64,000 bases of DNA from Paragordius varius (taxonomy: Eukaryota; Animalia; Nematomorpha). The DNA lies in contig OZ176052.1 of the NCBI GenBank assembly GCA_964247055.1, positions 806,001 through 870,000 of the forward strand. Reading direction: 5' to 3'. Below the pieces are notes generated by a model that saw nothing but the letters and a program-made list of their open reading frames with translations, was not told where the DNA came from and made no database searches. Shown here piece after piece: positions 1-64,000 of the stretch. The translations under genes were made by a program, and so were the position numbers. Each line of letters starts with the position of its first letter. The stretch's first letter is position 1.

Positions 1-93
1 CGTATGGTATAAAAAACTTGGTGAATTATTAAACAAATTCGTAATGTTAAATAAAGGAAATTGATCAATTTCAAACATTTGATGCTTTTTACC

Positions 94-2473
94 TAAGGTG
101 ACCAGACGTCCCGCTTTCTCACACTTTGTCCCGCGTCCCGCTGCGTTTTTGAAATGTCCCGCTTTTTCACGATTATAAATTTTTTTTTAAATACATTTAA
201 ATTTATTATAAAAAATTTATTTATCCGTTTAAATTTTTTATCATCAGTTATCTTTAAAATCTATATTAATTTTAAATTGAGATTTTTTATTTTTAAAATA
301 AAATATTTATTTTTTTCGAATATATATCATATGATTATACATTTGCTTTCTAATCCTACTGCCAACATTATCAAAATACAAATAAATACCACAAATCGGT
401 AGCTTATACGTTTACTCCAGAAAATTAAGATAATAAAAGTTTTTCATACTAATATTTTAGTTATATTACCTGCCAACATTATAAAAAAACAAATTAATAC
501 AACAAATCGGTAGCTTATACGTTTACTCCAGAAAATTAAGGCAATATAATATTTTTTTATATTATATTAGTTTAAAAATATGAGTATAAAAAGAGGTTGT
601 AAATTTAAGGATGAATTAATGAAAGAATCCTTTTATCAAAAAAACGAAGAACGAATCATTTGTTAAATGTTCTCTATGCGAAGGGGAATTCACCCTAGCA
701 CATGGCTGCAAGCATGATATTACGAAGCATATGAAAACACAGAAACATAAACAATGTTTAGATATGGCGGCATCATCTTACAAAATGAGCGATTTTAAAC
801 CGCTTTTGGAGAAAGAAGAAAAGAATGGTCTAGCCGAATGCGTTTTATCTTTTCACGCCGTTAATCACAATCATTCCTTTAGATCTATGGAATGTACCTC
901 ACAGGTTATTCGTGCCGTACAAAGGCTGAAGCCATTGTATCCAATGTCCTTTCGTCACATGCATTTTCTGAAATACAAAAAGATTTGCTGACTGATGTAT
1001 CAAATCAGGAAACAAAATTATTTCCCACTTTAATAAGATATATTGATCCAGAAACCGGAGTTTAATTAAAATTTATTTTATTTCTCTACCCGGTGTAAAT
1101 TCCGACATAATTTTTACTTCAATAATGAATATTCTAGAAAAAATAATGACAAAATTATCGCATGCGCTGTCAACACCAATACGAACCTCGGTAGAAAAGC
1201 AAGGAGGGGAACAAAAAATAATTTTTATAAATTAGCAGATAATCTTAATCAAAACATTATTGACGTTGGGTGTGCAGCGCAAACGCTATTCAAACAGCTG
1301 CTGATTTGTTACCCCTAGACGTGAAAAATGTAGTTGTTAAAATATATTTCTAATTTTATATACACGGTACGAGTTGAAACGCTTAAGGAATTCTGTGAAA
1401 ATACAGAAGTTCAATATCAAAAAATGCTTGGATATTGCAAAACTCGTTGGTTAGCTCTTCTGCCAGCTCTCGAAACAATTTTAAAAATATCCTTTAAAAT
1501 CGTTTTTTGTTCACAGGACAAACTTTGGAAAAGTTTTTTAAAAGTGATTCTTCAAAAATATGGTTAGAGTTCCTACATAATCAAGCATCTCTCTTTCAAC
1601 ATGTTATTCAATTGATAGAAGGTGACAAAAATTCGGGAAGTAGCCAATGAAGTTAGGAACCGAAAATTCCAATGTCAAGAAAGGTTAGAAAATAATTTTT
1701 ATCAGTAACCATCCGCAATATTATAAATAAGTTAGAAAAACAAGGCTTAATAAATCCCCAAGATATGTACCATATAAAAATGTTTTATACAAGCTGTAGA
1801 TCATTTGGAAGACTGGACGGTGCAATTCAATGAAATTGATCATTTTCATTGGAGAACATTAAAACCAAAATTTAATTGGTGCGATGTTCAAAAATCATTT
1901 GGTTACATCTGCATTTTCCGAAAATTCCCAAAAAGTAACCTTTCAGAAAATATCTTTTTTCAGAAGTATCATTAGTTACAAAATATATTAATAATGAAAA
2001 ATTTAAATTATGGACAACAGAAAAAAATACAGTAGAAAAGAAATGGTTAGAAATGTTTCATCATTTTGAAACAAACTATGTTCCATAAAATAATATTTTA
2101 AAAATGTGTAATTTGCACTATCTTTACTTGGAACCAACGCTGCTACTGAGCGCGTTTTTTCCACAGTAAATCAGGTCTGGACATCGGAAAAATTAAATTT
2201 AAATGTTAAAACTTTAATGGCCATTTTATCTGTCATATATAATTTTATAAATTCTTGTGAAGATTTCTACAATATTTTAAAAAATTATGACAATCTGCTA
2301 AAACGCATTCACTCAACCAAGGAATAAAATATTTTTTATATTTATAATGTATTTGTGTTAAAAATAAATTATTACAATAAATTTTTTGTATAGAAATTTT
2401 TGGTTGTACCCCCTCCATGCCCCCCTTACTCTGATTTGTCCCGCTTTTTCCTTCAAAAAATCTGGTCACCTTA
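94..2473 (+). mobile_element. Full-length but degenerate hAT DNA transposon
   Basis: 13-bp terminal inverted repeats TAAGGTGACCAGA (94-106) / TCTGGTCACCTTA (2461-2473), flanked by a perfect 8-bp target duplication TTTTTACC (86-93, 2474-2481). Subterminal GTCCCGC motifs at both ends. Broken transposase: ORF 731-991, ORF 1334-1567 with the hAT-type 'CKTRW' motif, and a 'GTNAATERVFS' dimerisation-domain motif near 2130-2165. Stops and frameshifts separate the pieces. Confidence 0.92.
350..540. repeat. Internal tandem duplication inside the hAT element
   Basis: The ~65-bp block TGCCAACATTA...ACAAATCGGTAGCTTATACGTTTACTCCAGAAAATTAAG occurs at about 360-430 and again at about 471-540. Confidence 0.8.
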
Positions 2474-4762
2474 TTTTTACCATATATGTATACTTAAGAC
2501 ATGCATTTAATGCAAAGCTTTTGTTCTCAATTTTTCATATGGGCTAATTTTAAAAAAACACATTGTTAAAATGTGTTAAAATATTTTTTTCACAATGTTT
2601 AGTGTCATTGCTGTGTTTGACCCAAGGGTTCTTTAAGGCACACATTTGTGTTGGAAAAAAAATATGTTAAATATGTAAAAATGCTAAAAATATGTCAATC
2701 CTTTGTGAGAAAATAGCAAAAATAAACAGTGTGAGTTACATATTCGACGTGTTATATATGGCCTCACAATTTTTTGACACAAATTACATTATTACAATGT
2801 TTTGTTTATAAATACCTTCCTTAGATTAAAAGAAGTTAAAAATACGGTAAAATAATTAAGATGTTTTGCAACATATATCTCTGTTGTTTTTTATTTTGAA
2901 TCCTACTTTAGCCAGCTAGATGTATCATTACTTAAACGATTAAACATGGAAAAAATGTATTTTTAGATTTTTTTTTCGTTAAAATCAAAAGTGTGCATTT
3001 CAAAAAATGTTAAAGACTTCCTATGCATAAACATCAAACAAAAAACAGTCATTATTTCACATTATACTTAATACTTAACAAAAACTTAGATGTAGGTATC
3101 AATGTTAAAAAAAAGTGTAAAACACAAATCTTTTTCGTTTTGAACAACACCCATCAAAAAACAATATTGGCCTTTTTTTCATTAAAAATAAAAATCTTAA
3201 GCCCTGATATTTTGTAAAAATGTATAGTTATTTTATTTTTCGTATAAGCCAAGTAGTGTGTTGTTCTAAATAAGGGTAAGGTTAAATTTTAATTACATGA
3301 TGTTTATAAATGTACAAAAACACTTCCGGAAATTTCAACAAATATCGAGTCGATCTCAGCAAAACACTATATAAAAAAATTTAATCTGATAAAAAAGGAT
3401 TAGTATAGTATAAGGTTCAAATCTATACTACATATATGTATATCCATTTTATCCAAAAAATAGGTAGTAATTACAAAAAATTTAACATCTAAAAATATCT
3501 ATATTTTATAACAATAATAATTAATAATTTTTCAGACTTAATTACATACTAATATTATTGTAAAATGCAACAGTCTACATTTGCATAATTAACGTATAAT
3601 ACAATATATGCATATAATCTATTTATAATAGTTTTTTAATAACATGTCATGTTTTCCCGAATCGATTAAGTGATTTGACAAAAACGAAAAAAAAACATTT
3701 TAAACGTTATATTTTGTATTTTTGTGCCTACAAATTTCTTTGAATAATAAAAATTCGCCGAAACTATCAAACATAAAAAAAGCTATAAATCAAACTTTTA
3801 TTTATACGTATTATTTAAAATTGAATATTAAAATAATTACAGCTCATAATATCAATCTAGTTAATAATTCATAAAGTATAATATTAGAATTGGTCATTTT
3901 TAAAGGTTAAAACGTGAGTTTGGTTTATATGTAAACTATATAAAATTTACAAATCAACTTCCTATTTTTTGGGTTTACCTGCCTCGGCCCGTCCCTCATT
4001 GGTAAAAAAAAACAAGCAAATACTATTAAACAAATATTTGGACGCGTGAAAGTAAACATAGTCGATAGATATATACTATGTTGCTACACATATCCGAATA
4101 TGTTAATTTATTTCGCTTTGCTCGATGTGGGTTAAAAATTTATACGTATAATACCTAAAAAATCTTACAATATTCAAATTTTATTCATATATATCATTCA
4201 TTTTACCACACTGAAATAAAAAACAGGCAAGGTATACCAAAATAAATTTTTTTACAACTATGTATGAAATGGTTAATTTTGTAGTTTTATTTTCCATAAA
4301 AACTCTAAAAACCCAAAATTGAAACAAAAAAATAAATAATGTAAAATTTTGTAGCAAATCGACCCAGGTAAAAATTTTAAATATATAAAAAAAATTATTT
4401 ACATTATAATTTGTATAAATGTTAATAGATTGTTGATTTTGTATTTACTTATGTAGTATAGTGTGCCTATGTGTGAAATTATAAATGTTTATAATAATAA
4501 TACGCACACATCAAACCTTTCTGCTTTATTTTTTTCTTTCGCTGTATAAAAAACATTAAATATTCTCACAAAAATACGATTTACTATTATACATTTATTT
4601 GCAATTTATATTTTTTTGCCTTAAAAATTTGGAAAATTTAATTCACAATTTTTTTCCTCGCCCGTCTTCATTAATTAAAATTATTAATCACACTACTGTT
4701 TATAAAAAATATTACCTTATCATATCTATTAGTATAGTAATTAGACATATTCTTCATTTGTT

Positions 4763-7064
4763 ATGCTTGTGAATTCTGGTGCTACTTTAGGCTCAAACGC
4801 TTTCGCCTATTCCCAACAATATCAGGTAGGTTTTAATTTTTTTAATATTCTAATTTGGTTTTCACAAAATTTAATAAATTTTTCCCGAAATTTATTTGAA
4901 AAAATTTTTATTAATTAAATAAATATATTTTTAAATCCAATTTATTTAGCATCATAACAATGTTTTACCGCAATTGTTTAAAAACACAATGAACCATCAG
5001 CCCAATATCCAAAGTACTGAAAAATCCACTCTAAATTCAATTCTTCAATATGGTGCTGCTTCTGAGTTTCAAAATTCTTTTCACAATACTGATGAGGATA
5101 ATTCAAGTTCATCTTCTTCAGTAACTTCATTTGAGTTACAACCAAACAACTTTAATAATGGCAACAAAGTTAATTTAATGGGGGATATTAGAATGTTAAA
5201 TGAAAACTTTGCCAAAATGTTTTCGGCAAATCTTGAAACTTACAAGCAACATTTAATGAATTCACCGCGAATTAATTACCGTAATAAAGTTTGTTGTACG
5301 CAAGATAATTCTACCACCACTAATAATAAGCCCAAAAACGATAAAGTTACAGATGATTGTTCTTTAAATTTTATTAACCAAAATAATAATGGTATATTAG
5401 TTAATCGTCCCAACAATTTATCCATTAAAGTACAACATCAACAACAGCAAACTAATAATAATTGCCAAACTTTTGAGCAACTTGGTAGCAGTAATGCTAA
5501 TAATGTTGTTTGCAACAATGTTTCTCCATTCTCCTATGACATGATTGGATCACCTTTTGGGGGCAGTGCGTCATTTTCATCATCTTCGTGTGGGAGCGGA
5601 CGAACAGGGGACCGTTCAACTGGTTCCAATTCCTCTCTATCTTTGGAAAATAACCAACAAAGTTGTTTGATGACTCTTGTGAATAATGCTCAATCTATGC
5701 GTCATCAAACTCAACCCGTAATCAGTGGTGGAATGAGCCGTTATAAAACTGAACTTTGCCGACCCTTTGAAGAAAGTGGAGAATGTAAGTATGGTGACAA
5801 ATGTCAATTTGCTCATGGTATGGGGGAGATGCGGAGTTTATCCCGACACCCAAAGTATAAGACTGATTATTGCCGTACGTATCACAGCATTGGGTTTTGT
5901 CCATATGGGGCTCGTTGTCATTTCATACATAATGGGGATGAAGCGACCATGATAAATCCTAACGTCGCCGCAAACAATATTCTGATAAATAATGGTAAAG
6001 CGAATGGACCTTTGGGTGGCAGCCACATGAATAATAAAATGAGATTTGTTGTACCAGGTAACAATGTGAGTAGTACCAATAATAATAATCGTTTACTTGG
6101 CTCTCGTCCATCTCTTCCTATAATTAACAACACGAATAATATGTTGCATAATCCTTTATCTATAATGACTCCTAATAATGGTGCTTTCAACAATAATAAT
6201 ATTAACAATAATGCTTTAAATCGACACGCCTCGTTACCTGTTGCTCTGAAATCCGAGGATATTGAATTTCTTCGCAACACTCTTTTGAGCGCATTGAATA
6301 CTAATTTATCACCTAATAATAATAACACAGAAGCTGATTTTAATAATTCTTCAATGTCTGTTACTAGTCATTTGGCTCAATATCAAACACCTAAAACGAA
6401 TAATTTACTTGCATACAAGCCTGGTGCATCGAAAAAAGAATTTGTCAATTTGGATTGCAATACGGATTCGGGGTTTGAGGATAACTTTAGCGCTATTTTC
6501 ACTTGCTCTAACAACAACACTCTACAACCAAAGCTATCAAATTTAAGCATCGGCAATGACACACCTAATACCAATAATAAAGCTGTTTTAAATTTGCTCA
6601 ATAATTCTCTTCGTGTTGGCGCTGATACTGATCGTCATGATACGGTAATTACTAACTTTGACTCTGCTAAAAATTTAATCAAATCAAAACCAATGAGTCA
6701 CACTCTTTTCTGTGATATTAACCCAAATCATGGTAAACAGCAACAACCAACTAAATTTGCTGACAAATATATGGATGATAAACCAAAAGGTGTTTTTGCT
6801 GATAGTTGTGACGATACAACCGTGTCAACTAAACCTCAATTGTCATCATCATCCAACTTATTATCTTCTGGTAGCAGCTTTAATAATAACAACAAGTGTG
6901 AAGAACAATTGTCGTTATTATCAAACCCACATCATAGCAATAATTTGTCAGACGAAAGCCACATTCTGCCAAACAAAATAATCCAGCAGACGATTGAACA
7001 AACCTCTACAACCGCTCTAAGGCTCCCTATTTTCAAAAGTTTTACACGTAGCGATAAGTCATAA
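4763..7064 (+). CDS. Tis11: Tis11/ZFP36 (tristetraprolin-family) tandem CCCH zinc-finger mRNA-decay factor, about 725 aa
   Basis: join(4763..4825,4950..7064). Exon 1 ([21 protein letters not shown]) is joined in phase 0 across a 124-nt GT-AG intron to the long ORF. Tandem fingers [27 protein letters not shown] and [27 protein letters not shown]-terminal RLPIF CNOT1-binding motif. The short-first-exon, long-second-exon layout matches the family. Confidence 0.95.
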
Positions 7065-8241
7065 AATACATATTTTATCATAGATTTTTACATTCACAAT
7101 CACTACATTACAAATTTAGTATAATTATTTTACCTTTTTGATTATTTTAATTTAACCTTGTGTGTATATCAAAAAAATGTAAACCTGTGTTGGTTTTGAA
7201 TTAGTGCCATTTGAATTGTGTTTCAAACTAACTGTGTTTCATATATTATTCATTGTACATACCATAATATCGAATATATAGGGGTTGGGGAAGTGTTCAT
7301 ATAAAATGGTGTTATCTGCCAATAATTACTATTGAACACTCTTCAATCCTATAATTCGCAAATATGTGATCTTTGTATCAAAATAGTATATTTATTTATG
7401 TAGTATAAGTAATACCAAATGTCATAATAGATGATCTAATTATTAATTATTTTTACATGTACATAACATATATATTTATAATTTAAAATTTCAATCAACT
7501 TTTACGAAGGCAATCATAATACACCATAAACCCATAATTTTTTTAAAGAGCTCACTCACACTCACCAAAATGTTTTAAAATAAGAAAACAACCGAACTTC
7601 CATTTTAGTGCAAATTTTTTTGGGAACAAACACTGATTGATATAATCGGGAGATCCTTTTTTACCTCTTAGTGGATGTGTACGTTCGCTTTTTCAATAAA
7701 GTTTTGTATGCATATTACCTTAATATTATTAATTTATTTCTCAATAGCTAATTGAATTGAAAAATATTTATTAAATTTCTACTCTACAGTTTTACCCATA
7801 TATAAATGTATGTATATATATATATATCCCATCTCTATGCACAATCAATATATATTTTTTACATACTTTATCATATGTTAATATATTTTTTATCCATAAT
7901 CTATTACCTACCATATTTTAACAAATTTTTTTCATTTTTTGGATAACTTTTGATCTTAAACTGTATGAGGGGAAAAAATTCCTGGAAATTTCTTATTCTA
8001 ACAAAACAATTACGTTTTTTATGTTAATGGTTATAACTGTTTGAACATAAAAAGCACCCTTAAATATCCTCCGTTTATCTCTCCTATTTTTTCATTTTTA
8101 GAAACTATCACTACACACTCATATTTTTGCCCGCTACCCCTAATTTATTTATTAACAACTAATTCTATTTAATAATTAATTAAATATATATATATTATCC
8201 AATTTTACAAATTTACCACCATATTTATATTTATTTTAAAA

Positions 8242-8243
<2 letters not shown>

Positions 8244-8306
<63 letters not shown>
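8244..8306. repeat. (TA)n microsatellite
   Basis: About 31 uninterrupted TA units. Confidence 0.95.
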
Positions 8307-8311
<5 letters not shown>

Positions 8312-11300
8312 TAGATCGCTCCATAAACTTGTAATTCATTCATCCAATAAAATATCCACAACACATTTTTTTCTTTAGAAAAAAATAATCATCAGAATTA
8401 TGAAATATATAAAATTTAAAATTATTATGGTTAAACATTTATTTTTCAATTTTTATGCATCGTAAAACATATACTATACATATAATAAATAAATATATTG
8501 ATTTTTAAGCCCAGATAGCCATACCCTATCTATCTATGTTTTATTAAATTAGTTTGAGTGATATATATTATAAAAAAGCACTATTTTCTCACGTTTTGCT
8601 TGGGTTGGGCCATTTAGGGTTAGGTTTTTTCCAAATTATTTTTAGCTCATTAACATTCAGATTGAGTTTTTTCCATGTGTGAGGTCGTCATCTAAAACAT
8701 CTTATATATCTCAATTTTAATAGTTCACACGCCTAAAATAATTTTTTATTTCTTCATGTGATCAAATATTATTTCTTAGGATCCAAAAATATATTATATG
8801 GTTTTATTAAAAACTTTATTTTTACATTACTGAAAACGCAAGTTGAAATAATTAAAATATCTTCTAGTTATTTTAGTCGATAGATAAATAGATTTCTATA
8901 TTTGTTTAAATTGTAATTTGATAATGCTTAAAAAAATATTGATTACAAAAACGCGGAATAGCTAAGAATGTATAAGAATGGATGGCTATTTTACATTTAA
9001 GGAAAAATAGGAAGTCAAAATTATTTAAACACACATATAACGTTTATAATTATAAATTTTTATTGATAATCAATCACTAATTATATATTTCTATAATGAG
9101 ATTTCCATGAAGGTTTTTTTTTTCTTTTAGCAAAGTTATGGATATTCAACTTGATTTGCACCTGTTTTAAAAGCATATTTATTATTAAACTAACCACAAA
9201 CACATATACATTACAAAAAATATGAAACCTACTCTAATAAAAAATAAATCTTAACACTATAATTTAAAATTTTTTGTCTAAATTTTGATTTTATAAAATA
9301 TGATAGATAACGTCATCAACACATAAATAATTACCTCTAATAACTAACTATGTAGTAATTAATTAATTATTTATAATTTCTTGTATATATTAGCTGAACA
9401 TAAAAATCAAATTATTTTAATTTTTTCCCATTGTATTATAAAAAGTCAAAATTGCAGTTTATGAATATTTTATCATTTTTTATCTTCAAATTTCACATCC
9501 AGGCTCATCTTTTTTTTGTTCATTTTTTTGAAACACGATTTGGAATCTAGAAACAGATGGATAATTTCCGTAAAATAGCAATTATATACACCAAAACTAA
9601 AATGAATTAAAATTAACTCAAATTCAAATACATAAAATTACAAGTTAATGTAATTATTTGGTTAAAATTATTAAACCACATATTGTAATGTTATGTGTTC
9701 CCAAAAAGCCCCTTAAAAATTTTTTATTACTTCGAAAGAAATGTGAAAATTTTAGCAAATTTATTAATATATTTCATAAAAAAACTTTTAAAATTCAAGG
9801 GGACTTTTTTTCATATTATATATTCCATCATCTGTCATCTCTATATTATAGATGTTTTTATTAGATTATCACTATATAAATTTTTCCATAATGATAAGTT
9901 TGAGAAAATTAATAAAGTTCATTAATTTTTTTGTTTTTTATATATATTTTTCATATTATCATTGATTTTGTGCCAGACATGTAGGAATAGACAGAATATA
10001 TAAAATTAAAAAATCTATAAACGTTAATTGTTTCAATACTTTTTTATATTATAAAAATATTAATTAATAATGTAAAAGATTTAATTTTTTTGTTTCCACT
10101 TTTCCAGTTAGGTAGAATAATTGGGGTAATTAGATTTATAGTTTATTTTTATATAACTACTATATGTATACAAAGTTCACATTTATACTACCTGTTTGAA
10201 AAAAAATATATTATATGCAGCGGTTAAGTTTAAATTTTGCATGAGAACGAAAATCTCAAATTTCATAAAGAATTATACCGAGTTTTTTTAGGCATTTTTG
10301 AAACATATCCATTACACACACAGGCATTTTGTAATTTCTTTATTTATTTTATTTTTTTTGATTGGAGTGATCAATCTTTTTATATACAATAATGCTAGCT
10401 TGAGATTAAAAAAATATATATATGTTTTTTGTTTGCATAATAATACAGAGACAGATTATATCTTGAGAGTTTTTTAATAATAATATAAACCATATCTGTT
10501 TAACCAAAATAAAATTAATCGAGAGGCGACTTCTAAAAATTTTTCTTGTCAACCAAATTGTTTGAAAATCAATATAACTGACTCTTGATTTAAACATTAA
10601 TATTAAAAAATATATATATATATATATATATACAATATTTATTGATTAAAATCTATAAAAGTCGGCAAGCAATCAAGGATATAAAAGAAAGAACAAAAAA
10701 GATATCTGTTATAAATTTCAAAGTCACTTTTTAGTATTTATATTGTCTATGTGGTATCAAAAATATTAATTATTTATGAGAGAGAGAATATAGAGATAGA
10801 TATCCAGACACAAATCTGAATAAATTGGCTAATAAATTATGCAAATCTCTTCTATTTTTTGTTATAAAACTTTTTTGTGTTTGATTAATATTTTAGTTTT
10901 AATTTATGGACTATATATATATGAGAGGTGTAAATTTCAATTTTTGAAAACCACATTTAATTACTAAGTAGGTAAATGTAAATATTGATATAACATATAT
11001 CTCTCCATAATCCTTTGGGATAAATCAAAATTATATTTATACTTTAAAAGAAAAAAAAGTTCTCTAGCATGAATTAAATTAAAGGCAAACCATTGAAGTA
11101 AGTTTCTTTAATTAAAAAAACGTTAAATAATAAATTATGATTAAGTATGTGTACAGTTTCAAGAGTGTTTGTACTTTATATTGAAAAAAAATTATTTTAA
11201 TCGAGCAGGTATATAATAGGTGTGAATTTCAAAGAAATGAATTTTGTTTTATATATAATTAAAAATATTTGCAAACAAAATATTTATTATTCCTTATTAC

Positions 11301-11977
11301 ATATTTATGAGGGCATAAAAGCTACAGGCTATTAAAAAATCCATAATATTTTTGTTGTTTCTTTTTAGTTATTAATTAATCATTGTCATAAATACTACTA
11401 CATATTGTATGGCATGCATACCTTACAAAAAATGTATAAAACAATAAACGACAAAAGCGACAAATATATATAAAATATTTGCAATAGTGTTATGTAATAC
11501 CTATTTATACGAAAAAGTACTTGAAAGTCGTCTATATTATATATAAAAAATAAAATGAAAAATTTAAATTAGCCCCGGAGTCACAAAACATATCAAAAAC
11601 ATTTTATTTAATTCTCTCCTAATAATTAGTCTACCTCGTGTGTTTTTTTGCTTAATATAGAGAGTAAACTATTTATATCTCACCACGGAATTAGACATAT
11701 ATTTCGATAATAAAAATGCTGCAGTTATTATTAAAATAAAGGGAAGTGTGACAAAACTCGACAAAAATTTGCGGAATTCGGAAGCAATTCATGAAATTTC
11801 ATCTTTATAATATATTTTTAGAGGCTTTATAACAAAAGTTTAGAAATATATAAAGCTCAATTTATAAATTTATTTATTTCTTTGTAAAACTTTTAAATTT
11901 ATTTTAGTATAAAAATGGTTTTCTATAATAATTAGTCATAAATCTTAGATTTAATATTTAATTAAAATAACACTTTA

Positions 11978-12245
11978 CAGTAAAAATTTAAATTATACGG
12001 ACAAAATGTAAAAATAAATTTTTTTCAAAGACAACCCCATATTTTTTGTTCATTCAAAATTTACTGATTGTTTTGGGTTACAAATTAGGGATTAGATATG
12101 TTATATACATTTAAATTTTTAAAAAAATGTAATCAAGTAATTTGCGTAGGAAAAATTAAGGTTTAAAAAATTGGGGCTTTATTTTAGAAAAAAATATTTG
12201 TCTTTATATTTTTACGTTTTGTTCGTATAATTTCAACTTTTACTG
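11978..12245. mobile_element. MITE family A (Tc1/mariner-like, ~270-290 bp), representative copy
   Basis: TA-flanked CAGTAAAAATT.AAATTATACGGACAAAA.GTAAAAAT.TAAA ... TTTTACGTTTTGT.CGTATAATTTCAA.TTTTACTG inverted ends. Other copies near 22500-22771, 26010-26285, 29060-29340, 32190-32810, 41410-41685, 43360-43663, 44430-44722, 45217-45506, 50270-50830, 51310-51585, 59607-59837, 60545-60780. The superfamily call is inferred only from the TA flanks and CAGT ends. Confidence 0.8.
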
Positions 12246-13392
12246 TAAAACAAGACGACAAAGTAACTTAATTATTATCAGGGCATTATGCTTTATTAGA
12301 GTGACAATAGATATGGCTTATAGCGCGACATTTTGACAAATAATATTTAATTTTCTCCAAACAATATAAAAGTTTATTGTTTTGTTGTAAAAAATGTATA
12401 TACATTTGTCGTAATTATTAATTGTTGGTCAGCGTCCTATAAATAGCACCATCATAACAATATAAAGCTTAGGTGCCTTCTCTTATAAAACATTTTTTTA
12501 CTATGTATATAAAAAATGACCAGTCACACTTTAACACAATAGGATAAAATATTTTATCCCTCTTTCTCTCTCTTAAGAAGATTTAATAACAAGTGTCGCA
12601 ATAATAATTGTCACCATATATTTTTAAAACTGAAGACAATAAAAATAAATATTGTAAAATCTTGCTAAAGTGTGGCAACCGGAAAATATTTATGTATATA
12701 ATTTGTGTTTTCTTAAATAGCCTTTGTTAAAACAAATTTAATTGACACTTTTTAATTTCTCTTATTAACGATTTAAAATACATGTCAAATCGACATAAAC
12801 TAGTGTTGATAATTAACATAAATTAATTAACAAGTACTCTTAAATTTTAAGGAGGAGAGAAAAAATATTAATAAAATTAATTAATTAATTCTCCTTATTA
12901 AAATATTTTTTGTAGAAACGTGTCAAACCTACGTAAAAAGTTTATATTTTCACCAACGCTTGAAAAAAATGGCAAAATTTAAAGCGTGTTATATGTTAAA
13001 AAATGATTTATGGTCATTAAACTGACAACTTTACACCAATCAATTGTCAAAATCAAAGTTTATAGTTTCATTCATTTAACAAGTACATGTTAAAAATTAA
13101 GTACAACTTTTTTCGATAAAAATATCATATTTTCCAAAAAACAAGCAAACAATCAAATAACACATTTTGAAATATCCAAAAATACCCAACAATTTTTTCT
13201 TAATAACTTCCTGATTGGTTAATTAAGAGTAAAATTTATAAGTACACAATTTATTTATAGAGACTAATCAAATAAAAACATTTATAAAAATATGTAAAGT
13301 CAAATTAAATCATATAAAAAGCGATGTTGATGGTATGTATGTATGTGTTTGTCGTCATAATTAAATCATGAAAAAATAAATAGTCAAATTTT

Positions 13393-16300
13393 CTAAAAAA
13401 ATTGTTCGGGTTCTTCTGGAGCGTCGAGATCCCTGTAAGTAACAATTTCTCGTTGAGATCCAAAACCCCTGCAATACAAAATGAACAAAAAATTGTATAA
13501 AATTATTTAGCAAAACAAATGTTAATATAATAATTTAAAGTTTTTTGAAATACAGTATGAGTAAGTATATATTGCTAGAAAGTTATTTATTATTGCCAAA
13601 TAGCATATGCAGAGATTATTATTGGCTAATAATAGAAAATGAAAAAAATGATTATAAGCCTTTAATACTGCCCTTTGTTTTATATCCTATTTGGCAATAA
13701 TTAATAACTCTCTAGCAATGTACTTACTCATACAGTAAATATTAGAATATGGTTGTAAAATTATTAGGTTAGAAACAAAGGTGACCTGTTAATATGGTAG
13801 ATGTGAAAGTTAATTACGCTTATAAAATTCAACAGAAAAAATGGAAATTATAAAGAAAAACATATAAACAACCATTTTATTACAACTAATTGCTTGCATT
13901 GTATATAGGGAAGAGTGATGTAAATAGGTAATAACGTTTCACAATAACAATAATTTAGGTTATATCGAGAGAAAATAGTTTTTTTCTTTATGAATAAATT
14001 GTTAGTCTGCACGTTTGTTTTGTCTTTATTCTTTTAATTTGCACTGTAAAAAGCCTACTCCATACTTTAATAACAAGGCTAAAATTGACCGCAAAAAAAT
14101 GTCTATTACACACAAAATTATAAAAAATTTTGATATTGTTTAGGCTGAAGTGTGATTGTATTATATAATTCAGCTAAAATTATATGAATTTATTGTGAAT
14201 TTTCGATTACCGTAAATAAATAAAATATAAATACGTAAATTCACAATAAATTCTTATAATTTTAGCTGAATTATAATTGCAATATAGTAATATAAAAAAA
14301 TTTATTTTTTTGAAAAAAACGAAAATTGAATGTTAAAATACTTTCGTTTCATGTACATATTTCGTTCATAACCAGAGTGCCCAAAGCCTCTAACACCAGC
14401 TCCTGAACCATAAACAGGTGGGGTGTGATACATATCAGCTGAGCCTTTGCCTACTCCACCCATATCTATTTAATAAACGCACAAAATCAATAATAATTTC
14501 CGAAATTAGTGAGTAATATTTCTCACAAAGTATAAAAATGGATAGATACAATAAGTTTATGTATGATTTTATCTAAATGATTGTATAAACCAATATTTCC
14601 TCACCTATTTAATAATAAATTACATAAAAAGCATAACAAATATCAAGGAAACAAAAAGACGAGTTTCCAATGATCGAAAATCCAAAAATTTATATGACCA
14701 AAGTAAAAATTTTTCACTCAAAATTTAAACTATTGAAAAATAAATTACAAATTCTTAGAGTAAACTTTAATCATAATTTGAATCCAAAAAAGTTTAGAAA
14801 GGAAATTTCAATAAAAAATACCCCCGGCAGAATAAGGGCCAGACCCATAGTAAGGTGGTGGGGGATGATGTGGGCCCGAAACCGCCCCATTTGCAAAAAC
14901 AGCTGTTCTCGCACCGCCTTTTCCCTGAGCGCCAGATGTTACAGCTGATGGAGCGTTTGGCCCACCAGTAACAGCTGATGGTAAAACAGCTGGAGTCGCG
15001 CCACCCGAAGATGGCACATTTCCATCCTGAACATGTGGTCTCCGCGGATCCAACAAGTAATTGTTGAAATAATCTACCTGTATTTCGTGAAATAAAAAAT
15101 TGGATTAAATTTATATAAATATAATTTTATAGGCCAAATTTGTACAGAAACAATATTAATTACATTTATAAAATTAATAGTTAGCTTTATATATGCATAT
15201 TTTATATAAACTTCAAATATAGGAGTAAAAATCAACATAAATGGCTTCGCGGGCGCATTTCAAATATTCATGGGCATTTATAAATATTTTATTCTATGGC
15301 AAACATAAGACTGTAATATGCAAACACAATGAAACAATTTTATCTAGAATTTTTGAAAATTTGCTTAAGAAATGTCAATTAAAGATTATGTGAGCATATT
15401 TTTGTAAATTATCGCGTGCCGTGTGTTTGACACCCTTGCTTAGAATTATAAATAAAAATATATGGCTAGTTTTATCTATAATAAGTCTTGCCAAATAGAG
15501 CAACATTATTGACTTATAGCAAGAATACTTTTTTTACTAAAGACCAAGTTAAAGCCAATATAATATTGCTCGTTATTGTAAATTTTGCCCAGCAATATTT
15601 AATAAAAAGATAGGTTTTACGTATACTAGTGTTATCAAAAATGAAATATTATTCATAGAGTAAATAATATATGCACTTTTTACATGCAAAAATAAACGTC
15701 ATATGGGTAAAATAAATGCAAGTATACGCCATATTAGTTGATTTACATATACATATATATATTTAAATAAAAATTAGGCAATACATAATGTGTGTGTATG
15801 AAAAAAATAAAACAAAAGTCAAAAGTATGATAAACAACTTCAATTATTTATTTTTTGGAATAAAAAAAAAAGCTAAAAAGAAGTTTATTGAAAAATAAAC
15901 CTGCATCAAATATCATCCAATCTTAAGTGGTATTTGAGCTTATGGTTCAAATTAGATTTCAGTTATACAAAATTCTCATCAGAAATTGAATCAAGATATA
16001 AATTAAATAACTTTTATTTTACAAAATATGCCAAATAAGTTCTGAATATTAAAAATTTAAATGTATTTATTTCCTTTGGAGGTACAAATATAATAAACTG
16101 ATTAGCACATTTTACTGAAGTTATTGTTAAATGCCGTTTAAATCAATTTTTTCATGAACTATATAAAAAATTTTGTTTTCACTATAATTACAATCCAAAT
16201 ATAAAAACTAACTAAGAATTTAAAAACCTCCTTAGATTTATTAAATTTAATTATAATTTGATTGATGCTCTTAATGTTTTAAAAAACTATTAATGGACAA

Positions 16301-19300
16301 ATGATTTTTTGCCAGAAATTATAAAAATAAGGTAAGTTCACCAAAAAAACGATAGAATAATTTTTACATTGTTCAATAACTAATACAGTTAAACATTTTA
16401 AAGCAAAACTCAAAAAGAAAATTAAAGAATGCAGAGGGAAAACAATCCTACATATTCTTTCTTTCAGTATACAGTATGAGTAAGTACAAATTGCTAAAAA
16501 GTTATTAATTATTGCCAAATAGGATTTATATACAACAAAGGGGAGTATTATTGGCTCATAGTTATTTTTTCAATTTTTACTATTATTATTAGAATAATTC
16601 TCTTTGCTGCATATGCTATTTGTCAATAATTAATAATTTTCAAGCAAAATATCCTTCTCATTTAGTATAAATTCAATTTTACTTAACAAAAAAGGTCACT
16701 TGTAATAGTCAAAAATTTATTCTTTGAATAAATTTAATTATTGCTGAATTACTATTCCAATATTAATTTTCCTTAGAGAATAATAAATTTATACTCTGCA
16801 TCCAAATTTTTCAAATGAAAAAAACTAACTAACCTCAACTTTAACATTTTCCAATTTTTCAGCATGCTTGTTAATAATGTGTTTGCGAACAAAATCGGGC
16901 CCCTTAAACTTTTTACCACTCAAGGGGCATAACCATTTATCCTTGGATAGTTCTTGTATGTTATCCTTAATAAATTTTTCAACTTCAGTATCATAGTCTC
17001 TGAGACCTAAGACGCGTGCATCCTCCAACGTGATTTGTGCATTATGAAGTGAAATGAAATTGGCTATTTTCTTTTCAAAACTTTTCATCCAATCATAAAC
17101 TGTAAGATAATATGTTAATGAAATAAATAACCAGTTGCAAAGTTATCATACCATTTGGACTTAAAGTTAGTCCTAGAACATTTTAAGTTTGTCCTTAAAC
17201 CTTTCAAGTTGTTCCTTGAATTTTTTAAGAATGTCCGTAAACACTTAAAATTGGTCTTTAAACATTTCAAGTTGGTCCTTGAATTTTTAAATATTTTTAT
17301 AGATATTTTATCGATTTATAGCCCATAATTTTTATTTGCCACATATTATTACTTCTTTTGGTTATCATGTTTTTATTTCTATGCAACATGAACCTATTTA
17401 TTGTAAAAATCTATCTAATAGACACATTCAAAACAACCATCATTCATTAAATACTTTTCATAAAAATATATATTAATTATTAATGTGTAGTATATAAGGA
17501 TTTCTTAATTCTGACAATGCAATGTATATATCCACACCTCTTTTGACAATATATCACAAACATAATGATTCCCCCTTTTGAAGAATGCCATTCTCTATCG
17601 GGTAACTATTAATAATGTGATATCAGAAAGTTTGTTCTGTGGAACTATACAATGAAAACAAAAACTCATAATAAAATTATTAATAAGATTTAAAAGGTTA
17701 TGGTGTCAAAGTCAATTTCTCAAAAACCAAATTAATGTACGATAATCCCACCGCTAAATACCCATGCAGCGTATGTAGAAAAGAAGTTAAATCAAATTCT
17801 GTACGCTGCAATTCTTGTCTTCTATGGGTACACAAAAAATGTAGTAGCCTTAAATCTATAAATGATTACGATAAACACTATAAATGCTGGACATGTTTAA
17901 ATTATAATATTAGTTTAACAACCAACCCGATTCCCAACCCTTTCAATATGGAAACAGTTAGCAGTTTTTGCTACTTAGGCGATATGATATCAGCCGGTGG
18001 AGGAATAGAACATGCAATTAAGCATCGCATATCACAAATGTGGAAAAAATACCATTCGTTAAAATCAATAATAAATACGTCAAACTACAAACTAAATGTG
18101 CCATTTACACTACAGCCATCCGTCCCGTTCTCACATATGCATCCGAATCCTGGCCGATGTCAAAAACAAATGAATCCAAACTCATAAACGCTGAATCCAA
18201 ATTATTGAAAACAATATTATTTGCACACAATCCCTCTAACAATTATACCGAATCCATAAACCCGTACCATATACTCAATCTCAACCCCGTCAACAACGTC
18301 ATCCGAAATCTCCGGTTACAATGGGTTGGCTGGGCATGTTGAGAGACGGCAAGATACTCACATTCTTAAAACTATGAAAAATTACTCGGTTGAACTACCA
18401 GCGAAATCCGGTCGACCCCATACCACATGGCTCAACACAATAACTAAAGACCTCGAATCGCTCAATTTAAATCTAGAATTAGCCAAATCAAGAAAAGAGT
18501 GGAAAAAACGGGTGTACCGTCATTTAATGGCGAATCCCCATACAAATGAATGATGATGATGAATGATGAAGATTATAAACAAAAAGAATACGCCAATTAG
18601 TTTAACAAAAAATAGTGTTTGTTCTTCGATAAATCAGGTGTTTTAATGACCAAACCTCAGACAAAACTAAAAATCCAAGCTAGAGCGTGATAGTAAAATT
18701 GCCACAGCGCGTTAAAGAAAAAATGTTACTTACTCTATGATAGGAGGCCCTAAGATGTGCTGGTGGAATATTGATTTGTAAAATCCGTAATATAATGAAA
18801 ATCGAAAATAAAATAGAAAATTAATTATAAACAAAAATTATAAACGATGTGTGAAACCCTTTCACCGTCAATAGTAATCGCAGACTAGTTTCGTGCTTGT
18901 TAGCACTAATCAGTAAGACACAACTATTTGACTTGACTTGGGGTTTTCACACAATCCGTCATTTACCATTAAAATAATGTATACGCCCACACATATAAAG
19001 TCTGAAAGAAATGTTAATACAAATATATTTTTGCAATTTCTTTGTTTTTTCATAGAATCTATGTGTACACTTTCACATTAATATAATTGTCATCAACTAA
19101 TATTGCCTCAAGTATTCATATAAAACTACATTTTCACCTTATAGCTTTAAGTTAACCTCTATAAAGTATGCATTCTTTAAAAATGAATCATTATGTATGT
19201 GACATGTTATGAAAGGAGGTGTGGATATACATAACACTGTCAGAAGAATTAATTTTAAATTCTTAAAGAAAAATCTTATAAATACAGCGACCGGAAATCC

Positions 19301-22300
19301 TATACACTTTTATTAATATAAGTGTGATTGATATTGTTGCATAATATCCAATAAATATATATTTTATAAAAAAATTAATTAATAAATGAATGATGCTTGT
19401 TTTGAAAGTGTCTAAAATTAGATAAATTTTTACAATAAATAGGTTCATGGTTTATAAGAATAAAATACAGATAATTAAAAAATAGCAATATGTGGCAAAT
19501 AAAAATTATTGGCTAAAAAAAGACCAACTTGAAATGTTCAAGGACCAACTTTAGGTGTTCAAAGACCAACTTAAAATGTTCAAGGATTAACTTAAAGTGT
19601 TCAAAGACCAACTTGAAATGTTTAAGGACACTCTTAAAGTGCAAATGGTGAGTTTCATACTTTTTAGTTACAAAAATAATTATATATGTCGTTGTTTTAA
19701 AGGGATTCCTACTTTTCAATGTCAATATAAAGTGTTAAAAAATCTTCTAAATATAAAATTAAAATTTTTAAACCATGATCTTTTGAGTTATAATAAACAA
19801 AAATTACTTAATGTAATTCTCTGTATATATATATATATATATATAAAATTTTTAATACGGCTTTTTTATTTTAAGTTGTTTTAAAGAGCTTGCGTAAAAA
19901 ACAATAATATATTATCAATTTTAAGACAACAAATTTTTTATGGTTACTTAATTTTTACATATATATGGTTAGAAGCTAACCTTTAATATAAACTTTATAA
20001 ATTAAATTCATAATGCAAAAATTATTATACAAATTAACTTCAAAGACTAAATAACTTATTTTAAAACTAAAAGGGGTTCTATTTAATTTACCCTTAAACA
20101 TTTCAAATTCACTTCTTGAAAACAAATTTTCTATTTTTAAATAATGGAACTTTGTTTAAATTTCACATAATATGAGTGAGACAAAAAATGATAAACTATG
20201 CGATAAAGATATGTTTTAATATTAATAATGAGTTAAAATAGCTCAAAAACATTTCATTTTAGGGTAAATTTGAAATGTTCAGGGTAAATTATTTAAAGTG
20301 TTTAGGGTAAATGGTATATATATTAAAATCGATAATTCCCATATTTTAGCCCCCTCTAAAAAAACAACAATTAAAACCAAAACTTTTGCAGTTAAAAAAA
20401 TGATTACTTTCTCGATTAAGGACTCTATTTTGAGTTATTATTAAAAATGTTCGGGGTAAAAAAATGTAAATGGTCTATATTAAGTTTGATAATTTCCATA
20501 TTCCCCCCCCTTCCCCTAAAAAACCAAAATTTTTAGTTAAAAAAATTGTTACTTTCACGATTAAGGACTCTATTTTGGGTTATTATTTAAAGTGTTTAGG
20601 GTAAAAAAATGTAAATGGTATATATTTAAATCGAAAATTCCCATATTTTAGCCATCTAAAAACCAAAATTTTTGCAGTTAAAAAAAATGGTTACTTTCTC
20701 GATTAAGGACTCTATTTTGAGTTATTATTTAAAATGTTCAGGGTAAATTATTTAAAGTGTTTAGGGTAAATGGTATATATCAATGTCGAAATTTTCATAT
20801 CCCCCCTTTAAAAATTCGCAGTTAAAACCAAAATTTTTGCAGTTAAAAAATGGTTACTTTCTCGATTAAGGACTCTATTCGAAATGTATCCGGATAGATT
20901 TTTAGGGTAAATAGCATATATCAAAATCGAAATTTTCATATCCCCCCTTTAAAAACTTGCAGTTAAAAGCCAAAATTTTTGCAGTTAAAAAATTGGTTAC
21001 TTTCTCGATTAAGGACTCTATTTTGAGTTATTATTTAAAATGTTCAAGGTTTATTTAAAATGTATCGAGATAGATTTAAAATGTTCAGGGTAAAAATATG
21101 TAAATGGTATATATTAAAATTTATAATTTCCATATTTTAGCCTTCAAAAAAATTTTTTGCAGTTAAAATGGTTACTTTCTCGATTAAGGACTCTATTTTG
21201 AGTTAAAGCGCCTCGACAATGCATAATTCCACACTTGTTGGGCATATCATCTTCATTGGGATACTCACTAACGCTGTAATAATCCAGGGAATGGACTACA
21301 CGCAAATACAATATCAGCACATCTAAAACCTATTTAATTCAATTCAATGGAAATTAAAATTTCAACAAAATAAATGTTTTATTGATTTTTTAAACGAAAT
21401 TAACCCTTGAACAATTTACAATTCAAATTCACCCTTGAACAATTCTTAACCCTAAAAATTAGTTATGTATTTTCGGACGGCGAATATAACTCATCATTAA
21501 TATAAAATATATCTTTATGGGGCATAGTTTGTTTTGTTTTGGGCAATATATTATTTAGGTATTATTGGTTTGGCCCAATTATTGGGATTCCATGGATTAA
21601 TTTACCTGTAAATCAAGAATTTCCTTTGCAGGTGAGTCTATACTGGATCTGTCTATGTGTCCAAAATAATGAAGTCTATTTGTCCTGATAAAAGCTGTTA
21701 TTGGTTTTAGTTCATTTATGGTAGAATTTATCATCATATATTTTAGCATTTTATCTTCCGTTTTTTTTTCAATCTCGATTCTAATGTTTTTGTGATTGCC
21801 CATGTTTCGCAGGCGTAGGTAAGGGTAGGGCGGACACCCACTTTATACATTTTGATTTTATTTTTTACGGTTATGTCTTTATGTGTCAATACATATTCCA
21901 AAACAAAATTTTATTTTTTAAAAAACATATATAAATCTAGGTAATTTTTTATATTAAAAAAGAAAACACATAATTTATTTTAGGGTGAAGTTAAATGGTT
22001 TAAGGGTGAATTTGAATTGTGAATGATATATAGTATAAAATATAACTCCGAATGACAAAAATCTTCAAAAATTAAACAGACATATTTTTTTTTAAAAAAT
22101 GTTCGTTTTTCAAATTTTTTAAAAAAAATGTTTGTTTTTCAATTGAATAATATTGATTTCAATTGAATTATTAATAAATGCATTCATTTACTAATTAATA
22201 ATGTTAAAATCACAATTTTTACAGTAAAACACCAAAAAAAACGTACAAGATAAATTAAATATAAAATATTTTTTTAAGTTACACAAAATATGAGATAAAA

Positions 22301-25300
22301 ATTACTTTAATCAATTTTACATTTAATTGTAATATTTAGGTTATAGGGGAAATATGGTTTTTACATTAAAATATATTATAATTTTGAATATATATATTAT
22401 AATTTTGGATATATTCATGTGTTTATTATATAAATATAATATGAAACTCAAATAATAAAATGACTCTACCCAACAAATTCATTGCAAATCTAAAAAATAC
22501 AGTAAAAATTGAAATTAGACGGACAAAATATAATATAAAGACAATTATATTTTTCTAAAAGAAAACAATATTTTTTTAAACTCATTTTTTTAAAATTGTT
22601 GTGTATATTGGTGACACAATCAATTCTATACACATATAACAATTGTAAAATAACTTATATATGAGAAAAATTAAGGTTTGAAAAAGTATATGGTTGTCTT
22701 TTGAAACCAAAAATTTGTCTTTATATATTTACGTTTTATCCTTCCATAATATATAATTTCAATTTTTCCTGTAAATGAATATATATTCAAAAAACTTGAA
22801 ATCTTTTCAAAATAATTTGAAAAAGTATATGGTTGTCTTTTAAAAACCAAATATTTGTCTTTATATTTTTACATTTTGTCCATCCGTAATTTCAATTTTT
22901 ACTGTAAATGAATAAATAAAAAACTCAAAATAATTTTGTTTAAAAAAGTATATGGTTGTCTTTTAAAAACCAAATATTTGTCTTTAGATTTTTGCGTTTT
23001 GTCCATCCGTATAATTTCAATTTTTACTGTAAATGAATAAATTAAAAAAATTGGAATATCTTTTCAAAATAATTTGAAAAAATAAGGTTTAAAAAAGTAT
23101 GATTGTTGTCTTTAAAAACCAAATATTTGTCTTTATATCTTTACGTTTTGTCCATCCGTATAATTTCAATTTTTACTGTAAATGAATATATATATTTAAA
23201 AATTTTTTTTCAAAATAATTTGGAAATTAAGGTTTGAAAAAGTATGATTGTTGTCTTTTAAAAACCAAATATTTGCCGTTATATTTTTACGTTTTTTCCT
23301 TCCATAGTATATAATTCCAATTTTATATATATTTAAAACTTTTTTTTTCAAAATAATTTTATTTAAAAAAGTATGATTGTTGTCTTTTAAAAACCAAATA
23401 TTTGTCTTTATATTTTTACGTTTTGTCCTTCCATAGTATATAATTCCAATTTTATATATATTTAAAACTTTTTTTTTAAAATAATTTGAAAATTAAGGTT
23501 TTGAAAAAGTATATGATTATTGTATTTTATAAACCAAATATTTGTCTTTATATATTTTGTTCTCTTTTAAAAACCAAATATTTATCTTTATATATCTTTA
23601 CGTTTTGTCCATCCGTATAATTTCTATTTTATATATATTTAAAACTTTTTTTCAAAATAATTTGAAAAATTAAGGTTTCGAAAAAGTATATGATTATTGT
23701 ATTTTATAAACCAAATATTTGTCTTTATATATTTTGTTCTCTTTTAAAAACCAAATATTTATCTTTATATATTTACGTTTTGTCCTTCCATAGTATATAA
23801 TTTTAATTTTATAAATATTTAAAACTTTTTTTTTCTCAAAATAATTTGTCTTATATATTTATGTTTTGTTCTTCCATAGTATATAATTTCAATTTTTATT
23901 GTAAATGAATATATATATATATAAATATTAAAACTTTATTTCTCAAAATAATTTGTCTTTTTTACATTTTGTCCATCTATAGTATAATTAATTTTATATA
24001 TATTTAAAACTTTTTTTTCTCAAAATAAATTTATATCCATCTATAGTATAATTTCAATTTTTTCTGAAAAAAATATATATATATATATATTTAAAACTTT
24101 TTTTTTCTTAAAAATTTAAAACTTTTTTTTTCTCAAAATAATTTTATTAAATTTCAATTTTTTTTAAAAAAACCTTAGCTAAGGCGTCATCTTTATCGAT
24201 GGAAATAAGAGTTCCTAAAGTCCTAGGGTCAACATTGGATAAATTTCCATTAATAATGGTTTCGTCGTTATTTAATCTGTCGTACTTTTTACCTGTCGTC
24301 TCATCATTCACATTATCTGTAACTTTAATTTAAAGCAAAATATAAAAAATTGAATATAAATATATAAAGATTTGTATTCTGTGTTTTAAAATTGATTTAC
24401 TATAGATTTTTTGTGGTAAAATATATAGATATCTTAAATTTAAAAGTAAAAAATTGAAAAATATAATTAGATAGATATAGGTTAGTATTTTTTTGTGTTT
24501 TAAAATTGATTAGATTTTTTATTGTAAAATATTAACAATAAATATCTTAAATTTAAAATAAAAAATTGAAAAATATAATTAGATAGATATAGGTTAGTAT
24601 TTTTTGTGAAATTATTAACAATAGATTTTTGATTGTAAAATATATAGATACCTTAAATAAAAAGTGAAAAATTGAAAAATATAATGTATAAAGATATAGA
24701 ATCGTATTTTTTTGTGTTTTGAAATTATTAACAATAGTTTTTGTGTTAAATATATGAATATATATTATATAAAAAATGAAAAATATAATGTATAAAGATA
24801 TAAAATAAAGATTCGTATTTTTTTGTTATAAATTGATTAGATTTTTTATATATATAGATATCTTAAATTTAAAGTAAAAAATTGAAAAATATAATGTATA
24901 GATATGAATTCGTATTTTTTTGTGTTTTTAAATTATTAACAATAGATTTTTTGTGGTGTCTAAAATATATAAATATATATTAAATAAAAGTAAAAAATTG
25001 AAAAATATAATATATAGATATAGATTCGTATATTTTTGTGTTTTAAAATTATTAACAATACATTTTTTGTGGTATGTAAATATAAATATCTTAAATTTAA
25101 AAGTGAAAAATATAAATTATATATATAGATTCGTATTTTTGGGGTTTTAAAATTGATTTATGATAATAGATTTTTTGTTGTAAAATATATAAATATTTTA
25201 AATTTAAAGTAAAAAATTGAAAAATATAATGTATAAAAATATAGATTTGTATTTTTTTATGTTTTAAAAATTGAAAATAGATTTTTTGTGTTTTAAAATT

Positions 25301-28300
25301 ATTAACAATAAAATCTTAAATTTAAAAGTAAAAAATTGAAAAATATAATATATAGATATAAATTAGTATTTTTTGAGTTTAAAAAAAAATTGAAAATAGA
25401 TTTTTTGTGATTTAAAATTATTAACAATATATTTAAATTTAAAGTTAAAAATGAAAAATATAATGTATAAAGATTCGTATTTTTTTGTGTTTTAAAATTG
25501 ACTAGATTTTTTGTGGTAAAATATATAATTATCTTAAATTTAAAGTAAAAAATTAAAAAATATAATGTATAGATATAAAGATTCTTTTTGTGTTTTAAAA
25601 TTGATTAATGATAATAGATTTTTTGTGGTATGTAAAATATATAGATATATTAAATTTAAAGTCTGTAAAGTACTAAAATATTTTTTATTAATATGTTAAA
25701 ATTAACGAATTCTACTTTTTCATGTTAATTTTATGAAAAATAGGGTACGCTTTTAATTATATTTAAATTCGACTTGTTTTTTTTAAGTTAAAAGTTTTAT
25801 AATAATAAACATATCCATATTTACTTTTCAATATATCATAATAAAAATAAAAATAATCCAACATATAAAAATATAATTGGAAATTTACCAACTTTTTAAA
25901 CTACTATACCTGATATTATTTGAAATTACTATTAATAAAAAATCAAAGTAATAGTTAAAAATTAGTGAATTTTTTATTATCATAAAAAATGATTATATAT
26001 TGAAAAAACTAAAATTATACGGGGAAAACATAAAAATATAAAGACAAATATTTTTTTTCAAAAGACAAATATTTTAGGCAACCAAACTTTTTAAATCTTG
26101 ATTTTTTTCAATTTTCAATATGACAAAGTATGAAATAGAGATATAAATTACTAACACAATCATATCTATATTTTACAATTGTAACTAAATAGCTTATTTG
26201 AGATAAATTAAGGTTTTAAAATACTATGGTTGTCTTTTTAAGATAAAAATTTTTGTCTTTATATTTTCACGTTTTGTCCATAAATTTTTGGTTAATCCAA
26301 CTCGCTCTACTAAGATAACTACTAATATATTCCCAAATATATACCAATTTGCTAAATAAAAATGCATTATTACTAATAATAACATAGTAAGTTATAATAT
26401 ACCATTTACAGTTCAAATTCACCTAAAAAATTAATCATGTGTTTTCGAACTAATATAACTCATTCTTAATTTGAAATATATCTTTATGGCATATAGTTTA
26501 TTATTTTTGCAGTATTATATTAATTTAAAACAAAATTTATTTTTAGTTTTTAAATATACATATAAAAATATAGGTAATTTTTGATCTCCAAAAAAACATA
26601 TTTTTTATTTGAAGGTGAATTTGAACTGTTCGAAGGTGAATTTGAATTGTTCGAAGGTGAATTTGAATTGTTTTAAGGGTGAATTTAAATTGTAAATGGT
26701 AAATTTAAAATTTGCGCAAAAAAACTAAAAAAACTTTAAATCTATTAAGGATGAATTTGAACTGTTCGAAGGTGAATTTGAAATTATTTAAGGGTGAATT
26801 TGAATTGTTTAAGAATGAATTTGAACTGTTCGAAGGTGAATTTGAATTGTTCAAGGGTGAATTTGAATTGTTTAAGGGTAAATTTAAAATTTGCGCAAAA
26901 AACTAAAAAAACTTTAAATACTACTGACTTGTAGATAGATCTTTGTAGGTATGATTTTCCCCCAAACTGCTCCCAGGCTTATCACCAACCATTTCGCCTT
27001 CCTCAACATCGCTCGTTGGAGAAACTGCTCTAATTTCTAATGATTGCGATAAAAAAATTGTACAAAAAAATTTAAATTATTCTCAAAATATTTTTTTAAA
27101 GGTAAATTTTTAGTTTAGATAGAATAGAAAATACAGTAAGAGTAAGTATATATATTGCTAGAAAGTTATTAATTATTGCCATCAAATAGCATACAATGAG
27201 AATTATTGGTTTTCTAATATAGTAAATAAAAGTGAAAAAAATAACTATAAGCAAATAATACTGCCCCCTTTGTTGCTCTAATTTCTATTTACAGAAAAAA
27301 TTATAAAAAAAATTAAATTATTCTCAAAATACGTTTATTGTTGATGATAATTAGTATTGTAAAGGTAAAACCTAGGAATTTTAGATAGAAATTATAGGGT
27401 ATTAGAAGTAATATATATATATATATATATTGCTAGAAAGTTATTAATTATTGCCATCAAATAGCATACAAGGAGAATTATTATTGGTTTGCTAATATGG
27501 TAGTAAAAAGTGTTTAAATAAAAAATTATATAGTATAAATAACTATAGTTATTATATAATGTTAAAAAGTTATTAATTATTGCCAAATAGCATACAAGGA
27601 GAAATATTTATTACCTAATATGGTAGTAAAAAGTTAAATAAATAACTATAAACGAATAATACTGCCCTTTGTTGTATATGATTGCTATTTGGCAATTATT
27701 AATAACTTTATAGCAATGTATACTTACTAAAACTATATAATTTAAACGCCTTACCTTGATTTTATTATTTATTAAAGAGGAATGTAAAAGACAAAACGTA
27801 AAAACTCAAAAAATAAAAATTAGTTTTTTTTTCGTAAAGAAAACCAGATATATATATATATATATATTTATTTGAATATATATTTGAACCAATTGCCCTT
27901 TAAAAGATTTTAACCATCACTTATAAAAAGAGAGATTCAAATAATAAAGCATTTATTTTTAGAATTAATTTTTTTGGCCTTATTTGGTATATTAATGTAA
28001 AGCTATTTATTAATAAACCAAAAAAATGGTTAAAAAAATCACATTTTTACAAATGAAAAAAAAAAAAAACGCAATATAACTTCAGACATACTCAACCCGA
28101 CCTTTATAAAACATAAAAGATTCATATAATTTTTCTCATATATTTCAATTCTCTATCGTTATCGTTTTTAAAAATCATTATCAATTTTTTTCAAATTAAA
28201 TATTTCAATTCTCTATCGTTATTGAGAATACCTTTTCAATCAATTTTTTTCCAAATTAAATATTTCAATTCTCTAGAATACCTTTTCAATCAATTTTTTT

Positions 28301-31300
28301 CGAATTAAATATTGAGCTATATAAAAATAAATCCTACCATTTTTTTGGTTTATTCTATGATCCTGATATTGTTTTAATTTAGTTATGAGTGCCTTGATAA
28401 TAGGATTGGTAATGTTTAATTCTCGACACAATTTATCAATAATTCCTTCCTCGTCGCGAGTATTTTTTTCAAATTCCTCTTGTGGTTGATTTTCATCAAA
28501 CAATAAAAGTGTACTCAACAATTTTTGGTCTTTTTCAAGATCGTCCTAAAATAACATTGAAATATACCATTTACAAATCAAATTTACCCTTAAACAATTA
28601 AAATTCACCCTCGAACAATTCAAATTTACCCTTGAACGATTAAAATTCACCCTTGAACGATTAAAATTCACCCTCAAACAATTCAAATTTACTCTTGAAC
28701 AATTCAAATTCACCCTTGAACGATTAAAATTTACCCTTATAAAAAATAAATTATGTGTTTTTTCGGGCAGCTAATATAACTCATCATTATTAATATAAAA
28801 TTTATTCTTATGGGGCATAGTTTATTATTTTTTAAGTATTATATAAATTTTGAACTAAATTTCATTTTTTAAACACACAAAAAAATAAAGGTGTAATTTA
28901 TAATCGTAAAAAACACATAATTTATTTAGGGGTGAATTTTATGGGTAATTTTGAACTCTAAATGGTATATAAATTTACGATTAATCAAGAAATATTTTTT
29001 TTAAACTTTAATTAAATAATCAAACGACTGTAAGAATATATAAAAAAATGAAGAATTAAAATTATACAAAAGGTAAAAACTGAAAAGACAAATTTATCTT
29101 TAATAATACTATATTTTTTTATAACTTAATTTTTAATACCCAAAACTATATAATAATCACAATGGTGTGTTACCAATTATTTACATTTATATTCCTTATT
29201 TGCAACATAAAACAATGAGGTGGTATATATGTTTAAAAAAATGATGATTTAAAAAAAGTATGGTTACCTTATATAAAACAAAATATTTGTCTCATAGTTT
29301 TTTACGCTTTTGACAGAATAATTTCAATTTTTATACTGTAATAGTGTTATATAATAAAAAAATCAAACGTAGTAAAGAGTTTTTTTTAAAACTTTAAATA
29401 AAACTTTTAACTTTAAGAAAAAAAATGCAAACGAACAAACAAACAAACCTTAATAAATTTTTCAGTATTTTGCGCTTGTGTTAATTCTTTCCTATATCTA
29501 GCTTGGACACTCAGAGGAGCAACATTGTTGCTATTGTTTGAAACTGTCGACAAAACTTCTCCTTTATCCTTTTCGGGTTCGGTCGCCGACTCAGCATCAG
29601 CTGATTGAGAAATTATGCCGCCGTTGCTATCGACAACGTCATCAGAACTTTTCTTTGTAATTTCTATGTTTGAAAAAAATCAAAAATATGGGAAAAATTA
29701 TAAATATTTTAAAACAAAATAAAACTTATAAAGCTAACTATGCAAAAAAAGACAAAAATTTATTGCTTGTTTATAAAACTGATTAATAATTTTTTAACCA
29801 TTTTTTCTAATACTAACATATCGTTTTATACTATGAAAAGAATGAAATATTAAACATGTAAATGGGGTACTTTTATAAATTAAAGCATATACATAAAAAA
29901 ATAATGGAAAAACCAAAAATCTTTTCAAATATTCAATTAAATTTAGATTTTTTCCTTTCAAAAAAGTAAAATTTTTACCAGTTTCCTCATTAAATGGGGT
30001 CGTCCACAAATTATATTTTCTATCCAGGACATGCATGACATGTAAACTCAGGCAAATATCACGTAAAAGTATGGCATGATGTATAACTAAGCCATTTATA
30101 AGCCTAACCCTACGCGTGATATCACGATTTACTATTGGGCCCATTTCACATTCCCTAACCTATGCATATATATATTTAGAATAAATATATCATTTACAAT
30201 TCAAATTCACCCTTGAACAATTCAAATTCACCCTTAGACAATTTAAATTCAGGCTTGAACATTTCAAATTAACCCTTGAACGATCCAAATTCACCCTTGA
30301 ACAATTCAAATTCACCCTCGAACAATTCAAATTCACTCTTGAACGATTCAAATTCACCCTTGAACGATTCAAATTCACACCCTAGAACAATTCAAACTCC
30401 CTTGAACGATTCAAATTCACCCTTGAAAATAAATTATGTGTTTTCATACTCAAAATTAAAAAACAAATTAATAATGGGTAAAATTGACTCGAAAATAATT
30501 TTTTTCCTCATACTAATAATCTTTAACCTATCTATCTTTATAAAACATCATTCACACTCAAAATTAATAATTTGAAATAATAAACGAACAAAATAAAAAA
30601 AGCAATTTTAAATTAATTTTAGCAAATTAATCTTTAATATCCATCTTTATAAAACATCATTCACACTCAAATATAAATTAAAGTAATAAACGAACAAAAT
30701 AAAAAAAGCAATTAAAAAGTAATTAAAAATTAGATTTAACAAATTAATGTTTTTAAAAACACAAACAATTATAAAAAAACTTTCATAGTTCCAAGCGTAG
30801 CGCAAATTTCCTTAACATTAGCTCGAGAATCAAAAGTAACCCATCCACGTCGATAAAATTTTCTTTCTGGCAGAGGGTCAGCTAAAGCTACCCGCAAATA
30901 GCCTTTGTAATCTTTACAAAGCTAGAAAATGAAAAAAATAGGTAAAAAAAAGTATAAATAGTTTAATTTATCAAAACTTTAGTTAGGAATTTAGAGTTTA
31001 AAATAAAAAAAAGTAAGGAAAAAAAGTATATAAATTGTTTAATTTTTCAAAACTTTAGTTAGGAATTTAGCGTTTAAAATATAAAAAGGAAAATTAAAAG
31101 AATAAACAACGTTAAATAGTGTTTAAACATATATAATAAAAAATAAGTATAAATATTTTAATTTATCATTACTATACAAAAGTTAAGTTAGAAATTATAG
31201 AGTTTACAATATAAAAACGAAAATTTAAATAAATTCAACATTAAAAAGGTGTTTAAACATAGAGGATGGAAAAGCAAAAAAGCAAAAGGTAAGTAAAAAA

Positions 31301-33413
31301 AGTTTAAATTATTTAATTTATCACAAAATTTTAGTTAGGAATTATAGAATTTAAAATATAAAACAAAAATTAAAGAATACAACATTAAATAAGTTTAAAG
31401 ATATATATTACAGTAAAAAATGAAAAAATCAAAAGCAAAAATCAAATATAAAAAAGTTTAAATATTTTAATTTATCAAAATTTTAGTTAGGAATTTAAAG
31501 TTTAAAACATAAAAAGGAAAATTTAAAGATTACACAACATTAAATAGATGTTTAAAGATATATATTACAGTAAAAATTGAAATTATACAGATGGACAAAA
31601 CGTAAAAGGTAAGTAAAAAAAAGTATATTATTTAAATTTATCAAATCTTTAGGAATTTAGAGTTTAAAATATAAAAACGAGAATTTAAAGAATACACAAC
31701 ATTAAATAGGTTTAAAGATATATAATAAAAGTGAGATTATACGGATGGACAAAACGTAAAAATATGAAAATATTTTAATTTATCAAAACTTTAGTTAGGT
31801 ATTATAGAGTGTAAAATATAAAAAGGAAAATTTAAAGAATACACAACATTAAATAGGTTTAAAGATATAAATTACAGTAAAGAATGTAAAAAAAAGTATA
31901 AATAGTTTAATTTATCACAATACAAAAAGTTAAGTTAGGAATTATAGAATTTAAAATATAAAAACGAAAATTTAAAGAATATACAACATTAAATAGGTGT
32001 TTAAACATATATAATAAAAGTGAGATTATACGGATGGACAAAACCAAAAATCAAATAAAAAGTATAAATATATATAATTTATCACAATTCAAAAGTTAAA
32101 ATAGAATTATAGATTTAAAAATATAAAAACGAAAATTTAAAGAATAAACAACATTAAAAAGGTGTTTAATGATATATAATAAAAGTGAGATTATACGGAC
32201 AAAACGTAAAAATATAAAGCAAATTATTTATTTTCAAACATACTTTTTTAAACCTTAATTTATCCTATAAAAATCATTTAATAATAACAATCCTAAAATA
32301 TATAATTGATTGTGTTACCAATATAAAACAAAATGTGTTATATATTTGAAAAAAATCAAGATTAAAAAAGTATGGTTGGTTGTCTTTTGAAAACAAAAAA
32401 AATGAATTTGTCTTTACATTTTTACGTTTTTTTGTATTCGTAAAATTTCAATTTTTATTGTACAAAAGACAATAAATAACCTTAATTTTTCCGATATAAA
32501 TTATTTAGTTACAATTGTAAAATATAGAATTAATTATGTTAGTAATATATATCTCTATGTCATAATTTACAGTTTATAACATTGAGTTATATTGAAAATA
32601 ATTAATTAAAAATGTATAGTTGTCTTTTAAAAAAGAAAATATTTGTCTTTATATTTTTACGTTTTGTCCATAGTGTAAATTCATTTTTTTCTATAATTTT
32701 ATATTTAAAAAAATAAAGACTAAAGTATGGTTGGTTGTCTTTTAAACAAAAAAAATGTATTTGTTTTTACATTTTTACGTTTTTTTGTCCGTAAAATTTC
32801 AAAGCTTACTGAGAACTGCTAAAAAGATGATATATGAATAAATCACATCAAAGCACATAAGTTTTTTTAAAAAAATTCGAGTTTATAAAAAGTTTAAAAA
32901 GTGTCCGTATATAATGATTTTTACATTTTCGATTTCGGCTTTGGTTATGGCGGGTGGTAAATTACGTAAGAAAATGGAAGTTGTTTTATGAAGTAAAACC
33001 ATGTCAGAATCTATAAATACAAAAAAAATATTTTAAATTTTTTAAATATATATACATAAAATAAATTTTTTTCTAAAAAATTTTTTTGCTCTAAAATATG
33101 CATGCAGTACAAAATATTAAAATTTTAAATGATAATATATACCATTTAGGATTTAAATTCACCCTAAAACAATTCAGATTCACTCTTAAACATTTCAAAT
33201 TTTCCCCAAAAATAAATTTAATATACCTTATCATTAAGATAAGTTATATATTCTTATGGCATGGTTTATTATTTTTTCAGTTTTATTATATTATATTAAT
33301 TTCATTTTTTTGGAAAATATAAAAAATAAGGTAATTTTTAGCTTTAAAAAACACATAATTTATTTTAGGGTGAATTTGAACTGTTCAAGGGTGAATTTAA
33401 ACTATAAATTTAA

Positions 33414-33444
<31 letters not shown>

Positions 33445-33964
33445 CTTCAAAAGAAATTTTACCAGTTTGCTTATTGTTATGATGTCTAGAGGAACCATGG
33501 GAACGTTCTAGAATAAAAAAAAATAAAAAAATTGGTAAATTTTCCATTAAAAAAATATACATTAATAATTATAATAATATTTAAAGTTAAAATTACAGTA
33601 TATGATCAAGTATATATATATTGCTACAAAAAGTTAATAATTATTGCCCCAAATAGCATATAGAATTATTATTGGCTAATAATGTATTAAAAAATGAAAA
33701 AACAACTATAAGCCAATAATATTGCCCCTTTGTTGTATATGCCTGCTATTTGGCAATAATTAATAACTTAAAAAAAATGTTTAAAAATATCAGTTAATCA
33801 CTGAAGGTGAGTGTTCAGAAAACCCGAATTTCTTATTAAATGGACTCGAGAATGCCTAAAAAAATTCATGAAGTTATTACTTTGTAAGCAAAAAAATTAA
33901 TAAATATCTGTAAAACTAATGATTAATATTACCAACCGACCTATATTACAAAAATAAATGCAAT

Positions 33965-34019
<55 letters not shown>

Positions 34020-37000
34020 AATAAACTAAAGCGCTATTTAAAATCTATATACTTTATATCAGTGGGTAATAAATAATTTTTTCTAAAACTTCACATAAAA
34101 AAGGTAGGCAAGCATTTACTTGATGAAGTCGAGTCCGAACTCGAACTGGAAGAATGGAAAGACGAGCACGAGGAACTCCTGGATGAGCCATGCTAAAAAT
34201 ATTTTATTAATAAAAGTTTTTTTTGAAAGATATGTTTAAAATAACTTAAATAAAAATGATTACCAAATTTTACAATTACAGTTTATTAAATTACTAAAAA
34301 CGTAAAACTAAATAACTTATTTTTTAGAGAAAGATATGTTTAAAATAACTTAAAAAAAATGATTATTACCAAATTTTACAATTAGAGTTTATTAAATTAC
34401 TAAAAAAAGTAAAACTTAATGACCACCGACTTATTTTTGAAAAAAAAACCTTAATATTCCTTCCTATAAAAACTTTATAATCAGGAAAAAAAATGTTTGG
34501 AAATATACTATTAAGGGAGAATACCCAATTTAAACGATACAAAACAATGAGTTAGTTATATTATATTAAAAATTAGAAATATGGTGAATTTTTTTATAAA
34601 ATTTTTTTTTTAATTTTTTACGTTTTGTCTTCTTTAAATTTTCTTCAATATTTATACTACTTAAAAATATAATTTTAATTATCTCGTAGAATTTATTAAA
34701 TTGAATTATATTCAAATTTTCGATACATTGTAGTATTTTTTCAATTTTTACTGTTTAAAATTTATATTTTTACCTAGCTTACTTGTAAACTAATAAAAAA
34801 AATTATTTCAATTCAAATGTTGAAAAATATTAAAATTATAATATTTTATTAAACCAATTAAAAATATTATATAGATAGATAGATAGGTAGATATTAATAA
34901 AATAAAATACCCGTTTAGCTGGTGGTTTTTCTCTGAAACATACAAAAAACATAATATATATATATCATTTACAATTCAAATTCATCTTTAAACAATTCAA
35001 ATTCACCCTCGAACAAATCAAATTCACCCTTAAACGATTCATATTCACCCCCGAACAATTCAAATCCTCCTTAAAAAATTCAAATAATCCTTGAACAATT
35101 CAAATTTACCCTTGATCAATTTTAAATAAATCTTGAACAATTCAAATTCGCCCTAAAAATAAAGTATGTGTTTTCAAGCTAATATAACTCATTATTATCA
35201 ATATGCAATATATTTTTATGGCTAAAAAAATTCAGTATAAAGGTAATTTTAATCTTCTTAGAAAACACATAATTTATTCACAGTAATTTGTATTGTTCAA
35301 GAGTGAAATTTAAGTGTAAATGATATTGAATAATTATTTCTAAACTTTGCCAATCAGTTTAAAAAAGTATATACAAATTTAATTTAATTAACATTCAGTA
35401 AAAAACATATTTTTTAGGTACTTAACACAAAATATATAAACTTATTTTTTTAAAAAAACCAAACAGCCAATTAAAAATATTTATAAAAATAATCATAATT
35501 TATTGTAAAAACACCGACAGTTAGAGAACTTAACTTAAAATTAATCAACAAAATTATAAAAATACTCAAAATTAAAAGTTAAAAATACCATATTTAAACT
35601 TATTCATTAAACTCTGAGTTAAACAAAATCTCTTTAAATAAAAACATTGGAAAAAAAACACTTTTTAGAAGTATTTAAATATTAAAATCTAACAAATCTA
35701 TCAATTTTACAAATTTAATCAACCAATTATTATTGCAATATTCAAACAAAACTTAAAAAAGCAAACTTTTCTTTATTATCATGCATTTCATGTTCTTCAA
35801 TCTCAAAATCAAGTTTTTCCTCATCATCTGGCCCATTGTTATTATTATTGTTAGCAAGTGAAGAGTCTGGCATGTCGCCATTTTGTTGTCCGCCGCTGGT
35901 TGCCATGGTGATTCCTGCCTCCGAAGTCACATGACCGCTAAAACTGTCCTCTAAATCGCCAATATCTTCCATATCATCATTATCAAGTATATCAGGTCGG
36001 ATGCCATTTTCGTCGTTTTTGGCCTCCATTTTTTCGTCTGCAATACCACCATTGTTGTTTTCATCATTGATTGAGGTATTTGGCTTTTTTTCTGTAAGGT
36101 TTAAAAAAAAGTTAGTTATATAAAGATTAAAAAATTACGTGTGCCAATATTATCAAATAATATTAGAGATTATTGCACTTAGAGTAAAAAATAAAAGTAT
36201 ATTGATAATTCATACATCATGAAAAGGACAAATCTGATTGGTAAAAAAATTTGATACATTCAAAAAAGGAGTAAAATCACAACCCTACTCGTAATATTTA
36301 TTCTTTTACTCCATTGTAAAATAAATAAGAGTTTAAGATAAATATATAGATAAAAAGGCATATAAGTATCAATTCAAAGTTTCATTTGACTGTTAAAACC
36401 CCTGAATGTTTCCCCTTATCGATAAAAACTATTTTCAATGTCTTAGTTACAAAAAAAGAAAATAAATTTTCAATTTACCTTTACTTTTACGCGTCGATAC
36501 CGCCTTTTTCTCATTGTTGGCCTCTTTTTGGTTTGTTCCGGTTGCCATGGCGACGCCTTCAGAACTCAGCTGATTTCCACCACCCAATGAAGATACACCA
36601 TATGATTCTGAATCTAAGGCTTTTACATCGGCATCCGTACCACCTTCCAGTCTAACAATCACTAAAGAATAAAGCAAAAGTTTATGATCAATTTACAGAA
36701 AAATAAAATATTTTTTAAAAGGCCATTTTAGTTAATTTAACAAAAAAGCGACTAATTAATGTTGTATAAACTTACCAGAATCCATAAATTTGACAATGTC
36801 AGGTATGTGGTATTGATTAAGGATAATCTTATCAACCAAGCCAGACTCATAAAAATCCATGAAAATGGCAAGTCTAAGCTTAACTTTATCCTCTTTTTCT
36901 TGTTTAAATTTTTCCCTCTCATCCGGATGATACTTATTTTTAAACCTAAAAATTGGTATAGAATGAGAAAAATATAATAATTTCAATACATGGTGCCTAA

Positions 37001-39530
37001 AAAGTTAAATAATGTATAAATAATACCTGAAAAGTTACACATTTTTTTGGTATATTGACAACTTTGAAGTCATCACACATTACACAAAATGAACACAAAT
37101 CATATATATATATACAATCAAAAAAAAGTGGTACAATAATAATTAAAATACCAAAAAATGTTAAAAATAAGAAGTATATTATATATCCATTTCTTCGCCG
37201 CGAAAAAAAAACATTATTAAATAAACTTTTCATAAACCCGTCCCCAATAAAAAAGGGAAAAGGGTAGATTTAAGTACACTTACATATTTTCTTAAACAAA
37301 AATAATAAATTGAATGAATATGCATTTATGAACATATATAAACAACATCAGTTTTTATACAATAAATCGTAGATTTCGTAGCTCACAAAATAACTTTTTT
37401 TTATAAAATTAAAATGAGTAAAATAAATTTTTAACATAAACAAATCTATTAGAGTTTCCACTCGGACTTGTAGCAACCTAAAGCAAAATATGTAATTTAT
37501 ATATGTATAATTATATGCATTAATTTTAATATATAAAACACATTGTTATCAAATTTGGTGTACGTGATTATACTTATTAAAATTTATGCGACAGAGGCAG
37601 ACGATATTTTTTATAACAAGAAATCTTTCCAATTTATTGTGGTTAACTTGTTAATTAAATTTATTTTTTGCCTCTAAAAAAACATATGACGCGTATCAAC
37701 CTGGTGAATTTCTCTTATAAAACTTTGAAGTGTTACGGCCTGAGTTTGAAATGTTTAAGGACAAAAGGCGTTTAACAGAATTTAAGTAATACCTATAACC
37801 CCCAATACAATACAGCAAAATTAAAAACTAATCAATATCCAAAACTACTAAATGTAATGAAAACTCACCATTCTTCACCCTTGTGGGCATTAAAGAAGAG
37901 TGAAATAGCATGGCGTTGAAATTCCAAAGTATAATTTTTGTAGCGACGTACAGCTTCTTCGGGTTCGATAGTGTCCTCTTGTTCAAGAAGGTATTGCTTA
38001 AAGCTCATCAAATGATTATCATCATGGCTGTACCCAGATCTAAACAAAATTTTTTTATAATTTTAATTAAACCATTTCTTTTTAAAAGAAAGAGAAGACG
38101 CCTTCATCTTTTCCTATGTGGTTGTTTGTGTTGGTAAAATTAATAATTGGAATATCGGCAGCAATGTTTATTTTGCTCCCAAAACCTTTGGTTATCCTTT
38201 TGAACATCTTTTTATTTTACGTAAATACTTTATTTAAAGCTAAACTATATTTACAAATCACATGAATAGTATGAATAAAAATACATTCGCCATATAGTAA
38301 CAGCATTTTTTATGGCTAATATCGCCGGTAAAAACAAAAAATGACTATAAACTAATAATTTTTCTCATTGTATGCTAGCTTGTGACAATATTTAATGTTA
38401 ACTAGCAATGCATTTAACACTAGTACCTTAGTATTTACGATTGTCATCATATAGAGTGAGTTGTATAGAAAAAAATTAGAATCAAAAATTATGGTTATAT
38501 ATATGTCTTTATTTTTGCGTTTAATCTTTACACATTAAGAGAAATTTTGTTAGGCAATTCGGTTTTTAATGGGCTAAAAAGGAATTTGATTAACATGTTT
38601 TTTGCCATGTTTGATAATTTTTATTTTTAATCAAACTATCATTGCGAACAAAGTCCACTGTATTTTCTCTCCAGGTAAAAAATGAAAAATCATACACGGA
38701 AATAGACAAGTATATTAAATCCTCTTTTAGTTAATTAAAATAGTGAAATATCCAATAATATGACTCGTTTAAATGATTTTCTTTATATAAAAATATTCAT
38801 GTGTTTAATAAACTTCAAACCTATAAGACATGGCCCCTGGGGGTAAGGGGTGACCCGCTAAGTGCCCTGGGGGTGGGTACTCTGCACCTAGGGGAGGTAG
38901 TGGACCCCAATATGCACCAGGAGGGCCATAATATGCGCCCCCGCCAACAGCTGCTGATGATTCATCCCAATCAGTGCCTGGTCGACGGCCCTTTTTATTA
39001 TTATTGTTATAATGTGTGGGAGGTGAATATTCTTCATATCGTCTGCGTTTAGTGGCACCTCCTGCTTCGAAGTCTCCACCGGAAGCAGAAATATTTCGAT
39101 AATTTTCTCCACGAGTCTTATTATTGTTGTTGTAAGCATTATTGGGATTCGAACGTACGTTCCGGTTGTATTGTTCATTTCTGCTGGTAATAAGAAGCAA
39201 ATGTAAGGAATGTATAAGGCTTTAAGAATATATATATGCGGTTTATATAATAAAAAGAGTTAGATGGTATAAAACCCATAAAAGCCATGATTAAAACATA
39301 TTGGTGGTAAAACAAATTTTTCACTCAAACCCAGTCAAAAGTTATTCATTTCCATAAAACTATATAAAAAAGTTTTGTAAGATAAAACTAGTTATGTAAA
39401 AATATGTTTAAACAAAAATACAAACTTACCTATCCTCCCAATCCTCTTTGGTTCTAACATCATTTCGCTCTCTTCGAAACTTATCGCGTCTGCGCTTGTC
39501 ATATTCTTCATCGGATTCGGGAGCAGCCAT
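13393..39530 (-). CDS. SRRT: Serrate RNA effector / Ars2, 21 exons, about 1131 aa
   Basis: Exons in minus-strand order: 39430-39530, 38821-39183, 37869-38039, 36776-36945, 36479-36661, 35767-36091, 34911-34932, 34120-34192, 33463-33507, 32925-33010, 30781-30921, 29979-30159, 29449-29663, 28338-28545, 26929-27036, 24174-24316, 21176-21329, 16834-17099, 14822-15077, 14357-14465, 13393-13468. All GT-AG, phases consistent, total 3396 nt. Ars2 motifs: [116 protein letters not shown]-stop. Exons 7-9 and 13-16 are supported mainly by phase and composition. Confidence 0.93.
13553..13735. mobile_element. MITE family B (~185 bp, long inverted ends), representative copy in SRRT intron 20
   Basis: TA-flanked CAGTATGAGTAAGTA..TTGCTAGAAAGTTATT.ATTATTGCCAAATAG ... 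CTATTTGGCAATAATTAATAACT.TCTAGCAAT.TACTTACTCATAC.G. Other copies at about 16472-16666, 27134-27735 (several partial copies), 33596-33768 and 40930-41068. Confidence 0.8.
15240..15437. mobile_element. Possible hAT (Charlie/Buster-like) end remnant
   Basis: GTTTGACACCCTTG at about 15425-15438 resembles the reverse complement of a CAGGGGTGTCAAAC-type terminus. GGCTTCGCGGG.CGCATT at 15243 recurs at about 60997. No partner end was found. Confidence 0.3.
17490..18572 (+). mobile_element. 5'-truncated, frameshifted RTE-clade LINE in SRRT intron 17 (antisense to host)
   Basis: [12 protein letters not shown] (late RT motif), PHD-like [42 protein letters not shown] and RLQW.GH motifs spread over three frames (ORFs 17735, 18040, 18326). 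Ends in a (TGA)n-type tail at 18546-18572, as expected for RTE elements. Confidence 0.88.
18845..18953 (-). ncRNA. Minimal type I hammerhead-ribozyme-like motif (G8-to-U variant) inside an extended hairpin
   Basis: Minus strand: CUGAUUA (18913-18907), stem II GUGCU/AACA/AGCAC, GAAA (18892-18889), palindromic ACUAGU as stem III, GUC cleavage triplet (C17 = 18883). Enclosed by helices GUCAAAUAGU/ACUAUUGAC and GUGUGAAAACCC/GGGUUUCACAC. Core position 8 is U rather than G, and stem I next to the core is weak. Confidence 0.55.
19095..19265 (-). mobile_element. Heavily decayed RTE reverse-transcriptase fragment
   Basis: The reverse complement (CTGACAGTGTTATGTATATCCACACCTCC...CATAATGATTC...AAGAATGCATACT.TAT.G.GGTTAACT) aligns by eye to 17500-17610 of the neighbouring LINE fragment. 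Confidence 0.55.
20330..21205 (-). repeat. Tandem array (5 intronic units of ~140-175 bp) that includes the 3' end of SRRT exon 17 and its donor
   Basis: GGTTACTTTCTCGATTAAGGACTCTATTTTGAGTTA, with small variants, starts at about 20401, 20548, 20689, 20852 and 20995, and at the true exon boundary 21170-21205. Confidence 0.9.
21590..21845 (-). mobile_element. Short degenerate RTE LINE 3' fragment nested in a family C element
   Basis: [13 protein letters not shown] (about 21835-21800) and [14 protein letters not shown] (ORF 21597-21803) match the C-terminus of the 876-aa RTE ORF in this window. Confidence 0.8.
22770..24110. repeat. Tandem array derived from the right arm of MITE family A (SRRT intron 16)
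   Basis: Repeated AAAAAGTATATGGTTGTCTTTT.AAAACCAAATATTTGTCTTTATATTTTTACGTTTTGTCC.TCC.TATAATTTCAATTTT units of about 110-130 bp that follow the complete MITE at 22500-22771 and decay toward exon 16. Confidence 0.85.
24330..25645. repeat. AT-rich tandem array (~120-bp units) abutting the acceptor side of SRRT exon 16
   Basis: Recurrent ATATCTTAAATTTAAAAGTAAAAAATTGAAAAATATAAT...GTATTTTTTTGTGTTTTAAAATT units, about 10 copies. Confidence 0.85.
28563..28970. mobile_element. Foldback-like MITE family C with subterminal 21-bp tandem repeats, representative copy
   Basis: Ends TATACCATTTACA ... TAAATGGTATA, with arms built of TTCAAATTCACCCTTGAACAA units around a conserved core (AAATTATGTGTTTT...AATATAACTCAT...GGCATAGTTTATT). 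Other full or partial copies near 17150, 19510, 20080, 21400-22030, 26400-26880, 30190-30450, 33130-33410, 34965-35325, 40500-40745, 42560-43022, 45625, 46310, 49935, 50825-51085, 51705 and 61905-62210. Confidence 0.82.
30930..32200. repeat. AT-rich tandem array (~150-bp units) abutting the acceptor side of SRRT exon 11
   Basis: Repeated TTTAATTTATCAAAA.TTTAGTTAGGAATT.AGAGTTTAAAATATAAAAA.GAAAATTTAAAGAATA.ACAACATTAAATAG.TGTTTAAA units. The distal units carry MITE-A arm sequence (TTATACGGATGGACAAAACGTAAAAA). Confidence 0.85.
33968..34016. repeat. (TA)n microsatellite
   Basis: About 24 uninterrupted TA units in SRRT intron 8. Confidence 0.95.
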
Positions 39531-39593
39531 TGTTGATTTGAAAAACAAAACAGATAAAAAAATGTTTTTTGTCTGAATGAATGAATAAACGAT

Positions 39594-40123
39594 ATGGTAT
39601 GTCTTCGTTTTTAATTTTTATAGATTAGATTTATTTTGATTCAAAATCGGGCTGGGAAAACGCGTTTAGCCAAATGGTTCATGAATTTTGAAGATGATGA
39701 AAAACAAAAGTTGATTGAAGAGGTGCACGCTTTAGTTACAGTGCGAGATGCCAAACATACAAATTTTGTTGAAGTTTTTAAACATTTTATATGAAGTTTC
39801 GAAACTTTAAGATAGTTTATAGACGTTACGCCGGCCTTTATTTTTGCATTTGTGTCGATATAACGGATAATAGTTTGTATTACTTGGAAGCCATTCATAA
39901 TTTTGTTGAAGTCCTTAACGAATACTTTCACAATGTGTGTGAATTGGATTTGGTGTTTAATTTTTACAAGGTAAGTACCTTTTTTTGATATTTTAACAAA
40001 TTTATTTATCAATACTTTTAGGTTTATACCGTGGTTGATGAAATGTTTATGGCAGGAGAAATTCGTGAAACAAGTCAAACAAAAGTCCTAAAACAGCTTC
40101 TTATGTTAAATGGATTGGAATAA
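39594..40123 (+). CDS. AP2S1: AP-2 complex subunit sigma, 142 aa
   Basis: join(39594..39596,39624..39773,39797..39970,40022..40123) gives [68 protein letters not shown]...[38 protein letters not shown], nearly identical to recalled animal AP2S1 and the same length. Introns are 27, 23 and 51 nt, all GT-AG, all phase 0. Confidence 0.96.
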
Positions 40124-41916
40124 TATAAAAATATTTTATAATTATTTATAACTGCACACATAAATTTTATTTTTGCTATTTACTAATAAATTTTTTATAT
40201 AATGATTTAAAAAATTGTGTACTTTATGCGTTGTTTAATTAATGCACAATGGTTTTATATTAAATATTTTATTTAAATAAAATTTACTGTTTTAAATTTT
40301 CAACTTTTTTCTCATATATTACTTTATTAAAAATATAAATCAAAACTATTTGACCATAAAACAATGGAACCGGAACTAAAACCATGTTTTTAGACAAAAA
40401 ATAATTTACGTGACGGGTTTTTTTCCTGTAATTACCTAATTTATACTTTCCAAGTGATACAAACATAATTACATCCAAAATTATTTTAGCAAAAATTTTA
40501 CTATTTATTAAAATTCACCATCCGACTATTAAAATTTACCCTCAAATATATTATATGTTTTTTAGGATTAAAATTACTTATATATTTTAATTTGTTTTAA
40601 AATTTAAAAATACTGAAAAAATAATAAACTATGCCATAAAGATATCTCATATTAATAATGAGTTATATTAGTTCAAAAACACATAATTTATTTTTAGGGT
40701 GAATTTGAATTGTTCAAGGGTGAATATGAACTGCAAATGGTATATATAGCCGTTTTTCTTTGTTGAAAAAAAATAGTCTATGACTAAAATTTGATTAGAG
40801 TATGGTAAAGTAAGCTATAGGCTTGGAAATTTCCAGGTTTAAGTTTAAATCCTAAAATTTTTAGATACATCTACATGGGCTGATGTAAATGGATAAGCGT
40901 TTTACACTGGAAAACCATATTAAAGGTCATAAATTATTGCCAAATAGCATAAAGGGTAGTATTATTGGTTTTTTCACTTTAAACTATTATTAGTAATAAT
41001 TTTCTTTGCTGCATATGCTATTTGGCAATAATTAATAACTTTCTAGCAATATATACTTAATCATACTGTATTACTTACATAGTATCATAAAATTTATTTA
41101 CATTTAATAAAGTGAAATTGGTTAATTTTATCACTTTTTATTTGTTATATGGTTAAAAGGCAATAATTTGATTGTGGTTAATTTATTCCAAGTTGCAGCG
41201 TAAAAATTATCATATAAATATGAATGGTTACGGCGCCCTAAATATCCGTTGATATTTTTGGTAAAAAACCTATGGACTACCTAATATTTTTTAGTAGCGT
41301 GAGGAAATTTTACACAGTATTGAAACAAATAAACATAAAACTAAAGACTAATATAATTATAAAAAACAATTTTAACCACATTATAATATAACGATTTGAA
41401 TGTATGTTACAGTATAAAAGAAATTATACTGACAAATCGTAAAAATATAAAGACAAATACTTTTTTTTAAAAAAGAGCCATACCTTTTTAAACCTTAATT
41501 TTTTCCATATAAGCTATTTAATTACTATTGCTATATATAGAATTGATTGTTTTGCCAATATACATATCAATATTGTAAATTGCAATTTTAAACAATGGTT
41601 ATATTTTAAAAAGTATGGTTTTCTTTTAAAAAAATATTTGTCTTTATATTTTTACATTTTGTCCGAATAATTCCAATTTTTACGGTAGAAACACACTGAA
41701 ATATCATTTTTTACAATCTAATTCATTTTAGTTAAAGAGAAAAAAGGATCAAATATTAAAAAATTATTTTCTTTTCAAAAAATGTATTTTCATTTAGTTT
41801 TTATGTTTTGTCCTTATAATTTTAATTTTTACTGATTATCGCTATTATACCATTTACACTTAAAATTCATCATCGAACAATTAAAATTCATCCAAAATAT
41901 ATTATGTGAAGATTCA

Positions 41917-42445
41917 CACTTGGATATAACACTCATTTTAGTCCTTCGATTCAAATTGGGGTAGATGGATACCCCAGGCCTCTTTAAAATCAAATACTTT
42001 AAAAAGTATGGAAGGAATCGAAACCATGGCAAAATTTCGCAGTTATATAACATTAAGAAACCGAAATATATAAAAAATTTTATTCCAAAATACTTGATAT
42101 TACTTATTTTGAGCTAAAACTGAAAGGTAAAAATTTAGTCAACGTGACATGTGTCAAATTGTAAAATTAAAAAAATAATACAAATAAGCTTTGGTTTTAC
42201 CCTCAAAATTAAATGAAGACGATATTTTTTGAAATTTTTGTAAAATAAAAATGGCGTCGAAGTAGTTTGAGATGTAACTTTTTTTTCAAAACAAATATTT
42301 ATCAAGATATTTTGGCATATTTATATAATATTTATCAGGATAGAAGCATAAATTTAAATTGGGACTGTTTCCTTCAGTAGTTTTTTAAAAATTTTAATTT
42401 AAATTTAGTCTGGGGTATTTAGGTACCTCAATTTGAATTGAAGTG
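41917..42445 (-). mobile_element. Non-autonomous TIR element family D (CACTT...AAGTG ends, 4-bp target), copy 1
   Basis: Inverted subterminal CTTCGATTCAAATTGGGGTA blocks; flanks TTCA / TTAA; reverse orientation relative to the copies at 46455 and 47083. Confidence 0.75.
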
Positions 42446-43279
42446 TTAAAAATTACTTATATTTTTTACATTTCGAAAGGAAATTATGTTAGAAATTAAA
42501 ATAATACTGCAAAATAAACAATGTTATAAAGATATATTTTATATTAATGATAATGAGTTATATTGGCCCCAAAACACAAAATTTATTTTAGGGTTATTTT
42601 TGTTTGAGGGTTTTTTTGAATTGTTTAGAGTGATATAAATTGTTCAAGGAATCTGAATTGTTAAGGGAGAATTCGAATTGTTCAAGGATGCATTTGAATT
42701 GTTAAGGGTAAATTCAAATTGTTCAAAGATTGAATTGTTCGAGGGTGAATTTGAATTCAAGGGAAAATTTGGATTGTTAAGGGTGGATTTGAATTGTTCC
42801 AAGGGTGAATTTGAATTGTTTAAGAATGAATTTAAATTGTTCAAGGGTGAAGGAAGTGTTAAGGATGGCGAAATGTCAAGGGTGAAATTGGATTGTTAAG
42901 GGGGAATTCGAAATGTCAAGGGTAAAATTGAATTCAAGGATGAATATGAATTGTTACGCTTGAATTTTAATTGTTTTCTAAGGTTGAATTTGTTCGAAAG
43001 TGAATTGAAGTTGCAAATGGTATATGTCAAAGCGAAATAATGGCGGTAAATATAAGTCAATTAAGCCTACAATCTGAAATTATTTAATATTAAAAAACGA
43101 ATAACTGCTTTCAAAATATAATTTAAGGGAAAATTTATAACCCCTTTGATTATTATAATCAATTGCAAAATATTTTTTACAGTAAAAATTTACAGTTTAT
43201 GGTTGAGTAAAAGTAACTTTTTTGATAACGTTAATTGTTAATTAATATAGAATATATATTTCTTTTATACTATTATCAT

Positions 43280-45115
43280 ATGTATTATTATACGACAAAA
43301 TCTAATGCACAAATTAACGCGACATCACGAATTCCATATTTTTTAGGTAAATTAATATTTATAATTTTATATGAACGCACATTTACAAAAATTAAAGACA
43401 AATATTTTTTACTAAAAACAAACCATACTTTTTTTTAAAATCAATTTTTTAAATTATAACTCATTGTTTTAAATGGCAATTTATAAAATTGACATTTATA
43501 TATTGGTGACACCATCAATTCTAAACATATATAAAAATTATAATTAAATAGCTTATATGGGAAAAATTAAGGTTTGAAAAAGTATGGATGTGTCTTTTAG
43601 AAAAATATATATGAGTCTTATATTTTTACCTTTTGTCCTTGCGTATAATTTCAATTTTTACTGTAATAAAAATCTATTAAAACATTAAATTCAAAATGAT
43701 AACCCCCCCCCCCCCCTAAATTTTTCAACTGTAAATTTTTTATATTTTTTTTTGTTCCGCAAAGATTTATCTCAAACACCCAGGCAACTGAACCTTGTTG
43801 GAACGTTAGAACTCTGGCTTCCCTTTGGGTTAGGTATGAGCTGTGTAACAATACTTGTATTTGCAATACTCTCCGTCTACATACTTATGAAACGGGGTCA
43901 AGCCATAGAAAAACTTGAAAAGCAATTGTTGGCTAGTAAAATTAATTTTATTTTATCATATTTTGCGTCGTTTTTTCAAAGTTTTTTTGAAAACAAACGT
44001 GTGTTTTTAATTTAAATGTCTTTTTTAAGGGGGACAGACAGAATAAGGACTTGATGTTAACAACATTAGAAAGCTTTTTAGAATTTCAAATCTTTCTTTG
44101 TGACCAACAAATACTACTGAGGAATTTAGATAGTCTGTTTGAGACTCATAAACCATTATTTATATTATTTCGCTAATATAGTTTGTCATATTATTAGAGG
44201 TGTTCAACACCCCACCCGGCTTATGAAAAAAAGTCAGACTTGATGTGTAGCCCGTAAGAATATGCTGACAAAATAATGATAAAATTGATATTTTCCAAAT
44301 AATTTTTTTATTTAAATTAGTCTATATATAAAGAACTGGGAAAAGTTTTATTGTGTAATTGCATTATACAGTATTTTATGTTTTTCCATCTGCAAATTAT
44401 TAATGAATGCCCATATATATATATATTTACATTAAAAATTGAAATTATATGGACAAAAGTTAAAAATATAAAGACAAATACTTTTTTTTAAAAAAAACCA
44501 TACTTTTTAAATCGTGATTTTTTTATATATTACACATATTGTTTTAAAGTCATAAGTATAGAATAGATATGTATATTGGTAACACAATCAATTATTTATT
44601 TTACTATTGTAATTAAATGTTTTTTATAGGATAAATTAGGGTTTAAAAAAGTATGGTTGTCTTTTGAAACAAAATTTTTCTTTATATTTTACATTTTGTG
44701 CGTATAATTTCAATTTTTACTGTATATATATATATATATATATTTAAAATTGTAAATTTTTTTGAGTTAAAAATGCGGCCTACAAAGCCATTTGTGATAT
44801 CATCCACACTGTATAAACAGTCGAACCTTTTTTCGTACAGTTTTTTCTAAACTGAAAAAAATGTTATTTGCATTATACCGCGATCAATAAAAGTTAAAAA
44901 GATATTTCATTTTTAAAAAAACAAATATAAAATAGGTTTGACTGTATAATTTATTTATTAAGTGTGATTAAATGATAGAAATTGAAAGTAAACGCCGAAT
45001 AGCTTCAACGACAAATTTAGCCCAGCATTTAAGGAATAATGAAGCTTATGCAAAATATATAGCAAAAAATGCCTATGTTCAATCGCCCCAAAATCAACAA
45101 TATGTTGAAAAGTAA
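43280..45115 (+). CDS. Candidate orphan single-pass membrane protein (~125 aa)
   Basis: join(43280..43346,43765..43935,44979..45115) has consistent phase-1 GT-AG junctions. The middle exon is GC-richer than its surroundings and encodes a hydrophobic stretch (LWLPFGLGMSCVTILVFAILSVYILM) followed by KR. No homology recognised; the start is uncertain. Confidence 0.35.
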
Positions 45116-46454
45116 AGCCAATTAACCGCATGTCAAAGAATTGCAATTTCTTGTAGCTTTTTTATACAAAAATAAATACTATCATTGGGGTTTGGATTGC
45201 ATTATTAATATATATACAGTAAAAATTGAATGTATACGGACAAAAGGCAAAAATATAAAGACAAATATTTCTATCTAAAAGACAACCCCATACTTTTTTA
45301 AACATCAGTTTTTCTTATATAAAATATTTAATTACGCCTGGAATAAATTGATTGTGTTACCAATATACATGTCTAATACAAACTTTGAAATTTTTGAACA
45401 ATGAGCAATAATTCAAAAAATTAAGGTTTAAAAAGTATGGTTGTTTTTAGAAAAAAAATTTTGTCTTTATATTTACGTTTCATCCGTATAATTCCAATTT
45501 TTACTGTAAATGCATCTACATATTGAATAAATAGTTGACCTCGAAGGGTATTTTTTATCAGGGAAATAAACTCTATTTAAACTTAAAGGGTATTTTTAAA
45601 TGTGGGCTTTATATATAAAGAAGATATACACCATTTACACCACAGATTCATTCTTGAATATTTTAAATTCACCGCCTAAAACATTTATGTGTTATATTTT
45701 TTAAGGTTTTTAAAAAATTTTGTTTAAAAATGTATAATAATACAGAAATGATAAACTACACCATAATTTAGAGTTAAATAAAACACATATTTTTAAGATG
45801 AATATGATGTGTTGGAGGGTGAATTCGAAGTGAGATTCATAAAAAATATCGATTCCGCTTAGCCATTCACGGTAAAAACTTGTCAATTAATACAACAAAT
45901 GCAAATTATTTTTTTTACTGAAAAATATTTTTGTTCAAAATTAGTACAATAAAAACTGGAATTATACTTTTTAAATCCTTAATTTAAAATCTAAAACTGA
46001 TTGTTTTAAATTCCAAAGTATAATAAGTGTAAATTGGTAACACAATCATTTATGTATTTTGCGATTGTATTTATATAATTTTTTAGGATAAATTAAGGTG
46101 AAATTATGGTTGTCTTTTGAAAAACATATTTGTCTTTATATTTTTACGTTTGGTCGGTATAATATAAATTTTTACTGTAATAAGATAATGAAATGTATAC
46201 CATTTGCTCTTTAAGTTGGTCATTGATTTTAACTTGGCTATTAATATTTTAAAGTTTTGATTACATAATTTTTGCTATTTATCAATTTTTTAATCTATTT
46301 TTCTCTAATTGTAACATTTACGCTTCGAATTCACCCTTGAACAATTCAAATTTACCCCTGAGCAATTCAAATTCACCCTTGAACAATTCAAATTGACACT
46401 AAAATAAATTGTGTTATTACCTTTATGTATTTTAAAAAATTAAATTTTGTTTAA

Positions 46455-47018
46455 CACTTTGATTCAAATTGGGGTATCTAAATACCCCAGACTTAATTTT
46501 AGTTAGGATTTTTAAAAACCTAGGAAACGGTCCCAATTTAAATTTATGCCACTATCCTAATAAAAATTATATAAATATGCCAAAATATCTCAATGAAATT
46601 TTGTTTTGAAAAAAAAAGTTCCATGTCAAACCACTTCGACGCCATTTTTATTTTGCAAATTTTTGCAAATAATCGTCTTCATTTAATTTTAAGGGTAAAT
46701 ATAAAGCTAATTTTCTATATTATATCTAACATTAATAGAAATAGAAAAAGCTGTTTAATTTGTATTATTACCATTGCACGCATGCCACGTTGACTATATT
46801 TTTACCTTTCGGTTTTAGGTCAAAATAAGTAATATCAAGTATTTTTGAATAAATTTTTTTATATATTTCGGTTTATTAATGTTATATAAGTGCAAGATTT
46901 TGCCATGTCTTTGATTCCTTTCAAATTTTTTTAAAAAATTGAATTTTAAATAGGCCTGGGGTATTTAACTACCCCAATTTGAATCGAAGGAATAAAATGA
47001 ATGTGTTGTATCCAAGTG
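46455..47018 (+). mobile_element. Family D element, copy 2, TTAA target duplication
   Basis: TTAA (46451-46454) CACTTTGATTCAAATTGGGG ... CCAAGTG TTAA (47019-47022). Absent at the paralogous position near 51850. Confidence 0.85.
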
Positions 47019-47082
47019 TTAAAATTAATATAATTAAAAAATAATAAACTATGCCATAAAAATATATATCCTATGAGACTAA

Positions 47083-47661
47083 CACTTCGATTCAAATTGG
47101 AGTATCTAAATACCCCAGACTAATTTTAAATTAATATTTTTAAAAAACTACTGAAGGAAACGGTCCCAATTTAAATTTATGCTTCTATCCTGATAAATAT
47201 TATATAAATATGCCAAAATATCTTGATAAAATTTTGTTTTAAAAAAAAGCTTCATCTCAAACTACTTACGCCATTTTTATTTTACAAAATTTTTGCAAAA
47301 TATCATCTTTATTTAATTTTAAGGGTAAAACTAGTGCTAATTTTTTATATAAATTACATCTAACATTGATAGAAATAGAAAAAGCGGTTTAGTTTGTATA
47401 ATTTTTCAATTTTACAATTTGACATATGTCACGTTGACGAAATTTTTACCTTTCGGTTTTAGCTTAAAATAAGTAATATCAAGTATTTTTGAATAAAATT
47501 TTTTATATATTTCGGTTTATTAATGTTAGATAAGTGCATAATTTTGCCATGGTTTCGATTCCCTCTATATTTTTTAAAGAAATTAATTATAAACAGGCCT
47601 GGGGTATCCAACTACCCCAATTTGAATCGAAAGACTAAAATGAGTGTGTTGTATCCAAGTG
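47083..47661 (+). mobile_element. Family D element, copy 3, CTAA target duplication
   Basis: CTAA (47079-47082) CACTTCGATTC ... CCAAGTG CTAA (47662-47665). The empty site ATGAGACTAAACAAACACAG is seen at 51905-51924. Confidence 0.9.
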
Positions 47662-49008
47662 CTAAACAAACACAGTTTATACTTTTTTTGTTTCTTGTTG
47701 TTCTTACATTTATTGTTTTAATCCATCAACTTTTATTAGCTCATATTTGCTTATTTTACTGGGGGCCTTGTTTTAGTTCGTGGTTTTAAACCGGTAAAAG
47801 TTGTATCTAATTTTACAGAATCCAATACTTAAAATTTATTACAAATTTATGTATAATAAATAAATTTTTCAATCCAAGTATTTTTGCACATTTGAGGCTA
47901 TTATGATGGGGATCCACTATGTATGATTTATAATTATATAGATATTTTTTTTTAATTACAATAAAATATTTCATAGAGTGATATTTTAACGTTATCAAAA
48001 CCGATATATTTTTTGAAAAGTCATTAAAATACTAAACAGGTTTGTAACTTAATAAGATAGAATATTGAACATGAAACAAATTGATGTATGTTTAAACAAC
48101 GCAATAAGTCCAAATTTAAAAGCCAAGGTTGAAATAAATAATTAATAAATTGCAACATTTTTTGTCAACTCTGATATAATTAGGTTAATTGACAATGGTG
48201 TACCCTAAGGCTGTATTAAATTATGTAAGATTCATTTTAAGCATGCACTTGAGAGATCTCAATTCAATAAAAAATATTTCAAAGGTGAGAACTTGGAATT
48301 TTAATAATACCGTCATGTATGTTTAGAATTGTCAAACATACGTTTATAATTGATTTTACTTTGTTTTTAAATGTTATGATGTTTGATATGTCAACTTTCA
48401 ACATGTGCATTTTTAAGCCTTAAATAGCTTATTTATTGTAAACAATTAAAAACAAAGTAAAATCAATTAAAAACGTATGTTTGACAATTATAAACATACA
48501 TGACTGTAATACGAATTTGAAAAATGTCATTTATCATTTCATTGGCAAACAATTTGGCTATTATTATAACCAGAAACACCACATTATAGTAATCAGTTTA
48601 TTTGGCTCAGATAATATAAACAAATATAGATGAAGTAAAAAAATTTAATGCCTTAACTTGCTTTTTTTATTCCAATATTAACAAAACAATGAAAGAAGCC
48701 TTCAAAACAGCAAAATGTATGATACGCTTTTTTCGTGTTGTGAAACATGTAAAATGTAAAATTATGATAAGTTACAAATATATCTCGTGTAATATATGCG
48801 CACTCTATATTTTAATAAAAAAATAAAAATGAGCGATTTTATGGGTCTTCCTAGTTAAATTAATTAAAATAAAACAATTTACATCGCATCGACCAATTAA
48901 TTTACAGTTTAAGAAATATTCTACCAAAAATAATTGCATAATTAAATTTAAAGCCTAACATAAAAGAAATTAACTTATATTTAAACACCGTTTCTTTGGA
49001 TGGCACTT

Positions 49009-49834
49009 TAAGCTTATGCTTTTAATAGCTGTCATAATATAATTTTTGTTATCAAAATTTTCAAATAAAATATCACAAGCGATAATAAAGGCTTCTTTAA
49101 ATATTTCACCATCTTGGAATGGCTTATTGTTCCGAATGAGTATTTCCTCTACCTTGAATGAAGCAATCGTAGCATTTTTATAGTCTTTGTTGTATTTAAG
49201 TATGCTATTTTGTGAGGCGCAGGATAATTGTTCTTTTAATTCCTTTACTTTAATGTTGCGTTCTTGAGTTTTTGTAAGGGGTAGTTTTTGGAGTAATGTG
49301 GATGCAGATATCTATAATGTCTTTCAATATTTGACTTTTTGGGCAAAGCAACAGTACTATTGCATATTAGACAGGTGCATGTTTCATTTATCATAATAAA
49401 AAAGTATTCATGCTCCCAATCTTTCTTGTATCTGTACAACTTTTTTTGGCTCATTCTAAAATATATAAGTTTTAAAAACCTACTTTTGGTGTATCAAATC
49501 AAATCTAACTTCACGATTATGCTTCTGATTTATGAAAAAGCTTTGTTCAAAGTTTTGATATATTCAAGGGAAATGACTGATTTTAAGTTTTAATGCAAAT
49601 GCTCCAAAACATATGAATTATAATTAATAAAATAATTTTTTTACACCCTTTTCTTAGACGTTTTTTTTTAATTAAACCGTATTTTTTTGTATTTTAAATT
49701 TAAATTCGCTCAGAAGTAGCCAACTATCCGAAAAAAATCAATAAAATTTTTTTTAAAAAAATATTTTCAGGCGGTCACTTTTTGAGTTGTCGCGGTCACG
49801 AAAGTGACCGCGGTCACCTCGTTGGCCACCCCTG
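49009..49834 (-). mobile_element. 5' fragment of a Buster/Charlie-type hAT transposon (GTF2IRD2-like transposase N-terminus)
   Basis: Terminus CAGGGGTGGCCAAC (49834-49821 on minus). ORF 49245-49454 YKKDWEHEYFF...CLICNSTVALPKKSNIERHY; after a frameshift, ATIASFKV..IRNNKPFQDGEIFKEAF...IKSISL. Truncated at about 49009; no second terminus. Confidence 0.85.
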
Positions 49835-52201
49835 GTATAAATAGTTGACCTCGAAGGGTATTATTTCTTATCAGAGAAAAAATCTATAACTTAGAGGGTA
49901 TTTTTATGCGTGGGCTTTTATGGAAGATATAACACCATTTACACCCTAGATTCATTCTTGAACATTTCGAATTCACCACCTTAATTATGGATTATATTTT
50001 TTTGTAAGGTTTTTAAAAAATAAATAATTATTTTTAAGAATGTATATCATAATACAGGAAAAATAATAAACTATACCATAATCTAGATTTAAATCAACCA
50101 CATATTTTAAAAGGTGAATTTGATTGTTGGAGGGTAAATTCCAACTGAGACTCGTAAAAAATATCGATTCCGCTTAATTATTCACGTTAAAAACTTGTCA
50201 ATTAATACAACAAATGCAAAAATATTATCTAGGTTACTAAAAAATATTTTTGTTAAAATTAGTACTATAAAAACTGGAAGTATACTATGGACAAAACGTA
50301 AAAATATAAAGACAAATCTTTTTTTCAAAAGACAACCAAACTTTTTTAGACCTTAATTTTTTTCATATCAATTATATAAGTATAACTGTAAAATAATAAT
50401 TGGTTTTACCGATATGAATATTAATTTAATGCTTTTAAGTTTAAAACAATTTATTATATTTAAATAAATCAAGATTTGAAAAGTACGGTTGTCTTTTAGA
50501 AAAAATATTGCCTATATATTTTTACGTTTTGTCCCTATAATTTCAATTTTTACTGTAAAATTGTAAATATACGGTCAAACCCAAAAATATAAAGACTAAA
50601 ATGTGTTTTCAAAAGACAAATAATTATACTCTTTTACATATTATTTATCCTATAAAAATCACTTAATTACAATCGTAAAATACATATTTGATTGTGTTAC
50701 CAATTTACATCTCGATTATATACTTTACAGTTTAAAGCAATCAGTTATATTTATAAATACGAGATTTAAAGCATATGGTTGCTTTTAGAAAAAAATATCT
50801 GTCTTAATATTTTTGTCCGTATAACCTCAAAATTTACACCCTCGCACAATTCAAATTCACCCTAAAAATTACCTATATTTTTTTATATTTAGCAAAAAAA
50901 TGAAATTTTGTTAAAAATCAAAATCATACTGAAAAATAAATAAACTAAGCCATAAAGATATATTTCATATTAATAATAATGAGTTATATTAGCTTGAAAA
51001 CACATACTTTTATTTTTAGGGTGAATTTGAATTGTTTAAGGGTAATTTGAAAAAATGTGAGGGTATGAATAGTAAATGGTATATATAAAATTAAAAATCA
51101 AAACAAACATTAGTTATTTTGTATAAAATTAAAGAATTTTTTGCCTCATTTTTATAATGTTTTTGGTATTTGGATTCTAAACCCTTACGGATGAAAAATA
51201 TTTTTAAGATTTCTATTTAAATTTTTCTTGGAGAAGTCAAAGTATGGAAGATAGTTAGTCATCTGAGGATCACATTATTAATTTGAATAAAATAATTAAA
51301 GAAAATAATGAAATTATACGGAAAAAAACATAAAAATATAAAGACAAATATCGTTTATAAAAGACAAACTATATTTAAATCCTTATCGTTTAAAATATAA
51401 CTGATTGTTTTAAACTACAAAGTAAAAAATAATGACGTAAATTGGTAACACAATCATTTAATGTATTTGATTGTATTTAAATAATTTTTTTTATTATAAA
51501 TAAAAATTGAAATTATGGTTATCTTGTGAAAAACGTGTTTGTCCTGTTTTTACGTTTGGTCCGTATAATATGAATTTTTAATGTAATTAAGATAATGAAA
51601 TCTATACCATTTGCACTTCAAGTTGGCAATTAATATTTTAAAGTTTTGATTACATAATTTTTGCTATTTGTGAATTTTTTAATCTATATCTCTAATTGTA
51701 ACATTTACGCTTCGAATACCCTTGAACAATTTAAATTTACCCTTACACAATTCTCACCCTCGAACAATTCAAATGACACTTAAATATATGTGTTTTTTTT
51801 AGATTTAAAATTACCTTTTTATTTTTAATATTTTTAAAAAATAAAATATTGTTTTAAATTAAATATAAAAAAAGAATAAACTATGCCATAAAAATATATT
51901 TCTTATGAGACTAAACAAACACAGTTTATACTTTTTTTGGTTGTTTGTTGTTGTTCTGTCTACATTTATTGTTTAATATTAAACATCTATTAACTTATTA
52001 GCTCATATTGGCTTTTTTTATTAGGGGCCTTGTTTTAGTTCGTGGTTTTTTAACTGCAAAGTTGTATCAAATTTTACAAAATCCAAATTATATGCGGGCA
52101 TTTGAGTTAAATAATCCATATTTTCTACTCAAAATTTATTACAAATATATGTATATAATAAATTTTTCAATCCAAGTATTTTTGCCCATTTAAGGCTATT
52201 A

Positions 52202-55200
52202 CACAGTGTGCAAAATTGGGGGTATTTATTTTCTCAGGATATAATATTAAGCTTAATATGACCGTTGTGACATAGACATCCTAAAAATATAAGGATAAAA
52301 AAAATTGTCAATGTAGAAAATTTTTTTTTCACTTTTACCATATATGGATATATTCGGAAAAAATCAATTTATTTGCATAATACTTGATCAAAAATTATAA
52401 AACTTATATATAATATAAATAATATTAAATAAATATTATTTGCAAATTTTGGGTCAATATGAATGGATAGATTTAAAATAAACGTCAATTTATTAAATCC
52501 AACTAAATTTAGCCCTTTATATTAGTAACATAAAAAATACTTGATGAAAATCAATATAATATGCGCCAAAATTTAAGTTTAACTTTATATGTTAATATAA
52601 ATATTACTTATATATAATAAAAATTAGGTTTTAACTAAGTTAAAAATTTTTGAAATTTTTTATTTTACTAAAATAAAATTAAATTTTTTTAATATCAACT
52701 GTAATATAATCATGTCTGGTGATTATAAATATAACCATATGGATTTTTTTACCTGGATTTTTGAATTGTAGATGATATTGACTGTTGCTTTACCCTGATA
52801 TGATGGTATATTTTATAATAATTATAGATAAATATATTTGGAATTTAGATATAACATTGAAAAACCAATGTAATCCATTGTGAAAATCATATTTTAAAGA
52901 CAAACTTGCTAATCACAAGCAAACATCCACCAGAAAATTATATTTTGATACATTATGTTCATTGTGTAATAAATTAATATATTTAATTTTTTTAATATAA
53001 AATTGTTTACTTGTTTTTATACGAATGTGGGCAAGGTCCATCCAAAGATTTCTATTAGTTTTAATGTTGAGTTCTGCCAAAGAATTGGTTTCTCTTAAAT
53101 TACCCATTCTAATTTAAATAAAACTCCTCCATAGATTGCTATTTTTTGTTATGTTGAGTTATGCCAGTATTCAGGCACATAATTATTTTAGGTTCATTTG
53201 CTTCTTAAGCCATCGCAAACAACCTATCCTACTTCGGGTATATGAAATTCAACTCGTTGAAAAAGTTCTTGATATTGAGAAAGTCTTTTTGCCAAAATAT
53301 TAATAACATGAAATACCCGATTAAAATAGTTTATAAAATGATTATCAACACCTTTTAAAAGATTTAAATATAAGAATTTGAAGAAATGGTATTCAAAAAA
53401 AAATTAAAAGGGCTGCAAAATCTTGTCTCATGAACCGTGCAACATACTATAACTATAAAAACTTGGATCTGGATGGATGGATCTCTGTTGTCAAGGGGTC
53501 CCTTGGCATCCCGTCGTGACGGGGTTTAGGTGTTTGATCATTGCATTGAAGGATTTTTTGTTTAACCAGTCCCCGGCTTTTATGTTTTTGGACTGTAGGT
53601 CTTGGGTAATGTTTTTGTCCCATGTTATTGCTGGTCGACCAACTCTGTTTTGTTTGTTTGGCTTAAGGTTTGTTATATTTTTAATCCAATTTTCGTTATC
53701 TAATCTTTGAATGTGACCGTAATAGCCAAGTCTACGGATTTGAATATATTTTGAGATTGGTAGGATTTGTTTATCATGAGAGATTGTTCGCTTAAATGTA
53801 TTTATCATTCTTTGTTCCATATTATCCAGCATATTTTCCTGAGTTTTACTTATTTGCCATGTTTCGCAAGCATAAGTTATAGTGGGTCTAACGCCAATTA
53901 GGTATATTTTGTTTTTTGTTTTTCTAGATATGTGTTTATTGGTAAATATGTATTTATATTGGTTGTATCTACCCCAACCAATTCTTATACGATTTTTGAT
54001 GGCTTCAGATGAACCTCCTTGAGCGGAAATGGTATCGCCAAGGTAGGTAAACTTTTGTACTTTTTGAATTTCGCTGTCACCTATTTTAAGGTAGGTTTCA
54101 GCTTCTATGGGTGGAATATATTGTTTGGATAGAGTACATGGGGGGCATATATAATTATTATTATTTTTTAAAGTTCCCTTTAATCCCGAACATGGTTTGT
54201 GTAACCAGTATTGACACTTAGTGCATTGGATGGAGTTTAGACCTACATTTTTTAGGCATGCGCGGCATGGGTATTTGATTTGATCGGTCCTTTTGTCGCC
54301 TGTTATCATAACCTTAGTTTTTTGAATGTTGATTGTGAGACCATGTCGCTCAAGGCAGGTTTTCCAGAGTTTGAACTTTTGACTGAGTTCGTTTAGATTT
54401 TCTGACGTTAACAATAAATCATCAGCGTAGATGAGCTCCCAAGGAAGACCAGTACGGATCTCATCACTGATGGTGTCTATTATTATGGTGAATAGAAGGG
54501 GGCTAAGAACAGAACCTTGGTGTAGTCCTGTTGTGATGTGGAATGGAATTGTGTACCCGAAATGTGTGTTAACACAGGTTTTACTGTTATCATATAATAA
54601 CTTTATTGCATCTATGATCCATTTGTCTACTCCTTTTTTTTGAAGACACCAGAAAATGAGCGTTCGAGGGATTTTATCGAACGCTTTCTCCATGTCAATA
54701 AATAGATGGTATAATTGGCTTCCTTTAGAAAGATAGTTTTCTTGAAGGCGCCTTAATATGAATATGGGGTCTGTTGTGCTGCAGCCTTGACGGAAGGCAA
54801 ACTGCATGTTGTCAATATTAACTATGTCCCTTATTTTCTGAGCTAAAATTGATTCAAAAACTTTCATAGTATGTTCTAGTAGTTTAATTGGACGATATGA
54901 CGCGCAATTAAGTTTATTTCCTTTATTTTTGTAGATTGGAATGGTTATACTATTTTGCCAATCGGATGGGATCTTATTCTCGATTATTATTTTGTTGAAA
55001 AGGGTTGTTAAAATGGGACTTTTAAACTTTATACTTTTCAATAAGTCAGCTGAGAGTTCAGACGGTCCTGCCGCTTTATTGTTTTTCATTTTTTTTAATG
55101 CGTTTTCTATGTCGATTTCATTAATGAGTGGTGTGGGGCCAATGTTAAAAGGTAATGTTGGCAGTTCGTCGACGTGATTTGATTCATTTAAAACTCCCTT

Positions 55201-57300
55201 CATATATTCAAGCCAAGTTAGTTTCACGTCTTCAGGTGTGGTCATAGTTGTACCGTCTTTATCATTAATATATTTATTGGTTGGTATATCTTGCTTATTT
55301 TGTATTCTATTTTTTACTTTTCTAAATATTCTCGAATTGGATGTATCTCTTTCAATTTCATCAGCTATTTCTCTGCTCCTCTTGTTCTTTTGGACATCAA
55401 TCAACTTATTGACATATTTTTTATGATTTAAATAAGCTAACTTATCTTTATCGAGGCCTGATTTTTTCCATTTTTTAAACAAATCGAATTTTTTCGATGT
55501 GTGACTTTTTATTTCATTCGACCACCACCATTTCTTTTGTGGCCTACCGCCATACTTTTTTCTGCCGCAAACTTTAAGTGCAGTCTTTACTGCCCCGTTT
55601 TTCAAGGTGGTCCATATATTTTCAACACTCATATTTTCATCTATAGCTATATTGGCTGTCTCATTTTGAAAGAGGTTCATCTTTTCTGGTTTGGAGAGGG
55701 CATTACTATTTATTTTAGCTTTTAAGACTATATTTTTATTGTTATTACTATTTATCTGTAGTTCTGCTACTATCAAAGAATGTTGTGTTTCACATGCATA
55801 AGTCTTTATGTTCCTTATATAATAGCGGTATTTTTGATTGATTAGGACGTAATCAATCATTGATTCATTATCATTGCTACGATAGGTGATTAAAGCCTTA
55901 TTTGGTTTTGTAAAGAAAGTGTTAGATACAACTAAATTTAAGGAATTGCAAAAATCAAGTATTGTTTCTCCTTCATCATCTCTAAAGCCAAAACCATAAT
56001 TACCATGAACATTTTCATAATCATCGTTTTTTGCTCCAACATGTCCATTTAAATCGCCACCAATTAGCAGAATATCATTTGGTGGTATCTCATTGCATAT
56101 ATTGAATAACCTTGCAGACATTTATATTAAAAATAAGAATGACATAAAATTTAATTGATAATTCAGGGCCATAAATAAGCTTTTAGAGCCCAAGTTTTGG
56201 TAAAACTGATGTATACTTCGTTAACACTTTCTTTTGCCATAAACCGTTTTTTAAAAAATCATTCAAGAAAAAACTGGCCGTATTCAGAAGATTTTTTTAA
56301 ATTTTACATTTCTAAATGAACCTAAAATAATTATGTGCCTGAATACTGGCATAACTCAACATAACAAAAAATAGCAATCTATGGAGGAGTTTTATTTAAA
56401 TTAGAATGGGTAATTTAAGAGAAACCAATTCTTTGGCAGAACTCAACATTAAAACTAATAGAAATCTTTGGATGGACCTTGCCCACATTCGTATAAAAAC
56501 AAGTAAACAATTTTATATTAAAAAAATTAAATATATTAATTTATTACACAATGAACATAATGTATCAAAATATAATTTTCTGGTGGATGTTTGCTTGTGA
56601 TTAGCAAGTTTGTCTTTAAAATATGATTTTCACAATGGATTACATTGGTTTTTCAATGTTATATCTAAATTCCAAATATATTTATCTATAATTATTATAA
56701 AATATACCATCATATCAGGGTAAAGCAACAGTCAATATCATCTACAATTCAAAAATCCAGGTAAAAAAATCCATATGGTTATATTTATAATCACCAGACA
56801 TGATTATATTACAGTTGATATTAAAAAAATTTAATTTTATTTTAGTAAAATAAAAAATTTCAAAAATTTTTAACTTAGTTAAAACCTAATTTTTATTATA
56901 TATAAGTAATATTTATATTAACATATAAAGTTAAACTTAAATTTTGGCGCATATTATATTGATTTTCATCAAGTATTTTTTATGTTACTAATATAAAGGG
57001 CTAAATTTAGTTGGATTTAATAAATTGACGTTTATTTTAAATCTATCCATTCATATTGAGCCAAAATTTGCAAATAATAATTATTTAATATTATTTATAT
57101 TATATATAAGTTTTATAATTTTTGATCAAGTATTATGCAAATAAATTGATTTTTTCCGAATATATCCATATATGGAAAAAGTGAAAAAAAAATTTTCTAC
57201 ATTGACAATTTTTTTTATCCTTATATTTTTGAGATATATATGTCACAAGGGTTATATTAAGCTAGGTATGATATCTTGAGTAAATTTGTTGCACACTGTG
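52202..57300. mobile_element. 5.1-kb foldback-type TIR element with ~1-kb inverted arms (CAC...GTG ends, TTA target duplication)
   Basis: Arms 52202-53199 and 56314-57300 are reverse complements (identical 64-aa ORFs at 52913-53107 minus and 56406-56600 plus). Termini CACAGTGTGCAA / TTGCACACTGTG, flanked by TTA (52199-52201, 57301-57303). Empty site GAGGCTATTATG in copy A near 47895. CAC ends with a 3-bp TWA target suggest the CMC (CACTA/Chapaev3) group (inference). Confidence 0.88.
53464..56121 (-). mobile_element. RTE-clade LINE, 5'-truncated in the endonuclease, with an uninterrupted 876-aa ORF
   Basis: ORF 53491-56121: C-terminal half of the APE endonuclease (GDLNGH, SMIDY, QHSLI), RT (YRPIKLL, DMEKAFD, GLHQGSVLSPLLF, YADD), PHD-like CRAC..CTKC..WLHKPC..CPPC, then FTYLG and RLGYYGH. 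Short (ATCC)n tail at 53464-53482. Confidence 0.95.
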
Positions 57301-58187
57301 TTATACTGGGGATTTACTATATATGATTTATAAATATATAGATATTTTTGTTTACTTACAATAAAATATTAAAATATTTCATAGAGTGATATTTTAACTT
57401 CATCTTAGCCGGTATATTTTTGAAAAAGACATTCAATTACTCTAAAAGTAACTTAAATATTTAAACATGTGACAACGCAATAATAAGTCTAAATTTTTAA
57501 AGCCAAGATTGAAATAAAATAATTAAGAAATTGCAAGATATATTGTCATTTTTGATACAAATTAGAATAATTGACGATAAGGTACCCTAAGGCTGTATTA
57601 TGTAATCATTTTAAGCATGTATTTGAGAAATTTTAAGCTATTAAAATATAAATAAGATTCAATAAAAAATATTTCGAAGGTGAGAACTTGAATTTTAATA
57701 ATAAAACGAATTGCAAAAATGTCTTATATCTATTTCATTTTGGTAAAGAAATTGGCTATTTAATTTAAAAATACCACATTATAGTAATTAGTTTATTTGG
57801 CTCAGATAATATAAACAAATATAGATGAAGTAAAAAAAATTAATGCTTTAATTTTCTTTTTTGTTTCCAAATAATAAACAAACAATGAAAGAAGCCTTCT
57901 AAACAGCAAATTGTATTTTATGCTTTTTTCGTGTTGTGAAACATATAAAATTATGATAAGTATTCTTGTGTAATATATGCGCACTCTATATTTTAATACA
58001 AAAATATAAATATGCGATTTTATAGGTCTTCCTAGTAAAATTATTTAAAATTAATAAATTTACATTGCATCGACCAAATAATTTACAGTTTAAGAAATAT
58101 ATTACCAAAAAAATAATTGCATAATAATTTAGAGCCTAACATAAGGGTAAAAAATTAATTTATATTTAAACACCCTTTTTTTGAAAG

Positions 58188-58350
58188 GCACTTACCTGGC
58201 GCGAGGGCGAGGCTCGATCAAGAAGGAGCTCCCCTTAGTTTGAGACTTGGCCATTGCACCTCGGTCAAGTTGAAGGCTACGATTGCCCCAAATAGGGGCA
58301 AGCCGAGCGCATAATTTCTGGTTGCTAGACTCTGCGTACGCGCAGAGTCT
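58188..58350 (+). ncRNA. U1: U1 spliceosomal snRNA
   Basis: 5' ACTTACCTGG donor-pairing arm (58190), stem-loop I with loop GATCAAGAAG (U1-70K site), stem-loop II ATTGCAC (U1A site), Sm site AATTTCTG, terminal hairpin GACTCTGCG/CGCAGAGTC; about 163 nt. Confidence 0.96.
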
Positions 58351-60289
58351 TTATATTACGAAAAAATAAATTAGTTTTTTAATTTATGGCTCTGATTTTC
58401 AAGTCTAGTTTAAAAGTTCTGATTAAAATACCGTTAGTAATAGGGTTAGGCTATGAAAAATCGTAAATAATAACCCAGAACTCATATATTTTTTAATTTC
58501 GTGTTAAAATCTTATAAATAAAATTTTAAAGAATTAATAAGATATCCGGTTTCTGAATGATTTAAAGTTTATGTTAAATATAGAAAATAGGTTAAAAATA
58601 ATAAAACAGATGAATGTTACATGATTTGATTGATAAATGTTAAAAAGGACGAACTTGAAGTGTTCAAGGGCAATTTTGATGTGCAAATGGTATTATAATT
58701 ATAATTGTGACCAAGTTAGTTTATATAAATAAACGACTTAAACCTTAAATTTAAAATTATCCTGATTTTGTCAATAAAGTAAAGTAATTAATATTAATGG
58801 TATATTTGACTTTTTATATGATGAGACATTGTTAACATTTGTAATTTAGTTTCTTATATAAATTTAAAATAGGCATTTGTCGATTTATTATGTAATTTAA
58901 ATTTTTACTATACTACTCTGTGTAAAAAGCTGATCAATAATTGTTAAGCGTGTGAATGACAACAATATAAATATAAAAGTAATTTAAATATAATCTCAAA
59001 TATATTCATTTATTTATTTACAAGATATTCCTTCCTTAACCCAAAGTAATAACACCTCTTTTTAAGGTCGTTTTACGGGCGAAATATTTTGTTCATAAAA
59101 GTCTTTTGCACAAAGCTATGCAATAAAATTTAGGGAAATGCCTTGTATAAAGACTACGTTACCACAATTTTCCTCGGATTGTCTGGAAAAGTGAATCTAA
59201 AAAACAAAAAGGTTAACAAAATTTTGTGCATTTAAAACTGGCGTTTTAGTTTGATGCAGCATAATAGCTTTTAATTCAATCATCTCACACATGATAATTA
59301 ATGTGGAATTTTTGTCGACATAAATTTTATTCCATTGTAAAAATTTCAAAAAAATTTGCTTGATGAAAATAAAAATATATAAAATCTGTAAAAAACCTTG
59401 TATTATCTATGTCCATATATAACGTAAAAATACAGAGTTTTCTTATTCAAAAACAATATGCTAAAAAAATTAAATAAGCAAAAAATTTGAAGACTGTTAA
59501 AAAAACCATTTTTTATTAATACCGATTAATATAATAATTAAATTTTTCCGCCACAAAAAACAGTTGCAGTTTCGTTGATTGTTTGTTTAAACCAAAAATA
59601 AAACAACAGTAAAACTTGAAATTACACGGACAAAACGCAAAAATATAAAGACAAATATTTCTTCTAAAAAACAACCCTATTTTTTCAAACCTTTAATGAT
59701 ATTAATGAATTTATTAACAATTTACATATCTAATCTCTCCAAAACAATAAGAAATATTGGAATAAATTAATTTCAAAAAATATGATTGTCTTTTAGAAAA
59801 AAATATTGCCTTGTCCGTATAATTTCAATTTTTACTGTAATATATGCCCCTTTAAAATTCAAAAAAAATTTGTTGCAAATGTATTGCTATTTCCAACGTT
59901 TTTTTATAATTAACCATTTCAAACTTAGGTTCACTAAACGAATGCTACACAAATTTCGAATAAAAAATCATAAATAAAATTACAATATTAGTTAAAATAT
60001 AAATATAAGTTTATAGCGCCCTAATATAAAAATGTGTTAATAAACATTAAACATATTTTTGAATCAAGCCAGATATTTTGGGGGAAAAACATGTATTAAA
60101 TTGTTTTTATTACCAAAGAAGTTTCATAATGTAAGGTTAATTAACATCTAAATTAAAATATAAAAAAAATAGGTAAAAAAAGTTTCCAAGAAAAACATAT
60201 ATTTCGTAAAGCAATCTTATCTTTTATCCACAAAAAATCGGTTTCATTGATTAAATTTTTACGGTAATAACTTAGAATATATCGAAATT

Positions 60290-63200
60290 TCATACTTTAG
60301 CATATGTATCAACATATTCCTTTAAACTTTGAAGCACAATCTTCTTGGGTTTAGAAATATGCTCTATTGTACTGCTATTTTTATCAAAAGTTTCTTTATC
60401 TGTGTCGTAATAATGCTTATATTTTTGTTTAAACTCCGCAAAATTTTGAATATGTATGTAAGCTATACACATAGATCGACATGTATGTCCCCACAAAATT
60501 TCACATTCATTTGGAGGTCCATTGCTTGATTAACGAATAATTTATAACAGTAAAAATTGAAATTAGAAAGACAAAGTGTAATTAAAGGCAATCAAGTTTT
60601 TATATACCTTGATTTTTTTATAAAATAAATGAAGAGAAATGTAATTGTAACATACAATATTATATACTTCGAATTTATAACCATAAAATAGACAGTCTTT
60701 ATACAAAAAGTACGACAATCTTTATAAACAAAATATATATCCTTGATTTTTTACGTTTTCTCATAATAATCTAATTCTTAATATAAGGAAGGCATTTTAA
60801 ACAGTATATTTCGTTTTTTATCAGACAAAAACTTATTAAACCTATATGCAAAATATTGTAAATTATTAATACTTTTGTTCAGTTCCTGGACTCCCAATAA
60901 CAGCAAGCACGCCTGCCATTTTACGTGAAATTTGAATGCTGGGATGTTTCAATATAGGATCGTCTTGATAAAAAAATATATTAATATATTAAAAACGGCT
61001 TCGCGGGTCGCATTCAAATGGGCACTAACAAGTATTTTAAGAAATTTTAAACATAGTACTGGGAAAACTACTAATTATTTTAAGAAATTTTTTTAATTCA
61101 TTTTAGTCCAAATTCGGAAAAACCCATGTTAGAAAGTTGGTTTTTTAAGAAAATCATTTTTTTATTAGATTTTAGAAAATTTTGTGTTTGTATAAAAAAG
61201 CATTCCTTGGATTATAAGATAGTTGTTGTATGATATAACATATATATCTAAAAAATATTAATGATTCCTTTTTCCATATATTGGAAATTACTAATAACAA
61301 AACGAATCTATTTAAAACAGTAAAAATAAACATTATACAAACGTAACATCAACCTCTCCTCCATAATTTGTCAAAAAAAATCATAATAAATGTAATTTTA
61401 AATGATTTTATATAAAAAATGACAATTGTAAGCAAAATTATTTTTTTAAAAAATTTTAGGATGAAACAATTCAAATTTTTCTTGCGCCCTTAAATTTTGA
61501 ATTTTTACATAGAAATATAAACCCAAGTATTCTTGAAGGACATTAGATAAAATTTGCGAAGCCGGAATGTTATCATAATTTTGAGCAATTGAATCGGTTA
61601 CACGTTTTGCCAGTAAGTTTCGAATCAGCTGTTCACCACAACCTAAAATATGTATAAAAAACGGTTAGTAAAACAGATAATTTCATATTATTTAGATATC
61701 TTCCCTAGAAAATTGTATATAAAACCATATTTTAATAAAAGATTTTTATACTATATAAAAATATCTAACATTAATGATATTAAATTTATGATATTGGTCA
61801 TATAAAATGCAGAAAAGATTCGCATTGGCAGAAAATTATAAGATTTACCCACTCCAGATTCAATTAAATTAAATCTGAAGTCTTAAACCATCACAAGATA
61901 TGCATTTACAATTCATATTCACCCTTGAACACTTCAAATTCATCCTAAAAATAAATTTTGTTTTTTGGGCTAATATAACTAATTATAAATAATGAAATAT
62001 ATTTTTATGGCTTATTTTAATATTTTTTCAGTATTATTTTAATTTTAAACAAATTTCATTTTTTAAATATAAAAAAATATATAGGTAATTTTTAAGCTTA
62101 AAAAACACATAATTTATTTTAGGGTGAATTTGAATAGTTCGAGGGTGAATTTTAATTGTTTAAGGCTAAATTTGAATTGTTAAAGGGGGAATTTGAAGTG
62201 TAAATGGTATCTATTAAATTTAAATATTGAGATATCTTCGATTACATATACATAAAGTTTAAAAAAAATCGTTTCAATTTTTATTTTTTTAATTCATTTT
62301 TAATATTCTGATAAAAAAAATATATATCTAAAACTAAAATAGCTTTTTAAAAATTCTATCAATCCTTATAATGTCAGTTTTTCTCAAACTTATCATCAAA
62401 AATCAAAAAAAATTTTTTGAAAATGAAAAAAACTATAAAATTTTGAGTTACCTGTAGTTGAAACAGCTATCCCAAAGTTAGATGGATTTAAAATAACCGT
62501 TGTTTTCAACCTTTTTCTATTAGGTTGAGTATTGGATTTGTTTCGATTTTTAATTTGGTTTGAGGAATTTACAGTATTTTGGGCCCAGCAACCGCAGCCA
62601 TACATTGCTGCCTGTAGAAAGCGCATTTATAATTATTTCTCCGATATAAATACCAGTAAAATGATTTTAAAAGTTTGACATATAATTCGTTTACCACATG
62701 AGAAAAGCGAAGTAATAACTTTTAAAAAGTAATAAAAACTTTCATAAAGCGTAAACTTAAGAAATTCAATTTTTTCAAAAAAGTTTCCGATTTTTAGTGC
62801 CTTTTATTCTTGTAAAGCCTAATCTTTTAATTAATTCGTAAAAATGATGAGTATAATTTACCAATCTTTATAAAAAAAACTTAATTAAACTTTTAAATCT
62901 TTTTATTTCAAAATAACCCAAAAAATATATCTAAAAATATTATAAATATAATTTTATACATGACCAACCCGACCCTGAGATTTTAAAATGGAACCACCAG
63001 ATGAGACTCCAGCAAAATAATTTCCGTTCTGATCTATGCAAACAGCTCCAACTGTACCAATATTCAGGTCTAATAAATATAAATACTTTTTGAAAATAAA
63101 TTTTGTGTTTTAATTAGGACTTGATTTCCCAAAAGCGTATCGATGATATTTAACCATAATATATATGCATTCTGTGGCCCTTTAAGCGCATTATTAGGAA

Positions 63201-64000
63201 ATAATTTTCGTAATTATTGGAATCACTCATCTTAAACTGTTTGCAACCAAATATTTTTAACTAATTTTTTATTGACCCGCTAAAATAATTAACAAAATAT
63301 ATATTTTAAGTTTAAAAATTTAATACCATTAAAAGTATTTAATTATCTTTAAAAGAAAATTTTTTGATGCTTGATAGATGGATGGTCGTTGCGATTGGAT
63401 TTAAAAGCTATAAATTTTATATAGGGAAATTAAAAAAACTGTTATTTAGTTTTTTTGGAAAAAAATTCAAATAAGTATCATTTTTAAATCTAAGATTTCT
63501 TTTATAATGTAATAGAAAGTTAAGAAATATCATCTTTTTGTAAAACAAATCAAAATACCCAGAGGAGTTGAAGATATGAATTCGACATAACATAACTATA
63601 GAATTATGAATTTAAAAGAACTTTGGTTAAGTTCTCGGCGTCTTTTAATTTTAATTTGTTTTCCAAAAGCAATTTAGCTTCCGAGTAGAGTTTAACCGAT
63701 TTTGGCGGGATATCAAATGCGTTTAAGTTACCTATTTTATAAGATAATTCAAACCAGACGATGTCCTAGCATTTTCAATCACTATACTTTTATTTAGATA
63801 TATATCTTACCTGGGTGGTATTAGGACATTATAATAATTTGTAATTTGATGAGATAAAATATCAAAAGATAATTTGATTGGGTTCTTTGAATCTAAATAT
63901 AATTTTAATTTGGTTTACACATTTGACTCCACACGCAGAGCCCCACATCAAGTTGCATCCTTCCATCATTGAAGCGTCCCCTTCAATCTCACCCGTAATA
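60290..64000 (-). CDS. TASP1: Threonine aspartase 1 (Taspase-1, Ntn-hydrolase / asparaginase-2 family), 5' end outside the window
   Basis: Exons in minus-strand order: >64000-63921, 63892-63811, 63786-63755, 63731-63622, 63595-63559, 63069-62960, 62611-62452, 61642-61523, 60963-60873, 60524-60290, with consistent phases. Motifs GEIEGDASMMEG, KNPIKL, IPPS, TVGAVCID..G....VSSGG..LK..GRVG, AAMYGCGCWAQN, AVSTTGCGEQLIRNLLAK and EILWGHTCRSMCIAY match recalled Taspase-1. Exon 63559-63595 and the extreme 3' end are less certain. Confidence 0.9.

Follow-up and report, generated by a model that had tools for sequence, protein, structure and literature searches.

A decayed hammerhead insertion in an SRRT intron of Paragordius varius and the Penelope-type retrozyme family to which it belongs

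The minimal hammerhead ribozymes of Penelope-like elements have a helix III of 1-2 bp around a small palindrome; two motifs must pair, single motifs showed no cleavage in vitro, and motifs have been found alone, as tandems, or on opposite strands at distances of 100-700 bp (PMC4209133). Animal non-LTR retrozymes are AT-rich repeats of 150-450 bp that carry type I hammerheads but no ORF (Cervera & de la Pena 2020, PMC7229834), and a 2026 preprint argues that they derive from Penelope pseudo-LTRs (Li, Clavereau & Pollet, 10.64898/2026.07.22.740005). The insertions of Penelope-like elements are characterized by high 5' truncation, partial tandems as pseudo-LTRs and an adjacent inverted 5'-truncated copy, together with a 30-40-bp tail that is often confined to one end (Craig et al. 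2021, PMC8557442).

We detected a hammerhead motif on the minus strand of the window, the whole stretch of 64,000 nucleotides of P. varius DNA that was analysed, within an intron of SRRT (ARS2). The motif belongs to a repeat family, here called family A, which is a Penelope-type retrozyme of a kind already described. Family A is like the motifs of Cervera & de la Pena 2014 (PMC4209133) in being type I, with a canonical core in the majority of copies, a 2-bp palindromic helix III and no evident loop-loop contacts, and in occurring as scattered singles, tandems and opposite-strand pairs. It is unlike them in that its motif is carried by a 445-bp unit without an ORF instead of by the pseudo-LTR of a protein-coding element, in that helix I is extended to a hairpin of ~30 bp, and in that the window copy carries U8 and a helix I mismatch. 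With the animal non-LTR retrozymes (PMC7229834; 10.64898/2026.07.22.740005) it shares monomers, dimers and short tandems, the lack of an LTR, PBS and PPT, and a supposed mobilisation by Penelope-like elements. The published retrozymes mostly have canonical hammerheads with loop 1-loop 2 contacts and longer arrays, and are expressed as unit-length RNA in linear and circular form (PMC7229834); family A is minimal, forms arrays of at most about 3 units and consists predominantly of inverted two-arm insertions.

The truncation, tandems, inverted copy, one-end tail and variable TSDs of family A resemble those of Penelope-like insertions (PMC8557442), but family A encodes no RT or EN and shares no detectable sequence with the intact elements examined. 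The intronic hammerheads of amniotes (RECK, CTCL and DTNB; PMC6155905) are likewise type I, located on the sense strand of an intron and of supposed retroelement origin; they are intact, ultraconserved and single-copy with a stable helix III, whereas the window copy is a mutated relic of a multi-copy transposon.

The hammerhead and its insertion in the SRRT intron

Direct reading of the minus strand between 18931 and 18861 gave helix I, CUGAUUA, a 5-bp helix II, GAAA, ACUAGU and GUC in hammerhead order (Table 1). The Rfam model HH9 (RF02275, type I hammerhead, clan CL00010) matched the same stretch with 24.9 bits (E = 0.001 when 801 nt are searched, 0.08 for the entire window), which falls below the Rfam gathering score of 52 bits. 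Intact siblings of family A scored 23.6-29 bits and members of a second hammerhead family, family B, 30-38 bits, all under 52; such sub-threshold scores are expected, because the motifs are minimal and lack both helix III and contacts between loops. No second hammerhead was detected in the window, and the hairpin matched no Rfam family other than the hammerhead.

Table 1. Coordinates of the hammerhead, its insertion and host intron in the window, and of one intact Penelope-like ORF elsewhere in the genome
Feature	Position	Strand	Basis
Helix I, 5' strand	18919..18914	minus	direct reading
CUGAUUA	18913..18907 (U at position 8 = 18908)	minus	direct reading
Helix II GUGCU/AGCAC, loop AACA	18906..18902 + 18897..18893	minus	direct reading
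GAAA	18892..18889	minus	direct reading
Palindrome ACUAGU	18889..18884	minus	direct reading
C17; helix I, 3' strand	18883; 18882..18877	minus	direct reading
Predicted scissile bond, after C17 of GUC	18882..18883	minus	inferred from hammerhead numbering
Hammerhead, type I, minimal Penelope kind, two inactivating changes	18861..18931	minus	Rfam HH9, siblings
109-nt hairpin, long helix I extension with the hammerhead at its tip	18845..18953	minus	RNA fold and siblings
Whole family A insertion, 197 bp	18970..18774	minus	BLAST against the 445-bp unit and sibling layout
19-nt inverted copy of the element's 3' terminus, a very short second arm bearing the one-sided tail	18952..18970	minus	sibling comparison
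AT-rich 3' part, unit about 345-408	18774..18844	minus	unit mapping
SRRT/ARS2 host intron, 4,076 nt, GT-AG	21175..17100	minus	exon matches and splice sites
Intact 787-aa Penelope-like ORF	L073:6346-8709 = G000:C1 about 4914345-4916708	minus	RT motifs and GIY-YIG

The 109-nt stretch folds as a single hairpin with dG -35.5 kcal/mol (z = -4.75), a value equalled by 0 of 200 shuffles. The opposite strand folds nearly as well (z = -3.99), because the hairpin is a long imperfect palindrome, and the hairpin was kept in all of the siblings compared.

The core of the window copy, CUGAUUA, departs from CUGANGA at G8, while GAAA and GUC are intact; the 2'-OH of G8 is the proposed general acid in hammerhead cleavage (PMC6155905). 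We found a second defect at 18916 (helix I G2.3), where a G-to-U change leads to a U-C mismatch between 18916 and 18880. Almost all siblings have CUGAUGA, with CGUA where the window copy has CUUA, and both U8 and the U at 18916 are therefore derived G-to-U mutations. No cut would be expected in the window copy at the predicted bond, the position of which corresponds to that in an active sibling.

BLAST against the 445-bp unit of family A aligned unit positions 239-408 with window 18951..18774 at 84% identity, and the adjoining 18952..18970 corresponds, in reverse complement, to the final 19 nt of the siblings of one subfamily (L008). This order of an inverted arm abutting a direct arm recurs among the siblings. 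The direct arm of the window copy ends ~37 nt before the end of the unit and the 5' 238 nt of the unit are missing; the copy is a solo fragment. Neither flank (18570-18773 and 18971-18989) recurs in the genome, and no recognisable TSD was found around the copy.

The exon downstream of the host intron (17099..about 16834) matched Pfam ARS2 with E = 9.4e-31 and the upstream exon, ending at 21176, matched human SRRT structures with E = 1e-17, the exons having been searched individually. The donor GT (21175-21174) and the acceptor AG (17101-17100) preserve the reading frame, and the insertion lies on the sense strand of the intron. The G+C content of the sequence is about 25%.

The first-pass annotation of this DNA had already recognised the hammerhead elements in order on the minus strand, assigned them to the minimal type I with palindromic stem III known from Penelope elements and retrozymes, placed them on the sense strand of an SRRT intron and set the predicted cut between 18883 and 18882, and in all of this our results agree with it. 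The ~105-nt hairpin that it described at 18845-18953 exists, but the element extends beyond it on both sides. It was also right that U8 is disabling, and we add that it is derived; it had overlooked the second G-to-U change in helix I.

Family A, its insertion structures and a second hammerhead family

The assembly from which the window is taken (110.6 Mb, 44 contigs) was searched for related copies, and 336 candidate siblings were detected, 46 of which were scored (identity 82-92%). A 38-nt core pattern matched the genome 194 times with up to three mismatches, 83 times perfectly, while the reversed-pattern control gave 0 matches. A chance origin of the motif, which we had considered, is ruled out by the existence of this repeat family and by the reversed-pattern control. 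Family A comprises roughly 200 copies, at least 194 by the core pattern.

The 83 perfect copies carry CUGAUGA...GAAAC..GUC, i.e. the canonical core is that of the family majority. Helices II and III are perfect in 132 copies; among the 100 of these that were listed, 13 have dead cores, with changes including G8A, G12A, G12C and A15.1. A second G8U copy was found at C6:8111910; it is young (96% identical to the unit), has different flanks and is of independent origin. The window copy diverges from its nearest siblings by ~8-10% (~92% identity to the nearest) and has private indels and substitutions in the stem.

The 445-bp unit was defined from a tandem array (2.4 copies, 97% matches) and contains no ORF. 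In unit coordinates the hairpin starts at 239, GUC ends at 302 and the predicted cut falls at 302/303. We mapped 28 siblings onto the unit, and nearly all of them consist either of partial direct tandems or of a direct copy abutted by an inverted 3' fragment; the 5' break points vary from copy to copy and the inverted arms abut directly. Of 16 inverted pairs, 13 have one arm that extends to unit position 444/445 and another that ends at 392-435, so that a tail of ~30 nt is present at one end only. The inverted arms are 94-420 bp apart in many copies, the direct partial tandems have 1.3-2.4 units, and further direct pairs are spaced by 444-455 bp. Many siblings are flanked by TSDs of 10-15 bp, the overall range being 7-15 bp.

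Family A combines the short, non-coding, AT-rich unit, type I hammerhead and tandem arrangement of the non-LTR retrozymes with the 5' truncation, partial tandems, inverted abutting copy, one-end tail and TSDs of Penelope-type insertions. The helix III of 1-2 bp with a small palindrome was also found, as ACUAGU in family A and ACGCGU in family B. The earlier suggestion that the window copy marks a ribozyme-bearing retroelement family is thus borne out by the core matches and the unit, and both kinds of relatives that it had proposed to look for, copies with CUGAUGA and copies in tandem, are present.

One solo copy of family A (L070:406-544, plus strand; G000:C7 about 6699-6837), which is located near a contig end and has a 7-bp TSD, starts at unit position 305, 2-3 nt past the predicted cut. 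This single case is the trace expected if the 5' end of the template had been made by the ribozyme.

Family B has the same architecture as family A with different helices. Between the two families helices I and II and the palindrome covary: five pairs are compensatory, and the centre of the palindrome changes from U-A to G-C. In this comparison 94% of cells are paired, as against 25-46% in slid controls, which supports the hammerhead fold for these putative ribozymes, on the basis of two lineages only. At five loci (L033-L036 and L038) the family B hammerhead lies inside a repeat of more than 2.5 kb with 88-92% identity, which is either a longer non-coding element or a set of segmental copies; the repeat at L035 has no ORF of 90 aa or more.

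Penelope-like elements of the genome

The genome contains intact Penelope-like ORFs of 787 aa with RT motifs and GIY-YIG, the copies of which are 95-100% identical and occur in head-to-head pairs. They were recognised from the RT and GIY-YIG motifs in translation and by a genome-wide GIY-YIG scan; Pfam assigned no family to the 787-aa ORF at E <= 0.01. One of these elements (L073, Table 1) has a 192-nt pseudo-LTR and is abutted by a 5'-truncated copy in inverted orientation. Its tail carries no detectable canonical hammerhead, which is unusual for canonical endonuclease-bearing Penelope-like elements.

The absence of a Penelope ORF near the hammerhead, as first remarked, is confirmed for the window by a translated search with the Penelope protein. 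Siblings linked to a Penelope RT/GIY-YIG ORF had also been sought, and none belonging to family A copies was found: of 58 hammerhead loci sampled, none has a Penelope ORF at a distance of up to 1.5 kb, one nested insertion aside, and the sole match in a translated Penelope search of the family A copies is an unrelated, interrupted Penelope copy. At this locus (L015/L016; G000:C4 about 5136500-5138700) a family A inverted pair sits inside a decayed Penelope-like coding region. The host element there is of another lineage, with 50-70% protein identity to the L073 type, and is split near residue 700.

Neither Rfam nor the pattern scan detected hammerheads in the intact Penelope loci and tails examined. 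A degenerate U3/A8-like stretch noticed by eye in a Penelope tail was dropped, as its helix III does not form. We found no autonomous Penelope-like partner sharing the hammerhead or the 3' end of family A: comparison of the 445-bp unit and family B with 16 GIY-YIG loci and four 10-kb Penelope regions gave none, and its only match was a 5'-truncated solo copy in L070 that is unrelated and does not share the 3' end. Because no sequence link between family A and the Penelope-like elements was found, mobilisation in trans is what we infer for family A.

Divergent Penelope-like GIY-YIG matches were also detected within 10 kb of contig ends (C7:7794, C28:8476, C3:14411901 and C4:14188756 of G000). 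They have ~32% identity to the L073 type and contain in-frame TAA stops, and their positions suggest that this lineage is subtelomeric.

Origin of the window copy and its surroundings

We consider it very probable that window 18970..18774 is a dead 197-bp insertion of an ORF-less, hammerhead-bearing Penelope-type retroelement with a 445-bp unit, and that it has decayed neutrally. The steps before its arrival can be proposed from the published relatives, for which dimer self-cleavage, circular RNA and mobilisation by Penelope-like elements are described or supposed. Arrays of family A would be transcribed. Helix III consists of 2 bp around the palindrome, and only dimers would therefore be expected to be active: this minimal type I hammerhead would cut after GUC only when two motifs pair via ACUAGU into an extended helix III, as in tandem multimers. 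ViennaRNA co-folding of two copies returned non-hammerhead alternatives and did not favour the dimeric hammerhead, nearest-neighbour energies being unable to model the core.

The released unit-length RNA would possibly be circularised by tRNA ligase, and would then be reverse-transcribed and inserted by the RT/GIY-YIG protein of intact autonomous Penelope-like elements; since family A encodes no RT or EN, this machinery would have to act in trans. Such insertion could yield the 5'-truncated copies, partial tandems, abutting inverted arms, ~30-nt one-end tail and 10-15-bp TSDs. The window copy was probably truncated on arrival and had no partner hammerhead, and neutral mutations, including G8U and the helix I mismatch, would have followed later. 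In the SRRT pre-mRNA it would form a stable hairpin and be spliced out, uncut, with the intron.

The first-pass annotation had suggested that the copy is disarmed in order to be tolerated in an essential pre-mRNA, i.e. that selection favoured or required the inactivation of the ribozyme, since an active hammerhead on the sense strand would cut the SRRT transcript. The position on the sense strand of the intron and the two inactivating changes are consistent with this proposal, as is the reported depletion of Xenopus non-LTR retrozymes from introns (10.64898/2026.07.22.740005), but several findings make it very unlikely. The region of ~52 nt from helix I to helix I has 2 substitutions, no more than the overall divergence of 8-10% predicts, and is, if anything, less altered than the remainder of the copy. 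With 11-12 essential core positions, the same divergence leads to at least one core hit by chance in about two-thirds of copies. Dead cores are found in listed siblings wherever these are located, and G8U is recurrent, as the copy at C6:8111910 demonstrates. A sibling with a perfect core (L017, C3:8651722-8651759) is present on the sense strand directly upstream of exon 2 of SSBP; this exon begins at about residue 21 of the protein and matches SSBP structures with E = 5e-10. Moreover, a minimal hammerhead on its own lacks a partner for helix III, and single motifs were inactive in vitro (PMC4209133). In a variant of the same idea, intact sense copies would cleave host pre-mRNAs by trans pairing and be filtered from highly expressed essential genes such as SRRT, leaving the G8U copy as a survivor, which we regard as similarly improbable.

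The insertion structures could suggest instead a MITE or foldback DNA transposon with long terminal inverted repeats, in which the hammerhead-like motif is incidental; many copies do resemble two inverted arms 94-420 bp apart, and the window copy itself sits within a foldback-like structure. Yet the arms vary in length and in their inner break points, their outer ends are unequal with the ~30-nt tail on one arm, direct partial tandems of 1.3-2.4 units exist, TSD length is variable (7-15 bp), and the hammerhead helices covary between two unrelated families, all of which makes a DNA transposon very doubtful. Even less credible is that the hairpin, though derived from the element, now serves the SRRT intron as a domesticated functional RNA, for example as a regulatory structure or as a precursor of small RNAs. 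The strong stability of the hairpin on both strands would fit such a role, but it is common to every family copy and not specific to this locus, the stem has accumulated private indels and substitutions, and Rfam recognised nothing but the hammerhead. Neutral decay of a truncated family A insertion, the reading that we prefer, accounts for the same copy.

The window copy by itself is of little weight, being one dead copy of a transposon family. The presence in this genome of intact Penelope-like elements, and of two or more non-autonomous families with hammerheads, is of modest value: the repeat annotation of one published hairworm genome reported no Penelope elements (10.1101/2023.06.26.546503), and among the papers searched we found none linking hammerheads to the horsehair worm phylum. 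The many copies with clean break points could preserve a record of the way in which inverted and tandem insertions arise in Penelope-type reverse transcription.

The host intron contains further repeats. Two foldback-like inverted arms of about 450 bp each (window 17150-17600 and 19185-19650), 75-87% complementary and partly composed of 21-bp tandem subrepeats, enclose a LINE fragment and the hammerhead copy; related arms occur in a few other places of the genome (C10:2477832-2479268 and C2:6431718-6432869). The LINE-type fragment (17735 to about 18565, plus strand), which is antisense to SRRT, corresponds to the C-terminal portion of an ORF and has a weak PHD/C1-like zinc finger. The final ~80 nt of the fragment recur at 90-100% identity in at least 40 places of the genome, which points to a recently active family. 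Elsewhere in the window, at 58188-58352 on the plus strand, we detected a U1 spliceosomal snRNA gene (Rfam RF00003, 118.7 bits against a gathering score of 69.5).

Follow-up and report, generated by a model that had tools for sequence, protein, structure and literature searches.

Results

The AP2S1 locus and its neighbours

The window, by which we mean the whole stretch of 64,000 nucleotides analysed here (Paragordius varius, contig OZ176052.1, positions 806,001 to 870,000), is very rich in AT, its GC content per 2 kb being 15-35%. On its forward strand lies AP2S1, a gene of four exons and three introns whose exons, translated one by one, total 142 amino acids including Met1. As read from the sequence, the coding part of exon 1 consists of the start codon ATG only (39594-39596, +). 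Intron 1 (39597-39623, +; 27 nt, phase 0, GTATGT...TATAG) contains in-frame stops, and its removal puts Met1 directly before I2. Exon 2 (39624-39773, +) translates cleanly as 50 codons, I2-E50, ending in TNFVE. It is followed by intron 2 (39774-39796, +; 23 nt, phase 0, GTTTTT...TGAAG), which would shift the frame and bring in a stop if kept. Exon 3 (39797-39970, +; 58 codons, F51-K108) is unsplit at FVE/VLN, and intron 3 (39971-40021, +; 51 nt, phase 0, GTAAGT...TTTAG) again has in-frame stops. Exon 4 (40022-40123, +) supplies 33 codons (40022-40120) and a TAA stop, and a candidate polyadenylation signal, AATAAA, can be read 62 nt past the stop (40185-40190, +).

The Pfam profile Clat_adaptor_s (PF01217) matches exons 2, 3 and 4 singly, with E-values of 7e-16, 7e-25 and 1e-7, and the profile coordinates of the three exons (2-51, 52-109 and 110-140) are contiguous to the residue, with no gap. 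Read from the ATG without splicing, the frame meets stops within the 27-nt segment and just inside the 23-nt segment. Since the exons occupy contiguous profile positions and the unspliced frame is closed, exactly these bases need to be removed. The original prediction had described the 27-nt and 23-nt segments and held that their removal is required for the 142-aa protein; its coordinates, lengths and quoted letters are correct to the base, and the requirement is borne out by exons that are clean singly, by the contiguous profile and by the stops met on read-through. The end coordinate that it gave, 40021, is the last base of the third intron, which is of ordinary small size (51 nt). At this base composition, GT...AG ends are expected in about 0.2% of random inserts, yet they bound all three AP2S1 inserts, and every one of these inserts falls between two codons where other animals have an intron. 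The likelihood that the ends and sites of these segments arose by chance is negligible.

Upstream, AP2S1 stands head-to-head with SRRT/ARS2, which begins at 39433-39532 on the reverse strand. Only 61 nt separate the start codons of the two genes, which means that either the 5' UTRs of SRRT and AP2S1 are tiny or their transcripts overlap. Pfam ARS2 and SERRATE_Ars2_N match SRRT exons at 16828-17088, 36759-36986 and 37868-38047, and the gene, which has long introns, is more than 22 kb in length. Farther away, a 696-codon open frame (4974-7064, +) encodes a tristetraprolin-like protein with tandem CCCH zinc fingers and long Asn/Ser-rich arms of low complexity.

Identity and copy number

In word searches with exons 2 and 3, the annotated hits bear the name 'AP-2 complex subunit sigma' and are 92-97% identical to the hairworm exons; exon 2 compared with AP-2 sigma fragments from other animals gives 92-96% identity. 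Judged by its full-length family match, the locus is that of the sigma subunit of the AP-2 complex. The same searches were also used to look for same-species matches to exon 2 or exon 3; among targets of 0.55-1.75 times the query length, a range that leaves the full 142-aa protein outside, the best reached 96-97% and none was 100% identical.

A six-frame PF01217 scan of the whole 110.6-Mb assembly found an AP2-type sigma only at this locus, the other matches being two AP1S-like genes, one AP3S-like gene and one weak match. As the sole AP2-type sigma locus in the genome, this copy must be functional. One could nevertheless suppose that the copy is dead or goes unspliced, with the segments staying in the transcript, and the fact that no RNA was seen would fit such a state. 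This is extremely unlikely, however, because the exons are 92-97% identical to the AP-2 sigma of distant animals without a single stop or frameshift, and because there is no second AP2-type locus in the assembly.

Age of the intron positions

The AP2S1 exon borders were compared with 115 exon-2-bearing fragments from other organisms, most of which are ORF-type gene calls on genomic contigs that read into introns. After E50, the next residue in 105 of the 115 is V, as a GTN donor would give, and what follows it is unrelated; only 5 proceed from E50 into FRNFK. At the other border, Q (as from a CAG acceptor) directly precedes I2 in 67 of the 115, and Met is joined directly to I2 in 35. The organisms whose fragments break at I2/E50 include the ostrich, the tree sparrow, the Chinese hamster, the beetle Molorchus and the nematode Romanomermis; a 50-aa 'partial' protein of the ostrich corresponds exactly to AP2S1 exon 2. 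As homology breaks at I2 and E50 in fragments from more than 100 other organisms, both are old intron sites.

Two animal contigs from ENA metagenome assemblies (L035 and L036, 38% GC) have introns at ATG/GT (75 and 78 nt) and at E50/F51 (1896 and 2199 nt), together with a further intron at FVE/V that is absent from the hairworm gene. The ATG/GT layout is also seen in the read-through ORFs P0020 and P0023, and in many other contigs exon 3 is bounded by Q...V and is unsplit. Another ENA contig (P0121, 574 bp) has no intron at E50/F51, and its homology begins abruptly before VVTVRD, which suggests an intron at another site in that gene.

Taken at the level of sequence comparison, these observations support the reading of introns 1 and 2 as spliceosomal introns at ancient, shared positions. 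The original prediction had placed them at ancestral positions that match those of the human gene. Vertebrates, insects and a nematode have introns at the same positions, and the match to human is made by way of birds and rodents. It had also stated that the human-type intron at FVE/VLN is absent, and this agrees with the unsplit exon 3 and with the presence of that intron in L035 and L036; the FVE/VLN intron has been lost in the hairworm.

A genome-wide class of 21-33-nt introns

Whether AP2S1 stands alone was addressed by scanning the assembly with PF01217 and PF00071 (Ras) and resolving the junctions in the loci fetched. The predicted length of each intron was the genomic gap plus the profile overlap, with the 23-nt intron of AP2S1 as the control. 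At every junction between adjacent exons that was resolved to the base, a GT-AG segment of exactly the predicted length was found. The survey gave a recurrent class of 31 introns of 21-33 nt, all of them GT-AG, in 13 genes on seven contigs. No introns fell between 34 and 50 nt, 8 measured 51-86 nt and 15 measured 131-3214 nt.

In addition to AP2S1 (27 and 23 nt), the tiny introns occur in an AP1S-like gene (L005; 27 and 29 nt), an AP3S-like gene (L009; 31, 23 and 29 nt), RhoA (L015; 23 and 24 nt) and a series of Rab/Ras-type genes (L016-L020, L022, L023, L029 and L030), where the lengths, gene by gene, are 21, 21, 22, 22 and 22 nt; 27, 29, 28 and 23 nt; 25 and 24 nt; 26 nt; 23, 26 and 31 nt; 23, 24 and 28 nt; 25 nt; 21 and 24 nt; and 33 nt. 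In genes of mixed composition, the tiny introns come first, as in L023 (23, 24, 28, 67 and 1392 nt) and in AP2S1 itself (27, 23 and 51 nt). Among 32 adjacent-exon junctions from the CCT and proteasome families, none is below 67 nt, a count to which tiny introns inside single matches do not contribute. The presence of tiny introns in adaptor and Ras genes and the lack of any below 67 nt at the CCT and proteasome junctions indicate that the class is gene-dependent.

Altogether, tiny introns account for 31 of the 84 sampled junctions, the remaining introns reach 3.3 kb, and the median intron is not below 30 nt. The dicyemid-like pattern invoked in the original prediction, in which nearly all introns are tiny, is therefore not that of the hairworm, whose genome mixes tiny introns with kilobase-sized ones.

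The survey bears on two other ways in which such segments could arise. The first is that they are assembly or sequencing insertions. We found nothing in favour of this, and errors would not, in 13 unrelated genes spread over seven contigs, produce AT-rich GT-AG inserts of 21-33 nt that coincide exactly with conserved intron sites; the idea is next to impossible to sustain. The second is that the segments are cut from somatic DNA, as in the eliminated sequences of ciliates or in programmed DNA elimination, and not from RNA. DNA elimination does occur in some worms, and DNA excision would restore the AP2S1 frame just as splicing would, although no support for it was found in this analysis. All 31 segments are bounded by GT...AG and not by TA...TA, they sit at the intron sites of other animals, and the same genes contain ordinary introns with identical ends, all of which makes DNA excision very unlikely. 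Removal from RNA is the reading that we carry forward.

A few of the tiny introns are open to translation. The second tiny intron of RhoA (L015 809-832, -, contig C5) is 24 nt long, in frame and stop-free, and if retained it would add 8 residues within a conserved stretch; four other tiny introns with lengths divisible by three (in L016, L017, L018 and L030) likewise lack stops. A word search for a same-species transcript with the stop-free RhoA reading across its 24-nt intron (L015:539-982) gave no match above 88% identity.

Splice signals and spliceosomal RNAs

Signal statistics were drawn from 29 tiny introns. The donor is G/GT followed at +3 by A in 21 and by T in 8, and G at +5 is present in only 7. 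The acceptor is TAG in 23 and AAG in 6, and CAG never occurs. T makes up 51% of the interior and occupies position -3 in 23 of the introns and position -5 in 22, and GC content is 19% compared with 33% in the flanking exons. A branch-like YTNAY motif lies 6-14 nt from the 3' end in 17 of the 29, which is no enrichment over shuffled sequences (13.8 +/- 2.7). The splice-site motifs are thus reduced to GT(A/T)...TAG. By our own reading, the donor of AP2S1 intron 2 (GAA/GTTTTT) matches the U1-complementary consensus at 3 of 9 positions, that of intron 1 at 6 and that of intron 3 at 8.

The spliceosomal RNAs are those of a conventional system. U1 snRNA has the canonical 5' end, ACUUACCUG, and U2 snRNA has the canonical GUAGUA branch-site box. 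A full-length U1 gene (118.7 bits) with a canonical 5' end and an Sm site lies in the window itself (58188-58352, +). Most other U1 copies are clustered on contig C6 at 0.56-0.63 Mb and 3.72-3.73 Mb, and many of them are degenerate. U2 matches number 46, scoring from 178 down to 38 bits, at 257000-530000 on contig C3 and 11950000-11988000 on contig C2, and a dense field of diverged U2 copies is found on the contig of the window, about 300-550 kb upstream of it.

The poor pairing of AP2S1 intron 2 with U1 and the lack of an outstanding branch motif could be taken to mean that the segments leave the RNA by a route other than the major spliceosome, for example through an endonuclease and a ligase or through the U12 system. 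However, U12-type signals (an ATATCC-type donor or a TCCTTAAC-type branch box) are absent from the AP2S1 introns and from the tiny introns surveyed, and the ends are uniformly GT-AG. Moreover, the tiny class continues into ordinary introns that have identical ends, the U1 and U2 snRNAs are canonical, and PMC13644364 judges the ultra-short introns of myxozoans to be compatible with U2-dependent splicing. A route of this kind is exceedingly improbable, and U2-type splicing is the reading that we retain.

Discussion

On balance, the tiny segments of AP2S1 are very probably shrunken ancestral introns that undergo ordinary U2-type splicing by the major spliceosome. Introns 1 and 2, inherited from early animals, are now down to 27 and 23 nt, respectively. 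They are members of a discrete, genome-wide class of 21-33 nt with minimal signals, and they would be excised from the RNA. How such introns are recognized is a matter of conjecture. Because the U1 pairing of AP2S1 intron 2 is so weak, we surmise that the two ends may be read together across the intron, perhaps with the help of its length and AT-richness.

Introns of this size have few counterparts among animals. Hadjez et al. (2026; PMC13644364, Sept 2026) state that introns under about 30 bp were once thought absent from animals, and that in 51 genomes introns below 30 bp were reported only in myxobolid myxozoans and Dicyema. The main text of that paper makes no mention of Nematomorpha, and introns are not discussed in the published hairworm genome papers that we examined.

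The myxobolids (Henneguya salminicola, Thelohanellus kitauei and Myxobolus), as described in PMC13644364, resemble the hairworm in several respects. Their introns are GT-AG, measure about 20-30 nt, occupy conserved positions and are grouped within the same genes; their motifs are reduced (GTa...AG), and their U2 is canonical. A clear polypyrimidine tract or branch consensus is lacking in the myxobolid introns. Their introns are mostly tiny, with a median of 22-27 bp, whereas in the hairworm about a third are tiny and the rest extend up to 3.3 kb. The strongly kept T at -3 of the hairworm introns is a further difference, and the hairworm, unlike the myxobolids, is a bilaterian with a mitochondrial code in which AGR is Ser. 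Dicyema japonicum, as summarised in PMC13644364, is like the hairworm a parasitic bilaterian with introns of similar size at conserved positions. Its genome is reduced and nearly all of its introns are tiny, in contrast to the 110.6-Mb hairworm assembly with its transposons and kilobase-sized introns.

Outside these animals, the ciliates Paramecium and Nyctotherus have introns in the same size range (about 25 nt; PMC5014332), which are handled by a conventional spliceosome, and those of Stentor are given as 15-16 nt in a citation within PMC13644364. However, ciliates are protists with tiny introns only, without the two-class distribution of the hairworm. The 'ultra-short' introns of humans are comparable in being a short minority class in a long-intron genome, although PMC4463651 defines that class as below 66 nt, a limit roughly twice the size of the hairworm tiny introns.

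A broader reading adds horsehair worms, as a third and independent lineage, to the animals with introns under 30 nt, and holds that they differ from dicyemids and myxobolids in using two splicing regimes at once. One regime would serve the discrete 21-33-nt class, which is enriched in particular genes and near their 5' ends and has almost no donor complementarity to U1, and the other would serve ordinary introns of up to several kilobases. We regard this reading as evenly poised between right and wrong. If it is true, intron recognition based on length is implied, and gene finders with a minimum intron length will have mis-annotated hairworm genomes, so that the reported loss of universal genes in hairworms is possibly inflated. 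If a third such lineage exists within Ecdysozoa, its mixture of tiny and kilobase-sized introns within single genes would make it well suited to studies of what sets the lower limit of intron size, and it would help to explain how the spliceosome brings together two splice sites only 23 nt from each other.

There is also a practical side. Software for read alignment or gene prediction that does not allow introns this short will fragment or overlook genes of the AP2S1 kind. BUSCO scores of hairworm assemblies are low (71.6% in Gordionus), and some of the shortfall may be artefactual.

Mitochondrial genome and other features of the assembly

The code assignment used above comes from the mitochondrial contig (15,693 bp), whose COX1 uses TGA as a sense codon at six places. 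Its AGR codons sit at positions which, judged by well-known COI motifs, we take to be conserved Ser. The sense TGA and the AGR codons at conserved Ser together indicate the invertebrate mitochondrial code and exclude a cnidarian (myxozoan) source for the assembly.

The same contig contains 77 inverted pairs with arms of up to 208 nt, 100% identity and no spacer. Perfect mitochondrial inverted repeats reach an exceptional scale in Nematomorpha (PMC6649704), and a contig so crowded with palindromes is typical of the phylum. Just upstream of COX1, at 6752-7451, lies a tandem array with units of about 72 nt, each of which is a palindrome of 49-52 nt; this array is probably the control region. A COX1-like fragment with six stops on a nuclear contig (C1:10612280-10612597) probably derives from mitochondrial DNA copied into the nucleus.

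Published hairworm genomes measure 200-300 Mb, and the present assembly measures 110.6 Mb. Within it, 18S rRNA is represented by at least 12 copies with near-identical scores, which are spaced irregularly at 9-46 kb along contig C2 (1811658-1995730).

Follow-up and report, generated by a model that had tools for sequence, protein, structure and literature searches.

The window analysed here, 64,000 nt of the Paragordius varius genome, carries at its 3′ edge, on the minus strand, an orthologue of Taspase-1 (threonine aspartase) whose reading frame is broken several times by segments of less than 30 nt with GT..AG ends. Animal introns of this size were long thought to be absent, and published examples (as of September 2026) come from two reduced parasite groups only, where they are read as a product of genome compaction. 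Are the breaks in this gene spliceosomal introns, and if so, how many of them are there and where did they come from?

The Taspase-1 gene

The ATG of the gene lies at window-equivalent position 64246, and exons 1 and 2 with introns 1 and 2 are outside the window end. The remaining exons are as follows.

Exon 3: 63921..64000 within the window, continuing to window-equivalent 64041, minus strand; matches human Taspase-1 residues 96–130 (E = 1.6e-7)
Exon 4: 63811..63892, minus strand; 82 nt, KNP motif through IPP motif
Exon 5: 63755..63786, minus strand; 32-nt micro-exon placed by profile alignment, the strand equivalent to the ...LVGEGA... segment of the family
Exon 6: 63622..63731, minus strand; 110 nt, ending in phase 0, from the open frame and profile alignment
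Exon 7 (core): 62960..63069, minus strand; Thr nucleophile (...G/TVGAV...) and GRVGH motif
Exon 8: 62452..62611, minus strand; YGCGCWA motif and a lineage-specific insert, PDB matches to Taspase-1 chains only
Exon 9: 61523..61642, minus strand; GCGEQL..., tblastn matches to Gordionus, Priapulus and Tubulanus
Exon 10: 60873..60963, minus strand; weak homology, implied by spliced alignment to the Gordionus protein and, at a lower intron penalty, to the profile
Exon 11: 60290..60524, minus strand; stop codon TGA at 60292-60290

The identity of the gene is clear from single exons. The nucleophile exon (exon 7) matches Pfam Asparaginase_2 (2.7e-8), and its core aligns with residues 232–265 of Taspase-1 in the PDB (5.6e-6). 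Taspase-1 chains were the sole matches in PDB searches with exons 1, 3, 7 and 8 singly; the same searches with exons 2, 4, 6, 9 and 10 returned nothing or repeat-protein noise, and exons 4, 5 and 6 each had no significant match when used alone. The genome carries two Asparaginase_2 loci, one of which is this locus, and it has both the Thr nucleophile of that domain and the Taspase-specific YGCGCWA motif. Once spliced, the frame runs for 411 (or 418) codons with no stops or further frameshifts, and the nucleophile and family motifs are intact. Exon 9 also holds one AWCAGCTGWT word, at 61624-61633.

The nearest relative found is a protein of Gordionus sp. (P0147), which aligns with exon 3 without gaps, has an insert, though a shorter one, where exon 8 carries its own, and is 75% identical over the ...LWGHTCRSMCI... 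block of exon 11. A representative-protein search with exon 3 recovered this orthologue together with exon-level fragments; the six top-ranked repeat proteins of that search were false positives. A word search with exon 3 by itself, under a length filter that keeps out full-length relatives, gave no candidates. No proteins of the same species were found in a collection of 5.8 billion proteins queried with a 696-aa TIS11-like ORF. The Gordionus and window proteins share a derived N-x-G preceding the nucleophile (L-D in other orthologues), an H replacing Q after GR(I/V)G, and the insert after CWA(E/Q)N. The Asp-Thr autoprocessing site is absent, as a Gly stands before the nucleophile Thr in both proteins. 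Gly-Thr is the usual autoprocessing site of other Asparaginase_2 enzymes. Overall, the product resembles human Taspase-1 (2a8i, 9e6u) and Gordionus P0147 in its Asparaginase_2 fold signatures, Thr nucleophile, YGCGCWA motif and colinear exons, but differs from a typical Taspase-1 in the pre-nucleophile Gly in place of Asp, a very short inter-subunit linker and a divergent C-terminus.

Five probable consecutive micro-introns

Introns were located by spliced alignment in which any intron of at least 15 nt was allowed and length was otherwise ignored. A profile of 25 Taspase-1 orthologues was used, and 111 single orthologues were run as separate queries and the introns chosen by each were counted. 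Single-sequence alignments over-fit introns in the unconserved linker, and reliance was therefore placed on the profile and on the counts over all 111 queries. The profile recovered exactly five micro-introns, of 22, 24, 28, 24 and 23 nt. They are consecutive, and all are GT..AG.

Intron 1: window-equivalent 64153-64132, minus strand; 22 nt, outside the window end, chosen by 99/111 orthologues
Intron 2: window-equivalent 64065-64042, minus strand; 24 nt, outside the window end, chosen by 101/111 orthologues
Intron 3: 63893..63920, minus strand; 28 nt, GT..AG, phase 1, profile and 87/111 orthologues
Intron 4: 63787..63810, minus strand; 24 nt, GT..AG, phase 2, profile and 63/111 orthologues
Intron 5: 63732..63754, minus strand; 23 nt, GT..AG, phase 1, profile and 47/111 orthologues

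With Gordionus P0147 as the tblastn query, the end of exon 1 and the start of exon 2 fall on adjacent residues, while intron 2 appears as an insert of eight stop-laden codons inside an otherwise gapless alignment. Removal of intron 3 restores a gapless ...K-N-P... register with the human, Gordionus and Lingula proteins, and with introns 1–3 all removed the register to human and Gordionus is gapless. Retention of any single micro-intron would lead to a stop codon within 0–20 codons; in intron 4, an in-frame TAA lies immediately downstream of the donor. The sequence-only reading had proposed that introns of 28, 24 and 23 nt must be removed to keep the frame and restore the motifs KYSKNPIKL and LIPPSIV; both motifs are indeed recovered in frame, and the three introns have exactly the coordinates it gave.

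The region of exons 4–6 might be spliced differently, for instance by one 45- or 62-nt intron that skips the 32-nt exon 5, leaving three or four micro-introns and one intron longer than 30 nt. Three such introns are in frame (63810-63766, 45 nt; 63827-63766, 62 nt; 63782-63766, 17 nt), exon 5 is short and lacks stand-alone homology, and some single orthologues favour alternatives of 45, 62 or 153 nt around introns 4 and 5, Gordionus and Tubulanus among those taking such paths. However, the 25-sequence profile selects 24 + 23 nt, and the counts of 63 and 47 for introns 4 and 5 compare with at most 14 for any alternative. The tblastn match of exon 4 to the Tubulanus and Lingula orthologues stops at ...IPP, after which there are only two in-frame GT..AG options, 24 or 45 nt. 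The 45-, 62- and 17-nt alternatives to intron 5 would delete conserved residues (IPP or the ...LVGEGA... strand) or need a 4-nt exon, whereas the 24 + 23 nt model places 19 residues between PP and the next conserved I, a spacing identical to that in Gordionus. The 24-nt intron is also at an ancestral phase-2 position (see below). Different splicing of this region is thus unlikely, and the five introns of 22–28 nt are very probably real, with intron 5 the least secure of them.

Candidate introns further downstream

Two more tiny introns had been suggested for this gene, one of 26 nt directly following the five and one of 25 nt near the 3′ end.

Candidate intron: 63596..63621, minus strand; 26 nt, GT..AG, in frame, one of 13 two-intron solutions
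Alternative intron 6: 63086..63621, minus strand; single 536-nt intron, phase 0, in frame, profile and 51/111 orthologues
3′ candidate: 60271..60295, minus strand; 25 nt, one base off the earlier figure

The 26-nt model needs a 37-nt exon (63595-63559) followed by a 489-nt intron (63558-63070). The 26-nt solution is absent from the 25 introns chosen most often over the 111 alignments, the last of which was chosen six times. At 35% GC, the mini-exon ranks within the top 4% of intron windows, but richer windows occur in the same intron. The alignments prefer the single 536-nt intron, the sequence of which is largely unique in the genome. The proposal of four consecutive tiny introns within the window therefore stands for those of 28, 24 and 23 nt, but keeping the frame does not demand the fourth, of 26 nt. 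No support was found for the 25-nt candidate near the 3′ end: it is unneeded, as a TGA closes the reading frame one codon past its GT, and there is no homology beyond.

Probable ancestral positions of the introns

If the micro-introns are spliceosomal, they might be expected at positions occupied by introns in other animals. Genomic ORF fragments of Taspase-1 from Logan/ENA contigs were compared, with break points deduced from amino-acid read-through and given in the numbering of the frog protein. The fragments leave frog Taspase-1 between residues 71 and 72 and between 94 and 95, the positions of introns 1 and 2 of the hairworm gene. A break at codon 135 (phase 1), seen in at least 12 genomic ORF fragments, corresponds to intron 3, and one at codon 163 (phase 2) to intron 4. 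Further downstream, breaks between residues 265 and 266 (fragment P0130), at codon 292 (phase 1) and at codon 329 (phase 1; fragments P0136 and P0272) correspond to introns 7, 8 and 9. The read-through residues are those expected from a GT donor or a CAG acceptor. One cluster contains a full-length spliced member with ...IPPC... and genomic members with ...IPPW..., a break (...IPP/W) at the position and phase of intron 4. Introns 1–4 thus appear to coincide, in both residue and phase, with introns elsewhere among animals, and at least seven of the ten Taspase-1 introns are likely to be at ancestral positions.

Other genes with ultrashort introns, and the origin of the frame breaks

The same pattern is found outside Taspase-1, in keeping with the earlier suggestion of a more general trait. 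In AP2S1, which also lies within the window, the introns are 27, 23 and 51 nt long, and the Pfam profile coordinates are continuous across the first two. In an aspartylglucosaminidase-like gene at a distance of 7 Mb, introns of 28, 28 and 68 nt are followed by introns of ~0.6–0.8 kb. The genome (110.6 Mb, AT-rich, with abundant MITEs) has many canonical U1 and U2 genes, including U1 with an intact ACUUACCUG and U2 with an intact GUAGUA.

A decaying pseudogene, or assembly and indel artefacts, could also break a reading frame, with the GT..AG ends coincidental in AT-rich DNA; in the long introns of the Taspase-1 gene, chance GT..AG pairs 22–28 nt apart are indeed frequent (7.3 per kb). Such an origin is very unlikely for five frame breaks that are each delimited exactly by GT and AG, four of which match the residue and phase of introns in other animals, in a gene of 411 codons with no other stop or frameshift and intact catalytic motifs; nor would it account for the same pattern in AP2S1 and the aspartylglucosaminidase-like gene. 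In a lenient shuffle test, the joint chance of the micro-introns was ~1.5e-5, although the test is uninformative for introns 4 and 5, where 36% and 49% of shuffles, respectively, yielded a solution because the flanking exons themselves contain GT and AG.

The segments might instead be removed from DNA rather than RNA, by programmed elimination like that of ciliate IESs, if the assembly represents the germline. The shortest Paramecium IESs are of a similar size range, and some nematodes undergo programmed DNA elimination. The boundaries in Taspase-1, however, are GT..AG and not TA..TA, the segments occupy positions and phases of ancestral spliceosomal introns, and the genome has the U1 and U2 genes described above. 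DNA elimination as known from animals takes large blocks rather than intragenic 25-mers. We regard this possibility as very improbable.

The micro-introns are best explained as genuine U2-type GT-AG spliceosomal introns of ancestral origin that have shrunk to 22–28 nt within a functional Taspase-1 gene (estimated probability about 0.85, on genomic and comparative sequence).

Long introns and repeats

The same gene had been said to contain introns of 0.3–0.8 kb, and this was borne out by four introns in addition to the 536 (or 26 + 489) nt of intron 6. All of the long introns are also GT..AG.

Intron 7: 62612..62959, minus strand; 348 nt, phase 0, 111/111 alignments, unique in the genome
Intron 8: 61643..62451, minus strand; 809 nt, phase 1, 97/111 alignments
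Intron 9: 60964..61522, minus strand; 559 nt, phase 1, profile and orthologue alignments
Intron 10: 60525..60872, minus strand; 348 nt, phase 2, profile and orthologue alignments, mostly unique in the genome

Intron 8 contains a foldback MITE of ~310 nt (~61903-62218) with inverted arms of 85 nt. For this element, a first look across the genome gave more than 4,000 candidates and at least 116 matches, and full-length copies at 84–88% identity were among the matches listed. Part of intron 9 (~60993-61190) is an old dispersed repeat with 32 other matches at 69–83% identity. The idea that long introns are short ones inflated by MITEs thus finds partial backing: ~39% and ~35% of these two introns consist of recognisable repeats, and the other three contain little or none.

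All ten introns lie within 4 kb, introns 1–5 being micro-introns and the other five 348–809 nt long. The micro-introns adjoin each other at the 5′ end of the gene with the long introns downstream, which is the flatworm-type layout. The earlier reading also set the ultrashort introns beside introns put at up to 4 kb in SRRT. The SRRT domains are spread across 21 kb or more of the window, so kilobase introns occur alongside the tiny ones.

How micro-introns may have arisen and be recognised

In the proposed sequence of events, ancestral animal introns shrank to 22–28 nt in a hairworm-like lineage. Introns 1–5 of Taspase-1 would form one contiguous micro-intron cluster, and the other five, largely at ancestral positions, measure 0.35–0.8 kb, two of them carrying transposon debris. 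The five donors start with GTT, GTT, GTG, GTA and GTT, and the acceptors end in TAG (four cases) or AAG; with n = 5–9, these are too few for a logo. The signals would consist of little beyond a 5′ GT, an A-rich stretch ~15 nt downstream as a candidate branch site, and a 3′ (T/A)AG. An A ~15 nt from the donor is often expected in DNA of ~40% A, and the introns are too few for significance. Splicing would presumably proceed by recognition across the intron (intron definition), by a spliceosome with canonical U1 and U2 recognition sequences.

We lean towards a broader view, in which hairworm-type ecdysozoans would add a third, independent lineage to the animals that have introns of less than 30 nt, and would be the first known to carry them as a discrete class in a transposon-rich genome with kilobase introns. 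Shrinkage would then be not a by-product of compaction but a stable, length-constrained state (22–28 nt) maintained in 5′ clusters via intron definition, while neighbouring ancestral introns drift to hundreds of bases. No report of tiny introns was found in the hairworm literature searched. As a case from another phylum, Taspase-1 is unusually clean: it uncouples intron shrinkage from genome size and connects the size class of dicyemids and myxozoans with the 5′-clustered, bimodal layout of flatworms. It is also a natural substrate for the question of how a canonical U1/U2 spliceosome copes with a 22-nt intron and a 32-nt exon. In practice, a minimum intron length of ~20–40 nt in aligners and gene finders would truncate or frameshift such genes, and such mis-annotation could inflate apparent gene loss in hairworms.

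Comparison with known systems

Ultra-short introns (<30 bp) have been described in myxobolid myxozoans and in the dicyemid Dicyema japonicum (Hadjez et al. 2026, PMC13644364), and the main text of that paper names no nematomorphs. Likenesses to the hairworm case are animal GT-AG introns of 20–28 nt at conserved positions between conserved exons, a canonical U2, and the tendency of short introns to neighbour short introns (PMC13644364). The published introns also have a weak 5′ signal (GT plus A/T), lack a polypyrimidine tract and keep A residues roughly equidistant from the 5′ end (PMC13644364), features that the few introns known here may share. In those highly reduced parasites, however, tiny introns are the bulk class (median 22–27 bp) of compact genomes (PMC13644364), whereas here they share genes with introns of 0.35–0.8 kb and more in a 110-Mb, transposon-rich ecdysozoan genome. 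Judged from Taspase-1, SRRT, genome size and MITEs, the hairworm does not appear to belong with genomes in which a tiny class dominates (median <30 bp, compact genome).

Ciliates have introns of the same size class (~25 nt in Paramecium, 15–16 nt in Stentor; PMC9505925, 10.1101/2021.08.05.455221), and as in the hairworm gene their retention introduces premature stop codons. Ciliates have essentially only tiny introns and differ in genetic code and nuclear organisation, unlike the present genome, where the code is standard and long introns coexist.

The layout resembles that of the microintrons of flatworms, reported for Opisthorchis felineus and other trematodes, cestodes and monogeneans (PMC6530080). 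There, too, the length distribution is bimodal, with kilobase introns, and microintrons are adjacent to each other and preferentially 5′ in genes; intron definition has been proposed to explain them, and too few of them are called by annotation pipelines whose minimum intron length is too large (PMC6530080). The flatworm microintrons are larger (peak at ~37 bp, a second at 90 bp, class <75 bp; PMC6530080) than the 22–28 nt found here, and the present gene belongs to an ecdysozoan and not to Platyhelminthes.

Identification of the Taspase-1 gene

The Paragordius varius assembly comprises 110.6 Mb in 44 contigs, and the window has a G+C content of about 25%. Published hairworm genomes are 200–300 Mb, and that of the nematomorph Gordionus has a G+C content of 26.9%. 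Exon translations place a gene for Taspase-1 (threonine aspartase 1) at the right end of the window:

About 64246 (beyond the window end, in the fetched locus L001) to 60290, minus strand: Taspase-1 gene

The nucleophile exon matches Pfam Asparaginase_2 (2.7e-8) and residues 232–265 of human Taspase-1 (5.6e-6), while exon 3 matches human residues 96–130 (1.6e-7). Exons 1 and 8, corresponding to residues 45–69 and to the Taspase-specific YGCGCWA block (residues 266–279), matched only Taspase-1 chains. Two Asparaginase_2 loci are present in the genome, this gene and an aspartylglucosaminidase-like gene at 7.83 Mb of the same contig (C3).

A word search at the level of single exons gave no match. 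A large representative protein search with exon 3 as query returned the 427 aa Taspase-1 of Gordionus sp. (P0147) and many exon-sized fragments, and a word search with P0147 gave about 120 full-length orthologues. When these were aligned with splicing to the locus, P0147 scored 442 (next best 317; median 255). Four derived states are common to the two hairworm proteins: N-x-G before the nucleophile Thr (L-D in the other aligned orthologues shown), His after GR(I/V)G (Gln in the others shown), an insert after CWA(E/Q)N that is not in the others shown, and a ...WGHTCRSMCI... block, 75% identical to Gordionus and without counterpart in the others shown. The inter-subunit linker of P0147 (residues ~135–230), rich in N, K, I and Y, greatly exceeds that of the other aligned orthologues in length, and some of it may be unspliced intron within the Gordionus annotation.

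Another gene of the window sets the animal apart from this related Gordionus species: conservation is limited to its finger domain (about 10% of the frame), which is only 85% identical to that of Gordionus, and the rest is lineage-specific:

4974–7064, plus strand: 696-aa open frame for a TIS11/ZFP36-type tandem CCCH zinc-finger protein

Intron structure of the Taspase-1 gene

Introns were located with a custom protein-to-DNA spliced aligner that admits any GT..AG intron of at least 15 nt at a flat penalty, in all three phases, and forbids stop codons. Run with a profile of 25 Taspase-1 orthologues, it gave ten introns, five of 22–28 nt (micro-introns) followed by five long ones.

Introns of the Taspase-1 gene by profile spliced alignment (all minus strand)
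64153–64132 (beyond the window end): intron 1, 22 nt, phase 0
64065–64042 (beyond the window end): intron 2, 24 nt, phase 0
63920–63893: intron 3, 28 nt, phase 1
63810–63787: intron 4, 24 nt, phase 2
63754–63732: intron 5, 23 nt, phase 1
63621–63086: intron 6, 536 nt, phase 0
62959–62612: intron 7, 348 nt, phase 0
62451–61643: intron 8, 809 nt, phase 1
61522–60964: intron 9, 559 nt, phase 1
60872–60525: intron 10, 348 nt, phase 2

Introns 3, 4 and 5 coincide exactly with the 28-, 24- and 23-nt introns proposed in a sequence-only reading. When 111 orthologues were run singly, micro-introns 1–5 were picked by 99, 101, 87, 63 and 47 of them, and every competitor by at most 14. Plain tblastn to Gordionus shows intron 2 as a stop-filled insert of 8 codons in an otherwise gapless alignment, and places the end of exon 1 and the start of exon 2 at adjacent residues. 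Removal of the 28 nt of intron 3 leaves K-N-P gapless against human, Gordionus and Lingula, whereas a 34-nt alternative loses two residues. In spacer shuffles, the chance of an in-frame, stop-free GT..AG intron within 6 nt was 0.10, 0.05, 0.02, 0.36 and 0.49 for introns 1–5 (product 1.5e-5), a test with little force for introns 4 and 5. Support for these two comes from the profile and from exon 4 ending in the conserved IPP, and for intron 4 also from its position. On this alignment evidence, intron 5 and the region of intron 6 remain the weak points of the gene model.

For intron 6, the sequence-only reading had a 26-nt intron (63621–63596), a 37-nt exon and a 489-nt intron. The short segment has GT..AG ends. 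The model keeps the frame, but 13 two-intron solutions do so in all, as does one 536-nt intron. The 26-nt model is favoured by its acceptor at 63070, which has a T-rich tract ending in TAG upstream and requires a phase-1 donor, and by the 35% G+C content of the mini-exon, although G+C-richer windows exist within the same intron. The single intron is the choice of the profile and of 51 of the 111 orthologues, and the 25 introns picked most often in those alignments do not include the 26-nt one. We consider the 26-nt intron plausible but somewhat less likely than not. A further 25-nt candidate at the 3′ end (60295–60271) proved unnecessary, as a TGA ends the frame one codon past its GT and no homology follows downstream; the long introns of the gene have 7.3 chance GT..AG pairs of this kind per kb.

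The word AWCAGCTGWT occurs once in 60001–64000, at 61624–61633 within exon 9, where it encodes ...EQLI....

Repeats in the long introns

Intron 8 contains a ~310-nt foldback MITE (~61903–62218) with 85-nt inverted arms made of 21-nt subrepeats; first-look candidates for its family number over 4,000 genome-wide, and full-length copies are 84–88% identical. About 200 nt of intron 9 belong to an older repeat family (32 other matches, 69–83% identity). Intron 7 has no other match in the genome, and introns 6 and 10 only short, weak ones. Repeats thus account for ~39% and ~35% of two long introns and for little to nothing of the other three, so that the suggested inflation of long introns by MITEs applies in part at best.

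Tiny introns in other genes

Tiny introns were also found in AP2S1 and in the aspartylglucosaminidase-like paralogue (locus L002), in agreement with the proposal that they are a system-wide trait.

39594–40120, plus strand: AP2S1 gene
39597–39623, plus strand: AP2S1 intron, 27 nt, directly after the ATG, parting the start codon from codon 2
39774–39796, plus strand: AP2S1 intron, 23 nt
39971–40021, plus strand: AP2S1 intron, 51 nt, canonical GTAAGT donor
L002 1311–2849 (C3 ~7832000–7833540), plus strand: aspartylglucosaminidase-like paralogue
L002 1481–1508, plus strand: its 28-nt GT..AG intron, phase 2
L002 1622–1649, plus strand: its 28-nt GT..AG intron, phase 1
L002 1763–1830, plus strand: its 68-nt intron, then one of ~0.6–0.8 kb

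Three AP2S1 exon pieces match positions 2–50, 52–109 and 110–140 of Pfam Clat_adaptor_s, and the codon left off the first piece fills 51. AP2S1 and the 5′ end of SRRT are arranged head-to-head. The SRRT N-terminal domain is at 37868–37999 (minus strand), and the other SRRT domains at 36771–36944 and 16816–17100 imply a gene span of at least 21 kb.

Splice signals and spliceosomal RNAs

The micro-introns have GT..AG ends, a G+C content of 17–23% (26–42% in exons) and no pyrimidine tract. Most of their donors read GTT or GTA and lack an extended U1 match. Retention of any single one leads to a stop codon within 0–20 codons, and in-frame stops occur in both 24-nt (3n-length) Taspase-1 introns and in the 27-nt AP2S1 intron. 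The genome has many U1 and U2 genes of canonical sequence, and U2 keeps GUAGUA. One U1 gene lies about 2 kb past the 3′ end of the Taspase-1 gene:

58188–58352, plus strand: full-length U1 snRNA gene (Rfam RF00003, 118.7 bits), canonical 5′ splice-site-binding ACUUACCUG

Contig C6 carries the strongest of the remaining U1 matches. Dozens of U2 matches, many weak or truncated, lie within ~270 kb of C3 (~257000–527000), apparently a U2 gene array that includes decayed copies.

The micro-introns may be recognised via intron definition, as proposed for the 5′-clustered microintrons of flatworms (PMC6530080). The branch point would be an A ~15 nt downstream of the donor, by analogy with myxozoans and Dicyema, which have A residues at a fixed distance from the intron 5′ end (PMC13644364).

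Probable ancestral intron positions

The exon-sized proteins from the exon-3 search are gene calls on Logan/ENA genomic contigs. In alignments to frog Taspase-1 (numbering shared with human here), their homologous part begins or ends abruptly at a set of fixed positions: following residue 71; following residue 94, with ...Q in front, the expected read-through of a CAG acceptor (at least 12 fragments); within codon 135, followed by E-L-L..., the expected read-through of G|GTGAG... (at least 12 fragments); within codon 163, where ...IPP is followed by W, the expected read-through of TG|G; after residue 265, followed by V; and within codons 292 and 329. One 90% cluster allows a direct comparison: its spliced member of 359 aa has ...GRIPPC..., while members from 7.8–29-kb contigs read ...GRIPPW... 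and then diverge. In a vertebrate-like fragment the intron read through at codon 135 is ~70 nt, compared with 28 nt here. The fixed positions correspond to introns 1, 2, 3, 4, 7, 8 and 9 in both residue and phase. Judged from these matches, at least seven of the ten Taspase-1 introns are of old animal origin, and both size classes would have arisen within this lineage.

Comparison with known systems

Published animal introns of less than 30 nt come from dicyemids and myxobolid myxozoans only, and no nematomorph is named in the main text of that work (PMC13644364). The word 'intron' is absent from the Gordionus genome preprint and from a Mermithidae/Nematomorpha comparison, and full-text literature searches with hairworm plus intron and tiny-intron terms returned nothing relevant. 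The flatworm microintron class is bimodal, clustered and 5′-biased (PMC6530080), and the layout of the Taspase-1 gene is alike, but the flatworm length peak near 37 bp differs; in size class, the micro-introns match those of dicyemids and myxozoans. As predicted from the gene models, they would combine the dicyemid/myxozoan size class with a flatworm-type layout, in an ecdysozoan whose genome is rich in repeats.
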